64,000 nt of DNA from the NCBI GenBank assembly GCA_965198115.1, contig OZ240241.1, positions 5,504,001 through 5,568,000 of the forward strand, given 5' to 3'. A program made the position numbers and the translations under genes. Below, one piece after another: positions 1 through 64,000 of the stretch; within the stretch, counting starts at the first letter, position 1; every line of letters begins with the position of its first letter. Origin of the DNA: Candidatus Latescibacterota bacterium. Its GTDB lineage: Bacteria; Latescibacterota; UBA2968. The notes beneath the pieces were generated by a model. The model ran no database searches and was not told the origin of the DNA. It saw only the letters and a program-made list of their open reading frames with translations.

Positions 1-1
1 C

Positions 2-145
2 GATATGGGGATGCGCCTCGACACGAAATTGCCTGTCAGCGCGCTCCACGCAGAAATCCTTCGCGCCGGTGTGCTTTCCGGTTACGGGGATGCCGACAAC
101 AGCGCCGTCATCAAAGCCCTCGAGCACTTCATCCAGCGCGCCTGA
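2..145 (+). CDS. C-terminal fragment of NAD(P)-dependent beta-hydroxyacid dehydrogenase (GarR/MmsB-like); truncated by window edge
   Basis: Hand translation of frame 2: ...LPVSALHAEILRAGVLSGYGDADNSAVIKALE...; the G-x-G-x-x-D-x-S-A tail is typical of this family; TGA ends at 145. Confidence 0.6.
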   Translation, partial: DMGMRLDTKLPVSALHAEILRAGVLSGYGDADNSAVIKALEHFIQRA

Positions 146-181
146 GTTCCCTTATTCCAGATTCCCGATGTTCGACTCTCG

Positions 182-1135
182 ATGAAAACTCTCCTCGACC
201 CCCGGCTGGCCGCTAAAGGATGCGGTCGCCTCGAACGTGCCTATCCGGATCACGAATTCGTCTTGCTGAAGAAGAACGAAGATTCCGTGCGACACGCCGC
301 CAATGCGGAAGTTCTGTGCTCGATGCCCACGGGCGCGTTCGTCCAGGCAGCGTCGAACCTCCGATGGATTCAGGTCCTGACAGCCGGCATCAACAACCTG
401 CCTTTCGACCTCATCGTCGAACGTGAGATCCAAGTGACGAACGCGGCCGGCAACTATGCTCCGAATATGGCCGACCACACGATGGCCTTCATCCTAATGC
501 TCAGTCGCGACATCGATCGCGTGCGCAGACAACTGAGCGCCGAGGGTTGGCCCAAGGTCAAGGGCACGCCCGATCCGGGCGAGCTTACGGGTCAGACGCT
601 CCTCGTCGTCGGTCTTGGCGGCATCGGTCTCGAAACAGCAAAACGCGCGGCAGCGTTCGGAATGCGCGTGATCGCCACGCGGCGCCGCACAGATCGTCCG
701 GTTCCAGATTGTGTCGAAGCCGTCCAGCCACACGACGCGCTTTCCGGCCTGCTGCCACAGGCTGACTGGGTCGCCGTCTGCGTTCCCCACACGTCTGAAA
801 CCGTCGACCTGATCCGCGACCGGGAATTCGCCCTGATGAAGAAAACAGCCCACATCCTGTGCACCACGCGAGGAGGCATTATCAACACCGACGCCCTGAT
901 CCGTGCGCTCGACGCTGATCAAATCGCCGGCGCCGGCCTCGATGTCACCGACCCCGAACCCCTTCCGATGGATCATCCCCTCTGGACCTACGAGAACGTG
1001 ATCATCACACCGCATACGTCCGGTTACGCCGAAAGTGCCAACCAGCGCCTCGAGGACCTCGTCGTCGAAAACATCGGAAGGTATCTGGCTGGAGATCCTC
1101 TGCGGAACCCGATCAACCTCGAATTGAGATACTGA
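182..1135 (+). CDS. D-isomer-specific 2-hydroxyacid dehydrogenase
   Basis: Rossmann VGLGGIG, TTRGG, GAGLDVTDPEPL and catalytic ITPHTSG motifs. Confidence 0.92.
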   Translation: MKTLLDPRLAAKGCGRLERAYPDHEFVLLKKNEDSVRHAANAEVLCSMPTGAFVQAASNLRWIQVLTAGINNLPFDLIVEREIQVTNAAGNYAPNMADHTMAFILMLSRDIDRVRRQLSAEGWPKVKGTPDPGELTGQTLLVVGLGGIGLETAKRAAAFGMRVIATRRRTDRPVPDCVEAVQPHDALSGLLPQADWVAVCVPHTSETVDLIRDREFALMKKTAHILCTTRGGIINTDALIRALDADQIAGAGLDVTDPEPLPMDHPLWTYENVIITPHTSGYAESANQRLEDLVVENIGRYLAGDPLRNPINLELRY

Positions 1136-1136
1136 C

Positions 1137-1601
1137 GTGGACTACGACATACGCCGAATCGGACTCGAAGACATCGACACATTCATTCACTTTCGAGAAT
1201 GTATGTTCAGGGAAGTCGGCTTGGGCGACGGCGTGGAGGCAATGAGCCGTGACAGCGTGAGCTATTTCGAAGAGAAGATTCCAACAGATGAGTTCGTTGG
1301 CTGGCTGGCCGAAACGCCCGACGGCAAAGCCGCGGCGTCAGCCGGCCTGTCGATCTACCACCTCTCCCCCAAGCCGATGAACATCCGCGGGAAGTACGGC
1401 TACGTTTCCAGCTTCTACACGATGGAACCCCACCGTCGCAGAGGCCTTGCCAAACGGCTGCTCGACGAGGTGATTGGTTACGCGCGTCAGATCGAACTTC
1501 CAGTCTTGAAACTCCACGCCTCGCCCTACGGAAAACCGATCTATTTGGAAGCGGGCTTTGAGGATCTGAATGAAATGGGGTTAGGGTTCGCGAATAAATA
1601 A
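1137..1601 (+). CDS. GNAT family N-acetyltransferase; last codons and stop supplied by the adjacent IS
   Basis: Acetyl-CoA motif YTMEPHRRRGLAKRLL, and LHASPYGKPIYLEAGF. Confidence 0.88.
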   Translation: MDYDIRRIGLEDIDTFIHFRECMFREVGLGDGVEAMSRDSVSYFEEKIPTDEFVGWLAETPDGKAAASAGLSIYHLSPKPMNIRGKYGYVSSFYTMEPHRRRGLAKRLLDEVIGYARQIELPVLKLHASPYGKPIYLEAGFEDLNEMGLGFANK

Positions 1602-2876
1602 CGGTCGATCTCAATGTTGAGCCATTGGCCGGATCGTGTAGTTCCAGTCGCCGTGGAAATCGTGCGGAGTGAGATCGATTTGGGTCATCTGTTCATCGGT
1701 CACCTTGACCCCGTTAGGGTAGGGTCGCTTGTCGATCTCGGAGCGTACTCGGAGACCGGCTTGAGTGGTCGTTCCGGCAATGAGATTCACGGTTGCAGCC
1801 AGGCTGACCAGGGGCTTGCCTCGCCAGTTCATAGCGATGAAGGAGAACAGGCGATGTTCGATCTTGTTCCACTTACTAGTGCCAGGAGGGTAGTGGCATA
1901 CGGTGATCGTCAGGCCAGTGCGATTCGCAAAGCGCTGCAGCTCCCACTTCCACAGCCGCGTCTTGGCGCCGTTGCTGCCGCCTGCGTCCGCCGTGATTAG
2001 CAGATGCGTCGAAGTGCCGTAGGCGGGCCGTCCCATGTTCTTCCACCAACTTCGGATCGCATTCACGGCGAAGCTGGCCGTGTCGTGATCGATACCGACA
2101 CTTACCCAGCCTTCATCACGGCTCAGATCATACACTCCATAAGGGATCGCCTTGCCCTGAGCAGGCACTATGAAATCGTGTACCTTCACACGCTCCGGGT
2201 CTCCCTTGGGTCGCCATTCTCGGCCAGGATTCTTGAAGTCGCCGATCAACTCTTTCTTCTTGGTGTCCACCGAGATAACGGGAAGGCCCTGCTGCTGCTG
2301 CTGGCTAATCCGATCATCGAGGTAAACGAACTGAGCGTCCCGATCCGGGTGTGCAGATCCCTCCCTTGTCTTCCGATTCGCCTGCAGCGTGTAATCGTGT
2401 TCGTGCAGGAGATTGGCAACGATCCTGGGGCTCACCGAATGCCCCATCGCTTGCAACTCGGCGGCCAGTTTGCGAGTGCTCTTCGATGTCCATCTCAGAG
2501 GATTGTCGTCAGGCGACCCCGCAGTCGTTGGCTCGACCAGATCATTCAGGTCCTGCCACAGCGTCGGGTCCGTGTCGGCCTTCCGCTTACGACCGCCGCC
2601 TGGACGCCGGATGCGAGCCGGGTCCAAAGGTTCGTCCGACCTCAACTCCTGAATGCCACGAAAGATCCGCTCTCTGGACATTCCTGTCGCCAGAGCCACA
2701 ATCGCGATCCCACCGTGACCCAACGCTTCGGCTTCCGTGGCGGCCCACAGACGACGCGTGCGTTCCGTCAGCACCGGAGCCAAGGCTTCATACTTCGTTC
2801 GGAGAGTTTCGACGTCCACACTCCGAGCGTAAGATCATTACCTTGAAAAGTGCAGCACTTATTTCGTGGCAAACCC
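1584..2876 (-). mobile_element. ISAzo13-family insertion sequence
   Basis: Imperfect 18-bp terminal IRs (gggttcgcgaataaataa 1584-1601 vs revcomp of 2859-2876, 14/18 match); TTA duplicated at 1581-1583 and 2877-2879; single transposase gene. Confidence 0.9.
1611..2819 (-). CDS. ISAzo13-family DDE transposase
   Basis: ISVDTKKKELIG, LLITADAGGSNG, HYPPGTSKWNKIEHRLFS and FHGDWNYTI motifs. Confidence 0.93.
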   Translation of the reverse strand: MDVETLRTKYEALAPVLTERTRRLWAATEAEALGHGGIAIVALATGMSRERIFRGIQELRSDEPLDPARIRRPGGGRKRKADTDPTLWQDLNDLVEPTTAGSPDDNPLRWTSKSTRKLAAELQAMGHSVSPRIVANLLHEHDYTLQANRKTREGSAHPDRDAQFVYLDDRISQQQQQGLPVISVDTKKKELIGDFKNPGREWRPKGDPERVKVHDFIVPAQGKAIPYGVYDLSRDEGWVSVGIDHDTASFAVNAIRSWWKNMGRPAYGTSTHLLITADAGGSNGAKTRLWKWELQRFANRTGLTITVCHYPPGTSKWNKIEHRLFSFIAMNWRGKPLVSLAATVNLIAGTTTQAGLRVRSEIDKRPYPNGVKVTDEQMTQIDLTPHDFHGDWNYTIRPMAQH

Positions 2877-3009
2877 TTAGTATTGTAAAAATCGATTGGT
2901 GGCATACCATTTGCCCTGCGTTGCTACGAGCGGGCGAGATGGCGAGCAGACGTGGCGATTGCTTTCGCCAAATCGCTTGGGATCAGCACTCATAGCGACG
3001 GGGGGATAG

Positions 3010-3396
3010 ATGGCGACAATCAGACACCACAGTGAGCTTGAGGTGTACAAGATTGCATTCGAATCAGCGATGCGCATTTTTGAACTTACCAAACAGTTTC
3101 CGGCTGAAGAGCGTTACGCTCTGACCGATCAGATCCGACGCGCGTCCCGCAACGTCTGTGCGAATATCACGGAGGCCTGGCGAAAACGAAGATATCGCGG
3201 CTCATTCATACTCCGACTATCTGATGCCGATACGGAGGCTGCGGAAACAACAACGTGGATTGAGTTCGCGCACGCCTGCCGTTACATTGACGATGTTGCA
3301 GAGGCCGATCTGTCAGACCGATACGACCACATTCAGGCTATCCTCGTCAAGTTGATGACCAAACCCTCACAATGGATCTTGAAGCCGCTACATTGA
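3010..3396 (+). CDS. Four-helix-bundle protein (23S rRNA IVP / TIGR02436-like)
   Basis: LEVYK...FPAEERYALTDQIRRASRNVCANITEAWRKRRY signature. Confidence 0.9.
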   Translation: MATIRHHSELEVYKIAFESAMRIFELTKQFPAEERYALTDQIRRASRNVCANITEAWRKRRYRGSFILRLSDADTEAAETTTWIEFAHACRYIDDVAEADLSDRYDHIQAILVKLMTKPSQWILKPLH

Positions 3397-3443
3397 CACG
3401 CCTGCTCTCCCCAACGCCTGCTCGGACTTGAAAGGCTCTTTCA

Positions 3444-4208
3444 ATGCATCGCAACTCGATGAAGCAAAAACTCCTCTCCGGCTCCCCCGCCTTCGGCGTC
3501 TCCATCATGATCCCCTCTCCCCAGCTCGTCGAGATGGTCGGGAAACTCAGGTTCGACTGGGTGTTGATCGACTGTGAGCACGGGACGATCAATCCAGAAA
3601 CGGTCGAGACACTCGCGATGGCGGCGACATCGGTGGGGCTCACACCGATCGCCAGACCGCGCACGAAGGACCCGGCCGACATCCAGCAGGTGATGGATCG
3701 GGGGGTGATGGGCGTGCAGGTGCCGCACGTTATCACCGCCGACGACGCGCGTGCGGTCGTCAACGCCGTGAAGTATCACCCGATCGGCACGCGGGGGTTG
3801 GCCGCTGGAACACGACCGGCGGGCTACGGGTTCGGCATCACACAGTCGGAATACATCGAGCAGGCCAATCGAGAATCACTCGTCTGTGTCCAGTTCGAAG
3901 ACAAGGAAGCACTCGACCACGTCGACGAAGTCCTCGCAGTCGACCACATCAATGTTTTCTTCGTCGGACCGTCCGACCTTTCTCAATCGATGGGTCATCC
4001 CGGCCAGTATGACGAGCCCAGTGTCGCGGCCGCCATCCAATCGACGTTCGAGAAAACCCTCGCTGCCGGCAAGATCGCGGGTACGACAGCCAACATCGAC
4101 AAAGTCAAAGCGACACTCACCCGTGGTGTTCTCTATATGTACACGCACGTGCCGAAACTCATTGGCGCCGCTGTCGAAGACTATTGGGCGGCCACAGGAG
4201 TGAAATGA
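3444..4208 (+). CDS. HpcH/HpaI aldolase family protein
   Basis: FDWVLIDCEHG, VKYHPIGTRG, VQFE and FFVGPSDLS motifs. Confidence 0.9.
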   Translation: MHRNSMKQKLLSGSPAFGVSIMIPSPQLVEMVGKLRFDWVLIDCEHGTINPETVETLAMAATSVGLTPIARPRTKDPADIQQVMDRGVMGVQVPHVITADDARAVVNAVKYHPIGTRGLAAGTRPAGYGFGITQSEYIEQANRESLVCVQFEDKEALDHVDEVLAVDHINVFFVGPSDLSQSMGHPGQYDEPSVAAAIQSTFEKTLAAGKIAGTTANIDKVKATLTRGVLYMYTHVPKLIGAAVEDYWAATGVK

Positions 4209-4936
4209 GTCGCTCATCCATCCCTACCTCCCCAGCCCCTCTGCCGACGATCGGGATCACCACGAGCCACGAAGTCGGCGCGAAGGGAAAGGTAAGCCTC
4301 TCCCTCGACGCCGATTACATATCAGCCGTCGAGCGTGCGGGCGGAGTCCCTGTCATCATACCGATACTGACCTCACGCGAGGCGATGCGCATCGCGATCT
4401 CAAAGGTCGATGCGCTGATCGTCCCGGGGGGGCCGGGTATCACCCAGGGTCTCATCGGCGACCTCCCCGATGACCTTCCTCCCGTGTCTCCCGAGCGATC
4501 GCAATCCGACCGATTCGCCCTCGAATCGGCTGCGCACGATCAGTTGCCGGTTCTCGGCATCTGCTACGGAATGCAGCTCGTCAGTGCCGTTCGTGGCGGA
4601 ACGATCTACGGCGACGTCCAGCAGGAATGCGGCGTCTGTGCCCACCATCCCCGACGAATTGAAGCCGATTCGATGTCGCACGCTGTCACCCTCGAACCTG
4701 GCACACGACTCTCAGGCACCATCTCGTCTCCAGATCCGGTCAACAGCTTCCACGTTCAGGCCGTAGCAGAACTCGGCAAGGAACTGACCCTTACGATCCA
4801 AAGCGAGGATGGATTGATCGAGGGATTCGAGTCGACGGATGGGCGTGTTGTCGGCGTCCAATTCCATCCCGAACGTCTGCCTGGCACGGTCTGGGATCAT
4901 CTCTTCACCGACCTCGTTGAGAGAGCAACAGGGTAG
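4205..4936 (+). CDS. Gamma-glutamyl-gamma-aminobutyrate hydrolase family (peptidase C26, PuuD-like)
   Basis: VLGICYGMQL nucleophile, VNSFHVQAV, GVQFHPE; ATG at 4205 overlaps the upstream TGA. Confidence 0.88.
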   Translation: MSRSSIPTSPAPLPTIGITTSHEVGAKGKVSLSLDADYISAVERAGGVPVIIPILTSREAMRIAISKVDALIVPGGPGITQGLIGDLPDDLPPVSPERSQSDRFALESAAHDQLPVLGICYGMQLVSAVRGGTIYGDVQQECGVCAHHPRRIEADSMSHAVTLEPGTRLSGTISSPDPVNSFHVQAVAELGKELTLTIQSEDGLIEGFESTDGRVVGVQFHPERLPGTVWDHLFTDLVERATG

Positions 4937-5038
4937 GAGCGACCCTCTGGTCGCGATCTCATCGGCAATCGGAAGGGGGACAGGGTATCGAAGATAAGTG
5001 GCAGCGGACCCATCGTTTGTCCAAGAAAGGCAGTCTGA

Positions 5039-5612
5039 TTGGCTCAATCCGATGCCGATAAATGGAATGCGAGATACAGTGACAGGGGCGAGGTCAACGA
5101 TTCGCCGGTTTCCTTCCTCGTCGACAACGTCCACCGACTGGGCGCCGGTAAGGCCCTGGTCCTGGCCGCCGGAACCGGTCGAAACGCCGTCTATCTTGCC
5201 GAACAGGGATTCGACGTCGCCGCCGTCGATGTATCCCGGGTCGGTCTCGACCTCTGTGAAGAGCTGGCGAAGAAACGAAACGTGGTCCTTCAGACAGTTT
5301 GCGCCGACCTCGACAGCTTCGATCTTGGTGGATCGGAGTACGACCTCATCACCAAAGATCTACTACTACCAGCCGTCGCTTTTTCCTGCCATCAGGCGAG
5401 CCCTCAAACCCGGTGGCCGTCTACTGTTCCAAACATTCTCGAAGACCCACGCCCAAGTCGGCACCTTCGGCCCACGTAACGTGGACTATCTAGCCACCCA
5501 GAGGGAAGTTATAGAGCCCTTCGGCGACGACATGTTGCTCTACGAAGACACGGTGCTCGAAGCAGATGGCGACATCGAAGCTGTCATTCGCATGATCGTC
5601 GAAAGGCGTTGA
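5039..5612 (+). pseudogene. Class I SAM-dependent methyltransferase (TehB-like), frameshifted at ~5355
   Basis: N-half KWNARY...LVLAAGTGRNAVYLAEQGFDVAAVDVS in ORF 5039; C-half YYYQPSLF...ALKPGGRLLFQTF in another frame; removing one A from accaaagatc joins them. Confidence 0.8.
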
Positions 5613-5800
5613 CGATGCACCGCCAATGATTTTTCATGTGGACCGATTGACCGACTGCCCGCAAGCGATTTGGGGTCGTGCATTCGGTCCAGGGCAAAGC
5701 GTGAGTCCAGATGGCGACCGCCGGAGGGTAGTCGCCATTGGCGTTTTTGGCGCACTCCTGATACCAGTCATAACACCCCTTCACTCGGACGAGGCATAGG

Positions 5801-6658
5801 ATGAGGTTGGTTGTGACCGCACTGCTCGTGGCGACTACCGTGTTCTCCACGGCTTTTGCACAGACCTTTCGCTTTACGGCCATTCCCGATCAGAACACGG
5901 CACGTCTGAAAGAGCGCTTCGACAAGATCGCCGTCTACCTGACGAAACAGCTCGGCGTCGATGTCGAGTACATCCCCGTAAAGTCCTACGCGGCCTCCGT
6001 CGCCGCGTTCAAGAACAATGACGTCCAGCTCGCCTGGTTCGGCGGTCTCTCCGGCGTCCAGGCCCGACGTGCCGTGCCGGGCGCCTGTGCCATCGCGCAG
6101 GGCGCCGAGGATATGGCCTTCGTCACCTATTTCATCGCCAACACGACGACGGGGCTCCAGCCGTCACCCGACTTTCCGGATGCCATTAAGGGACACACGT
6201 TCACATTCGGCTCGAAGGGTTCCACGTCCGGTCGTCTGATGCCGGAATTCTTCATCCGCCAACATTACGAGATGTCTCCGAACGCCATCTTCAAGCGCGT
6301 CGGATTCAGTGGCGACCACTCCAAGACCATCGCCCTCGTGCAGTCGGGCAGCTACCAGGTCGGCGCCGTCAATTTCGCCGTCTGGGATAGGGAGGTCGCA
6401 GCGGGCATTATCGACACCAGCAAAGTTTCCGTAATCTGGAAGACACCTACCTATCCTGACTATAATTGGAGCATTCGTGGCGACACCGATACGGCCTTCG
6501 GTGACGGTTTTATCGAGCGTGTCCAAAACGCCTTGCTTTCGATGAAGGACCCAAGTCTGCTCGATTCGTTTCCACGGACCAGGTTCATCGCTGCCGACAA
6601 CGGGATGTACGAACCCATCCTCGACACGGCGATCAACGTGGGCATCATCGAAAACTAG
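5801..6658 (+). CDS. ABC transporter substrate-binding protein, PhnD-like / putative selenate family
   Basis: Signal peptide (…STAFA-QT), FTAIPDQN, LAWFGGLSGVQAR, FGSKGSTSGRLMPE, TPTYPDYNW. Confidence 0.85.
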   Translation: MRLVVTALLVATTVFSTAFAQTFRFTAIPDQNTARLKERFDKIAVYLTKQLGVDVEYIPVKSYAASVAAFKNNDVQLAWFGGLSGVQARRAVPGACAIAQGAEDMAFVTYFIANTTTGLQPSPDFPDAIKGHTFTFGSKGSTSGRLMPEFFIRQHYEMSPNAIFKRVGFSGDHSKTIALVQSGSYQVGAVNFAVWDREVAAGIIDTSKVSVIWKTPTYPDYNWSIRGDTDTAFGDGFIERVQNALLSMKDPSLLDSFPRTRFIAADNGMYEPILDTAINVGIIEN

Positions 6659-6684
6659 CGACACCGACCCTGCGATAGGCACGA

Positions 6685-7335
6685 ATGTTCCAACTCGAAA
6701 ACGCATCCGTTTCGTACAACGGTCTTCCCGTCCTTCACGACATTAGTCTCTCGATCGAGGAAGGCGAAAAGGTCGTCCTCGTCGGCCCGAGCGGAGCTGG
6801 GAAATCCACGCTGCTCAGGAAGCTCTACGACTTACAAAGGGGGCGCTCCGCCTTTATTCACCAGGACTACGCGCTCGTACCCCAGCTGTCGACATTCCAC
6901 AATGTCTATATGGGAAAGCTGGACCAGCACGGTGTGTTCTACAACGGCCTGAACCTGGCATTTCCCCAAAGACGTGAGCTCGAGGCCGTCTCACCACTTC
7001 TAGCGGCCCTCAACCTGGCAGACAAATTGCACGACCGGGTTTCCGAGCTCTCCGGGGGGCAACAGCAGCGCGTGGCCGTTGCACGGGCGCTCCATCGTGA
7101 TGCGGAGGTTGTGTTCGGCGACGAGCCCGTCTCGGCCGTCGATCCCCATCAGTCCGATGCTGTGCTCGTCCTGCTGAGGCAGAAGTCACATACGTTGATC
7201 CTCGCAATGCACGACGTGGAGTTGGCCCTCAAGCATTTCGATCGGATCATCGGCCTCCGTCACGGCCGCGTTGTTTTCGACGCGTCCTCCTCCGACGTTG
7301 GCGAAGATCGCCTGACCGAGCTCTTCGCCTCGTGA
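6685..7335 (+). CDS. ABC transporter ATP-binding protein (PhnC-like)
   Basis: GPSGAGKST, LSGGQQQRVAVAR, GDEPVSAVDP. Confidence 0.9.
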   Translation: MFQLENASVSYNGLPVLHDISLSIEEGEKVVLVGPSGAGKSTLLRKLYDLQRGRSAFIHQDYALVPQLSTFHNVYMGKLDQHGVFYNGLNLAFPQRRELEAVSPLLAALNLADKLHDRVSELSGGQQQRVAVARALHRDAEVVFGDEPVSAVDPHQSDAVLVLLRQKSHTLILAMHDVELALKHFDRIIGLRHGRVVFDASSSDVGEDRLTELFAS

Positions 7336-8825
7336 GCCGCACAAGCCTGATCCTCCTCGGCATCGCGATCGTCTGTTGTGCCATCGCCGACATTGAAATC
7401 ACCACGCTCCATCCCTGGGGCGAAATGCGCCGAATGGCATTAGGCGCCCTCACGCCAGATCCGTCCGTTCTCTACACCTTTCGCCACGCGTTGCTGAACA
7501 CCGTCACCTTCGCCATCTGCGGGATCACGGTGGGAGTCATTGCGGGCAGCATCCTTTCCGCCGGGTTTCATCGCACGCCGATTCGTCTTTTCTGCGCGTT
7601 CATCCGTGCGATCCACGAAATCTTCTGGGCCTTTCTCTTCTTGCCCGTTGTCGGTCTCAATCCCGTCTGCGGCATCCTGGCCATCGGTATCCCGTATGCA
7701 GGTGTTTTCGCGAAGGTCTACTCCGAAATCTGGCAGGAAGCCGATCGCCGTCCGCTCCGTGGGTTGCCGGCAGGAGCAGGAGGGCTCTCACGTTTTCTCT
7801 ACGGTTTGTTGCCCCTGACCTGGCGCGGTCTCCACCACTACACGTCCTACCGATTCGAGTGCGCGCTCAGGTCCAGCGCAGTGCTCGGATTCATCGGACT
7901 CCCCACGCTCGGCTTCCATCTCGAAACGGCCTTCCGGGAAGGGCTTTATTCCGAGGCAGCCGTCCTGCTTTACGCGTTTTACCTGCTCATCGCATCGCTG
8001 CGCTATTGGATCAAGCCCAGACTCGTGCCGATCTACGTGGTGGTTTCCGCATCCCTCGTCGGTACCGCCACCCGACTGTCCTGGGCGAACGTAGAGCGTT
8101 TCTTCACGTATGAGATCGTGCCCTGGCCGATGCGTCGAGATGGATTCCTCGCTGGATCTGGCGACCTGTCATTGCCTGTGGATCAGACCTGGGTCTGGCT
8201 CATCGATCGATTCACGGATCAAGCCCTCCCCGGCATCTACCAGACGGTTGTGTTGACGCAAGTTGCCCTCGCGGCGACGGGCATCCTCACCCTCGTGGTA
8301 TTTCCCGGCATCAGCCGCCACTTCGTAGTGCCCTTTTTTTCCCGATTATGGCACTACGTCCTCATCGTCGTTCGAACCACGCCGGAATACATCCTCGCCT
8401 ACATCTTCGTGCAGCTGTGGGGGCCCTCCCTGCTGCCCGCTGTCGTAGCCATCGCTTTGCACAACGGAGCGATTCTGGCCTATCTCACGGGCCAACACGC
8501 TGACGGTCTTCGCCTCAGGCTCGATGCACCGGCTCGAAAGCTCGATCGCTACGGGTTCGAGGTCTTGCCCCGTGTCTACGGCCAGTTTCTGGCGTTTCTC
8601 TTCTATCGCTGGGAAATTATGATGCGCGAATCGGCCATTCTGGGGATCCTGGGTATCACGACGCTCGGATTCTTCATCGACAGCGCAATCGCCGAAGACA
8701 AGATGGACCAGGTCGTTCTGCTTCTGCTCGTCACTGCAATCCTCAATATGGGCGTCGACACCCTGTCGCAACGGATTCGGAGGGAACTGCATATTTCCAT
8801 CGGCGACATTAAAACCGTCGAGTAG
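7332..8825 (+). CDS. ABC transporter permease with two PhnE-like domains
   Basis: Two repeats of the YRFE/YRWE..R.SA.LG..G..TLG motif; many transmembrane segments. Confidence 0.88.
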   Translation: MSRTSLILLGIAIVCCAIADIEITTLHPWGEMRRMALGALTPDPSVLYTFRHALLNTVTFAICGITVGVIAGSILSAGFHRTPIRLFCAFIRAIHEIFWAFLFLPVVGLNPVCGILAIGIPYAGVFAKVYSEIWQEADRRPLRGLPAGAGGLSRFLYGLLPLTWRGLHHYTSYRFECALRSSAVLGFIGLPTLGFHLETAFREGLYSEAAVLLYAFYLLIASLRYWIKPRLVPIYVVVSASLVGTATRLSWANVERFFTYEIVPWPMRRDGFLAGSGDLSLPVDQTWVWLIDRFTDQALPGIYQTVVLTQVALAATGILTLVVFPGISRHFVVPFFSRLWHYVLIVVRTTPEYILAYIFVQLWGPSLLPAVVAIALHNGAILAYLTGQHADGLRLRLDAPARKLDRYGFEVLPRVYGQFLAFLFYRWEIMMRESAILGILGITTLGFFIDSAIAEDKMDQVVLLLLVTAILNMGVDTLSQRIRRELHISIGDIKTVE

Positions 8826-8948
8826 CAAGTGTCTGTTTTGAAGCCGGATTGAGTCCAGCAGTCAGGGAACGTATCTTGAGACGCTCAGGATATGTGAAGA
8901 CGCCTACGGGCGTTGCGACGGTCCGACGTGATAGCAAGGGAGGTCTCG

Positions 8949-9667
8949 ATATATCGATCAGAGACGCTGGATGTTCAGGGCAACCCGATGCACACCCTCG
9001 TCTTCGAGCCGAGTGGCAGTGGGCCGCATCCTGGCTTGCTGATTGCACAGCACCTGCCCGTCGCCCACGAGGGACTCGAAAAGGATCCGTTCACACTCGA
9101 CGTCGGTGAGCGTTACGCTGCGGCTGGCTACGTTTGCGTCATCCCTTTCATCTTCCACTGGTGGCCGGATGACGAGGACATCGCCGTCAAGCGCGATGCG
9201 TTCCGAGACGATTGGACCGTCGCAGATCTGGAAGCGGCATTTACGTTGTTGGCTGGAATGGACTCGGTCAACGAGAACAGGACCGGCATTCTCGGTCACT
9301 GCTGGGGCGGTCGCGTCGCGTGGCTTGGTGCGTGTCACATCGAAACGCTGGCCGCGTGCGCCGTCTTCTACGGCGGCCGCATCAAGGTCCCATTCGCAGA
9401 CGGTGGCCCCGCGCCCATCGAGCTAGCGGATCGAATCGCGTGTCCTGTGCTCGGCATCTTTGGAAACGAGGACGCGGGCCCTTCACCCGAGGATGTGGAC
9501 GACTACGAACAGGCACTGAAGGACGCCAAAGTAGCTCACGAATTTCATCGCTACGACGGGGCCGGCCACGGGTTCCAGGACCACACCAACCCCGAACGCT
9601 ATCGCCAGGATCAGTCGGAGAACACTTGGAAAAGGCCATCGCCTTCTTTGATCACCACTTGAAGTAG
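8949..9667 (+). pseudogene. Dienelactone hydrolase family protein; ATA at the expected start and frameshift near 9628
   Basis: GHCWGG nucleophile, GAGHGF; RBS aagggagg at 8936-8943 precedes ATA 8949; C-terminal EKAIAFFDHHLK lies in another frame ending 9667. Confidence 0.78.
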
Positions 9668-9731
9668 TGCGACCGGTGGGAGCGGAGACCAAAGGTCCCG
9701 CCGTGAACACATCGCACCTACGCACAAATCA

Positions 9732-9764
9732 AGGGCCCGCGAGTCACTTCGACTCACGGGCCCT
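9732..9764. terminator. Hairpin between convergent genes (probable terminator)
   Basis: agggcccgcgagtc-acttc-gactcacgggccct stem. Confidence 0.6.
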
Positions 9765-9876
9765 CTCCTGATGTGGCTCCCCACGTCTCACACCCACACC
9801 AGATCGATCTCTAACTATTCTTCTCTGCACTCGAGAAGTGCGATTCCTCTCGCTCAGGGATCTCTTTCCTGTCCCT

Positions 9877-11037
<1,161 letters not shown>

Positions 11038-11132
11038 TCGTTGCGTCCCCCCCGGTTCAACTCTATCGATTCAAGGCGTGATTCAAGCCTCGCTCCGGTC
11101 AATCCTTCGTAGCTACGCGCCTTGTGTTCGCA

Positions 11133-13997
11133 CTACTGACACGCCTCGCAGTCTGGATCCGTCATATCGCAGACTGCGCCGGCCACCGTCACCCTCGGTC
11201 CCTCTTCCGTCTCCGGGGTTTGCTGTACCCCGTCGGCAATAATCTCTCTGGTGACCTGAATATCACTCGACGCGGAGCGGCTCTTCATCCATCGCGGTTG
11301 CAGACCCCGCTTGTTGACGTCTACCGTGGACTTCTCGATCTGCGTTGGCGCGACTGAACGCAGGTAGTAGGTCGTTTTCAAGCCACGTCGCCAGGCCAGC
11401 ATATACATATCGCTCAGGGCTTTCCCGCTCGGTTGGGCGATATAGAGATTCAACGACTGCCCCATATCCAGCCACTTTTGCCGCCTGCTGGCGCACTCGA
11501 TCAGCCAGATCGAATCGATTTCGAACGACGTTCTGTAGAGCGCTTTCATATCTGCGGGTATGCGATCGATCTCCTGCAACGACCCATCGTAATACTTCAG
11601 GTCCTCGAGCATCTGTTCGTCCCAAAGACCCAGTCGCTTGAGGTCGTCGACCATGTATTGATTGATGATCGTAAAATCGCCCGACAGATTCGCCTTCACG
11701 AACAGGTTTCGATAGGTCGGTTCGATCGACTGTGTCACCCCGGCTATATTTGAAATCGTCGCCGTCGGCGCGATAGCCATCACGTTGCTGTTTCGCATCC
11801 CGTGTTGTTTCACCGCCTCGCGAACGACCGTCCAGTCGAGAGCTGTCGAACGATCCACTTCTACGTTGCCGCCACGTTCCTCGGCAAGCAGATCGAGTGT
11901 ATCGATCGGCAAGTGCCCGCGGTCCCATTTGGAGTCTGCGTAGCTCGAGTAGGTCCCGCGCTCTTCCGCGAGCTCGGTCGAAGCCAGGATCGCGTGATAG
12001 GAGATGAACTCCATCGTCCGATCCGACAATTCGATCGCGCCATCCGACTCGTTGGGGACACGCAGCTTGTAGAGCATATCCTGGAAACCCATCAGACCCA
12101 ATCCGACCGGTCGGTGCCGCTCGTTGCTGTTCTTCGCCTCTGGCGTCGGGTAAAAATTGATGTCGATCACGTTGTCCAGCATCCGTAGCGCCGTATGGAT
12201 CGTGTCGGCCATCCGTTCGAAATCGATCCCCCCCGACCCCGTGTGTTCGCCCAGATTGACCGAACCTAGGTTACAGACCGCCGTCTCGTCCTCGCTCGTA
12301 TTCAGCAGAATCTCGGTGCACAAATTGGAGCTGTGGACGACGCCAACGTGGTCCTGTGGCGATCGAATGTTCGACGGATCCTTGAACGTGATCCAGGGGT
12401 GCCCCGTCTCGAACACCATCGACAACATCTTTCGCCACAGCTGCACGGCGTCCACCTGGCGGTATTGACGCAACTCACCAGCTTCCGCCCGCCGCTCGTA
12501 CTCGACGTATCGCGCTTCGAATGCCGATCCGTAGAGGTCGTGGAGGTCGGGTACTTCGTCGGGACTGAACAAGGTCCACGATCCGTTCTCTGCCACACGC
12601 TGCATAAACAGGTCGGGGATCCAGTTGGCCGTGTTCATATCGTGCGTGCGACGCCGTTCATCACCCGTGTTCTTCCTGAGCTCCAGGAAATCCTCGATAT
12701 CCAGGTGCCACGTCTCGAGATACGCACAGACGGCGCCTTTTCGTTTGCCGCCTTGGTTAACGGCAACAGCCGTGTCGTTGATCACCTTCAAAAAGGGAAC
12801 GACACCCTGACTCTTACCGTTCGTCCCCTCGATGTGCGCGTTCGTGGCACGCACGTTTGTCCAGTCGTTTCCGAGCCCACCCGCCCACTTGGACAAGCGC
12901 GCGTTGTCGGACACGACCTTGAAAATGTGGCCAAGATCATCTTGCGTCGTGGACAGATAGCACGAGCTGAGCTGAGGGTGGCGCGTACCCGAATTGAACA
13001 GCGTTGGCGTAGCAGAAACGAAGCGGAATGTCGAGAGTACTTCGTAGAATTCGATCGCCCGCTCGTTCATCTGCTCGCCTTCTTCGACAGCCAACCCCAT
13101 AGCCACGCGCATCCAAAAGAACTGTGGCGTTTCGATCCGGCGTTCCGAAACGTGAATCAGATAGCGATCGTAGATCGTTTGGAGGCCGAGATACCCGAAG
13201 GCGGCGTCCCGTTCGGGTTTGAGGGCGGACGACAGTAGGCCGATGTCGAAGTTCAGCAACCGGCCATCGAGCCGCTTGGCACGCACCCCGGCTTCTAGAT
13301 AGTCACTGAACCCTTCACGGCACGTCGATGCGACATCTTGTTGAGAAGGCTTTTGCCCCAGCGTGTGGCGATAGATGACGTTGAGTAGAAGACGGGCCGC
13401 CACCTTGCCGTAAGCCGGTTCGCTCTCGACTCGCTGACGAGCGGACAGGATCATCGCCCGCTCGATGTCCTCCGCCTTGATGTTGTCGTAAAGGGAACGG
13501 TAGACTTCCTCAAGCAAATCGCTGGGTTCACATTCGGTCAACCCTTCACAGGCAGAGAAAATCTCGACCCGAATACGTGTCGGATCGAGAGGTTCGTGCT
13601 TTCCGTCCGCCGTCAGAACGCGGAGTTTGGGTGCCTGCGGCGACGGGGCTTCACGCCCGCTCAGCACGCGGGCCTTCGTATGGGCCTCGCGATAGACGAT
13701 GTAGCGACGGGCAACGGAGTAGTGCTCCGCTCGCATCAGCTGGATTTCGACCTTATCCTGGACCCGCTCGACCTCGATCGTCTCACCCTCTCGGAGCGAA
13801 CCCTGTACATCCCCCACGACCGCGTTGGTGATGTCTGCAATTTCTGCTCTCACGGACGGGTCGAGGGCTACGCTCGTCGGCAACTCGGCGTCTGCACGAA
13901 ATGCCTTCTCGATGGCGCTTTCGATGCGATCACGATCGAATGGAACGGTACGCCCATCGCGCTTGCGCACGCTGACGCCCTGGGCGAGCTGAACCAT
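11133..13997 (-). CDS. nrdA: Ribonucleotide reductase alpha subunit, class I, two N-terminal ATP-cone-like domains
   Basis: VRKRDG ATP-cone, [24 protein letters not shown]-terminal CEACQ; RBS gggagg before ATG 13997. Confidence 0.96.
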
Positions 13998-14294
13998 TGG
14001 GCCTGGCCTCCCTGTGGACTTAGAACGAACGTGGAGTCGACGCGTCAGACAGGGTGAACCCGAATGGAAAAGCTCGAGACCCATCGGACCGACGATCGAG
14101 TAGAGTATGGGGATCGCGTTTTGAACCGTCTCAGGGAGAGGGGAAAGCAGCGAGGAAACTGCAAAATCAACCTGAAATTATGTGGTTCTGGATGGTGCAA
14201 ATTCCGGCTCGGGGAAGCCGAAAACGCGCACACTGAGGAAGTGTGCGAACAACGCCAGAATAAGGTGACGACCGTCACCTGTATCTTGAGCGCT

Positions 14295-14342
14295 CCACAA
14301 TATATTGTGGTTTCTGCCTAAAGTCAACCCCAAATGTTGCAG
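14295..14342. promoter_or_regulatory. Tandem NrdR boxes
   Basis: Perfect palindrome ccacaatatattgtgg at 14295-14310 and a degenerate box acccCaaatgttgcag at 14327-14342, 32 bp apart, upstream of nrdA; a weaker third site at 14276-14291. Confidence 0.85.
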
Positions 14343-14525
14343 TCCGGCTACAACCGCTAACTGACTGCGTCACAACGAAATCGATCGAAATCGGACGAAT
14401 TGCGGTCTCCGGAATCCGGATAATATGGCGCAAAACACCAACTCTGCGAAGAGCCCCGCAGAATCGATTTTCGCTTTCATTCCAAGCGTCGATTTTGTTT
14501 ATTGCGCGCGCGGAAAACCGATCCA

Positions 14526-15548
14526 ATGACCGATCTCCGTAACATTCCCACGAACCTATTCACCGGGCTCCTCGGGGTCGGCAAAACGACCTCCATCCTC
14601 GACGCGATCGCCCGAAAACCCGGAAAAGATCGGTGGGCGATCCTCGTCAACGAATTCGGGGATGTTCCGATCGATCAGGCCGCATTCGAGGCTCACGGTA
14701 ACGAAACGATCGCAATCAAGGAAGTCGCTGGCGGATGTCTATGCTGCACCGCGGGTCTACCGCTCCAGGTCGCTCTCACGCTTCTTCTTCGTGAGGCGAA
14801 ACCCGATCGACTCTTGATCGAAATGTCAGGGATGGGTCATCCAGGATACGTGCTCCGGTCGATCCGCGACGGCCGATTCGAGGGAGTCCTCGATCTGAAG
14901 GCCACGATCGGCCTCGTCGATCCCCGGGATTACGAAGATCCTGGAATTCGGGACACACAGACCTTCCAGGATCAGTCTCATCTTGCCGATGTCCTCGTCG
15001 TGACCAAAACCGACCTCTGCGACTCGGATTTAGTTGCAGAATGCACACGTTGGGCCAAAGCACTGTTCCCTCCGAAACGGATCGTCGTCAACACCGAACG
15101 TGGCCGCATCGAGCCCGAGTGGCTGGACCTCGATCCACGTGCCGCGCAGGTCCCGCTCTTTCACGCTTCGCACGAAGAAGCGCGGGACCACCACCACCAC
15201 GCCCCTTCCGAAGCGATCACGATCGGCGTCGGACGGCCTCACCGGGCGGAAAATCACGGGTTCGATCACTACGCTTGCGGCTGGATCTTCGACCCGGAAG
15301 AGATCTTCGACGAGGATCTGCTACTCGAATGTCTGGCGGACGACGACGACATCGTACGGATCAAAGGCGTGTTCCGAATCGGCGGTGACTGGATTCTTCT
15401 GAACCGAACAGGTGAAGAAATCGAAACACGTCGCAACGCCTACTGCCTTGACAGCCGGATCGAAGTCATCACACGAAGCAGCAACCCCGATTGGGATCGA
15501 TTGGAACACGAGCTCCTCGCCTGTCGACTTCGGAACCTCGTTCCTTGA
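14526..15548 (+). CDS. COG0523 (CobW/YjiA/ZigA-like) metal-dependent GTPase
   Basis: GLLGVGKT, VNEFG, GGCLCC, IEMSG, TKTD, His-rich linker HHHH, RIKGVF. Confidence 0.92.
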   Translation: MTDLRNIPTNLFTGLLGVGKTTSILDAIARKPGKDRWAILVNEFGDVPIDQAAFEAHGNETIAIKEVAGGCLCCTAGLPLQVALTLLLREAKPDRLLIEMSGMGHPGYVLRSIRDGRFEGVLDLKATIGLVDPRDYEDPGIRDTQTFQDQSHLADVLVVTKTDLCDSDLVAECTRWAKALFPPKRIVVNTERGRIEPEWLDLDPRAAQVPLFHASHEEARDHHHHAPSEAITIGVGRPHRAENHGFDHYACGWIFDPEEIFDEDLLLECLADDDDIVRIKGVFRIGGDWILLNRTGEEIETRRNAYCLDSRIEVITRSSNPDWDRLEHELLACRLRNLVP

Positions 15549-15820
15549 AGAGCCACCCACTCATCCAACTGCCGACCGTAGTCATCCGAGCACTCGTCGT
15601 CGGCTATCGTGCACTGCTTTCCCCGTTCCTGCACACCCTGATGCCGGGTTTTGGCTGTCGGTTCCACCCGACCTGCTCCGAATACGCGCTCCAGAGCCTG
15701 AACGCACACGGGCTCATCCGGGGAGGACGACTCGTGATCTGGAGACTCGCAAAGTGCCACCCGTTTCATCCAGGCGGATGCGATCCCGTTCCTCCGCCAG
15801 CGACTGAACTGAAAACCTGA
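15545..15820 (+). CDS. yidD: Membrane protein insertion efficiency factor
   Basis: [11 protein letters not shown]...[14 protein letters not shown]; start codon uncertain. Confidence 0.9.
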
Positions 15821-17349
15821 TGGACATTCGATTCTACAACACGTTGACCAACGTGGAGCAGACGTTCGCGCCTCTGGAACCGCCCGATGTAAGGATCTAC
15901 TCTTGCGGCCCGACCGTCTACGACTTCTCCCACGTCGGCAATTTCCGCTCCTTCCTGTTCGCTGACCTGCTCAACCGGTTTCTCACCGCGGCTGGCTACA
16001 ACGTGATTCACGCGATGAATCTGACCGACGTGGGACACATGACCGAGGACGATGTCGCTGACGCCAGCGGGGAAGACAAGATGGCCGTGGCGTCCCGGCG
16101 CCTGAAAGAGGCAAAGAGAGCAGGCACGCTCGAACCCGGCGCTGTAGAGGATCCCGACAATCCATTCGAGGTGGCGCGCTACTACACCAGAGCCTTCATC
16201 GAAGACGCCAAAACGGTTGGAATGAAGCTGGCCTGGGATTACCCCGGGAAAGTCGTGCACGCAACCGACCACATTCCGGAGATGCAGGAACTCATCCAAA
16301 AGCTCATCGGCAGCGGGCACGCATACGTCGCGGATGACGGCGTTGTCTACTACCACGTCGAAAGCTATCCCGAATATGGGCGTCTCAGCGGCAACGACAT
16401 CGCGAACCTCAAGGAAGGCGAGGGGGGGCGAATCTCCGAGAAGCATCAGGCTCAAAAGAAACATCCCGCCGATTTCTTCCTGTGGAAACCCGACGCACAC
16501 CACATCATGAAATGGGACTCACCGTGGGGAGAAGGCTACCCCGGATGGCACGTCGAGTGTTCGGCGATGGCCATGAAGGTGCTTGAGCGTGAAGTCATCG
16601 ACATCCACACCGGCGGCGAAGACAACATCTTTCCCCACCACGAGTGCGAGATCGCCCAGTCTTGTGGTGCAACGGGACACGAGGAGTTTGCGCGGGTGTG
16701 GATGCACCCTCGCCACCTGTTCGTCGAAGGTGGAAAGATGTCCAAGAGCGAGGGCACTTTCTACACAGTCGGCGATGTCCTCGAAGGCAAAGTCACGGGA
16801 CGTCCCGTCGATCCCGGCGTTCTCCGTTTCGAGCTGATCAAAACCCACTATCGAGCGAACTTGAACTTCACCGAGAAGGGGCTTCACGACTCCGCGAACA
16901 CGGTTCGGCGACTCCGCGAGTTTCGCCAGGGTCTGGAGGCGGGGGGCGACGGCCGTCCAGCGCAGATCGATGGCTCGCATCCCGTCGTGGCTGAGTTTCT
17001 TGGTGCACTGAGCGAAGACCTGAATATCAGCGCTGCCATGGCCGTGGTGTTCGAATGGATGTCGCAACCTGTCGGGGATCCGGTCGAGTCATTGGGCGTC
17101 TTCGAAATCGTGAACAACATTCTGAATGTCGGGCCCGTGAGGGATGGAGCCGGACGGGAGATCGAATCGCTTGCGGACGGAGGCGACACAGGCGAACTTG
17201 ACCCCGAAGCGCTTTGCCGCGGGATCGACGAAGCGAGAGCATCGAAGGACTATGCTACGGCGGATGCGCTTCGTGATGAGCTCGTATCGAACGGCTACGA
17301 AGTCAGAACGACCCCGGAGGGGACGGTTGCCAGGCGGATGCTCGCCTGA
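15820..17349 (+). CDS. cysS: Cysteine--tRNA ligase
   Basis: [34 protein letters not shown]. Confidence 0.97.
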
Positions 17350-17385
17350 GCAATCCAGCTGATCGGGATAGACGTACCAGGGAGG

Positions 17386-18352
17386 GTGTTGAAGCGAAAT
17401 AAATCGCCAGATGGAGTCTATACCATTCTCGCCGTGCCACATCCTGGTGGTCAGAGACGAGAATGGGTCATCAGTGCACCGCTCCTGCGCGGCACCAAGC
17501 TGGGCGTGCTCGGCATCGTGATCGCAACCTTCCTCCTGGCCGTCAACTACCATATTAGCGCACTCAACGGGATCAGAACTGAAAAACTGCGGCTCGAAAA
17601 CCCGTCTGAGTCACGCACTCGCTACGGTTCAGGACCGGCTGTTCGAAGCGAACGAAAATCTCGAGCACCTGTCCGATGCCGACCGCAAATTGCGGGTCTG
17701 GGCGGAAATTCAGGACGTCGACAGCGATACACGACAGTTGGGTGTAGGTGGAGGTGAAAGTCCCTCGCCGGCCTGGGCCGGCAAGGTAGAGGACCGAACA
17801 GCGGAAGCGCTTCGATCCGCGTACGTCGACCTCGACCGTCTGAACCGAAGGTCAAGGTTCCTGGCCGACAGTTTCAGTCAGATCGAGGCCGCCCTCACAC
17901 GCAACGCCGTCGTGCGGGACCATACACCCTCGATCCTCCCGATTCCGACCCACGTCGATCACTGGATCTCCTCGCGCTACGGCTACCGCAACGATCCCTA
18001 CACCGGACGTCGCGAGTTTCACAACGGTATCGACATCGCCGGCCATCGAGGCACGCCCATCGTTGCAACGGCCGACGGCCTAGTCGAGAAAATCCAAAGA
18101 GACCGCCGCATCGGCTTCTACATCGCGCTCGACCACGGACACGGCATGCGTACGATCTACGGGCACCTTCAGAGTCGCCCTGACCTCCGAGTGGGCCAAC
18201 GCGTCGAGCGAGGAGAAGAAATCGGTAAAATGGGGAACTCGGGTCGATCGACGGGCCCGCACATCCACTACGCCGTCTACCAGGGCGGCCGCACGAAGAA
18301 CCCTACTTCCTTCATCTTCAACCGCGGCATCGACCTCGCCTCCAGATATTGA
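17386..18352 (+). pseudogene. M23 family metallopeptidase with N-terminal TM and coiled coil, frameshifted near 17600
   Basis: HNGIDIA, YGHL, GNSGRSTGPHIHY in ORF 17690; N-terminal TM in ORF 17386; the frames join at aaaacccgtc. Confidence 0.82.
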
Positions 18353-18373
18353 TCGTGCGGGACCCGATTTGAT

Positions 18374-18412
18374 AACGAAGAGGGCGGCTCATCACGAGCC
18401 GCCCTCTTCGTT
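18374..18412. terminator. 17-bp-stem hairpin terminator
   Basis: aacgaagagggcggctc-atcac-gagccgccctcttcgtt perfect stem. Confidence 0.75.
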
Positions 18413-18468
18413 CCCCTATTGGTCTACAATTATGACTTTGCCGCCGTATGAGTGGACGGTTTTCGCTT

Positions 18469-18505
18469 TTGCCAGAGGCCCCCGTGATACGTATATTATA
18501 CGTAT
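18469..18505 (+). promoter_or_regulatory. Sigma70-type promoter with overlapping palindromic operator of the TA operon
   Basis: ttgcca (18469) - 17 bp - tatatt (18492); inverted repeat atacgtata-t-tatacgtat at 18487-18505. Confidence 0.7.
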
Positions 18506-18529
18506 TCATCACGTGTAACGGAGGCTGCT

Positions 18530-18760
18530 ATGCAGAAGAAGCTCACAATCACCATCGGCGAAGACCTCTACCATGCGCTACACCGAACTATCGGTCGGGG
18601 CAAGATCAGTCGATTCATTGAGGATCTTCTGAGACCGCACGTGCTGCACAAGGCGTTGGACTCGGCTTACGCCGAGATGGGTGCAGATCGCGCCAGGGAG
18701 GAAGAAGCATTCTACTGGGCCGAGGGAACAATCGGAGACGCACTCGATGAATCGGGGTGA
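18530..18760 (+). CDS. Type II antitoxin (RHH-like)
   Basis: MQKKLTITI...[13 protein letters not shown]...[14 protein letters not shown]; overlaps the toxin start. Confidence 0.8.
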
Positions 18761-19091
18761 AATCTGGTGGGTCAATTTCGATCCTTCGGTCGGTGGCGAA
18801 ACCCGAAAGCGTCGTCCAGCCATCATCGTCAGCAACGACGCATCGAACCGACACCTGAATCGCCTCCAAGTCGTTCCACTGACCTCGAACGTTTCCCGAC
18901 TTTTCCCGAGTGAGGCCTTCGTCACGCTCCGTGGCCGAGCGACAAAGGCAATGGCTGATCAGCTGGCCACGGTAAGCAAGCGCCGTGTATCAGATCGAGT
19001 CGACGTTCTGGACCAGAACGAAATGCGGGGAGTGGAAAGAGCGATCAGAATACAACTCGGACTCGCCGCCTTTGAGGAAACTGTCGAGTAA
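18747..19091 (+). CDS. PemK/MazF family endoribonuclease toxin
   Basis: [31 protein letters not shown]...VVPLTS...[11 protein letters not shown]. Confidence 0.93.
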
Positions 19092-19240
19092 ATACGAAAG
19101 GGGCGACTCAACCAAATGAGCCGCCCGTGCACCACTTTCGATTTTGCAACGTCCGTCCTGCGTATCTGCCTATTCCCCGTAGGGCCTCGCTGTGACGACC
19201 AACCGCCGCCCCCGTGCTCTCCGTGGTTCAGCCTCTTCCT

Positions 19241-20227
19241 TCACCCCCGGAGGGCCGTCGCAGCCTCCCTCGAGAAATACGTCAGAATCATGTCTGCTCC
19301 CGCCCGTTTGATCGCCGTCAGCACCTCGAACATCGCCGTCTCGCGATCGACCCAACCCTTCTCGGCCGCTGCCAGGATCATCCCGTACTCTCCTGACACG
19401 TTGTAGGCGGCGATCGGCACGTCGAACACCTCCTTCGCGCGTGCGATCACATCGAGATACGCCAGCGCGGGTTTCACCATCACCACATCGGCCCCCTCAT
19501 CGATGTCGAGCGAGATCTCCTTGATCGCTTCGTCGACGTTGGCCGGATCCATCTGATACGTCTTCTTGTCCTTCGGCACATCTTCCCGCTCCCGCGGGGC
19601 CGACTTTAGCGCACCGCGAAACGGGCCGTAGAAACAGGATGCATACTTCGCCGAATAGGCCAGGATGCCGACCTGATCGAACCCGTCGTCGTCCAGTGCC
19701 ACCCGAATGGCCCCGATCCGTCCGTCCATCATATCCGACGGCGCGACCCAGTCGACACCAGCTTCAGCGTGCGAGAGGGCCATCTTCGTCAACACCTCGA
19801 CCGACGCATCGTTCGCGATTTCGCCCTCTATCAAGACCCCGTCGTGGCCGTGATCGGTGTAGGGATCGAGAGCCACATCGGTCTGAACGCAGACCTCGGG
19901 CATTTCCTGCTTCAGCTTCCGGATTGCCCGCTGGATCAGTCCGTCCTGGCGATACGACGCCGAACCTTCCGGATCCTTTTCCTCGGAATAGCCGAACAGA
20001 TTGATCGCCGGTACACCCAATTTGTGAAGTGCCATCGACTCCTTCACCAGCTCATCGATCGACAGTCGAAACTGACCGGGCATCGAATCAATCGGTTCTC
20101 GAATTCCCTCACCGTCGATCACAAACATCGGCTGGATGAAGTCACCCGAATGCAACTGTGTCTCGCGAGCGAGCGTACGAATGGCCTCGGTGCGACGTAG
20201 GCGGCGAGGTCTGTGTGTCAGGTCCAA
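19241..20227 (-). CDS. hemB: Porphobilinogen synthase, Asp-rich (Zn-independent type) active site
   Basis: RPRRLR, DVALDPYTDHGHDG, APSDMMDGR, FYGPFR, VMVKP, AYNVSGEY. Confidence 0.97.
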   Translation of the reverse strand: MDLTHRPRRLRRTEAIRTLARETQLHSGDFIQPMFVIDGEGIREPIDSMPGQFRLSIDELVKESMALHKLGVPAINLFGYSEEKDPEGSASYRQDGLIQRAIRKLKQEMPEVCVQTDVALDPYTDHGHDGVLIEGEIANDASVEVLTKMALSHAEAGVDWVAPSDMMDGRIGAIRVALDDDGFDQVGILAYSAKYASCFYGPFRGALKSAPREREDVPKDKKTYQMDPANVDEAIKEISLDIDEGADVVMVKPALAYLDVIARAKEVFDVPIAAYNVSGEYGMILAAAEKGWVDRETAMFEVLTAIKRAGADMILTYFSREAATALRG

Positions 20228-20303
20228 ACCGGCCCCCGGGTTGAAGTTGAGCGAGAAGTCACTATGTTAAGAGCCCCATCTCGACAATCGAAACGGAACT
20301 CAC

Positions 20304-20714
20304 GTGACAATCGATCGCATCATTGAAAATTTCGAGATTCTGGGCGACTGGGAAGAAAAATACCGCTACGTCATCGACCTCGGTCGCAAACTGCCTGGCC
20401 TCGACGAGCGCCATAAAACCGAAGTAAACCGAGTCAAAGGATGTGTCAGTAACGTTTGGCTTCTCACGCGTGTGAACGACGACAGCCCACCTCGTCTGGA
20501 GTTCGAAGCCGACAGCGACGCCCATATTGTCCGCGGTCTCGTCGCCATCCTCCTCACCATCTTCTCAGGCAGAACGCCTTCCGAAATTGTCGACACCGAC
20601 GTGCGCGCTATTTTCGAACAACTGGACTTGGAAAAGCACCTCAGCCCGAGCCGCAGCAACGGCTTCTTCTCCATGGTCGAGCGCATCCAAACCCTCGCCA
20701 AAGCGGCCGCCTAG
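20304..20714 (+). CDS. sufE: SufE family sulfur acceptor
   Basis: DWEEKYRYVIDLG, VKGCVSNVW, ADSDAHIVRGL, HLSPSRSNG. Confidence 0.93.
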   Translation: MTIDRIIENFEILGDWEEKYRYVIDLGRKLPGLDERHKTEVNRVKGCVSNVWLLTRVNDDSPPRLEFEADSDAHIVRGLVAILLTIFSGRTPSEIVDTDVRAIFEQLDLEKHLSPSRSNGFFSMVERIQTLAKAAA

Positions 20715-20848
20715 AGAGAACCCCGTGGTCCGTCGTCGGCCCACATTGCGTCCCACTCAACGCCGGCCCAACATACCGCTCACCGCCTACTGCCCACGAA
20801 TTCAAGCCCTGCTCTTTCCCGAAGCGGAGCCTTCCTCCTAAGCTCGTG

Positions 20849-21694
20849 TCAGGGAACCGAACTCCCCGCCTCTTGAGCCCGCTTGGGATGCATCACCGAA
20901 CCTCGCTCGCCCCGTTCGATCTTGGCGAAGGCATCGTGATTGTGGATGCTTTCAAAGTTGTTGATCTGGACGTTGAACCACTTGATGCGCTCCAGGTTCA
21001 GCAGCTCTGCAAGATCGACGGAGACGTCTCGAACAATGTCTTCGACGAACTTGGGATTGTCGTAGGCCGATTCGGTCACGTGCTTCTCATCGGGCCGCTT
21101 TAGCACGGGATAGAGGGCAGAGGATCCGTTGCGCTCGGCGATGTCGATCAAGTCTTCGAACCAGAGGAAAGTGTCGTCGCTCGGACGAACGTCCATCTTG
21201 ACTTCGGACCTTTGATTGTGCGCGCCACGGTCGCTGATCTCTTTACTGCACGGACACAGACTTGTGACGTTTGCCCTGATTCCGATGACCTTGTCGTGCT
21301 GTCCGTCACGGGTGTGCATCGCTCGCAGGTGGCAATTGAAATCCAAAAGCCCTTTCTCTCCGGTTACCGGGGCGGATCGTTCGAGGAAGATCGGGAAGGT
21401 CAGGTCGACGAAGGCCTCCTCGGCTCCCAATCGCTTGAGCAGCTCTTCCAGGATCAGATGAACGGATTCGGGATGAAAGTGATGGTTTCGCTCGTTGAGC
21501 GCGATCATGAAACGGGACATGTGCGCGCCCTTCTGGTAGTGCGGAAGACTCACCGTCATCGACACGTCCGCCACCGTGTGGAAAGTGCCCCCATTCCGGA
21601 GCGGGAGGGTCAGCGGATAACGGACGTTGGAAGCGCCGACCTGGTCGATCTCGATCCCCCGGTCATCGGGGAGTTGCTGTATGTCGCGTAACAT
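20849..21694 (-). CDS. folE2: GTP cyclohydrolase IB
   Basis: KGAHMSRF, TSLCPCSKEISDRGAHNQRS, KRPDEK, NPKFVED, ESIHNHDA. Confidence 0.96.
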   Translation of the reverse strand: MLRDIQQLPDDRGIEIDQVGASNVRYPLTLPLRNGGTFHTVADVSMTVSLPHYQKGAHMSRFMIALNERNHHFHPESVHLILEELLKRLGAEEAFVDLTFPIFLERSAPVTGEKGLLDFNCHLRAMHTRDGQHDKVIGIRANVTSLCPCSKEISDRGAHNQRSEVKMDVRPSDDTFLWFEDLIDIAERNGSSALYPVLKRPDEKHVTESAYDNPKFVEDIVRDVSVDLAELLNLERIKWFNVQINNFESIHNHDAFAKIERGERGSVMHPKRAQEAGSSVP

Positions 21695-21786
21695 TCGTAT
21701 TCCTGACTGGATAAAAAGCGGATGGGAGCCGATCGGCAACTAGGTTATCATAACCCGCCAACGCCGTCAATACCCATCGGGAAAAC

Positions 21787-22587
21787 ATGCTCTGGAACAT
21801 CGACCCCGAAGTCTTTTCGCTCGGACCGCTGTCCATCCGCTACTACGGGCTCCTGTTCGCGGCCGCCTTTTTGGTGGGATTCGTCATTATCAGGCGGATC
21901 TACGAGAAGGAAGGAAAACCCGAAAAAGACCTGGACAGCCTCCTGACCCATATGATGGTTGGAACGGTCGCAGGCGCCCGCCTGGGCCATTGCCTCTTTT
22001 ACGATCCGGGCTACTATCTGACCCACCCGATCGAAATCCTGAAGGTGTGGGAGGGGGGACTGGCCAGTCACGGCGGCGCGCTCGGTATCTTCACGGCACT
22101 TTACATCTACACGAAAAAGCATCCCGACCAGCCGTATCTGTGGATCCTGGATCGGATGGTCATCGTCATCGCTCTGGCAGGTCTTTTCATTCGCACAGGC
22201 AACTTCCTCAATTCCGAAATTATAGGGCTTTCCACGAACGTTCCGTGGGCGGTCGTGTTCGAACGGGTCGATGCGGTCCCGCGCCATCCCGCCCAGCTCT
22301 ACGAAGCGATCGCCTACGGCTCCATCTCAGCGGGCCTCTACGCCACCTACGCTCGATTCCGTGCGGCCACACCAGCCGGGCTGCTGCTCGGCCTCTTTCT
22401 TGTAATGGTCTTCGCGTTTCGGTTCTTCATCGAGTTCCTCAAAGAGCGCCAGGCTGCCTATGGAACAGACCTTGCGCTTAGCGTCGGCCAACTCCTCAGC
22501 ATACCCCTCGTGCTGTTGGGAGTCCTACTTCTCATTCTGGCGCTGAAATCTTTACAACCTCCTGATTCTCAAGAAGATATGCGATAA
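21787..22587 (+). CDS. lgt: Prolipoprotein diacylglyceryl transferase
   Basis: [39 protein letters not shown]. Confidence 0.96.
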
Positions 22588-22678
22588 TCATTGCGACCGG
22601 ATTCGGATTCCTGTAACTTCTTTCTGCTTCAAATCAGACCTCTATCAGTGTGAACAGTGGAACATCAGGAGGCCGTCA

Positions 22679-22843
22679 ATGGCCAAAGGCAGGGGAAATC
22701 GCGTACGGGTCACACTCAAAAGCACAGAGAGCGGCCACGCTTACCACACCTTCAAAAATCGACAGAATAATCCCGAGCGAATCGAAATCAAAAAATTTGA
22801 TCCGGTTGTGAGGAAGCACGTCCTCTATCGCGAAGACCGATAG
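22679..22843 (+). CDS. rpmG: 50S ribosomal protein L33, cysteine-free (C-) form; below the ORF-track size cutoff
   Basis: Hand translation [54 protein letters not shown]; RBS aggagg. Confidence 0.95.
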
Positions 22844-22912
22844 GCTGTGCGGCTATGGCCGCGCGGCAGTTGTCAGTGTTCGGACGGCCGCAACACCTGC
22901 AATTGGCACTAA

Positions 22913-24174
22913 GTACTCCTGTTCTCAAATACGGTGACGTATTCTAAGCAGACTTTGCCAAGGGCGTATCGTAGAACCTGAGTTTGTCGATCATCTCCGC
23001 GAGATCTGTTCGTGTGAACTTCCATTTGAAGGGTGTGGCGATACGTCCGTAGCGTTCCTGAAAACCGAGGATTCTTGCCTCAAGCTCTTCGAGCGATGCA
23101 AATTCGATAGGTGTCAGAGCCTTGCGTTTGAGGATCGAGAAGTAGATCTCGATCTGATTGAGCCAGCTTGCGTGGATCGGAAGGTGAACGGGGTGGATGT
23201 TTGGCCACTTCCCCTGGATACGGTCGATGCATGTTTGCCCTCGGTGCGAGGAGCCATTATCCACGATGAGGTAGACTTTCTTTGCCGAGCAATAGGGTTT
23301 CCGGCTCATGATCAGGCTCAGGAGCCGGTTGAAGGGCTCGATACCCGAAGAAGACTCACAGAGACCGAAGATTCGACCATTGTGCACGTCGAGAGCAGCC
23401 AGATAGGCCAGGGCTCCTTTCCGCTCGTATTCGTGTTTCAACGCGTGCCGCTCTGTTCGAGGCTGGCGGTAGGGTAACGTGCTTGCGAGCTCGTGCTTGA
23501 ATACTGGTCTTTTCGTCGGCAGAAAGTACATATTCCCTCGGCCCTAAAGGCTTTCCTTGCCATTGGCGGTGATACAGATCAAGGACTCTACCTGCTTTGG
23601 TTTGGAAGTCCGGGTCCCGTGGGAAAATCCAGGAGCGATGATACCAAGGACGAATCGCGTCCTCGTTCAACCAGCGCCAGACAGTGGCGCCGCTGATCTT
23701 GGCAACGAAGCCCCTTTGCACTGCCTCGGCGGCAATCTCGGAACAGCTGAACCGCGAGAGCGGTATCCCGCTCTCGCTCGGTAGTTCACACGCCAGCGCC
23801 TTGATCTGAACGACCACCTGAGGGGGGAAAACCGGGCGGGCGCCCGGGACGAGATCTATCTTCGAGTCCCGAAAGACGCTCTTCGAAAAAGCGCTTACGC
23901 CATTTGCTTACGATCGGACGCGGGACATCCAACCGTTGGGCGATACTCTTGTTGGATAATCCCTCGGCGGCGAGAAGCACGATTTTCGATCGGATCACTT
24001 GATAATACGGTAACGTATATTGTCCAGCCATTCGCTCGAGGTCGACCCGTTCCTTCTCAGACAGTAGCACCACATAAGGCGAACGTCTTGGCATTGTTCT
24101 CCTCCTTTTGAAGGAGAACATAAGCTACAAATAATGTTCAAGACATACGTAATAATATTTATGAAACCATGCAC
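22913..24174 (-). mobile_element. IS630-family element, copy 1 (extra T at ~23435 breaks the DDE ORF)
   Basis: Near-identical to 46779-48039; ends GT...AC, flanked by TAA at 22910-22912 and 24175-24177. Confidence 0.93.
22944..24094 (-). pseudogene. IS630 transposase (HTH orfA + DDE orfB), additionally frameshifted
   Basis: orfA MPRRSP...WRKRF...LEDRSRPGRP; orfB SADEKT, IVDN...H, HASWLNQIE; gtgtttcaacg here vs gtgttcaacg in copy 2. Confidence 0.88.
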
Positions 24175-24227
24175 TAAGGTTGATACCGAGCGAGCGTAGT
24201 GATAACAGTCACCGTATCTCAAACCTG

Positions 24228-25617
24228 GGTGAGGTCCCTATCCTAGTTGAAACTTAAAGGGCTCCAAACTTACGTTGTGGGTAGACGTGTGAGAGCGTGT
24301 ACCCGTAAGAAAGGAGCCCACGATGGAGAAGCTATTTGCAGGGGATGGCGAAGTCAAGGTTGGGTCAGACGTTATGGATTTGGAGACGCGTTTATCGGTG
24401 ATCCGGGCGCTGATTCCGCTGGGTCTGGAGGCCGTTGCCGACGTGCTCCAGCAGGAGGTGGAGCAGCTCGCAGGCGTTCGGTATGCGCGTAAGGGTTCAG
24501 AGCAGTCGCATCGTCGATGGGGAAGCCAGAAAGGGTCCGTGTATCTGATGGACCAGAAGCTGCCGGTGGCCGTTCCCCGTGTGCGCGACGTCGAGTCCGA
24601 TACGGAGGTTTCTCTGGCCGCATACCGGGGGATGCAGAGGCCCAGAGCGATGGATGAGAAGCTGTGCTGCTTCGTGTGCTCAAGGGAATCTCCTGTCGCA
24701 ACTACAGAGCCTGTGCAGAGTCGGTACCCGAAGCGTTCGGAATTTCGGCATCCTCCGTCTCGCGACGGTTCATCAAAGCCACCGCAAAGAAGCTGAAGCA
24801 GTTCCAGGAACGACCGCTCGACGACTACGACTTGGTCGCCCTGTTCATCGACGGAAAGAGCTTTGCCGACGAAGAGATCGTGATCGCTCCGGGCGTCACG
24901 ACGGACGGCCAGAAGATCCCCCTGGGCTTCGTCGAATCGGCGACGGAGAACGAACGGATCTGCCGTCAGCTGATCCAGGATCTCATCCGGAGAGGCCTGT
25001 GCTACGACCAGGGCCTTCTCGTTGTGCTGGACGGCTCAAAGGGACTCCGCAGTGCCGTCACCAAAGCCCTCAAAGGGGATGTGTGCGTGCATCGCTGTCA
25101 GTGGCACAAGCGCGAGAACGTCGTCAGCTACCTCCCGGAGGCAGAACGTCCAAGAGTTCGACGGAAACTTCAGAAAGCCTATGACTGCGACACCTACGAG
25201 GAGGCAAAGGCCGCACTCGAATCACTCAAACCCGAACTCAAGCTGATGAATCAGTCTGCCGTGGCAAGCCTCGAGGAAGGACTGGAGGAAACCCTGACCC
25301 TCCACCGGCTGGGGATGCTCCCGTTCTTGAAGCGAAGCTTCCGAACCACCAATTGCATCGAGGCGCTCAACAGCATGACCGGCAACCTGATACGGAAGGT
25401 CAACCGCTGGAACAACTCTCCTCAGCGACACAGATGGGTCGCGGCCGCACTCCTCGACATCGAACCACGCCTGCGACGCGTGAGCGGATACAAACACCTC
25501 CCGCTGCTCAGGCAAGCACTGAAAAACAACCTGAATCTCGGCGACAATCAAGATGCTCGGCAGAGAGCATGAATACCACGGAGCCCGATGAGTTTCAACT
25601 GACTATGGGACTTGACC
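24228..25617 (+). mobile_element. IS256-family element
   Basis: 27-bp imperfect IRs (24228-24254 vs revcomp of 25591-25617, 19/27 match); no target duplication visible. Confidence 0.85.
24323..25572 (+). pseudogene. IS256/Mutator-family transposase, frameshifted near 24663
   Basis: VPRVRD, LFIDG, VLDGSKGL, HRCQWHKRENV, RTTNCIEALN; start codon uncertain. Confidence 0.85.
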
Positions 25618-25720
25618 ACGAATGGTTGCCTCTCAATGTCTGGAAAATGATGTTGAGCATGGAGATGGGCCCCTTCCCCTGGCGGCCTGAACCTGATAAT
25701 GAGGCGACACAATAAGGAGC

Positions 25721-27705
25721 CGATGGCATCTCCGCCCAACACGGACGACTGGATCAACAACCTGCTGCCGCTGCCGCGGGAGGTTTCGATCGCCACCTGG
25801 GTCTCCTACGCGCCAGCTGCGGTTTCCGTGCGCACGCGACCGGAGGCAGCTGATGTCGAGCTGCAGGCCGCCGCAGAACTGCGCCAGCTCTTTGTCGACA
25901 AGGCGGGCGCCGAACCAAACGGCGACGACTTCGAGATCCTGCTCGGCGTGGTGGACGCTGACGGCATCCTCGACGCTACTGCTGTCGACACCCGTCCCCT
26001 GCGGGATGTGCCCAACCGCGAGCAGGCCTACCTGATCCAGCCCGATGGGAACGCAAGGCTCGTGCTCGCAGCCCTCGACGGGCACGGCGTCTACTACGCG
26101 GCGCAGACGCTGACCCAGCTCCTCGAGAGGACCGTGTCGAGCGACAGCGTCTCCATACCCCTAGCCACGATCCGCGACTGGCCCGACATCGAAGAGCGCG
26201 GGCTGTGGAACTTCCCCGATGTCGCCGAGTGGATCCCGTGGATGGCGTCACTCAAGCTCAACTACGGCAAAATGGCCGACACGCGTCTGACCACCGTCGA
26301 GCGCGGCCAGCCGAACAACGCCACCATCGACGTCGACCTCATGCGCTCGGCAGCGCGGCGCGCCTTCAATTACGTACCCTACATCCTGCATCTCAACTTC
26401 CTCCACGACGTCGGCCTGTTCCGCGCGTATCCTGAACTGGCCGGAAAGGGAGACGGCGCCCTGGCCGGCCGCTACTTCGCGCACAAACAGGGCAACCAGC
26501 ATCGCGTGCCGTGTCCGTCGCAACCGAAGCTGGTCGAGATCCTCACCGAGTTGATGGAGTCCATCGCCGCGCAGGGGGCGCACGAGATCAGCTGCTGGCT
26601 GAGCGAGCGCCCGGCACAGTGCGGCTGCCCGGCGTGCACCGCGGTCGGTCAGTTCGTACTCGAGGCGCGTTCGTTCACCGCGGCGTGGCGCAAGGCACAG
26701 GAGCGGTTCCCAGAGCTGCAGATCCGGCTGTTCCTGTCAACGACGACGTCGGAGCGCGATCATCAGGTGGTGGCCGAGGCGCCGCCGGACGTCAAGATCG
26801 AGCGGGCCTGTGCCGGCTGGCTCGAACGCTTCCCACACCATCCCCGCGACCTGATCGCCAATCCACTTCTCGATCGTTCCGCCGCCGAAGGCCGCTGGGT
26901 CGCCTCCTACGACGTGCCGATCGGCGCGTTCGGTCGTGTCGACACCCCCGAGTACAAACTGCCCGAGCGCTCGGCCCATCGCATCCGCAACTATGTGGAG
27001 CAGCTGATCGCCCGGCGCTACAACGGCGCCTACGGCATGCTGGCGTGGCAGGCGTTCGCTCGAGAGATATGCGGCTTCAACATCGCCGCACTGGCCGAAT
27101 GGTCGTGGAACGGCGGCGGCCGCGACGAGGAGGCGTTTGCCACGGCCTGGGCACGTCGCAGCGGCTATGACGACCCCGAACGCGTGGGACGCTGGGCCGC
27201 ATTGATCGGACCAATCGAGTTCGACGTCTACGACTCCGACTTCCCGTTCTGCTACTCGTGGGGTCAGGCGATCGAGATGGTGGACCGGCGAGATCGTCCG
27301 GTCCTCGGTGAGGGGATGTTCCGATATTACGCGAGCACCGAAGACTTCGAGCACAAGAAAGCGGTCTGCACCGAAGCCCTCGAACTCGTATCCGATGAAT
27401 CGTACGCCGACCTCGCCCACGAAACTCAGGTCGTGCGCACCTACATCGGCCTGACTGAAGGCATCTGCCGCGTCGCCGAACTGGTTGCCGCCGTCGATCT
27501 CACTGATGCACCCGCTCAGACGCAGCTGCTGGAAGCGGTGATGACACTGGAACGCGCCGGCGCCGACAACACAGCCGCCATCCGCACGTGGCGAAACGGG
27601 CTGGGCCCCGAGCCGTGGCACTACCGCGTGCACGACGCGATTCAGGGAACGGAGCACACCGTAGCGGAGATTGCCCGTATCGTCCGCGAGCGACATCTAC
27701 ATTGA
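25721..27705 (+). CDS. Putative glycoside hydrolase with N-terminal GH20 domain-2-like fold
   Basis: LLPLPRE, EQAYLI, DGHGVYYAAQTLTQLL, IRDWPDIEERGLW; RBS aaggag before ATG 25721. Confidence 0.65.
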
Positions 27706-27805
27706 AGATGGATGATGTGAGAATAGTATCGTCGACAGATTACCCTCAAGGCCTCTCAATTCTCACACGTTTTATGTTCACATCTACTATGCCTAGGAGA
27801 ACCCC

Positions 27806-28897
27806 TTGCTAATATTCGACGGCGACTACCCGATGGCCTACGGTGCGCTCGACCTGAACCGGGACTTGACGCTTCCGTTGGACGAAGTGCGCGCAGCCGA
27901 ATCCGACCCGGCGAACGTCCCGTTTGCGTGCCTGCCCGAGATGCGCAAGGGCGGCGTTTACTGCGCCCTGATGAAGATCACGGCCCGCCGCCAGCGGGAA
28001 AGCAGTATCCTTCCGGGGTATCGTGGCAAAGAAGCGGCGCACGGCGCTGCAAAAGGGAACCTGGCGTTCTACCGGGCGCTGGAATCTACGGGCGAGGGTG
28101 TTGTCATCACGACGGGAAAGCAGCTCGATCACCTGGCCGAGCAATGGGAGCAAACCGACAACCGCGCCGAACTCCCTGTCGGTCTGTTGATCGGCCTGGA
28201 GGGGGCCGACCCGATTCTGACGCCGGACCAGGTGCACGATTGGTTCGCAGACGGCGTGCGCGTGGTCAGCCTCACGCACTACGACACGAGCCGGTACGCG
28301 CACGGGACGGGCACGGGCACAGAGGGTGGGTTGATGGCGCCGGGGCCGGAACTGCTGCGCGAGATGACTAGCTGCGGCATGCTGCTCGACACGACGCACA
28401 TCGCAGATCGCAGCTTCTGGGAAGCGCTCGAGCATTATCAGGGGCCTGTCCTGGCGAGTCACCAGAACTGCCGCGCCCTCGCGCCCGGTGAGCGCCAGTT
28501 CGACGACGATCAGCTGCGAGCGGTGATCGAAAGGGATGGCGTCATCGGCGCGTCGATAGATACCTGGATGCTGCGGGAGAAGCAGGACATCGACTGGGCG
28601 TCGACCGCATCCTACTCGCGCCGGGACTATTTCACCCGCGACGAAGTCACGCTCGAGCATATCGCCAACCACGTGGACCACGTCTGTCAGTTGGCCGGAA
28701 ACGCCCTACACGCGGCAATCGGCGGCGACACCGACGGTCAGGGAGGCGTCGACGGCGCGCCGTTCGAGATCGACACCGTAGCCGACTACCAGCAGATCGC
28801 GCAGATCCTAGAAAGACGCGGCTACAGCGATGAAGACGTGGCCAACGTGATGCACCGCAACTGGCACCGTTTCTACACGACCTATTTGCCCAACTGA
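27806..28897 (+). CDS. Membrane dipeptidase (M19) family protein
   Basis: GLEGAD, SLTHY, LDTTH, ASHQN, NHVDH, IGGDTDG. Confidence 0.85.
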   Translation: MLIFDGDYPMAYGALDLNRDLTLPLDEVRAAESDPANVPFACLPEMRKGGVYCALMKITARRQRESSILPGYRGKEAAHGAAKGNLAFYRALESTGEGVVITTGKQLDHLAEQWEQTDNRAELPVGLLIGLEGADPILTPDQVHDWFADGVRVVSLTHYDTSRYAHGTGTGTEGGLMAPGPELLREMTSCGMLLDTTHIADRSFWEALEHYQGPVLASHQNCRALAPGERQFDDDQLRAVIERDGVIGASIDTWMLREKQDIDWASTASYSRRDYFTRDEVTLEHIANHVDHVCQLAGNALHAAIGGDTDGQGGVDGAPFEIDTVADYQQIAQILERRGYSDEDVANVMHRNWHRFYTTYLPN

Positions 28898-29072
28898 ACG
28901 CGAGCGCGTGGACCTGGCGATCGACGGCAGTTATCAGATCAAAAGAGATTGCAGCAAGCCATTCACAGCGAATCGCCAATCACCTGGGATGGCCGACGAT
29001 TGCTTTGCGTCGTGAAGGACTGAGGGCATTCCGGCGGCGACAGAGAATCAGGATCAGGGAGAGAGAACCCAC

Positions 29073-30692
29073 GTGAATGAGAGCAGGAAAGCAGCCCGCT
29101 GGCGCAGGCGGCGGATAATCTACAACAACGACGGTGATGACGTGAAGGAGGCGCAAAATCGCCACGACGTCCACTGGCAGCTTATGGTGCGGAGTGGGGG
29201 CGAGCTGATCGATGATTTTCTCCAAGCACGTACCACATCGCTGGTGGACACCCAGGTTGACAGCATCTGGTATTCTACCTGCACGGCCGGCCTCCTGTTC
29301 ACGCACCACACAGAACTGGGTGGGTATTGCGGCAAAGGGATCTCACAGGAGCTCATCGACACCTACGGGCGCGACAATCTCCAGATTCAGGTGGACTACG
29401 CTCACGAGAACAACCTGGAGGTCTTCTGGTCATTACGCATGAACGACACCCACGACGCCCATCCGAAAGGCTACCGCAGCAACTACTGCGGGGTGGCACC
29501 CTTCAAAACGGAAAATCCGCACTATCTGTTGGGAGAGGCAGACGATTGGTACAAGTACCCCGGTGAACCGCGACAATGGTGGACTTCTCTCGATTTCACT
29601 TATCCAGAGGTTCGTGAGCACATATTCTCGTTGATTGAGGAGGTGTGCAGGGGATACGACGTCGATGGCGTCGAGTTGGACTTCCTTCGCCATCCCACGT
29701 TCTTTCCGCCTACTCTGGATGGAAATCCAGTGGATCCGGACCAAGTGGAGATGATGACCGACCTCGTACGGCGTATACGAAAGATGGCCGATGAGGTGGA
29801 ACGAGAACGAGGGCGTCCCCTATTGCTGGCAGTGCGCACGCCGTTTGCACTCGCAGACGCGCTATTCGTTGGCCTGGATCTGCAACAGTGGCTCGCGGAA
29901 GATCTCATCGATGTGCTGATAGCGGGCGGGCTCTTCGAGCGGATCATGACCGAGCCGCTGCAGGAGGTCGTGGAGCTGGGACACGAGTTTGAGGTCCCGG
30001 TGTACCCTTGTGTCGGGTGGCCATTCTGGCACTACTGGGCTTTTCTGGATCTGGGAGCGGGCGAACACCGGACCCGCGGTTCGTGGGTGGAAACCCTGTA
30101 TGGCGGTCACCCTAACGACATCGACAAGCAGTGTTACATCGTCGCTTGGAATGCTTGGAAGGGATCCGCGGCGGCGTGGCGTGGGGCCGCGATGAATGCG
30201 TGGAACGCTCGTGCGGACGGGATCTATGTGTTCAACGGTTTCCACAGTACGCCAATCGAAAGGTGGCGGGAGATCGGTGATCCCAAAACGCTGGCGAACA
30301 AGGAAAAGGTGTTCGGCGTGGATCGGTTCCCTGGCGAGTCCAACCTCTCAAAACCGGGAGAGCTGGAACTGAAACCGAGGCAACCCGTCACCGCCCACTT
30401 TCAGATTGGCGAGGATGTAGCATCGGGAAACGTCTCCGGGTTGCGCTTTCGTCTTCACCTGTGGGACTTTTCAGACGATGACGAGATCGAAGTGAAGCTC
30501 AACGGTGGCTCCCTCGATGACCTAAGACGGGCCGGATTACCCCAGACATCGACGTCGGGGCAATGGTTGGAATGCCGGCTGAATCCCGAACAGGTCAAAA
30601 GAGGCGAGAATAAAGTTGAACTGATGGTGAGTAAGCGGGATGCTGCAATGACCACGCCCCTTGTCGTGGATGCTGTGCAATTGCACGTTTAG
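29073..30692 (+). CDS. GHL10/DUF187-like TIM-barrel putative glycoside hydrolase, paralog A
   Basis: RRIIYNNDG, SLRMNDTHD, LDFTYPEVR, YDVDGVELDFLRH, ADGIYVFN. Confidence 0.75.
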   Translation: MNESRKAARWRRRRIIYNNDGDDVKEAQNRHDVHWQLMVRSGGELIDDFLQARTTSLVDTQVDSIWYSTCTAGLLFTHHTELGGYCGKGISQELIDTYGRDNLQIQVDYAHENNLEVFWSLRMNDTHDAHPKGYRSNYCGVAPFKTENPHYLLGEADDWYKYPGEPRQWWTSLDFTYPEVREHIFSLIEEVCRGYDVDGVELDFLRHPTFFPPTLDGNPVDPDQVEMMTDLVRRIRKMADEVERERGRPLLLAVRTPFALADALFVGLDLQQWLAEDLIDVLIAGGLFERIMTEPLQEVVELGHEFEVPVYPCVGWPFWHYWAFLDLGAGEHRTRGSWVETLYGGHPNDIDKQCYIVAWNAWKGSAAAWRGAAMNAWNARADGIYVFNGFHSTPIERWREIGDPKTLANKEKVFGVDRFPGESNLSKPGELELKPRQPVTAHFQIGEDVASGNVSGLRFRLHLWDFSDDDEIEVKLNGGSLDDLRRAGLPQTSTSGQWLECRLNPEQVKRGENKVELMVSKRDAAMTTPLVVDAVQLHV

Positions 30693-30724
30693 CCGGCGTC
30701 TTTCAGAATCAGAAAGGAAACCAT

Positions 30725-31501
30725 ATGCCTCCCGACATCACCGACTACGGCAACTCCTACGTCCGTTGGACCGGCAGGCGCTCCGCCGACGACAAGCGCA
30801 AACCCGGACATATGCCTGGGGACAACACCGTGCGCATCCTTCTCGACTCGCGTTGCTGGATCACGGATGCATCCGGAGAGACGCGTGAGTACAACATGAT
30901 TTCTCCATGCCGCACGGAGTGGATGTACCGCACAGACGTTCTGTGGCAGCAGCCCAATTACGAATTCGCCGGCATATACTCCGCCACCGAGTGGATGGCC
31001 GGACACATCAGGGCCGGCGACGTGCAGGAATTCGGCGGCGACTGGCGGGTGGCTCGCAAGATCGACGATCTTTTCCGCGAGCTCCGAACCGATGTCAAAC
31101 ACCATCAAGAAGTCGAGGAACTGGAAAACGACGAGCAGGTTGTCAAGGCAACGCTGACTTCCGACCCGGTCGTTGCCCGCACGGAAGTGTGGAGTTCAGA
31201 CGAGAGCACGCGAGCCGTCATCGAGTACCCGATCAAGACCATGAACGTACAACTCGACCGGCGTCGCTTCCAGGTCGACACCGGTCCCCTCATCTACCCG
31301 GATCTCGATGCCGACGAAGAGAGCGAGATCAAGAAGCTCCACTTCGCGTTCGTCTGCTTCAATGTCAACGACGTCGCCGAGTTCATCCTTCGCGGCCCGA
31401 CACCGGTGATGCGCGACGACGAGCAGGTCGGAACTTACATCGACTATTCGAACGTCCGCCGGGTACCGATCAAGAACACCTTCTACGCAGCACGGCGGTA
31501 G
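30725..31501 (+). CDS. Hypothetical protein
   Basis: 258-aa ORF, RBS gaaagga, host-like codon usage; no motif recognised. Confidence 0.75.
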   Translation: MPPDITDYGNSYVRWTGRRSADDKRKPGHMPGDNTVRILLDSRCWITDASGETREYNMISPCRTEWMYRTDVLWQQPNYEFAGIYSATEWMAGHIRAGDVQEFGGDWRVARKIDDLFRELRTDVKHHQEVEELENDEQVVKATLTSDPVVARTEVWSSDESTRAVIEYPIKTMNVQLDRRRFQVDTGPLIYPDLDADEESEIKKLHFAFVCFNVNDVAEFILRGPTPVMRDDEQVGTYIDYSNVRRVPIKNTFYAARR

Positions 31502-31658
31502 CGATCAGCCTCCTGTCTACGACAGCCGCGAAGCAGAAGGTGCTGGCAGCGGATATCTACGAGTGGACATTTCGACGTGAACCTTGGAACAAAAGAAGAG
31601 AAAACCAAAGTGGAGCGTCGGGCCCGTTTGCTCGCATAAGTGCCACTAGGGGAAAAGG

Positions 31659-32428
31659 ATGCGATCTATTGAGCTGGCCGTCCGCTACGGCCGGGAGATT
31701 GCAGATCCAGGGGTAGAATCGCACGAGGCGAATCTGCGCTACGGCGAACTCAGCTGGCGCCTGCCAGTGGCGGAAACCGCGCTGGTGCTCGTCGATTGCT
31801 GGGAATATTTCCCTCTGGAGAGTTTTGTCGCGCGCGCCGCAGAGATCTGCGAGATGAAGATCCGGCCCGTGCTCGCAGCGTGCCGCGGGTTGGGGGTTAC
31901 CGTCGTCCACGCGCCGAGCCCGAATTGGGCAGCTAACTATCCCGAGTTTTTCATTATCGGCTCGAGCCCCAGAGCGCGCCCCACACAGCGGCCACCAACG
32001 ACTGGCCGCCACCGATCGACGAGGCCCTTGCCGTGCCCAGGACGGATGCGGAGCCGGTCTATAAAGCGTGGTGGGAAAGCGCCTTTCCCGACGACTTGCA
32101 CATCTCCCCGCATCTCGCACCTGCGGGTGATGACATCGTGTTGTCAACCGGCGAGGGGTTGCACGCTCTGTGCCGCGAGCGCCGGATCAGGCACCTGGTA
32201 TACGCGGGTTTCGCGACCAATATCTGCGTGCTCTTTCGCGACTACGGCGTGCGCGCGATGGGCCAGATGGGCTACAATATCCTCTTTATCCGCGATGCAA
32301 CGACCGGGGTGGAAGCGAGCGAGACGGTCGGCGATCTGGGGGCGACCCGGGCGGCCGTTTTCTTTATCGAGACCAAGGTCGGCGTAAGCACGACCGCCGA
32401 AGCGTTTGTCGAAGCTTGCCGTTCTTAA
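31659..32428 (+). pseudogene. Isochorismatase-like cysteine hydrolase, frameshifted at ~31980-32030
   Basis: ETALVLVDCW and VVHAPS in ORF 31659; YAGFATNICV...RDATT in ORF 32033. Confidence 0.8.
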
Positions 32429-32522
32429 ATTCCCTATCCCCTGATTCCCTACTCGCTCCCCTAAACCTTCATCTGCGACTCTGTTCAGGCAACGCCGGGT
32501 AGAAGCTGGCGACCCGCCTCTC

Positions 32523-34136
32523 TCAATAACGCACAGAGAGTTGAACGCAATCCAGCACCAGCGGCGCTTGAGCTGCTGCGTCCCGTCGTTCCAACAGCAC
32601 CTCGACCTGATTCTCACCTCGCCTGACCTGTTCCGGCTTCAGCCCACATTCCAGCCAGCGTCCGCTCGACCCGGCCTGCGGCTCACCCCGCACCAGATCG
32701 TTCAGCAAGGCCCCGTTGAGTTTTACCGGCATCTTGTCATCCGCCATCAGATCCCAGAGGTGCAGACGAAAACGCAGCTTCGAAATTGTGTTCGAGCCAA
32801 GATCTTCACCCACCTGAAAGTGTAGCCCGAGCGGCTCCCCCTGCTGGACTTCCACCTCGATCATCTTCTCGAAGCTCGAGTCCCCGCCGAAGTGATCGAT
32901 CCCGTATAGCTTGTCCTTGCCTGCCATCGATTCGGGGTCGCCGATCTCCCGCCATATCTCGGGCTCGCCCAACGCCGGATTGAAGATGTAGATCCCGTCG
33001 GCACCGGCATTGAACATGTTCGTGGCGGCGGCGCGCCACGCTGCCCGGGTGCCTTCCCACCCGTTGATGACTGGGATATACGACGGCTTGCCCAGGCGAT
33101 CCGGTTGCCCACCGTAGAGGGTTTCCAGCCACAAGGTGCGGTTCCTCTGCGTGCCCTTGGAATGACCGAGGAAAGCCCAGTGGACCCAGAAAGCCCAGTC
33201 GATGCAGGGATACACCGGCACATCGTGCCGGTGCCCCAGTGCGACGATATCCGCAAACGACTCCGTCATGCACGATTCACTGCCGCCGCCGGGGATCAGC
33301 AGGTCTAGGAGGTCCTCCCCGAGCCATTGCTCCAGATCGACGCCGATGAAACGCGCATCCGCCGTGTTGAACGGTGTCCGCGCCGCCACGAGCAGCGGGC
33401 GCCCTCTCTTCGCGCCCACCTCGTCGGCCACATTCCGGACACGCCGCACCAGATCGGTCATCATATCCAGGTGCTGCGGTTCTACCGGACGCATCTCACG
33501 CGTTGGACGGAAATACGGGTAGTGTCGGAAAAAGTCCATCTCCATCCCGTCCACATCGTAGTTGTGCGCCACCTCTGCGATGATCGAAAAAACGTGGTCT
33601 CGCACCTCCGGGAAGCTGTAGTCGAGGGCCGTCCACGGTCCGCTCTCCGTGTCCTCCGGCTCCCCCATGAGGAATTCCGGATGGTCGCGCTTGAAGGGCG
33701 CCAGACCGTAGTCCCAGCGCCGTGCACCCGGAGGGTAAGAATCGTGGCCATCGTTCATGCGCAGCGACCAGAACGACTCCATGCCGTGCGCGTGGCTGAA
33801 GTCGGTCTGGATCTGCAGGGTGTCGCGCTCGTACTGCTCGACAAGCTCCAGCGGCATCTCCTTGTCATAGAAGCCGCCCAATTTCGTGTGGTGCGAGAAA
33901 ATGAGCCCGGCCATGCAGCTTGCGTACCAGTTGCTGTCCACCTGTGAGCCGATCAACGGCGTGCTCCGCGCATCGAGGAAATCATCGATGAGCTCACCCG
34001 CCGTGCGCACAGCCAGACTCTCAGCGACGTCGTGGTCGTGTGCCATGCCCGAGCGCGCGTAGATGGCATCGTCACCATCGTTGTTGTAGATGATGCGGCG
34101 TTTACGCCAGCGCGCTTTCTTTCTCGCTTCGCTCAT
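32523..34136 (-). CDS. GHL10/DUF187-like putative glycoside hydrolase, paralog B
   Basis: Same motifs as 29073-30692 (RRIIYNNDG, SLRMNDGHD, YDVDGMEMDFFRH); RBS aaggagg. Confidence 0.75.
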   Translation of the reverse strand: MSEARKKARWRKRRIIYNNDGDDAIYARSGMAHDHDVAESLAVRTAGELIDDFLDARSTPLIGSQVDSNWYASCMAGLIFSHHTKLGGFYDKEMPLELVEQYERDTLQIQTDFSHAHGMESFWSLRMNDGHDSYPPGARRWDYGLAPFKRDHPEFLMGEPEDTESGPWTALDYSFPEVRDHVFSIIAEVAHNYDVDGMEMDFFRHYPYFRPTREMRPVEPQHLDMMTDLVRRVRNVADEVGAKRGRPLLVAARTPFNTADARFIGVDLEQWLGEDLLDLLIPGGGSESCMTESFADIVALGHRHDVPVYPCIDWAFWVHWAFLGHSKGTQRNRTLWLETLYGGQPDRLGKPSYIPVINGWEGTRAAWRAAATNMFNAGADGIYIFNPALGEPEIWREIGDPESMAGKDKLYGIDHFGGDSSFEKMIEVEVQQGEPLGLHFQVGEDLGSNTISKLRFRLHLWDLMADDKMPVKLNGALLNDLVRGEPQAGSSGRWLECGLKPEQVRRGENQVEVLLERRDAAAQAPLVLDCVQLSVRY

Positions 34137-34332
34137 CACATGCCTCCTTGAAGACCCGTATGGCGGTTGGCCTGTCGGCTGCTCTACCCGGACTGCATTC
34201 ATCCTTTCCAGATCTGCTCCGCTGCAGCATGCTTCTCTGCTGAGATATGTACTCGATCGTGTGAACAGCGCGGGCGCGACCACGCCCGGGTATCTGGGTA
34301 GGGGTAGGCAGCACGCCCATCACGTTCCAAGG

Positions 34333-35632
34333 TCAGGCCGAGGCCTCGAGGGCAGAGGACTGTGGTGGGAGGCTACGAAGCCCGAGCGCCGCGAAGAAGG
34401 CGATCAGAATGAATAGTGCGGCGAAAGCGAAGACGAAAGGGCCCATCGATCCGTAAAGTACACCCCCCACGGTCAATCCGAAAATGCTCGCCAGGCTGCC
34501 CGCACTGCTGGCGATTCCCTGAACGCGTCCCTGATAGTCCTGGTTCGTCGTCTTCGATAGTGACGACATGACCGATGGCCACATGAGGCCGTTTCCCAGG
34601 CCAATGCCGCAGCGCCGACATAGGTCATGACAATCGCCTCCGACAGAAAGAAGAGAAAGCTGCAGCCGAGGATCAGACTGCCGACGACGATGAGCCGGCC
34701 TTCGGACCACCGGAAGCGCGCTCGAGAGCCGGGCCCTGCACGACGGCCATGAGGAGTCCGAGAACGGCAAAGAACATACCTGTGTCTGCAAGTTCCCAAT
34801 CGAGTCGCTTCACGGCGTCGACAGGAAATGCGATGTAGTAGAAATTGAATCCCAGGAAGACCAGGAAGTAAATGAACAGGTGACGCCTGACCCCGGGGAA
34901 ACGAAGGACCTCTTGAAGACTGAGCACTTCCGGGCAACTGAGCGCATAACATTCCTTCTGCTCCTGACCGAACATCTTTCGGAGACACGCCGGATCCGGG
35001 TCACTGCTCAGCTGAGCTGGTCTCGTTTCCGGAAGCAGGAAGAGGATCAACAGCGTGGCGACGGTTGATATGAAGATCGCCGCCAGAATCGGGTTGGACA
35101 CCCCTCCCTCAGAAGCTCCGAGGACGCCGGCAATCGCCGGTCCTGCTACAAATCCCAGGTTCGAAGACACGGACATTCGGCCGAAGTTTGTGCTTCGGTT
35201 CTCGTCGTCAGAAACATCTGACAGATACGCATTCGCCACCGAAACGTTACCACCGGTAATCCCGTCGAGGATTCGTGCACCGAACAGAACGAGGAGGGAG
35301 AGAGTTACGGTGAAGGCCCCTACCATCTCCGACTCGATCTGCCATATTTCAGTCTTGGGCAGGTAGAGGGCTGCGAGGAAGATGCACCAGGAAATCAGGG
35401 TCCCGATCTGGCTCAGCAGGAGGATCCGGCGACGTCCATAGCGATCGGACCAGCGGCCGAGAATCGGTGCGCCGATCAACTGGAAGACCGAATAAGCGGC
35501 TCCGAGAAATCCGTAGACGAATGCGTTGCCACCCAGGTCGAGCACCAGGAAAACCAGGAACGGCATCACAATGCTGAACCCGAGGGTGCCGACGAAGTTC
35601 ACGGCCAGTATGGGAAACAGTCTCTTGTCCAT
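34333..35632 (-). pseudogene. TetA-like MFS transporter with two frameshifts (~34712, ~34607)
   Basis: LGRWSDRYGRR, DGITGGNVSVANAYLSD; C-terminal segments RWSEGRLIVVG and GLGNGLMWPS...QGRVQG in successive frames. Confidence 0.8.
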
Positions 35633-35941
35633 CGGCTTCTCTCTTATGACACTGTTAAGTCCGATCCCATTGCGATCTCGAGGACCACTGGGCGGCATCC
35701 CCGAGCAGGAAACCGGCACCTGAAGACAGGGCTTGAAAATCAACTGATGACCCTACAGTTTCTTCGGAATATCGTCAAGAAGAGAGGCGATCGCCCCACG
35801 ACGCCCATCAGTGGAGAATGTGTGTCGTGGAGCGTCTTGCGCTTCAATCGCAAGCTCAGCCTTCTAAGAAAGCCTTGATAGGAAGAGTAAACGGCAGCGT
35901 GTCGGAGTCTCAGCAAATGTTGAAGACATCAGGGAGGTAAG

Positions 35942-37570
35942 ATGGCGTTTTCTGGGTTCGGAACGGTGCACAGGCCCACTGTGACGGGCAAGTGTGGAAT
36001 GGTGGCCTCGGCCCATCCATTGGCATCACTCGCAGGGCTGCGGATTCTGATGGAGGGCGGGAATGCGATTGATGCGGCAGTTGCAACAGCAGCGGCCCTG
36101 AACGTGGTGGAGCCGTATATGTCTGGCCTGGGTGGCGACGGGTATATGCACATCTACAGCGCGAATAAGAAAGAACATCAGGTTCTGGACTATATGGGAC
36201 GTGCGCCCGGCAGGGCCGAAATAGGACTTTTCGACAATCCTGAGAAGCGGGAGTTGGGTCCGCTCAGTTGTCTGGTGCCAGGCGCTTGTGGGGGGTGGTT
36301 GGAAGCCCTGGCGCGTTACGGGACAATGGATACGGAAGCGGTCTTTGGACCGGCGATTGAATACGCCGAGGACGGATTCGCAGTGACCGTCAAGAACCAT
36401 GAGTTTATCGGGGGGGCAGTTCCAAATCTGCTCAGGTTTCCGGCCTCCGCCGAAAACTATCTGACCGGTGGCACAGGACCTCGGCCCGGCGAGGTGTTGG
36501 TTCAGAAAGATCTGGCGCAGACGTTTCGAGCTATTGCCGAAGGAGGATCCGAGGTTTTCTACAAGAGTGAAATTGCGGAACGGATCGTGAAATACGTGGA
36601 AGAGCACGGCGGGATCATGACCATGGATGATCTGTCCGGGTTCTCACCGGAGTGGCAAGATCCGATTTATACGACCTATCGGGGACACCAAGTGTTTGCG
36701 CCCCCTCCACCGTGTCAGGCAGTTCAGTATCTGGAGATGCTGAATATTCTGGAGGGGTTTGATCTGGAAGAGATGGGACACAACACCGTTGATACACTGC
36801 ACCTGTTCATCGAAGCCGCAAAGCTTGCCACGGCCGATCGCGTGGCCTATGCGGGGATTGAGAACCCACCCACGGCAGGCCTGATTTCGAAGGCGTTTGC
36901 AGAGGACCGCAGGGGTCTCATTGGCGACCGAGCCACGTATTCGGGTGGAGAAGTCTACAGCAGCTCGCCCGATGCGCTTTCATCGGGAGACCCACACGCG
37001 TGGATGGCGACAGAGTGCACAACTCATTTTGACACGGTGGATTCGGAGGGCAATGCGGTGTCGACGACCCAGAGTCTGGGCGGCGCATTTGGTTCTGCGG
37101 CGGTCGTGCCCGGCACCGGTCTCGCGCTCAATAACTTCTTAAAATGGTTCGATTACGATCCCGACAGCCCCAACGTGATTGGACCGAGAAAGAAGATGGA
37201 GATGTGTATGTCTCCGGTACAGGTGTGGGACGATGAGAGATTGAGGCTATTGATCGGGACGCCTGGCAGTTACGGGATATTACAGACGACGCTCCAGATG
37301 ATTATGAATGTGATGGACCACGGGATGCACGTACAGGCGGCGATCGAAGCGCCCAGGCTGAAGACATCTCTGGGATACAGGGTGGATGTGGAGACCCGGA
37401 TTTCTGAAGAAGTGCTGGGAGAACTGGAGCAGAAAGGACACGAGTTCAATCGACTGGGAGACTGGTCGGCGGGTGTTGGAGGTGGACAGGGAATCGAGGT
37501 GGATCGGGAGACAGGATCGTTCATGGGTGGGGCGGATCCGAGGCGCGATGGGTATGCGCTCGGTTTCTGA
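35942..37570 (+). CDS. ggt: Gamma-glutamyltransferase family protein
   Basis: GGNAIDAAVATAAALNVVEP, CTTHF autoprocessing Thr, GTPGS, GGADPRRDG. Confidence 0.92.
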   Translation: MAFSGFGTVHRPTVTGKCGMVASAHPLASLAGLRILMEGGNAIDAAVATAAALNVVEPYMSGLGGDGYMHIYSANKKEHQVLDYMGRAPGRAEIGLFDNPEKRELGPLSCLVPGACGGWLEALARYGTMDTEAVFGPAIEYAEDGFAVTVKNHEFIGGAVPNLLRFPASAENYLTGGTGPRPGEVLVQKDLAQTFRAIAEGGSEVFYKSEIAERIVKYVEEHGGIMTMDDLSGFSPEWQDPIYTTYRGHQVFAPPPPCQAVQYLEMLNILEGFDLEEMGHNTVDTLHLFIEAAKLATADRVAYAGIENPPTAGLISKAFAEDRRGLIGDRATYSGGEVYSSSPDALSSGDPHAWMATECTTHFDTVDSEGNAVSTTQSLGGAFGSAAVVPGTGLALNNFLKWFDYDPDSPNVIGPRKKMEMCMSPVQVWDDERLRLLIGTPGSYGILQTTLQMIMNVMDHGMHVQAAIEAPRLKTSLGYRVDVETRISEEVLGELEQKGHEFNRLGDWSAGVGGGQGIEVDRETGSFMGGADPRRDGYALGF

Positions 37571-37703
37571 TCCCGTTCCTTTGTGTGCACAGCCTGCGTA
37601 GAACGCACTCTCGAAACACACCCAGCTCAACTCCGCCGGACACGGCGGCGTGACGTCTGTTTCTCACGCGGCTTCCGACTGGAAGATCTCGGAGTATTGC
37701 CTC

Positions 37704-39107
37704 ATGAACCAAAAGACGTGCGACATTCTCATTCATAACGGCCAGATCCTGACCATGGACCCGGAGCGCAGGATTTACAATCCGGGAGCGGTGGCCATCG
37801 CAGGTTCGCGTATCGTGGGGATTAGCGCCGATGCGGAGCTGCGACAACGATTCGTCGGGCGTCAAACGATCGATGCCGAAGGCGCGATCGTCCACCCCGG
37901 CTTCATTGACGCACACAATCATATCGTGCACACCACATGTCGGGGGATCTTCGACAACATCCACGACGCGGGTGCACCCGTCAATTTCGCTGATTGGAAA
38001 GCCGGCGTCACCCCTGAGGACGAAGCGGCCGCCATTGCCATGGCCACGGTCGAGCTGCTCCGCAGCGGCTTCACGATGTTCATTGAGCCGGGCTCCCTGT
38101 TTTCGACCGATGCGGGAGCGGATGCGGTCGAGCGTGTGGGCACGAGAGCCATGTTCGCCCCGCTCTATCTTTGGGATCGGCGCGAACCCTTCGATGCCGT
38201 GCCCTCACTCGAGAGTGCGAGCCTGATGGCTCGCGCACCGATCGACCACGACCGGTCGATGGGACAATTGGATGTGGAGCTGCACCGCAACCAAGACCCC
38301 GAGGCGTTGGTCCGCGGCTACATCTTCGTTTACGGGATCGGGACGGCCTCGCCTGAATTGCTGCAATCCGCCCACGCTTGTGCTCGCGACAACGACGTAC
38401 CGCTGCACCTGCACGCCGGTTACACCCTCAAGGAAGCCGAGATCTACCGTGCAATGTACGGCGTCAGCCAGCTCGTACACTTACAACAGCTGGGGGTCCT
38501 CGACGAGCATACCGTCGTCGTCCACACCTACGCGCTGGAAGAAGCCGATGAAATGGCAGCTCGCGAATCGGGCTGCCAGATTGCGTGGTGCCCGGCCGCG
38601 TTTTTCTCGCTAGGCATCGCACAGAGTGTGAGCTTCAAGATGGCGGAGCGCTATCGTCGAGGCCTCCGGCTCTCCCTGGGCACAGACGGTCCTCGCAACG
38701 GCACACCCGGCGAGACCATGCTCGCGGCGCGTTTCGTCTCACAAGCCTACGCGGATCCCCTTTCCCCTGGCGCGCTACTCGAAATGCAAACCATCAACGC
38801 TGCCGCTGCCGCCGGGCTGGACGCAGAGCTGGGAAGTCTGGAGTCCGGGAAGCGCGCGGATGTCGTCGTGAGATCGCCACGGGTGGCTGAAGCCTATCCC
38901 GACAACAACCCGACGCACATCCTGGCACTCACGATGAGGGCCGGCAGCGTGGAAACGGTTCTGGTGAACGGCGAGGTTGTCTTCAGCGGAGGACACTCGA
39001 CCCGAGTGGATGAGTCCGAGGTTTACCGAACCGTCTCTGATTCGGTCGTTGCGCGAGCGAAGCGGCTCAATATCGATCCCGGCCCGGATTGGCCAATCGT
39101 GAGCTGA
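37704..39107 (+). CDS. Amidohydrolase family (SsnA/MtaD-like deaminase)
   Basis: PGFIDAHNH, LHLHAG, LGTDG, GSLESGKRAD. Confidence 0.88.
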   Translation: MNQKTCDILIHNGQILTMDPERRIYNPGAVAIAGSRIVGISADAELRQRFVGRQTIDAEGAIVHPGFIDAHNHIVHTTCRGIFDNIHDAGAPVNFADWKAGVTPEDEAAAIAMATVELLRSGFTMFIEPGSLFSTDAGADAVERVGTRAMFAPLYLWDRREPFDAVPSLESASLMARAPIDHDRSMGQLDVELHRNQDPEALVRGYIFVYGIGTASPELLQSAHACARDNDVPLHLHAGYTLKEAEIYRAMYGVSQLVHLQQLGVLDEHTVVVHTYALEEADEMAARESGCQIAWCPAAFFSLGIAQSVSFKMAERYRRGLRLSLGTDGPRNGTPGETMLAARFVSQAYADPLSPGALLEMQTINAAAAAGLDAELGSLESGKRADVVVRSPRVAEAYPDNNPTHILALTMRAGSVETVLVNGEVVFSGGHSTRVDESEVYRTVSDSVVARAKRLNIDPGPDWPIVS

Positions 39108-39154
39108 TCGACCGGATTGACCAGGCGCGTTGTGGAGGGGTGTGGAGCCCAGTG

Positions 39155-39967
39155 TCAGCCCGTCAGCGCCTGATGCAACCGTTCGAGAAACGCGAGCTTA
39201 TCCATCTTTTCGGCGATTCGACCATCGTCCTGCGTGCGCTGATCCTTGTCAAAGCCGTGATTGGCCTGTATCTGGTCGCTGAAGAACGGTTTGGGGTTGT
39301 CAGCGCCTTCGATGTCTTCCTGTATTGCCTTCTGAAGCTGCGGAATCCGTCCCATCAGATGATCCACATCCCTCGGCTTGAAATCTTCTGCAAGCTGTAG
39401 GAACTGGATGCCGTCGCCGTCGTTGTAGAGACCGTCCCGTCCAGCGCCTGACAGATACGTCACCAGAATGTTGCGGCGAGCTTCGCTTTCCCAGATGGGA
39501 CGACGCGCGATGGCCTTGAACAAGGGTCGCTCCTGGACGAAGGACTCCTGCCCGAGCAGGCTCCAGACCGGCTCGGGAATCGCGCCGTCCAGCCGAAGGC
39601 GATAGACGTAGCGTTCGAGAATCACCTCCTGCAGCACGACCCTGAAATCACCATCACGCGTCACGAGCTCCGCACGCGTCGGCCGCGCCTCCAGCTGTTC
39701 CACCAGCGCCGGCCATTCCTCCCTCGGAACGGACTCGGCGCCCAATAGCTCCGCAAACACGGCTTGATCCGGCAGCTTCGGTGTGAACAACGGCGACAGG
39801 ATCAGCTCGTATTCGTGTTCCTCCAGGTCCGCCAGCCCGGTCTCGAGAAACACGCCCACCTCGTCACGGTCGATTTCGTGAGTGCTCCAGATATTGTCGA
39901 TGATCCGATCGGGGACCTCCCGGGGGCGTTCCAGTTCTTTGGCTATCGTCTCTATCAATTGTGACAC
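39155..39967 (-). CDS. Hypothetical protein
   Basis: 270-aa ORF with RBS ggagagg; helical composition; no motif recognised. Confidence 0.7.
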   Translation of the reverse strand: MSQLIETIAKELERPREVPDRIIDNIWSTHEIDRDEVGVFLETGLADLEEHEYELILSPLFTPKLPDQAVFAELLGAESVPREEWPALVEQLEARPTRAELVTRDGDFRVVLQEVILERYVYRLRLDGAIPEPVWSLLGQESFVQERPLFKAIARRPIWESEARRNILVTYLSGAGRDGLYNDGDGIQFLQLAEDFKPRDVDHLMGRIPQLQKAIQEDIEGADNPKPFFSDQIQANHGFDKDQRTQDDGRIAEKMDKLAFLERLHQALTG

Positions 39968-40289
39968 GTCGTAAGTTCCTCTCCAGTCGTGCTCCGGCCG
40001 AGCGTAGTCACGTAGCGGGCATTTTCCCGAGTTGCGTAGGCTCGGTGTCTACCATACGTGACAAGAAGAATAAGGGAACCATTCGGGGCCGCAAGGTCGG
40101 TGTCGGCCGAACAAGTCTCGGGTCGCTCGAGTATGCCGTGGCATAGGACAAACCTGACCAGGTGCATCGTGGAAACTGACAGGCGTTCGTAGAGCAAGTG
40201 AATATATTGGAGGTGGATCACCAACCGCCGTCGGGGCGCGGCTGCTCGAATGCTATTTGCACATTGCTTCGACAACAGAGGGATGACCT

Positions 40290-40781
40290 ATGACTGATGA
40301 AGGTATTCCCAAGATCGTGGGTGTGTGCCACGTAGGGCTGCACGCGGAAGATCCAACGGCCCTTGCCGATTTCTACAGGGACACGATGGGTATGCAGGTC
40401 GTTGGCAGTCGGTCTGGAACGGATGGATCAGATTGCGCCTTCCTCAGCAGCCGGCCGGACGAGGAATCTCACGAAATCGTCTTCTTCGCAAATCCTGCGG
40501 GCAGGCACACTGCGTTAAAAGTCAAATCATTGGCGGACTTGCGCACCTTCTACCAACACATCGTAGATCGGGGCGTGGCAATCAAAAGATCCGTCAACCA
40601 CGGGGTATCGCTCGCCTTCTACTTCGATGATCCAGAGGGAAACACGATCGAAATCTACTGGGCGACGGGGCTTGCGTACGGCCAACCCTATGGCCACCGT
40701 GTCGACTTGACGCTGAGTGAAGAGGCGCTGCTGCAAGACGTGACAGAACTGGCTGCCAAAGTCGGCGTTCCCTATCCATAG
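40290..40781 (+). CDS. VOC (glyoxalase / extradiol dioxygenase-like) family protein
   Basis: HVGL, FYRDTMGM, HEIV, NHGVSLAFYFDDPEGNTIEIY. Confidence 0.88.
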   Translation: MTDEGIPKIVGVCHVGLHAEDPTALADFYRDTMGMQVVGSRSGTDGSDCAFLSSRPDEESHEIVFFANPAGRHTALKVKSLADLRTFYQHIVDRGVAIKRSVNHGVSLAFYFDDPEGNTIEIYWATGLAYGQPYGHRVDLTLSEEALLQDVTELAAKVGVPYP

Positions 40782-40849
40782 AGCCATGCTGATTTCGCGT
40801 CCTTGAACGGACGCCCCAACTACACCTCTTAGTCAGATGAGGAGAAGCC

Positions 40850-41511
40850 ATGCGCTTGATCATCATTGGCTGTGAATTCACAGGTAAACGACCCTGGCAC
40901 GGAACCTAGGCGAGTGGATGGAGCGCGAGCTCGGTTCGTGTACGACGAGCTTTCACGACCACTTCCTGCCGTGGGATCCGGCCGACCCAGGACCCAAGGG
41001 GGAGCGTATTGACGACGAATTGAAACTGCTGTCGCTGAACGAGCCTTCGGTCGTGGACAAGTACAACCGCTACGTCATCCACTACCATACGCACCCCGGC
41101 TTCTACGCCAGTCCGGACCACTGTGTCGTCGGCTGGTACTACGCCGACGCCGTCTATGGGCCGCTCTACTACGGCTTCGGCGGCCCTGGCCATGAGGCTG
41201 ACCGACAGATCATGGCGCGGTCATACGATGCGATGGTAAAGCAGATGGCGCCGGACACGGTGCTCGTCTACCTGACTGCCGACGCCGAGGTGATCCGCGA
41301 GCGGCAGGCCGCGCAACCGCGACCGTATCCCAAGGCGGAGGACATCGAGCACATCCAGCAGCGCTTCGCTGAAGAGTTCGAGCGGTCGCTGCTGGACCAC
41401 CGCATCACGCTGGACACCAGCACGAAGACCCCGCAAGAAACGTTGGAGGACTTCGTCGGGCAGATGGAACCCCACTGGACCCCGGCCGATCGGCTGCGGC
41501 GAAGAGTCTGA
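40850..41511 (+). pseudogene. NMP-kinase-like P-loop protein, frameshifted inside Walker A (~40887)
   Basis: ATG 40850 gives MRLIIIGCEFTGK; adding one A yields GKTTLARNLGEWMERELG, continuing into ORF 40918. Confidence 0.78.
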
Positions 41512-41767
41512 ACCGGTGGACGGTTGACCCCTCGACTCCCCATCGATACGTACCTGTCGGCACTACTCAGGACACGGCGCTCGGGACAGGCGAAAACACG
41601 CCCATTGCGGATCGCGAATGGGGACTTCTCGACCCTTCGCTACGTCCTTGCTTCGCATGACTACTCAGGACACAGCTCCGCCCGAAGTGACCCTGCTTTC
41701 GTTCATTCTACAGTGCGATTAATGTAACACCCCACATACCCATCCTCATAAATCCTAGAGAGGAACG

Positions 41768-43234
41768 ATGAGTAACCCAACCCACCGCCCGCGCAACATC
41801 CTCTACATCTTCACCGACGACCAGAGCTATCGCTCGGTGAGCTGCTATCCTGGAGCGCATCCGTGGGTGAGAACACCGAACATCGACCGCCTCGCGCGTG
41901 AGGGTGTCCGCTTCACCAACTGCTACACTGGGGCCTGGTGCGCTCCGTCGCGCGCCACCTACCTGACGGGCAAGCTTCAGCACGGCATCACGAGCGTGCA
42001 TCTGCCCTCGGGCTATCCGAACTTCATCCGCGATCCGGACCGGTGTCCTTACTGGCTCGAGGATCTCCGTGAGAACGGCTGGTACACCGGCATCATCGGC
42101 AAGTGGCACACCGGTCCCGATCACGGCCACGGCCGCTACTGGGACTTCTCTGCAATCTGGGACCACAGCCAACCCGAGAAGTACGGACCCTATTACACCA
42201 ACCAGAAGATGAGCATCCAGGGAGGGCCACCGGAAGAGGTGGGTGGCTACTCTACGGACAACTACACGGAGTTTGCTCTGGAGTTCTTGCGTGGACGCAC
42301 CGAGGAACCGGACAAGCCCTGGCACCTCTGGCTGTGCTACGACGGGGTGCACGGGCCTTGGACGGTGGCGGACAGACATCTCAAGGATTATTCGGAGGTC
42401 CCCCAGGTCCCAACGCCCGAGGACATCTATCCCCCGCGACCCACCAAGGCCGCGCACATGCGCCCCTACGGCATGTGGCGCGAAGATGACAACGGCCAAC
42501 CGGTCTTCATCACGGACGGCCGGACGCTCACCAACTGGGTGCAGCAGTACAACCGTGCGGTACGCGCGCTAGATGAAGGCGTCGGCCGGGTCATCGACGT
42601 CGTTGAAGAGATGGGGCAGCTGGACGATACGTTGGTCGTCTTCACGTCCGACCAGGGCTTCGCCTGGGGGCAACACGGCTTCTGCCACAAGTTCGCGCCC
42701 TACGATGCCAACATCAAAGCCCCGATGATCATGCGGATGCCGAGCCTCATCGAAGCTGGCACGGTATGCGACGCACCCATCGGCGGACAGGACATCCCGC
42801 CGACCTTCCTCTCACTGATCGGGATGGAGCCACCCTGGCCCATGCACGGCCACGACCTGTCGCCGCTACTCGCCGAACCAGACGCCGAATGGGATCATCC
42901 CCTTCTGATGGAAAACACGCGCTACAACTTCGGCGAATACACCGATGTCGGCACCGGTGAGGCCGAAGGCGGGATTCCTTGGTGGGTGTCGCTACGCACG
43001 GGGAAATACAAGTACATCCGCTGGCTCGTTCACGGTGAGATCGAGGAGATGTACGACCTCGAGAACGATCCTGAGGAGCTGGAGAACCTCGCGCTGGAAC
43101 CGGGGCATCACGAGCGGTTGGCTCGACTGCGCCAGCAGACCATTGACGAGCTTCGTCGGACGGAGGCAGGAATGGTGGACAACCTGCCGCCGGTAATGGT
43201 GTTGACGAAGGAGGAGCTACTGGGCGGCGTATGA
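41768..43234 (+). CDS. Formylglycine-dependent sulfatase
   Basis: NILYIFTDD, CAPSRA (CxPxR), GKWH, FTSDQG, YDLENDPEELENL. Confidence 0.93.
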   Translation: MSNPTHRPRNILYIFTDDQSYRSVSCYPGAHPWVRTPNIDRLAREGVRFTNCYTGAWCAPSRATYLTGKLQHGITSVHLPSGYPNFIRDPDRCPYWLEDLRENGWYTGIIGKWHTGPDHGHGRYWDFSAIWDHSQPEKYGPYYTNQKMSIQGGPPEEVGGYSTDNYTEFALEFLRGRTEEPDKPWHLWLCYDGVHGPWTVADRHLKDYSEVPQVPTPEDIYPPRPTKAAHMRPYGMWREDDNGQPVFITDGRTLTNWVQQYNRAVRALDEGVGRVIDVVEEMGQLDDTLVVFTSDQGFAWGQHGFCHKFAPYDANIKAPMIMRMPSLIEAGTVCDAPIGGQDIPPTFLSLIGMEPPWPMHGHDLSPLLAEPDAEWDHPLLMENTRYNFGEYTDVGTGEAEGGIPWWVSLRTGKYKYIRWLVHGEIEEMYDLENDPEELENLALEPGHHERLARLRQQTIDELRRTEAGMVDNLPPVMVLTKEELLGGV

Positions 43235-43310
43235 AACGGTGGGCGGTCGGCAGTATGCGGTGGGCGGTGTCATTGACCCTTATGATTCCGGCAGATGACC
43301 TTATCCCGGA

Positions 43311-44630
43311 GTGCAGCCATTGATTCGGGCCATCGAACACCAGGGCGTGCTCATCCGAGAAGCGGGCCTACCCGGAGAGACGCGTGCCGAAGACATCGTG
43401 CCCGCGCATCCCAACGGTACCCAGGTGAGCCGCAACCGATGGCTCCTCGTCTACGCGACCCGTGGATTCCGCGGCGTCGACGACGACTTGAGTATTCTCT
43501 ACCAGCTCCGGAGCAAAACCCCTGACGGGACGCTCGTCGCCGAGGGTGTTCTCGCCAAATGGATCGACGACTGGGATCCGCTTGGAGACGGGAATCACTA
43601 TGTCAAGCAGCACGGTCATCCCGTCGTCTTCGGCGTACCCAAAGGCGCGCTCGTCCAAGGCCAGCCGGCCCCGAGTGCCAACTGCTTCGTCGCCAAGTGG
43701 CGACAGTGTGCGCGCGTACTCGACCCGGACACCGGCCACCTCGTCCACGGAACATCCGATCCGGAACTCAAACGACGTACGCAGTCCGTTGGATAGATTC
43801 AGTTCCGCCTGAACGCAGACGAAACCGATATCGAGATCACCCAGCCGGCGGGCGCTCTCCGTCAGGTCGGCTACGAGAGCGGGCCCGCTTTCTGCAGTCA
43901 CACGTCCGTCGTCGCCATGAACCAATCGTTCACCCAAGCGGTCCCGTTCGACGATGCCGGCACGGAATGGGCGGACTGCAATCACTTCGACGGACGCCGC
44001 CTCGCCGCCCTCCGATACACCTTCAATCGCACGACCGGGCTCTACGAATGGACCGAGACAGGCCCGCTGGTGGACAGCGACCATCCTCTGACCGAGGCCA
44101 GCGTGTGCCCCTACGGATCGGATTGGATCATCGCCGCTCGAACCAGTCAAGCCGTGGGTGGCGTCGCCTGGAGTCGCACGGCCGACCCTTTCACCACCGT
44201 GCCCGAACCTTGTTTTCCTGGCACGATCAACTCCAACGCACCCGTCACCGCCTATACTTGTCCGGATGGCGCGTTACGCCTCTTCGGGGGCGACGTCGAC
44301 GCCTCGCCCTACGGGAACGGTCGGGACCCCCTCTACTGCTGGGACGTCGATCCCGACAACGGATACACGACGTCCCATCGTCGAGAGGTCTTCGACACGG
44401 TCAAGGCCGATCTCCCCATCGACCACCGACCGACTGTCGATATGTGCAAGCTTCTCCCCCACACGGGCGGCCCGTCCCAATACATCGCGCACCGCGTTCG
44501 CCCCAAGAGTACACGCGATCCGGTCTACACGGGTCAGGCTGTCTCCGAGGCCGAGATCGATTGCGCGGGCATCTACTACGCCCGCGTCGAGTACGACGAC
44601 GCGTATCCATCTCCGTGGACCTTCGAATGA
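43311..44630 (+). pseudogene. Hypothetical protein (possibly beta-propeller/sialidase-like) with an in-frame TAG at 43794-43796
   Basis: ORFs 43311 and 43917 share a frame; sequence after the TAG (IQFRLNADE...) stays open. Confidence 0.7.
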
Positions 44631-44661
44631 CCCCAAGGCTGAGATCACTGGTCGACAATTC

Positions 44662-45555
44662 ATGAAAAAAACGACCCTGAAGCTCGCCCTCATCTCCATG
44701 AAGCACCGCCTCGGCGATATAGCGTTCAACCTCGAGCGGCATCATCTCTGGATCAAACGCGCGGCGAGGACGGGTGCATCCTTCGTCGGCTTCCCCGAGT
44801 TCAGCTTAACCGGCTGGACCTACGATCGAACGCAGGCGCTACCCCTCGACGCTACTCCCCTTCAGCAGATCGAGACGTGGGCCCGGGAGTACGAGCTCTT
44901 CATCGGGACGTGTCTTACGGAACGATCGGGCAAGCGCCTCTTCAACACGACCGTCATCTACGGTCCGCGTGGTCGCGTCGGCTCGATGCGCAAGATCAAC
45001 CTCATCGCCAAGGAGGCCGTGCACTACACGCACGGAAACGCGTTCGGCGTCTTCGACGTCGCCGGATGCCGGATGGGCATCGCCACGTGCGCTGACGCCA
45101 CACGCTACGAAGTGCTCCACATCCTGTCGTTGAAGGGGGCCGCGGTCATCTTCGCACCGCACGCGAACACACTCGGCACGTATGGGGGGACACCATCCGG
45201 TTGGTTGCGTTGGCGAATGGAGCGATGGCCGCTGTTCGCCCGAGATTGCGGCGTCGTCATCGCCGGGGTCAACAACGCCGGTCTATTCGAGAAATCCCTC
45301 GACGACGAGCAGGAAACAGCCTACTGCGGTGGCGGCGCCGTCATCGACTGGGAAGGGAACGTCGTCGACCGTGTTCGTCTTCGACGCAAGAAGGAGTGTA
45401 TGTTCGTGTCGACCATCGACCTTGCCGCCCTAGGCGAAGCCCGCAAGAACAGTGTCATAGGGAGTGTTCCGCTCGGACGTGATCTACGGCAAGGCCATCT
45501 CATAGGTCTGCAAAACGTCTCACCAGCCGGTACTGCGTTCCGCTTCGGCCAGTAG
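44662..45555 (+). CDS. Carbon-nitrogen hydrolase (nitrilase superfamily)
   Basis: FPEFSLTG, RKINL, ATCAD (Glu-Lys-Cys triad); 3' end may be frameshifted. Confidence 0.85.
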   Translation: MKKTTLKLALISMKHRLGDIAFNLERHHLWIKRAARTGASFVGFPEFSLTGWTYDRTQALPLDATPLQQIETWAREYELFIGTCLTERSGKRLFNTTVIYGPRGRVGSMRKINLIAKEAVHYTHGNAFGVFDVAGCRMGIATCADATRYEVLHILSLKGAAVIFAPHANTLGTYGGTPSGWLRWRMERWPLFARDCGVVIAGVNNAGLFEKSLDDEQETAYCGGGAVIDWEGNVVDRVRLRRKKECMFVSTIDLAALGEARKNSVIGSVPLGRDLRQGHLIGLQNVSPAGTAFRFGQ

Positions 45556-45587
45556 TACGCCCACCTCTGGTGATGGATCCATAGTAG

Positions 45588-46598
45588 TTGAACGTGTTGG
45601 GAGCAACGTTGGAAGGTCGTCCCTACCTCTGGATTTCCATCCTCATCTTCGGCGCCGCTGCTTCCGTCGTGGCGCGGCTCGTGGAGGTCGGGGAGGCGAA
45701 CCTGATCGACGGACGGAACCCGATCTCATTCTGCAATCTCCTCTTTGTCGGGAACCTCGTCGCGGCGGCCACCCTCCTCATCGCCCATCGAAAGGATTGG
45801 CGCCCGTCCGAGCTCAAGAAGTTGACCGGCCGTCAGTGGCTGGTGCAGCTCGCCCTCTCCGCCGCCTCCGGCGCCATAGCGCCCGCTTTGCTCTTCACAG
45901 CGATCGAGCGGACGTCCGTCACGAACATTACCCTCATTGAAACGATCGAAATCCCCCTCGGGTTGTTCTTCGCCTGGCTCCTCCATCGCGAGAAGTCGAC
46001 CGCGAGCGCCGTCATCGGATCGATCTGTGCACTTGCTGGGGTCGGTGCCACGTTGTATCTCCAGATGGACGCGTCAGTCGAGAGCATGCAGGCCGCCCGT
46101 ATGGAAGACGGGCCGGGAGCGGGAGAGCTCTACGCCATCGCGGCTACGGTCATCACCGTCTTCGGCGCCGAGATCGGACGCAGGCAACTCCGAACGATCC
46201 CGATCGGAGTGTTCAGCGTCTTTCGCAACCTGGCCGCCGCGGCGTTTTTCCTCGTGTTCGGGCTTTACCTGTTCGGCCTGGAGCACTTCGCTGACGTTTT
46301 CTCACCGTTCCTGTGGATGTGGATGATTCTCTACGGAGGGATCATCGTTGCGTGCGGTCAGTTGACGTGGTTTCAGGGCATCAAACGGGTGCGCCCGGCC
46401 GACATTGCCACGGCGTCCGCCTTTTCACCCGTAGCCGGCGTGGCGTTTGCGTATCTGATCCTCGGCGAGGTGCCGATGACTGCGCAGTATGTCGGCGGGG
46501 CGTTGATTATGGTGGGGATCGGAATCGGGTTGGTGGGTGACGTGCGGACGTCGAGGAAGGAGGAAGGGGATAAAGCGAAGCCGTTTACGGGGGTCTGA
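45588..46598 (+). CDS. DMT/EamA family transporter
   Basis: About ten TM segments, two EamA repeats, LILGE..T..QYVGGALI. Confidence 0.87.
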   Translation: MNVLGATLEGRPYLWISILIFGAAASVVARLVEVGEANLIDGRNPISFCNLLFVGNLVAAATLLIAHRKDWRPSELKKLTGRQWLVQLALSAASGAIAPALLFTAIERTSVTNITLIETIEIPLGLFFAWLLHREKSTASAVIGSICALAGVGATLYLQMDASVESMQAARMEDGPGAGELYAIAATVITVFGAEIGRRQLRTIPIGVFSVFRNLAAAAFFLVFGLYLFGLEHFADVFSPFLWMWMILYGGIIVACGQLTWFQGIKRVRPADIATASAFSPVAGVAFAYLILGEVPMTAQYVGGALIMVGIGIGLVGDVRTSRKEEGDKAKPFTGV

Positions 46599-46609
46599 TG
46601 ATGTCCCTT

Positions 46610-46637
46610 TGGTCAGTGGTCAATGGTCATTGGTCAA
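46610..46637. repeat. Heptamer tandem repeat (tggtcaN x4)
   Basis: tggtcag tggtcaa tggtcat tggtcaa. Confidence 0.8.
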
Positions 46638-46778
46638 TGACGGCGTCGAGTGAGTGCCCGGGCCCCATTCGTTTTCGCGATTCAGCGCCGAGATCTCCTT
46701 GTTTGCAGCCAGTCTTCACCATCGTCGGCGCTTGTATCGCTTCTTGCGACGCAAAACCGGGGCGTTGCCCCGGCCTAA

Positions 46779-48039
46779 GTACTCCTGTTCTCAAATACGG
46801 TGACGTATTCTAAGCAGACTTTGCCAAGGGCGTATCGTAGAACCTGAGTTTGTCGATCATCTCCGCGAGATCTGTTCGTGTGAACTTCCATTTGAAGGGT
46901 GTGGCGATACGTCCGTAGCGTTCCTGAAAACCGAGGATTCTTGCCTCAAGCTCTTCGAGCGATGCAAATTCGATAGGTGTCAGAGCCTTGCGTTTGAGGA
47001 TCGAGAAGTAGATCTCGATCTGATTGAGCCAGCTTGCGTGGATCGGAAGGTGAACGGGGTGGATGTTTGGCCACTTCCCCTGGATACGGTCGATGCATGT
47101 TTGCCCTCGGTGCGAGGAGCCATTATCCACGATGAGGTAGACTTTCTTTGCCGAGCAATAGGGTTTCCGGCTCATGATCAGGCTCAGGAGCCGGTTGAAG
47201 GGCTCGATACCCGAAGAAGACTCACAGAGACCGAAGATTCGACCATTGTGCACGTCGAGAGCAGCCAGATAGGCCAGGGCTCCTTTCCGCTCGTATTCGT
47301 GTTCAACGCGTGCCGCTCTGTTCGAGGCTGGCGGTAGGGTAACGTGCTTGCGAGCTCGTGCTTGAATACTGGTCTTTTCGTCGGCAGAAAGTACATATTC
47401 CCTCGGCCCTAAAGGCTTTCCTTGCCATTGGCGGTGATACAGATCAAGGACTCTACCTGCTTTGGTTTGGAAGTCCGGGTCCCGTGGGAAAATCCAGGAG
47501 CGATGATACCAAGGACGAATCGCGTCCTCGTTCAACCAGCGCCAGACAGTGGCGCCGCTGATCTTGGCAACGAAGCCCCTTTGCACTGCCTCGGCGGCAA
47601 TCTCGGAACAGCTGAACCGCGAGAGCGGTATCCCGCTCTCGCTCGGTAGTTCACACGCCAGCGCCTTGATCTGAACGACCACCTGAGGGGGGAAAACCGG
47701 GCGGGCGCCCGGGACGAGATCTATCTTCGAGTCCCGAAAGACGCTCTTCGAAAAAGCGCTTACGCCATTTGCTTACGATCGGACGCGGGACATCCAACCG
47801 TTGGGCGATACTCTTGTTGGATAATCCCTCGGCGGCGAGAAGCACGATTTTCGATCGGATCACTTGATAATACGGTAACGTATATTGTCCAGCCATTCGC
47901 TCGAGGTCGACCCGTTCCTTCTCAGACAGTAGCACCACATAAGGCGAACGTCTTGGCATTGTTCTCCTCCTTTTGAAGGAGAACATAAGCTACAAATAAT
48001 GTTCAAGACATACGTAATAATGTTTATGAAACCATGCAC
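46779..48039 (-). mobile_element. IS630-family element, copy 2 (apparently intact)
   Basis: 1261 bp; TAA at 46776-46778 and 48040-48042; by eye differs from copy 1 by one indel and one substitution. Confidence 0.94.
46810..47959 (-). CDS. IS630 transposase, orfA/orfB joined by a recoding site at 47687-47712
   Basis: orfA 47651-47959 (HTH), orfB 46810-47682 (DDE); TTTTCCCCCC at the junction in both copies. Confidence 0.88.
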
Positions 48040-48212
48040 TAAGATACGCAGCCTTCAGGGCTGTAGAACCCTGTGAATCGCGACCCTCTCGCCCTCGAGA
48101 CAGGCTCCGGTCGCTCCTACCCTATTTACCTGGGACTTCCTGAACAACTGAACCCCGAACACTTCCCCATAGCCTAACTGTAATTATTCCAAATATTTAC
48201 TCTTCCAAAAGT

Positions 48213-48241
48213 TTGACACATCGCTGCCTGTCCAGTAAATT
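48213..48241 (+). promoter_or_regulatory. Sigma70-type promoter of the pyruvate dehydrogenase operon
   Basis: ttgaca (48213) - 17 bp - taaatt (48236), with an AT-rich upstream tract. Confidence 0.7.
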
Positions 48242-48355
48242 AGGGCGTCTTTGAGCGGGAATGCCGTCTGTACGCGTGCAGTTGCCCGCTCGTTTGCTTT
48301 GCCCGTCCGCCCAAGCAAGTGAAACTGCGGAGGAGGACGTTTACTCAGGGAGCCT

Positions 48356-51061
48356 ATGTCCGACGCCCTCACCCGCGACGCCAACGTCGACGACGATCCG
48401 GAAGAGACCCACGAGTGGCTCGAGTCGCTCGAGTTCGCCATGGCCAAAGGCGGGCCCGACCGGGTTCGCTACCTCCTCGAGCGGCTTGAGCAGCACGCGC
48501 GATTCCATAAAGTCGACGTGCCGTTCGATGCGAACACGCCCTACGTCAACACGATTCCCGTCGACCAGCAGCCGTCGTATCCGGGTGATCGCGAGATCGA
48601 GCGGCGTATCAAGAGCATCGTCCGCTGGAACGCCATGGCCATCGTCGTGCGCGCCAATCGGATGGAGCCGACCCTTCACGGCCACGTCTCCACCTTCGGC
48701 TCGTCGGCCACGCTCTTCGAAGTGGCCCAGAACCACTTCCTCCGAGGCAAGGACGGTGGACAGGCCGGTGACCAGGTCTACTTCCAGGGCCACGCGGCCC
48801 CCGGCATGTACGCGCGCGCTTTCGTAGAGGGCCGCCTCGACGCGGAACATCTCGGAAACTACCGTCGCGAGCTGAAGCGGCCCGGCGGCCTCTCGTCGTA
48901 TCCCCACCCGTGGCTCATGCCCGACTTCTGGGAATACCCCACCGTCTCCATGGGCCTCGCGCCCATCATGGGCATCTACCAGGCACGGTTCAACCGCTAC
49001 CTCGAAGACCGCGGCCACCGCGAAACGTCCGGCTCCCACGTTTGGGTCTTCATGGGCGACGGCGAAACGGACGAGCCCGAATCGCTCGGCGCCATCACTC
49101 TCGCGGCCCGCGAAAGGCTCGACAACCTCATCTTCGTCATCAACTGCAACCTTCAGCGACTCGACGGGCCAGTTCGAGGGAACGGCAAGATCATTCAGGA
49201 GCTGGAGCGCGCCTTCCGGGGCGCCGGTTGGAACGTCATCAAGGTCATCTGGGGCAGTGACTGGGATCCTCTCCTCGCGAAGGACACCGACGACCTCCTC
49301 GTCGAGCGCATGAACCAGGCCGTCGACGGGCACTTCCAGAAATACTCGGTCGAATCCGGCGACTACATCCGCAATCACTTCTTCGGCGAAAATCTCCAGC
49401 ACCTCGTCAGCAACATGACCGACGAGCAGCTCCAGAAAATGCGTCGCGGAGGGCACGACCCCGAAAAGGTCTACGCCGCCTACAAGGCCGCCGTCGAGCA
49501 CATCGGCCAGCCCACGGTCATCCTCGCCAAAACCATCAAAGGCTACGGTCTCGGCGAGGCGGGCGAAGGCCGGAACACGACCCATCAGCAGCACGAGCTG
49601 AACGAAGCCGAGCTCCGCGAGTTCCGCACGCGCTTCGACATCCCCATCACCGACGAAGCCATCGAGGACGTACCGTTCTACCGTCCCCCCGAGGACAGCC
49701 CGGAAATGATCTACCTCCGCGGGCGACGGAGCGATCTTGGCGGGTTCGTCCCGAGCCGTCAGGTCCTGGCGGAGCCGCTCGATGCGCCGTCTCTCCGGGA
49801 GTTCTCAGAGTTCTTCGAGGACACGGGCGACCGCGAAATGTCGACGACCATGGTGTTCGCGCGCCTCTTCGGACGACTCGTCCGTGACAAGGAGATCGGC
49901 AAACTCCTCGTCCCGATCCTCCCCGACGAGGCGCGGACGTTCGGCATGGAGCCGTTCTTCCGTCAAATCGGGATCTACTCCCACGTCGGTCAGCTCTACG
50001 AGCCCGTCGACGCCGGCAACATCGCCTACTACCGCGAGATCAAGGAAGGCCAGCTTCTCGAGGAAGGCATCAACGAAGCCGGTGCCATGTCCTCGTTCAT
50101 CGCTGCGGGAACCGCCTACTCCGCCCACGGCGTCAACACGATCCCCTTCTTCATCTATTATTCCATGTTCGGGTTCCAGCGCATCGGCGACCTCATCTGG
50201 GCGGCCGCCGACTGTCGCTGCAAGGGCTTCCTCCTCGGCGGCACGGCCGGACGGACGACGCTCAACGGTGAAGGACTCCAGCACCAGGACGGCCACAGCC
50301 ACGTTCTCGCCTCCACCGTTCCGACCTTGCGGGCCTACGATCCTGCGTTCGCCTACGAAATCGCGGTGATCATCGAAGACGGCATCAAGCGAATGTATCA
50401 GGACCAGGAAGACGGCTTCTACTACCTCACGCTCGGGAACGAGCCGTATCCCATGCCGGCCATGCCAGAGGGCGTCGAGGAAGGGATTCTGCGCGGGATC
50501 TACAAGTTCAAGGAAGGCGGCAAGGGCGCCCTCAAGGTCCAGCTCTTCGGCAGCGGCGGGATCCTCAAGGACGTCATCCGCGCCCAACAGCTGCTCGCCG
50601 ACCGGTTCAACGTCTCTGCCGACGTCTGGAGCGTCACCAGCTACAAAGAACTCCGTCAAGACGCCCTCGCCGCTGAGCGCTGGAACATGCTCCACCCGAC
50701 GGAGCCGCAGAAAGAGCCCTATATCACGGAGACCCTCGAGAACGCCGAAGGCCCGATCGTCGCCGCGTCGGATTACATGAAAGTGTTGCCCGACATGATT
50801 CGTCCCTGGGTGCCCGAAGACCTACTCGCCCTCGGCACCGACGGATTCGGCCGAAGTGAAACCCGGGAGGCCCTCCGCCGTCACTTCGAAGTCGACGCCG
50901 AATCGATCGCCATCGGCGCTCTCCACGCCCTGGCCAAGCAGGGCAGAGTCTCACGCGAGGACGTTCAAAAGGCCATCGACGAATTGGGCATCGATCCGGA
51001 CAAAGCCGATCCGGCATCCGCGGGTCCGGTGTTGCAAAAGGATTTCACTGCCGCGAAGTAG
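48356..51061 (+). CDS. aceE: Pyruvate dehydrogenase E1, homodimeric type
   Basis: DDDPEETHEW, YFQGH, GLSSYPHP, PTVSMGL, GDGETDEPES, YSMFGFQR. Confidence 0.97.
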   Translation: MSDALTRDANVDDDPEETHEWLESLEFAMAKGGPDRVRYLLERLEQHARFHKVDVPFDANTPYVNTIPVDQQPSYPGDREIERRIKSIVRWNAMAIVVRANRMEPTLHGHVSTFGSSATLFEVAQNHFLRGKDGGQAGDQVYFQGHAAPGMYARAFVEGRLDAEHLGNYRRELKRPGGLSSYPHPWLMPDFWEYPTVSMGLAPIMGIYQARFNRYLEDRGHRETSGSHVWVFMGDGETDEPESLGAITLAARERLDNLIFVINCNLQRLDGPVRGNGKIIQELERAFRGAGWNVIKVIWGSDWDPLLAKDTDDLLVERMNQAVDGHFQKYSVESGDYIRNHFFGENLQHLVSNMTDEQLQKMRRGGHDPEKVYAAYKAAVEHIGQPTVILAKTIKGYGLGEAGEGRNTTHQQHELNEAELREFRTRFDIPITDEAIEDVPFYRPPEDSPEMIYLRGRRSDLGGFVPSRQVLAEPLDAPSLREFSEFFEDTGDREMSTTMVFARLFGRLVRDKEIGKLLVPILPDEARTFGMEPFFRQIGIYSHVGQLYEPVDAGNIAYYREIKEGQLLEEGINEAGAMSSFIAAGTAYSAHGVNTIPFFIYYSMFGFQRIGDLIWAAADCRCKGFLLGGTAGRTTLNGEGLQHQDGHSHVLASTVPTLRAYDPAFAYEIAVIIEDGIKRMYQDQEDGFYYLTLGNEPYPMPAMPEGVEEGILRGIYKFKEGGKGALKVQLFGSGGILKDVIRAQQLLADRFNVSADVWSVTSYKELRQDALAAERWNMLHPTEPQKEPYITETLENAEGPIVAASDYMKVLPDMIRPWVPEDLLALGTDGFGRSETREALRRHFEVDAESIAIGALHALAKQGRVSREDVQKAIDELGIDPDKADPASAGPVLQKDFTAAK

Positions 51062-51213
51062 TGACGGAAACCAAAGACCTTTGGTCACGGGTCAACGGTC
51101 AATGCGCGGGCTCGTGGGGCTCCTTCAGGGCTGACGTCTTGAGGGTGTTCCTGAACACTGAACCACCGAACACTGAACACTCGAAGGCGGCCAAAGGCCG
51201 CCGGAGGACCAAA

Positions 51214-52566
51214 GTGGCTCAGCCATTTGCTCTACCTGATCTAGGTGAAGGTGTCGAATCCGGTGACGTCGTCAGCGTGCTCGTCTCGGTCGGCGATACG
51301 ATCGATGCCGAGCAGGGCGTCATCGAGATCGAAACCGACAAGGCGCTGATCGAAGTGCCGTCGAGCCTCGCCGGGACTGTCGCGTCCGTCGAAGTCAGCG
51401 AGGGCGACACCGTGAAACCAGGCGACGTCCTCGTCACTGTCGAGACCGGCAATGGGGCCCCCACCGCTGCCGCCGAATCCGCCGCAGAGCCGAAGCCTGC
51501 AGAACCAGCCACTGGGGTCGCTGAGAGCACTGAGGGTCCTGAGGTCGTGCAAGCCCCCGAGGCTGAGCCTGAGACTACACCCGTAGCCAGCGAACCGCCG
51601 ACCCTCGACCCGCCCACACCTGCGCCAACTCCACCTGCCCCCGCCGCACCACCACCGTCTGATGGCCCGATCCCCGCGGCTCCAGCAACACGCCGTCTGG
51701 CGCGTGAGCTCGGCGTGGACCTGGCCAACGTGGACCCGACGGGGTCGGGCGGACGCATCACGAAGGAAGACGTGCAGGCCCACGTGAAGGGGACGATGAC
51801 TGGCGGTGGAGGCCCTCGTATCGCCGCCGGCCCCGCGGAGCCGCTTCCCGATTTCTCCAGGTGGGGCGAGATAGAGCGCGAGCCGCTCCCGAAGATTCGC
51901 CAGGTCATCGCGGCGAACCTGTCGCAGGCCTGGGCACAGATCCCGCACGTCACGCAGTTCGGTTCCGCCGAAGTGACGGAACTCGAGGCCTTGCGTCAGC
52001 GCAACAAGACGGCGGCCGAAGCGAACGGCGTCAAGCTGACCCCGACTGTCCTCGTCCTCAAGGCGGTTGTCTCCGCCCTCAAGGCCTTCCCGCAGTTCAA
52101 CGCGAGTCTGGACGTGGCGGCTCAGGAGCTCATCTACAAGCGATACTACCATCTCGGAATCGCCGTCGACACCGATCGCGGCCTGATGGTGCCAAACATC
52201 CGGGATGCGGAACGGAAGGACATCTACGAACTCGCCGCCGAGCTCGCCGACCTCGGGGAGCGTGCTAGGACGAACAAGATCTCCCCGGACGAGCTGCAGG
52301 GCGGCACCTTCTCAATCACGAACCTCGGCAGCCTGAACGGCGGCCCCTTCACACCGATCGTCAACCCGCCTCAGGTCGCCATCCTCGGCGTCGGACGCGG
52401 GAAGGAAGAAGCGGTCATCCGTGAAGGACGGATCGAGCCGCGCCTGATGATGCCGGTCTGTGTCTCCTACGACCATCGCGTCGTCGACGGCGCGGACGGC
52501 GTCCGGTTCCTGAACGCCATCATCGCCAGCCTCGAAGCCCCCGAACAGATGCTTCTGGGCGGCTAA
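51214..52566 (+). CDS. aceF: Dihydrolipoamide acetyltransferase E2 (one lipoyl domain)
   Basis: LPDLGEG, IETDKA, PATRRLARE, SYDHRVVDGA; RBS ggagg before GTG 51214. Confidence 0.94.
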   Translation: MAQPFALPDLGEGVESGDVVSVLVSVGDTIDAEQGVIEIETDKALIEVPSSLAGTVASVEVSEGDTVKPGDVLVTVETGNGAPTAAAESAAEPKPAEPATGVAESTEGPEVVQAPEAEPETTPVASEPPTLDPPTPAPTPPAPAAPPPSDGPIPAAPATRRLARELGVDLANVDPTGSGGRITKEDVQAHVKGTMTGGGGPRIAAGPAEPLPDFSRWGEIEREPLPKIRQVIAANLSQAWAQIPHVTQFGSAEVTELEALRQRNKTAAEANGVKLTPTVLVLKAVVSALKAFPQFNASLDVAAQELIYKRYYHLGIAVDTDRGLMVPNIRDAERKDIYELAAELADLGERARTNKISPDELQGGTFSITNLGSLNGGPFTPIVNPPQVAILGVGRGKEEAVIREGRIEPRLMMPVCVSYDHRVVDGADGVRFLNAIIASLEAPEQMLLGG

Positions 52567-52569
52567 CCC

Positions 52570-53985
52570 ATGCCCACCCACAAAACCGACATCCTCGTCG
52601 TGGGCGGTGGGCCCGGTGGCTATGCAGCCGCCTTCCGAGCCGCCGACCTCGGGTTCGACGTCACGATCGTCGACAACGACCAACGCCTCGGCGGCACGTG
52701 CCTCCTCCGTGGTTGCATCCCGTCGAAGGCCCTGCTCCACGTGGCCGCCGTCCTCGCGGAAACGCGGGAGGCGAAAGCGTTCGGTCTGACCTTCGGCAAA
52801 CCGAAGATCAACCTGGACGGCGTCCGGGGCTTCGCGAACGGCGTCATCGACAGACTCACCTCCGGATTGAGCGGCCTCGCCCGCCAGCGTAAGGTCACGC
52901 ATATCAAGGGCCGTGCCGAGTTCGGAAGCTCTCAACGCGTCAAAGTCCAGGGCAGCACCGAGTACGACGGCGTCGAATTCAGCTACGCCATCGTCGCCAC
53001 CGGATCGCGTCCGTCCCACCTGCCGATGTTCGACCTCGGATCGCACCGGATCATGGACAGCACGTCCGCCCTCGAGCTCGAAGAGATTCCCGACAACCTG
53101 CTCGTCGTGGGCGGCGGCTACATCGGTTTGGAACTCGGCACCGTCTACGCTGAACTCGGCAGCACCGTTTCCGTCGTCGAGATGACAGACGGCCTGCTGC
53201 CCGGCGCCGACCGCGACCTCGTGGCGCCCCTGCAAAAACGCCTTGGCTCTCTCTTCGACAGCATCATGCTCAAAACCGCCGTCCGGAAGGTCGTCCTGAA
53301 AGACGACAAGGTTCTCGTCACCCTCGATGCGGGGGGAACCGACGGCGTCAGCGAACAGCTCTACGATCGCCTCCTCGTCTCCATCGGCCGCACTCCGAAC
53401 AGCGACACCATCGGTCTCCGAAACACCGACGTGGAACGGGACGAGCGGGGCTTCATCATCACCGACGCGCAGCAACGCACGACGGACGACCGCATCCTCG
53501 CCATCGGTGACGTCGCCGGGGGTGGACTTGCCCACCGGGCGGCCCACGAAGGCAAGATCGCGGCCGAAGTCCTCGCCGGTCACTCCGCCGCGTTCGACAA
53601 GGTCGTCCCCGCCGTCGTCTTCACGGATCCCGAAATCGCCTGGGTCGGCCTGACGGAGACGGAAGCCACCGCCGCCAAGCGCTCCGTCGAGGTGGCCAAA
53701 TTCCCGTGGGCCGCCTCGGGTCGCGCCGCCACCCTCGGCCGGAACGACGGTCTGACCAAGCTGATCCTCGAACCCGGGACCGAACGCATCCTGGGCGTCG
53801 GCATCGTCGGATCGGGCGCCGGCGACCTCATCGCCGAAGGCACCCTCGCCATCGAAATGGCCGCCGTCGCCACCGACATCGCCGAAACGATTCATCCTCA
53901 CCCGACGTTATCGGAATCGGTCGGCATCGCCGCCGAAATCTTCACGGGCACGGGCACGGATCTCTACGTTCCCAAGAAGCGATAG
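52570..53985 (+). CDS. lpdA: Dihydrolipoyl dehydrogenase
   Basis: GGGPGGY, GGTCLLRGCIPSK, GGGYIGLE, HPHPTLSE. Confidence 0.96.
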   Translation: MPTHKTDILVVGGGPGGYAAAFRAADLGFDVTIVDNDQRLGGTCLLRGCIPSKALLHVAAVLAETREAKAFGLTFGKPKINLDGVRGFANGVIDRLTSGLSGLARQRKVTHIKGRAEFGSSQRVKVQGSTEYDGVEFSYAIVATGSRPSHLPMFDLGSHRIMDSTSALELEEIPDNLLVVGGGYIGLELGTVYAELGSTVSVVEMTDGLLPGADRDLVAPLQKRLGSLFDSIMLKTAVRKVVLKDDKVLVTLDAGGTDGVSEQLYDRLLVSIGRTPNSDTIGLRNTDVERDERGFIITDAQQRTTDDRILAIGDVAGGGLAHRAAHEGKIAAEVLAGHSAAFDKVVPAVVFTDPEIAWVGLTETEATAAKRSVEVAKFPWAASGRAATLGRNDGLTKLILEPGTERILGVGIVGSGAGDLIAEGTLAIEMAAVATDIAETIHPHPTLSESVGIAAEIFTGTGTDLYVPKKR

Positions 53986-54222
53986 GTCGTACGGGCGCAG
54001 CCGTCTCTCTGACTTCTGTCTTCTGCGCTGTCGTGGGGCGCGAACATTGGGCGAACCGCCGTTCGCCCCGGAGTTTATCCCGAGGCAAAGCCGAGGGGCC
54101 CACGGTCATTGCCACGCCTGTTCTCCCGCTCACCCCGTCTCCCGCTCGCCCAATGGGGTATTGTCCAGTGTAGAGACCGGTCCTAACGTTTGGGGAGTCG
54201 TGAATCGCAGGAGGGTTCCCAC

Positions 54223-56183
54223 GTGCGTGCCCTTATCGGAAAGAACATCTGCCGAGACCTCGACCAGGCGATGGTGCGGGAGTGGCTCGACACCAACGGC
54301 GGCGGCGGATACGCTTCCACGACCGTGGCTGGCACCAATACACGACGCTATCACGGTCTGCTAGTGGCCGCCCTCGATCCACCTGCCGAGCGCGTGGTCT
54401 ACCTCTCGTCGATCCAGGAAACAGCTTTCGTCGAGAACCAATCGCTCGAGCTCGGGTGCAACATCTATCAGGACGTGGTTCACCCCCGCGGCTATCGCTA
54501 CCTCGAGCACATCCAGCTCGAACCGTATCCCATCCTGACCTACCGGATCGAGGGCGTCTCTCTTGAGAAACACATCGTCATGCTCTCCGGCCGAAACGCC
54601 ACAGCCGTCTCCTACCGCGCGACCGAACCCATCGATCTGACACTCCGCCCTCTGCTCCCCCTGAGAGACTTCCATCACCTGACGCGCTACAACGGAGTGA
54701 TCGATGGCACGCCTGCGATCGAGGGCCATCGAACCTCGTTCACCCCTTACGACAGCCTGCCCGGCATCCATTTCGACCTGTCGGACGGCACGTTTCGACC
54801 CGATGCGTTCTGGTACTACAATTTCTCCTACCCGGTCGAGGCTTACAGGGGACTCGACAGCATCGAAGACCTCTACGCGCCGGGAGAGTGGCGCTGTCAC
54901 GTCACGCGCGATTCCCCCCTGACCTTCGTTGCGAGCGTCGGCGAGGCCGTATCTCCAGGCGAAGCTTTCGACCTGGCCGATCTGGAGCAGCGCGGTCGAC
55001 ACGAACGTTCGGAAAGCGTCACCACCGAGATCGATGACGGTTTCGAACGCGCCCTGAACGGAGCCGCAGACGCATTCGTCGTTCGCCGAGAGAGTGGGCT
55101 GTCGACGATCCTGGCCGGTTACCCCTGGTTCGGCGATTGGGGGCGTGACACGATGATCGCCCTGCCCGGTCTGACGCTCGTCACGGGACGACACGAAGAG
55201 GCGAAAGAGATCCTCACGACCTTCGCGCGTGCCTGCGATGGGGGCATGATCCCCAATCGCTTCCCCGATCACGGCGAGAGACCGGACTACAACAGCGTCG
55301 ACGCATCCCTCTAGTTCGTGCACGCCGTCGATCGATACCTGGCCTACACCGGCGACACCGAAGGGATCCGATCCGACATCTGGGACGTCGTGAAGTCTAT
55401 CGTGGGAGCCTATCACGAGGAGACGCGCTACAACATCCACGTGGATGACGACGGTCTGCTTTTCGCAGGGGAAGAAGGCGTGCAGCTGACCTGGATGGAT
55501 GCAAAAGTAGGCGATTGGGTCGTCACACCACGAAGCGGAAAGCCCGTCGAAATCAACGCGCTGTGGTACAACGCGGTCTCCGTCGCCCAGACGCTGGCCA
55601 AAGCGTACGACGACGCACCGTTCGCGAAGATGTGCGGTCAACTAAGAAAGAAATCGAGACGACCTTCTGGAATGACGAAACACAATGTTTATACGACTTC
55701 GTCGACGGCAATCGCAAGGACGGGGCGATCCGACCGAATCAGATCTTCGCGCTCAGCCTGCCGAACCGGATGTTAACACGCGATCGTGAACGGTCGATCC
55801 TGCAGGTCGTTCACGACCACCTCGTCACCCCCTACGGTCTGCGAAGTCTGTCCCGCGACCACCCGGACTACGCGGGCCATTACGGCGGGGACCCCCACGA
55901 GCGTGACGGCGCCTACCATCAGGGGGCAGTCTGGGGCTGGCTCATCGGTCCGTTCGTCACCGCCTGGGTGCGGCTCAACGGCGGCCCTGCCAAAGCTCGC
56001 AAGCGTGCCGGAGCCTTCCTCGGCGCGTTCGAGCACCACCTCCACGAAGCGGGTCTGGGCAACATCTCCGAAATCTTCGACGGGGATCCTCCGCACACGC
56101 CACGCGGATGCTATGCCCAGGCGTGGAGTGTGGCCGAAGTCCTACGAGCCTACGTGGAGGACATCCTCGGACGACGTCCCTGA
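54223..56183 (+). pseudogene. Amylo-alpha-1,6-glucosidase (glycogen debranching enzyme) with TAG at 55312-55314 and frameshift at ~55650
   Basis: EWLDTNGGGGYAS, TRRYHGLL, AGYPWFGDWGRDT, NSVDASL*F (W expected), LTWMDA, IRPNQ, YHQG, AQAWSVAE. Confidence 0.88.
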
Positions 56184-56185
56184 GG

Positions 56186-57283
56186 TCAGGTCGTTCCGAA
56201 CGATTGCGCGTAACCGATCGCCGTCACGATCTCCTCGTCCGAAACATCGTCGTGCGACACCGCGTTACCAACGCCGTGCAGGAGCACGAAACGGATCACG
56301 CCGTCTCTCGTCTTCTTGTCGGCACGCATCAGCTTGAACAACTCGTCCGTCGACACGTCAGCCCAGCGTGCAATACCCAGCCTCCGGAACAGCGCATCCT
56401 GACGTCCGCAGGTCCGTTCGTCGAGCACCCCCTTGTCGACCGCGATCCTTCCGTTCGCGACCATCCCCGAAGCGACCGCTTGTCCGTGCTTGATCGTAAA
56501 GCCGGACGCGGCCTCGACCGCGTGCCCGATCGTGTGACCGTAGTTCAACATCTCCCGAAGTCCGCGATCGGTCTCGTCCGCCTCCACCACTCCGGCCTTG
56601 ATCTCACAATTACGCGCGACCAGCCACACAAGCTGATCCGCTTCGATCGTGCGATCCACGATCGCGTCGAGATGGTCCTCCAGAAAGGCGACCAGCTCCT
56701 CATCCCGGATCAGACCGTGCTTCACGACCTCCGCCATCCCCGCGAGGTATTCGTCATCCGGCAACGTCTTCAGCGTGTCCGTGTCGATATAGACGAGACT
56801 GGGCTGATGAAACGCGCCAATCATGTTCTTCCCGAGCGGATGGTCCACCGCCGTCTTCCCCCCGACGCTCGCATCGACCTGTGCCTCCAACGTCGTCGGC
56901 ACTTGAACGAACGGAATCCCCCGCATGAAACCTGCCGCCACGAACCCCCCCACGTCACCCACGACACCACCCCCCAGCGTCACCACGCACGAACCCCGAT
57001 CCAGTCCGGCCGCGATCAAATCGCCCCAAAGGCGCCCGGCCGTCTCGAGCGTCTTGTGGACCTCCCCGTCCGGCATGGTCACGACCGAAACGAAAAAACC
57101 GGCCGCGCTCAGACTGCGCTCGACCGGTTCGAGGTAAAAATCGGCGACCGTCGGGTTCGTGATGATGGCGACACGACGACCCAGTCCTCGTCCACGATAG
57201 GCGTCGCCGATACCCTCGAGGCAACCGTGCCCCACCTGAATCGGGTAGCTGCGGTCGCCAAGACCCACTTGAATCTCCGTCAC
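56186..57283 (-). CDS. aroB: 3-dehydroquinate synthase
   Basis: LGGGVVGD, QVPTTL, DASVGGKT, NYGHTIGHAVE, DKK. Confidence 0.96.
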   Translation of the reverse strand: MTEIQVGLGDRSYPIQVGHGCLEGIGDAYRGRGLGRRVAIITNPTVADFYLEPVERSLSAAGFFVSVVTMPDGEVHKTLETAGRLWGDLIAAGLDRGSCVVTLGGGVVGDVGGFVAAGFMRGIPFVQVPTTLEAQVDASVGGKTAVDHPLGKNMIGAFHQPSLVYIDTDTLKTLPDDEYLAGMAEVVKHGLIRDEELVAFLEDHLDAIVDRTIEADQLVWLVARNCEIKAGVVEADETDRGLREMLNYGHTIGHAVEAASGFTIKHGQAVASGMVANGRIAVDKGVLDERTCGRQDALFRRLGIARWADVSTDELFKLMRADKKTRDGVIRFVLLHGVGNAVSHDDVSDEEIVTAIGYAQSFGTT

Positions 57284-58002
57284 CCGTCAGCCCCCTTCTG
57301 CTTGAGCAGCCCGATCGCTTCCGCCGCCGTCTCTTCGGGAGATCTCACGTCGTCCGACGTGACAAACAGGTCCGCGCGAGCGTAGTAGGGCTCCCGCTCT
57401 TCGAGCATCTGGGCGATCTTGGCCCTTCGCCCGGCATCGTCCAATCCCGCCAGCAGCGGCCGTTCCGATGCCTTGCGCGTCACCCGATCGAAGATCGTGT
57501 CGACCGATGCGCGGATGCACACGCTCACCCCCGAGGATTCGATGATACCCCAGTTCCGCTCCTGGGTCGCAGCCCCTCCGCCCAGCGCGATAACGGCGTC
57601 CGCCCTCTCCCCCGCCTGCCGGACACACGCGTGTTCGATGTCCCGAAAGGCCGCTTCACCATCGCCCTCGAAAATCTCGGGAATGGATTTCCCCGCCGTC
57701 TCGACGATCATGTCGTCCGTGTCGAGGTAGGCTCGCTCGCTCACGTGTGCGATCAGCGGCCCCACCTTACTCTTTCCCGACGCCATGAACCCCGTCAGGA
57801 AAACCGGCTTGCCCGAAACGACCTGACACGGCCCCTCCGCGAAACGCATCGCGCGCTTCTTTCGATAGCACGACTCGCAGTTCCACATAGGGGGCTTGAG
57901 CATCGCGTTGTAGCCTTCATCGAGGACGTCGCGGTGCAAGTGCTCGGTCTCGATGCCGCACGTATCGCATTGTAGCACGCGCTTATCGCTGGTTTCACTC
58001 AT
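57280..58002 (-). CDS. aroK: Shikimate kinase with an N-terminal CxxC...CxxC extension
   Basis: GFMASGKS, DTD, EAAFR, ALGGG, RPLL; extension contains CDTC and CESC. Confidence 0.9.
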   Translation of the reverse strand: MSETSDKRVLQCDTCGIETEHLHRDVLDEGYNAMLKPPMWNCESCYRKKRAMRFAEGPCQVVSGKPVFLTGFMASGKSKVGPLIAHVSERAYLDTDDMIVETAGKSIPEIFEGDGEAAFRDIEHACVRQAGERADAVIALGGGAATQERNWGIIESSGVSVCIRASVDTIFDRVTRKASERPLLAGLDDAGRRAKIAQMLEEREPYYARADLFVTSDDVRSPEETAAEAIGLLKQKGADG

Positions 58003-58202
58003 TTGTTTTCCGCGGGTTGGTGGGCGCTGTCGTCCGCCGCTTTCTTGCCTCTGACTTCTATCTTCTGTTCGCAGCCGGGAGGCTGCTCCCACCGTTGATT
58101 CGTTCGCTTCAGTGAGAGGGGCGAAGCCGTCTTTACCGCCCACCGCTCACAGCCGACCGCCGATCTGATTTTTCCCAGTCAGAGACTGTTCCCACAGCGA
58201 AC

Positions 58203-59906
58203 TCACATCTCATCCGGCGCCTGAATCCCGAGCAGCCCGAGGCCGTTCTTGAGAACGACCGTGATCGCGTAGACCAGCGTGATCCGTGAAGCGGTTAATG
58301 CTTCGTCATCGGAAACGACCCGGTGCGCATTGTAGAACCGGTTGGCTACCGTGCACAGGTCGATCAGGTAGCTCGCGATGTAGGAGGGCTCGTGTCCGTC
58401 GGCCGCTCGGCTGATGGCCGTCGGATACGCCGCCAATTGCTTGATCACTTCTGCCGTCTCGGGCTCGGTCAGCAAACCGAGGTTTGCTCCGGCAGGCGGC
58501 ACGTCCTCGGAGAACCTGCGCAGCACGGATCTGTAACGTGCGTGTGTGTACTGCACGTAAGGCCCTGTTTCCCCGTTGAAGTTCAGGATCTCGTCCCAAT
58601 CGAACTGGACGTCCTTGATCCGCCTCGAATCGACGTCGGCGAACAGGATAGCCCCGATCCCCACGGCCTCCGCGACCGCACCCTTGTTCTCGAGGTCCGG
58701 ATTCTTCTCTTCGATGATGTCACTGGCTAATTCAACGGCTCGATTCAGCACATCCTCCATCAGGACAATCTTGCCACGACGAGTCGACATCCCCCCGTCT
58801 TTAAACCGAAGGCGTCCAAACACCACGTGGGAGCAACGATCGCTCCACGCGTGTCCCATCAGTTCCAGCACCTTGAACAGCTGCCTGAAGTGCAGGGATT
58901 GCGCCACGTCGACTACATAAAGCATCTGGTCGAACGAATACTCCGACCAGCGATGTTCGGCCGCCGCGAGATCTCGCGTCGCGTAGAGCGAGGCCTCGTC
59001 GCTGCGATACGCCAGGAACGGTGGCATGTCCCACGCCTCCAGGTCCACGATCGTCGCTCCCTCGCTGATCTTCACGAGGCCCTTCTCCTTCAGCCGCTGG
59101 ACCGAGTCGTGCATCCGGTCGATGTGTGTGCTCTCGCCGGCCACCAGGTCGAATTCGATCCCCAGTCGATCGTAAACACGCTCGAACTCCTTCCAGCTGA
59201 TGTCACACGTCACTTGCCACATGCGACGTGCTTCCTCGTCTCCCGCCTCCAAACGGCGGAACCACGCACTCGCTTCTTCCTCCGCCTCCGGATTATCGTC
59301 GATCTCTTCGTTGATCCGGACGTAGAGGTCGAGAAGCGTGTGAATCGTGATATCCTCGGTCAGTTCACCCTCGCCCCACTTTTTCCAGGCCACGATCAGC
59401 TTCGCGAACTGTGACCCCCAATCGCCGAGATGATTGATGCCCACAACCCGATAACCGAGTGTGCTGAAGATGCGACGCAGTGCGCCGCCGATCACCGTCG
59501 AACGGAGATGATGGATGCCGAAGGGTTTGGCGATGTTCGGATGGGAAAAGTCGATGACGATGCTTTTGCCGGTACCTTCATCGCTTCGGCCGAAGTCATC
59601 GACCTGTTCGACGATCTGGCTCAGCGTATCACGTGCAAGATCATCTCGAGAAACGACGAAATTCAGGTAGGGTCCGGTCGGCCGAACCTCTGCGATGCGT
59701 CCACCGGTCTGAATGGACGATGCCAACTCCTCCGCGATCAGATTGGGGGCCTTCCGCATCGTCTTCGCGAATGAGAAGCAGGGAAGGGCGTAGTCCCCCA
59801 TCTCCGGGTTCGGCGGTGTTTCGATCAACCCGGCGAGGGCATCCCTATCCAGACCAGTCGGAGCGGTCAACTGATCGGCAATCTCATCGATATACGGATT
59901 CTGCAA
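58203..59906 (-). CDS. argS: Arginine--tRNA ligase
   Basis: DFSHPNIAKPF, HLRSTVIG, NHLGDWG, MSTRRG, GPYVQYTHAR. Confidence 0.97.
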   Translation of the reverse strand: MQNPYIDEIADQLTAPTGLDRDALAGLIETPPNPEMGDYALPCFSFAKTMRKAPNLIAEELASSIQTGGRIAEVRPTGPYLNFVVSRDDLARDTLSQIVEQVDDFGRSDEGTGKSIVIDFSHPNIAKPFGIHHLRSTVIGGALRRIFSTLGYRVVGINHLGDWGSQFAKLIVAWKKWGEGELTEDITIHTLLDLYVRINEEIDDNPEAEEEASAWFRRLEAGDEEARRMWQVTCDISWKEFERVYDRLGIEFDLVAGESTHIDRMHDSVQRLKEKGLVKISEGATIVDLEAWDMPPFLAYRSDEASLYATRDLAAAEHRWSEYSFDQMLYVVDVAQSLHFRQLFKVLELMGHAWSDRCSHVVFGRLRFKDGGMSTRRGKIVLMEDVLNRAVELASDIIEEKNPDLENKGAVAEAVGIGAILFADVDSRRIKDVQFDWDEILNFNGETGPYVQYTHARYRSVLRRFSEDVPPAGANLGLLTEPETAEVIKQLAAYPTAISRAADGHEPSYIASYLIDLCTVANRFYNAHRVVSDDEALTASRITLVYAITVVLKNGLGLLGIQAPDEM

Positions 59907-59915
59907 GTGGAAACC

Positions 59916-60665
59916 TCACCGACATCCAACATAGATGGTGGCGATTCCGAACGACAGGGTCGTGCTGTCGACCTGAACGAAACCGACTGCCCGCATCCGA
60001 TCGCAGAACGCCTCTCCCTCCGGAAACCGCATCACCGACTCGCAGAGGTAACGGTAGGCGCTCTGATCCCTCGACACCAACCGCCCGATCGTCGGAAGAA
60101 CGTTCCGAAAATAGAACAGATACGGACCCCGCATCAGCGGGCTGTGCGGCTGCGAGAACTCCAGGATCGCCGCCCGGCCGCCGGGCTTGAGAACCCGGAT
60201 CATCTCCCCGAGCCCGGCATCGAGCTCGGCCACGTTGCGGATCCCGAAACCGATCGTCACACGGTCGAACGTCGCATCCTCGAACGGAAGCCGCTCCGCA
60301 TCTCCGGCGAGAAACGTCATCCGCGCCTCACGGTCCCGTCCCTTTCTCAGCCCGTAGTGAAGCATCCTCGTCGAGATGTCCGCGCCCGTCACTGCGATTC
60401 CGGCATCGCGATCAGCCGCCTCCAGACCGAGATCGCCCGTGCCGGTCGCCAGATCCAGAATCCGATCGCCCGCCTGGGGTCCCAGCGCATCGATCGTCTT
60501 CCGTCGCCAGACCACATCGGTCCCGGCGCTCAACAGCCGGTTGAGAACGTCGTAGGTCCCCGCGATCCCATCGAACATACGGCGTACGAAAACGCGTTTC
60601 TCATTCGGCGCGTCGAAGACTCTCGTCAGGATTGGCTCTTCTGGCGGTGTTTCGGTGGCGTTCAT
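59916..60665 (-). CDS. ubiE: UbiE/MenG quinone-biosynthesis methyltransferase
   Basis: MFDGIAGTYDVLN, LDLATGTGD, FGIRNV, RVLKPGG, ILEFS. Confidence 0.93.
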   Translation of the reverse strand: MNATETPPEEPILTRVFDAPNEKRVFVRRMFDGIAGTYDVLNRLLSAGTDVVWRRKTIDALGPQAGDRILDLATGTGDLGLEAADRDAGIAVTGADISTRMLHYGLRKGRDREARMTFLAGDAERLPFEDATFDRVTIGFGIRNVAELDAGLGEMIRVLKPGGRAAILEFSQPHSPLMRGPYLFYFRNVLPTIGRLVSRDQSAYRYLCESVMRFPEGEAFCDRMRAVGFVQVDSTTLSFGIATIYVGCR

Positions 60666-60705
60666 TGGTTGGTCGAGCGTGGCAGGCTCTGCCTGCCATC
60701 GGCAA

Positions 60706-60825
60706 TTAAATGCGCTACGCTCGCCCCCGTGCTCTGCACGGGGGCACTACCGTTGCCCTATCGTGTGAGCTAAAACCTCAGTCCCCGTGCAGAGCACGGG
60801 GACAAGCGAGCGTAATGTAGTTTAA
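60706..60825. repeat. REP-doublet / REPIN-like inverted repeat
   Basis: Palindromes at 60723-60745 and 60781-60803 in inverted orientation; outer arms ttaaatgcgctacgctcgc / gcgagcgtaatgtagtttaa. Confidence 0.75.
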
Positions 60826-60976
60826 CGTCCTCAGGCTGAGCCTGGGAACGAGGGAGGCGGACGCGAGAACGAGGGGTTGGGGCGGTCAGACGCACTTGGG
60901 AACGAGGCGTGGCCTCAACTCCGCCTTTCCTTTCGTTCTCCCATTCTGTGTGTTCGGTGTGTTCTGTGGTTCCAAA

Positions 60977-61843
60977 CTACGATTGAAACCGTCCAACCAC
61001 GGCCTGCTTCATCACATCCGTAGGGGGAAAGGTGCCCGTCCAGATCTCGAACGACCGCGCACCCTGGAAGACCAGCATGTCGAGGCCGCCGTAGGCCTTC
61101 GCGCCGGCCGTCTCGAATTGCCCCATCAACGTCGTTTTCAACGGATTGAAAACCGTGTCGTAGAGGATGAGATCCGGATGGACGACTGTCGTGTCCACGA
61201 TGGGACTCCCATCGACCTCAGGATGCATCCCCAGCGACGTCGTGTTGACCACGAGCCCCGCGTCGACGAACGCGGCGCGCTGTTCTTCCACCTCCATCCC
61301 TCCGGGGTGAATGGCTTTCCCCGTGATCTTCTCCATATCCGCGGCCAGGGCTTCTGCTCGACGCGTCGTTCGATTGAGGAGCGTCACGCAGTCGACTTCG
61401 GCGCGAGACGCCAGCGCGTAGGTCACGGCTCGAGCGGCGCCCCCGGCCCCGAGCACGACGCAACGCGATGGGAGCGTCGACAGCCCGGCGACGCGTTCGA
61501 GTGCGGTCAAGACACCGAAGACATCCGTGTTGTGACCCGTCAGGTCGCCGTCTTCGTTGTGGATCGTGTTAACAGCTCCGACCGCGAGCGCTTCCTCCGA
61601 AATCCGATCGACGTGCTCCATCACCGCAAGCTTGTGCGGAATCGTCACATTCAGACCGAGCAAGTCGAAAGCGCGGACCCCGGCGACGGCCTCTCCGACG
61701 CGATCGGGAAGGACGTGGTAGGCCACGTAGCAGCAATCCAGCCCCAGGGCGTCGATCGCCGCGTTGTGCATGTCCGGCGAAAAGGAGTGCGCGATGGGAT
61801 CGCCGATCACACCCATCACACGACTGGTGGAACGAATCTTCAA
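60977..61843 (-). CDS. aroE: Shikimate dehydrogenase
   Basis: GDPIAHSFSP, NVTIPHK, GAVNT, NTD, GAGGAA, NTTSLGM, MLVFQG. Confidence 0.96.
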   Translation of the reverse strand: MKIRSTSRVMGVIGDPIAHSFSPDMHNAAIDALGLDCCYVAYHVLPDRVGEAVAGVRAFDLLGLNVTIPHKLAVMEHVDRISEEALAVGAVNTIHNEDGDLTGHNTDVFGVLTALERVAGLSTLPSRCVVLGAGGAARAVTYALASRAEVDCVTLLNRTTRRAEALAADMEKITGKAIHPGGMEVEEQRAAFVDAGLVVNTTSLGMHPEVDGSPIVDTTVVHPDLILYDTVFNPLKTTLMGQFETAGAKAYGGLDMLVFQGARSFEIWTGTFPPTDVMKQAVVGRFQS

Positions 61844-61889
61844 AGTCAGCTATCTCGCTGGCCGTAGGGTGAGGTGCCCGTAACGATCC

Positions 61890-62030
61890 CTACCCCAGAA
61901 GATCTTCCACGAACTGATCGGCAATGTCGAAGCTCTCTGCCCAACTGCACCCGTAGACGTAGCGGATGAAGGCCACACCGCCGAGGATGCAGACGATCGT
62001 CATGAACGCCAGTTTGAACAGGATTCTCAT
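61890..62030 (-). CDS. Small membrane protein (46 aa); below the ORF-track size cutoff
   Basis: MRILFKLAFMTIVCILGGVAFIRYVYGCSWAESFDIADQFVEDLLG; RBS aaagga; starts 3 nt after the aroA-like stop. Confidence 0.7.
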   Translation of the reverse strand: MRILFKLAFMTIVCILGGVAFIRYVYGCSWAESFDIADQFVEDLLG

Positions 62031-62033
62031 CGG

Positions 62034-63383
62034 CTATCTTCCTTTCACCCGGACCACGGACGCGATCCGCTCGAGGATTCCAGGATAGGTCTGATGCACG
62101 GGCCCTGGATTCACGATACGCGAAACGCCCTCCGCGGCCAGCCCGGCAACCGTCAGCGCCAACGTCACGCGTGCGTCTCCCCCCGCTTCCAGTTCGCCTC
62201 CCTGCAAGTTCTGTATGCCCTCGATGACCAGCCCATCCGGCATTTCTCCCACGCGGACACCGAGACGCCGAAGGTTCTCCACCATCAACTCGATGACGTC
62301 CGTGCCGCCTTCCCTCAACGCGGACACGTCGCGGATCACGGTTTCTCCCTGTGCGCAGGCGGCCACAACCGAGAGGAGCGGAATCTCGTCCCTGAAAAGC
62401 ACGCTGTACTCGTCGGCAATTTTGATCTTCCGAAGGTCGCCCATCGATTCGACGCGGTAGGCACGGGAGGAGATTCCAGAATCGGTCCGTGTCTTGTCAA
62501 TGTCGACACTAACGTTGAACCGTCTCAAGAGATCGATCAGGCGGCGTGTCTTCCAATCGGTGTGCGCATCCAGAACCGTTAGGGAGGACTGGGGCAGCAC
62601 CGCCGCGAGTCCCATCAGACAGGCCGCCGCCGTGGCGTCGCCGGGCAAAACGTGATCCATCGGCACCAGCGTCTGGGGCCCTTCCAGGAAGATTCGATGG
62701 CCGTCCGCATCCTCCACGCGGGCCTTTTCCAGCCGTCCCTCAGCGCGTCTGAACAGCACTTCCAGATCGTCTTCGCCCGCCAGGTCCTGAATCAGTTCAT
62801 AGGTCCCTTTTTGCCGAACCGCACCCAGGAATACTGCGGCCTTGACGGCGGAATCGGGTTGCCCGAGCGCGTAGGACCCCGGCTTCGGCGTGTTGATGCC
62901 GATCTCGACCTCGAACGGCGTTGCTTCGCCACCACGAACGACGATGCCAAAAGCCTCCAGGGCGTCGAGGATGCCTCGCGCTTCGCGAGTATAGGGGTCG
63001 CCGATCGTCAAACGACCTCCGAAGGCCGATCCGGCGACCAAACCGGAAAGACAGGCGAAAGCGGTGGGAGTCGACGCCTCGAGCACGGCGTCGGTCGATC
63101 GGAGCCCTCCTCCATGAACGGTCGCGGTCTCACCATCGAACGAAACCTCCACACCCAATCCAGAAAGCGGGGTCGCAATCGCCGTCACTTCCGGGCGTCC
63201 CGAACACCTCACCACGGTCGTCTCTCCGTTCACGAGCGCCCCGAACGCCAGCGCCATCGTCGACAGTTCCGGGTTTCCCGGCAGGTCGCACTGTCCGTTC
63301 AGCCCCGTTGCCTGGGGGATCGCCTCGAGGTCGATCTGCATCGCTTCGGATGGTGCTGCGACTTCCGTCTCTGCCATGCTCAC
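62034..63383 (-). CDS. EPSP-synthase-fold protein with degenerate active site (AroA-like pseudoenzyme)
   Basis: Colinear with class II AroA (LPG, PGD, DEIP, A.GETVIRD, PDGLVIEG, TYP) but catalytic motifs are replaced. Confidence 0.85.
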   Translation of the reverse strand: MSMAETEVAAPSEAMQIDLEAIPQATGLNGQCDLPGNPELSTMALAFGALVNGETTVVRCSGRPEVTAIATPLSGLGVEVSFDGETATVHGGGLRSTDAVLEASTPTAFACLSGLVAGSAFGGRLTIGDPYTREARGILDALEAFGIVVRGGEATPFEVEIGINTPKPGSYALGQPDSAVKAAVFLGAVRQKGTYELIQDLAGEDDLEVLFRRAEGRLEKARVEDADGHRIFLEGPQTLVPMDHVLPGDATAAACLMGLAAVLPQSSLTVLDAHTDWKTRRLIDLLRRFNVSVDIDKTRTDSGISSRAYRVESMGDLRKIKIADEYSVLFRDEIPLLSVVAACAQGETVIRDVSALREGGTDVIELMVENLRRLGVRVGEMPDGLVIEGIQNLQGGELEAGGDARVTLALTVAGLAAEGVSRIVNPGPVHQTYPGILERIASVVRVKGR

Positions 63384-63388
63384 TCCCG

Positions 63389-64000
63389 TTACACGAGAAC
63401 CTTGAATCCTCGACCTTCGAACAAGCGAGAAGCCGACTCGGCATCCGTTCCACTCCCGAATCCGAGTCGCAAAGAACCGCCTTCACCTTCGCGCACCTTC
63501 ATCACTTCGATGTCTTTGATGTTGATCCCCGCCTCCGCCAGCAGCCCACCAATTTCGGCGATCACACCGGGACGATCTTCGACCATCAGCCGCAGTTCGT
63601 GGAGCGGCGACATGAACCCTTTCGAGTCGCTCGGAATCCCGGCACGCACCTCCTGGGCATAGGAGAAGTCGGATGCCAGCGCGTCCACTTCCAAACGCGA
63701 GGAGATTTCGTCCAGCGTATCCCGAAACCTGGAGACGCTCTCTCGAATCGCCGCCACGTTCGTTTGGCAGATATCCCGCCACATCTCATAGGGGCTGGAG
63801 GCGATCCGCGTCATATCCCGAAAGCCCCCCGCCGCCATCTTCAGAGCCAGACCCTCCGGGACGTCGAGACGCCCCACCATCCCCACGAGGGATATCGCCA
63901 TCAGCTGGGGCAGGTGACTGATCGCCGCGGCCACACGATCGTGCGTCTCCGCATCCAGAACGAGAGTACGGGCACCCGTCGAACCCACGAGGTCCGCCAG
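63389..64000 (-). CDS. tyrA: Prephenate/arogenate dehydrogenase with C-terminal ACT domain (5' part outside window)
   Basis: HDRVAAAISHLPQL, AAGGFRDMTRIASS, MWRDI; ACT motif VEDRPGVIA. Confidence 0.93.
   Translation of the reverse strand: MADLVGSTGARTLVLDAETHDRVAAAISHLPQLMAISLVGMVGRLDVPEGLALKMAAGGFRDMTRIASSPYEMWRDICQTNVAAIRESVSRFRDTLDEISSRLEVDALASDFSYAQEVRAGIPSDSKGFMSPLHELRLMVEDRPGVIAEIGGLLAEAGINIKDIEVMKVREGEGGSLRLGFGSGTDAESASRLFEGRGFKVLV

Follow-up and report, generated by a model that had tools for sequence, protein, structure and literature searches.

A class-wide EPSP synthase pseudoenzyme in Latescibacterota and a possible docking role for its C-terminal lobe

Introduction

EPSP synthase (AroA) is a textbook single-function enzyme and the target of glyphosate, with its active site located between two lobes. 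In the aromatic-pathway cluster of a Candidatus Latescibacterota bacterium, the aroA position is occupied by a gene (here aroA*) whose product appears to retain the fold without most of the residues that bind ligands. The question is what such a protein is kept for. We considered a stretch of 64,000 nucleotides (contig OZ240241.1, positions 5,504,001 to 5,568,000; the window), related loci across the phylum, and predicted structures. The features needed below are:

62034..63377, minus strand: aroA* (P0002), 447 aa, EPSP-synthase fold, class II ligand motifs missing
63383..63387, minus strand: GGGAG, ribosome-binding-site-like by sequence reading, preceding ATG 63377
63389..64000, minus strand: tyrA, 3' portion (prephenate dehydrogenase carrying an ACT domain), extending past the window
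61890..62030, minus strand: sm, conserved 46-aa protein between aroA* and aroE, no Pfam family, candidate partner
60977..61843, minus strand: aroE, shikimate dehydrogenase, by domain and profile matches
62643..63263, minus strand: N-terminal lobe, residues 39-245 by the 1p89 alignment, the portion deleted in relatives
62217..62432, minus strand: C-lobe beta-sheet unit, residues 316-387, carrying the lineage signature (R316, K/R319, E345, R349, R370, G377, hydrophobic 379 and V384), kept in all three truncated forms

Results

Gene order and start codon

A preliminary description of the locus had placed an intact 449-aa ORF between tyrA and aroE. That frame, which begins at an upstream in-frame GTG (63383), is indeed free of stops (62034-63383, minus strand), with tyrA-ACT and aroE as neighbours. 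ATG 63377 is the likelier start, as GGGAG stands 5 nt and the tyrA stop codon (63389-63391) 11 nt ahead of it, and residue numbers of AroA* therefore refer to the 447-aa P0002. The 46-aa ORF between aroA* and aroE was absent from the earlier account. The cluster runs trpE-G-D-C-F, tyrS, a beta-lactamase-fold gene, trpB-A, chorismate mutase and aroG, and continues with tyrA-ACT, aroA*, sm, aroE, ubiE, argS, aroK and aroB, the trp and tyrS names being assigned by reading translations. A scan for promoters and terminators gave signal at chance level, and a search for an RNA holder listed none.

Some further features were seen nearby. The beta-lactamase-fold gene (PF00144; L004:7838-9457, minus strand) interrupts this cluster, with tyrS on one side and trpB on the other. 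The shikimate kinase (57280-58143, minus strand) carries an N-terminal extension with CxxC...CxxC, possibly a zinc-binding module, which is present also at locus L073. On the plus strand, a glycogen-debranching-enzyme gene (GDE_N and GDE_C; window positions 54190-56183) lies in three pieces, interrupted by a stop codon (TAG, 55312-55314) and, further on, by a change of frame, and is either a pseudogene or an assembly error.

Fold and loss of the EPSP synthase motifs

AroA* matches PF00275, the two-lobe enolpyruvyl-transferase fold, with 132 bits, while its TIGR01356 score of 158.5 lies below the equivalog cut-off of 287.25. It was rejected as a MurA, being far under the cut-offs of TIGR01072 (52.8 vs 392.7) and PRK09369 (58.1 vs 297), and a separate MurA-like gene is present at L002. 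The AlphaFold2 model, built from a 49-row alignment, has a pLDDT of 93.4, and its top structural matches are class II EPSP synthases (Foldseek TM 0.74, E 4e-32; VIA Z 39.6, rmsd 4.0, 423 aligned). The end-to-end alignment with class II AroA that had been made by eye was borne out by phmmer against Coxiella 4gfp (133 bits) and by 29% identity to the syntenic intact enzyme of locus L120.

Class II enzymes are characterized by the motifs GDKX, RPMXR, SAQ, RXHXE and NXTR, as given in PMC8320642. At these positions AroA* reads GNPE, REARG, DSA, EDDLE and DWKT, such that all five are broken. Each replacement listed in the preliminary description was seen in our alignments (PGDKSISHR to PGNPELSTM, GNSGTTMR to ASTPTAFA, SAQVKS to DSAVKA, RDHTE to EDDLE, NPTR to DWKT, RVKESDR to REGGTDV and DHR to DAR), and proper alignment did not restore the catalytic residues. 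Asp313 and Glu341 are named as catalytic in PMC9058485. The equivalent of the former is kept (D330), that of the latter is a glycine (G358), and the equivalents of K340, R344 and H385 are likewise lost. These E. coli labels were carried onto AroA* through alignments. The earlier statement that only DEIP and the final Arg remain holds as far as D313 and R386 are kept, but was too narrow, since the window protein keeps the equivalents of T97 and R124 too, which are found in 2/26 and 2/25 close orthologues, respectively.

The losses extend across orthologues. K22 was retained in none of the dead-copy groups (0/26, 0/19 and 0/4), nor was K340 (0/26, 0/14, 0/17 and 0/4) or H385 (0/26, 0/14, 0/19 and 0/4), whereas each of the three is present in all 10 intact enzymes of the phylum. 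With catalytic and ligand residues gone across orthologues and the fold kept, AroA* can be called a pseudoenzyme, and it is very probable, judging by its sequence, that it has no catalytic activity.

A second, intact AroA

Three PF00275 genes are present in the genome: AroA*, the MurA-like gene, and a class I AroA at an unlinked site. The last of these has kept every motif intact and aligns along its whole length with E. coli 1g6s; aroC is also present. The chemistry would be done by this second AroA. Across the window's class, 124 of 132 genomes have a TIGR01356 match at E<=1e-60 away from the AroA* slot. Five of the other eight were examined: a class-I-like AroA that is divergent but intact is present in two, a fragment lies at the end of a contig in a third, and in G034 and G156 (95% and 90% complete, fragmented assemblies) no intact AroA was seen. 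Replacement AroAs in the phylum belong to at least three different clades. Several distinct clades are also represented among the intact replacements read at L160, L161, L174, L176, L179, L257, L260, L131 and L136, among them long-branched enzymes of family f4 and short, class-I-like ones.

Distribution, synteny and trees

A protein search returned 147 hits, of which 50 are close homologues (E<=8e-74), followed by a gap to the next hit at 6e-38; the relatives are labelled Latescibacterota, and some Gemmatimonadota or Handelsmanbacteria. At E<=1e-20, a profile search had matches in 127 of the 132 genomes of the class; as the match in G079 (4.5e-21) is not a clear orthologue, we count 126/132. 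Every copy read in the class is dead; for family f4, this refers to 24 of 72 matches read, all degenerate. In family f10, which belongs to another class, the slot likewise contains a dead form, one that has diverged further (11/13 genomes read; in one more the gene is lost).

Other classes of the phylum keep a class II AroA with intact motifs in the slot. Intact-motif class II enzymes were found in families f5, f6, f7, f9, f11 and f12, and loci L120, L121 and L127 present them in the order tyrA-aroA-sm(-aroE-ubiE-argS). This synteny implies that the slot once held an active enzyme. In family f6 (L122-L124), the sole aroA found at E<=1e-60 has K in place of R100 and T in place of Q171, its other motifs being intact, and may represent an intermediate state. 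aroA* is cleanly absent from G028 (95% complete) and G056 (97%), in both of which sm comes straight after tyrA, and a class II copy was not found in families f8, f13 and f14; the gene is thus not essential. In G048 (family f8; L226:4501-6270), two tandem aroE-like genes directly follow tyrA, with neither class II aroA nor sm.

Trees (FastTree and IQ-TREE quick) gave three well-supported dead clades, f1/f2/f3, f4 and f10, and fit either one or several losses of catalysis. In neither tree are the dead copies nested in the intact phylum clade, possibly due to long-branch attraction. Orthology of AroA* to the intact class II genes is accordingly based on synteny and not on the trees.

Additional degenerate class II AroAs (P0123, P0126-P0129, P0133, P0135, P0139, P0168, P0192 and P0202) fall outside the clades studied, and all 11 carry the glycine discussed below as G377. 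Several of these, as well as f10 copies, contain an insertion with an LERRL-like helix, and a Zixibacteria-labelled cluster (L190-L192) is located directly behind argS.

Selection

For pairwise dN/dS (NG86), we used pairs with dS of 0.05-1.5, and it should be considered that within-genus pairs are not independent. Values for AroA* were 0.05-0.34 in five genera, well below 1 and speaking against neutral decay, as compared to 0.13-0.19 for canonical aroA and 0.11-0.22 for neighbouring enzymes. For the window protein against G001, dN/dS was 0.12, at a dS of 1.75 that is near saturation. Genus g7 (12 sequences) had medians of 0.34 for the N-lobe and 0.20 for the C-lobe, g6 (three sequences) of 0.23 and 0.05, and g28 (three sequences) of 0.29 and 0.15, while in g25 (one pair) the lobe difference is gone (0.23 and 0.22).

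The claim that ligand residues were lost selectively was addressed using 78 columns conserved at >=90% in 172 generic class II enzymes chosen as intact, and a list of ligand residues. For the window protein by itself the difference is not significant, as 4/16 ligand columns and 29/62 others are kept (Fisher p=0.16). It is significant for the orthologue groups, with 2/16 vs 37/62 (p=0.0014), 2/16 vs 27/62 (p=0.023) and 1/16 vs 32/62 (p=0.0012).

Natural half-proteins

In genus g4, the match is limited to the C-terminal half in 21/21 genomes. The six loci first read there contain a 216-219-aa ORF in the aroA* slot, in which the first strand is fused straight to the second hinge and residues 32-243 are removed. 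As the solved isolated N-terminal domain 1p89 aligns to residues 39-245 of the AroA* model, this deletion removes the N-terminal lobe. Two f3 genomes contain a separate half-form of 215-227 aa, and G026 a 160-aa form that begins near residue 287 and belongs to a six-sequence database cluster. The g4 and f3 half-forms branch apart from each other with FastTree as well as IQ-TREE; the FastTree tree, the only one to contain the 160-aa form, has it in a third position. On these sequences, the N-lobe is deleted independently in three lineages.

The remnants have not drifted freely: dN/dS of the g4 half-form is 0.17 (14 sequences), and the 160-aa form differs from a full-length congener by a dN of 0.14 and a dS of 0.73, with little added divergence from outgroups. 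An Atlas search with the half-protein returned PF00275 clusters only, and its single-sequence fold had a pLDDT of 36.

As the active site lies between the lobes, the function common to the lineage cannot be catalysis in the cleft. The same holds for the changed substrate that had been raised as an option, which cannot be the shared function when half of the active site is lost, and which three lineages without the whole N-lobe disfavour. A heteromer, taken as one with the canonical AroA, is disfavoured as well, given the three N-lobe losses, replacements from at least three clades, and a signature older than the replacements.

A conserved C-lobe signature

A set of residues is conserved in the dead groups and not in generic class II enzymes, namely R278, R285, R316, K/R319, E345, R349, D350, G357, R370, G377, a hydrophobic residue at 379, V384, D/E397, E416 and E418, all clustering in the C-lobe. 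G377 occurs in 63/63 dead copies of the phylum and in 11/11 other degenerate hits, as well as in 7/10 intact enzymes of the phylum and in 4/172 generic class II enzymes. It is absent from 4/4 intact f11/f12 enzymes read. K/R319 is found in 59/59 class copies vs 31/172 generic enzymes. Family f10 keeps G377, while basic residues at 319 and 349 are absent from 4/4 copies.

Most signature residues fall on strands 316-320, 342-349, 375-379 and 382-387, a region kept in all three truncations. Together they would make up a single sheet facing the solvent, with Gly, Val and Met at its centre and charges around them; exposure here is deduced from the in/out alternation of strands and the topology of the fold, which in EPSP synthases is of the inside-out type, rather than from model coordinates. 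Since intact relatives also carry the signature, it is likely older than the loss of catalysis, and the best reading of these sequences may be a binding function that existed both before and after catalysis. It is probable that AroA* functions through its C-lobe surface, and its partner would be a protein.

The candidate partner sm

sm was found in 148 of 168 phylum genomes and gave 255 database hits. It is under strong selection (dN/dS 0.06-0.14) and is predicted to be a membrane protein, hydrophobic near its N-terminus and acidic and amphipathic towards its C-terminus. Residues 1-7 have a median charge of +2 and those beyond residue 22 one of -4, which by the positive-inside rule suggests an N-in/C-out orientation that places the acidic helix outside the cytoplasm. 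Nothing in Pfam scored above cut-off (best E 0.023), and the Atlas hits were under 0.9 and all unnamed.

Among candidate partners, sm fits gene presence best. It was not found in families f8, f11, f12 and f14; in f11/f12, whose intact AroA lacks G377 (4/4 read), it was found in 0/7 genomes while TyrA was found in 4/7, a contrast which is probably one evolutionary event in genomes that are 57-91% complete. Conversely, sm persists without AroA* in three genomes (G028, G056 and G071), was not found at L190-L192, where a G377-bearing degenerate AroA follows argS, and in family f6 is located away from aroA, after def/fmt-like genes. We name sm as the partner only tentatively, and TyrA with slightly more reserve still, other partners together being more probable than either.

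Discussion

The proposed history of aroA* is as follows. It would be the operon's original class II EPSP synthase gene, with the active ancestor already bearing a binding surface. An unrelated AroA would have taken over the chemistry, after which the cleft decayed, the ligand motifs were lost and the N-lobe became dispensable. AroA* would then have been kept for docking, with one predicted outer beta-sheet of the C-lobe binding a partner, most plausibly sm. We consider a protein-docking role of the C-lobe, with sm as leading candidate, to be somewhat favoured overall.

The alternatives should be weighed against the same data. AroA* could serve as a regulatory or stabilizing subunit of TyrA, bound through the C-lobe, which we regard as possible yet rather unlikely. 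tyrA usually ends from a few to ~100 nt from aroA* in the window's class and family f10, TyrA-AroA fusions are known, and one ACT position is hydrophobic in 11/11 families with class II AroA and T/H/R in three families without. The last signal is confounded by divergence: while the true triple, with 9 columns, comes out on top of all 364 family triples, triples of f8, f13 and a gene-bearing family still give 6-8. In addition, three long open frames checked in family f4 contain no in-frame TyrA fusion, f11/f12 own TyrA-ACT but no G377, and in f5/f6, which keep G377, tyrA lies elsewhere. A precedent is offered by the TyrA-AroF fusion of P. syringae, with an EPSPS domain that has a ~200-residue N-terminal deletion beside a second, laterally acquired aroA, and with a regulatory role speculated by its authors (Song et al. 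2005, PMC1173090; the article speaks of an N-terminal deletion in two places and of a C-terminal truncation in another). The half-forms described here are similar in being approximately N-lobe-less, beside TyrA and accompanied by a second aroA. AroA*, however, is a stand-alone protein, class-wide and present in a second family, mostly full length and under measured purifying selection. A fusion remnant of that type was rejected, as tyrA ends at its own stop codon and the f4 frames are not fusions.

Less probable than a TyrA subunit is that the basic C-lobe residues bind a polyanion such as RNA (leader RNA, tRNA or an ArgRS-tRNA complex), in the way that the related Rcl1/RtcA fold acts on RNA. 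R278, R285, R316, K/R319, R349 and R370 are near-invariant in the class, argS lies in the cluster across the class and directly ahead of the degenerate AroA in L190-L192, and the fold is also that of RtcA and Rcl1 (Z 11.9-13.4, rmsd ~3, ~200 aligned). Yet the patch also contains conserved acids (E345, E378, D397 and E416) around its Gly/Val/Met centre, family f10 keeps G377 without the basic residues, and likeness of fold alone does not prove function. More improbable again is an enzymatic or ligand-sensing role of full-length AroA*, whose cleft, having turned acidic, would take a new and possibly cationic substrate. The newly conserved cleft acids of group A full-length copies (D203 88%, D204 92%, E206 100%) and R403 (26/26) would fit this, as would selection on the N-lobe (dN/dS 0.23-0.34), whereas cleft residues vary among families f1/f2, f4 and f10, and three N-lobe deletions left remnants still under selection. 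A slowly decaying relic, kept open only for translational coupling to sm and aroE, would agree with the clean absence of the gene from two nearly complete genomes, with the large deletions that recur and with the long branches. It is largely refuted by the C-lobe dN/dS of 0.05-0.22, and neither retention in 126/132 genomes nor lineage-specific invariant residues, which coupling would not need, agree with it, such that we give it very little credence. The earlier view of a pseudoenzyme under selection rather than random decay was thus upheld, considering the second AroA, the retention across the class, dN/dS and the confident fold.

Among known systems, the closest are class II EPSP synthases (EC 2.5.1.19; CP4 2gg6, Coxiella 3slh/4gfp, Acinetobacter 5buf), which share with AroA* the predicted two-lobe fold, PF00275 and the position after tyrA. 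AroA* differs from them in its five broken motifs, its sub-cut-off TIGR01356 score, the C-lobe signature and its single-lobe relatives. Rcl1, a cyclase-dead member of the fold that is used in a protein complex, is RtcA-like and belongs to the same fold superfamily (Rcl1p-Bms1p complex 4clq; Z 11.9, rmsd 3.1, 202 aligned). It is, nonetheless, a single-lobe protein of eukaryotic ribosome assembly with 9% identity to AroA*, and should be considered as an analogy only. We found no paper on the AroA* family in a literature search, in which most subscription journals were outside coverage.

We regard the class-wide EPSP synthase pseudoenzyme as real, as judged from comparison of the genes. More speculatively, and with probability on the low side, EPSP synthase in Latescibacterota could have moonlighted as the docking subunit in a membrane-anchored complex of the aromatic pathway, with a 46-aa microprotein as its base, a role that would have outlived catalysis more than once and ended as a single-lobe module. 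Several database entries of the family are named 3-phosphoshikimate 1-carboxyvinyltransferase, a label that would lead pathway reconstructions and glyphosate-class surveys astray. For a partner search, the 219-aa half-protein offers a ready bait. A dead copy that is kept under selection across a class hints at a second role of AroA, which the half-proteins map to ~70 residues and which may also act in intact enzymes that carry the same signature.
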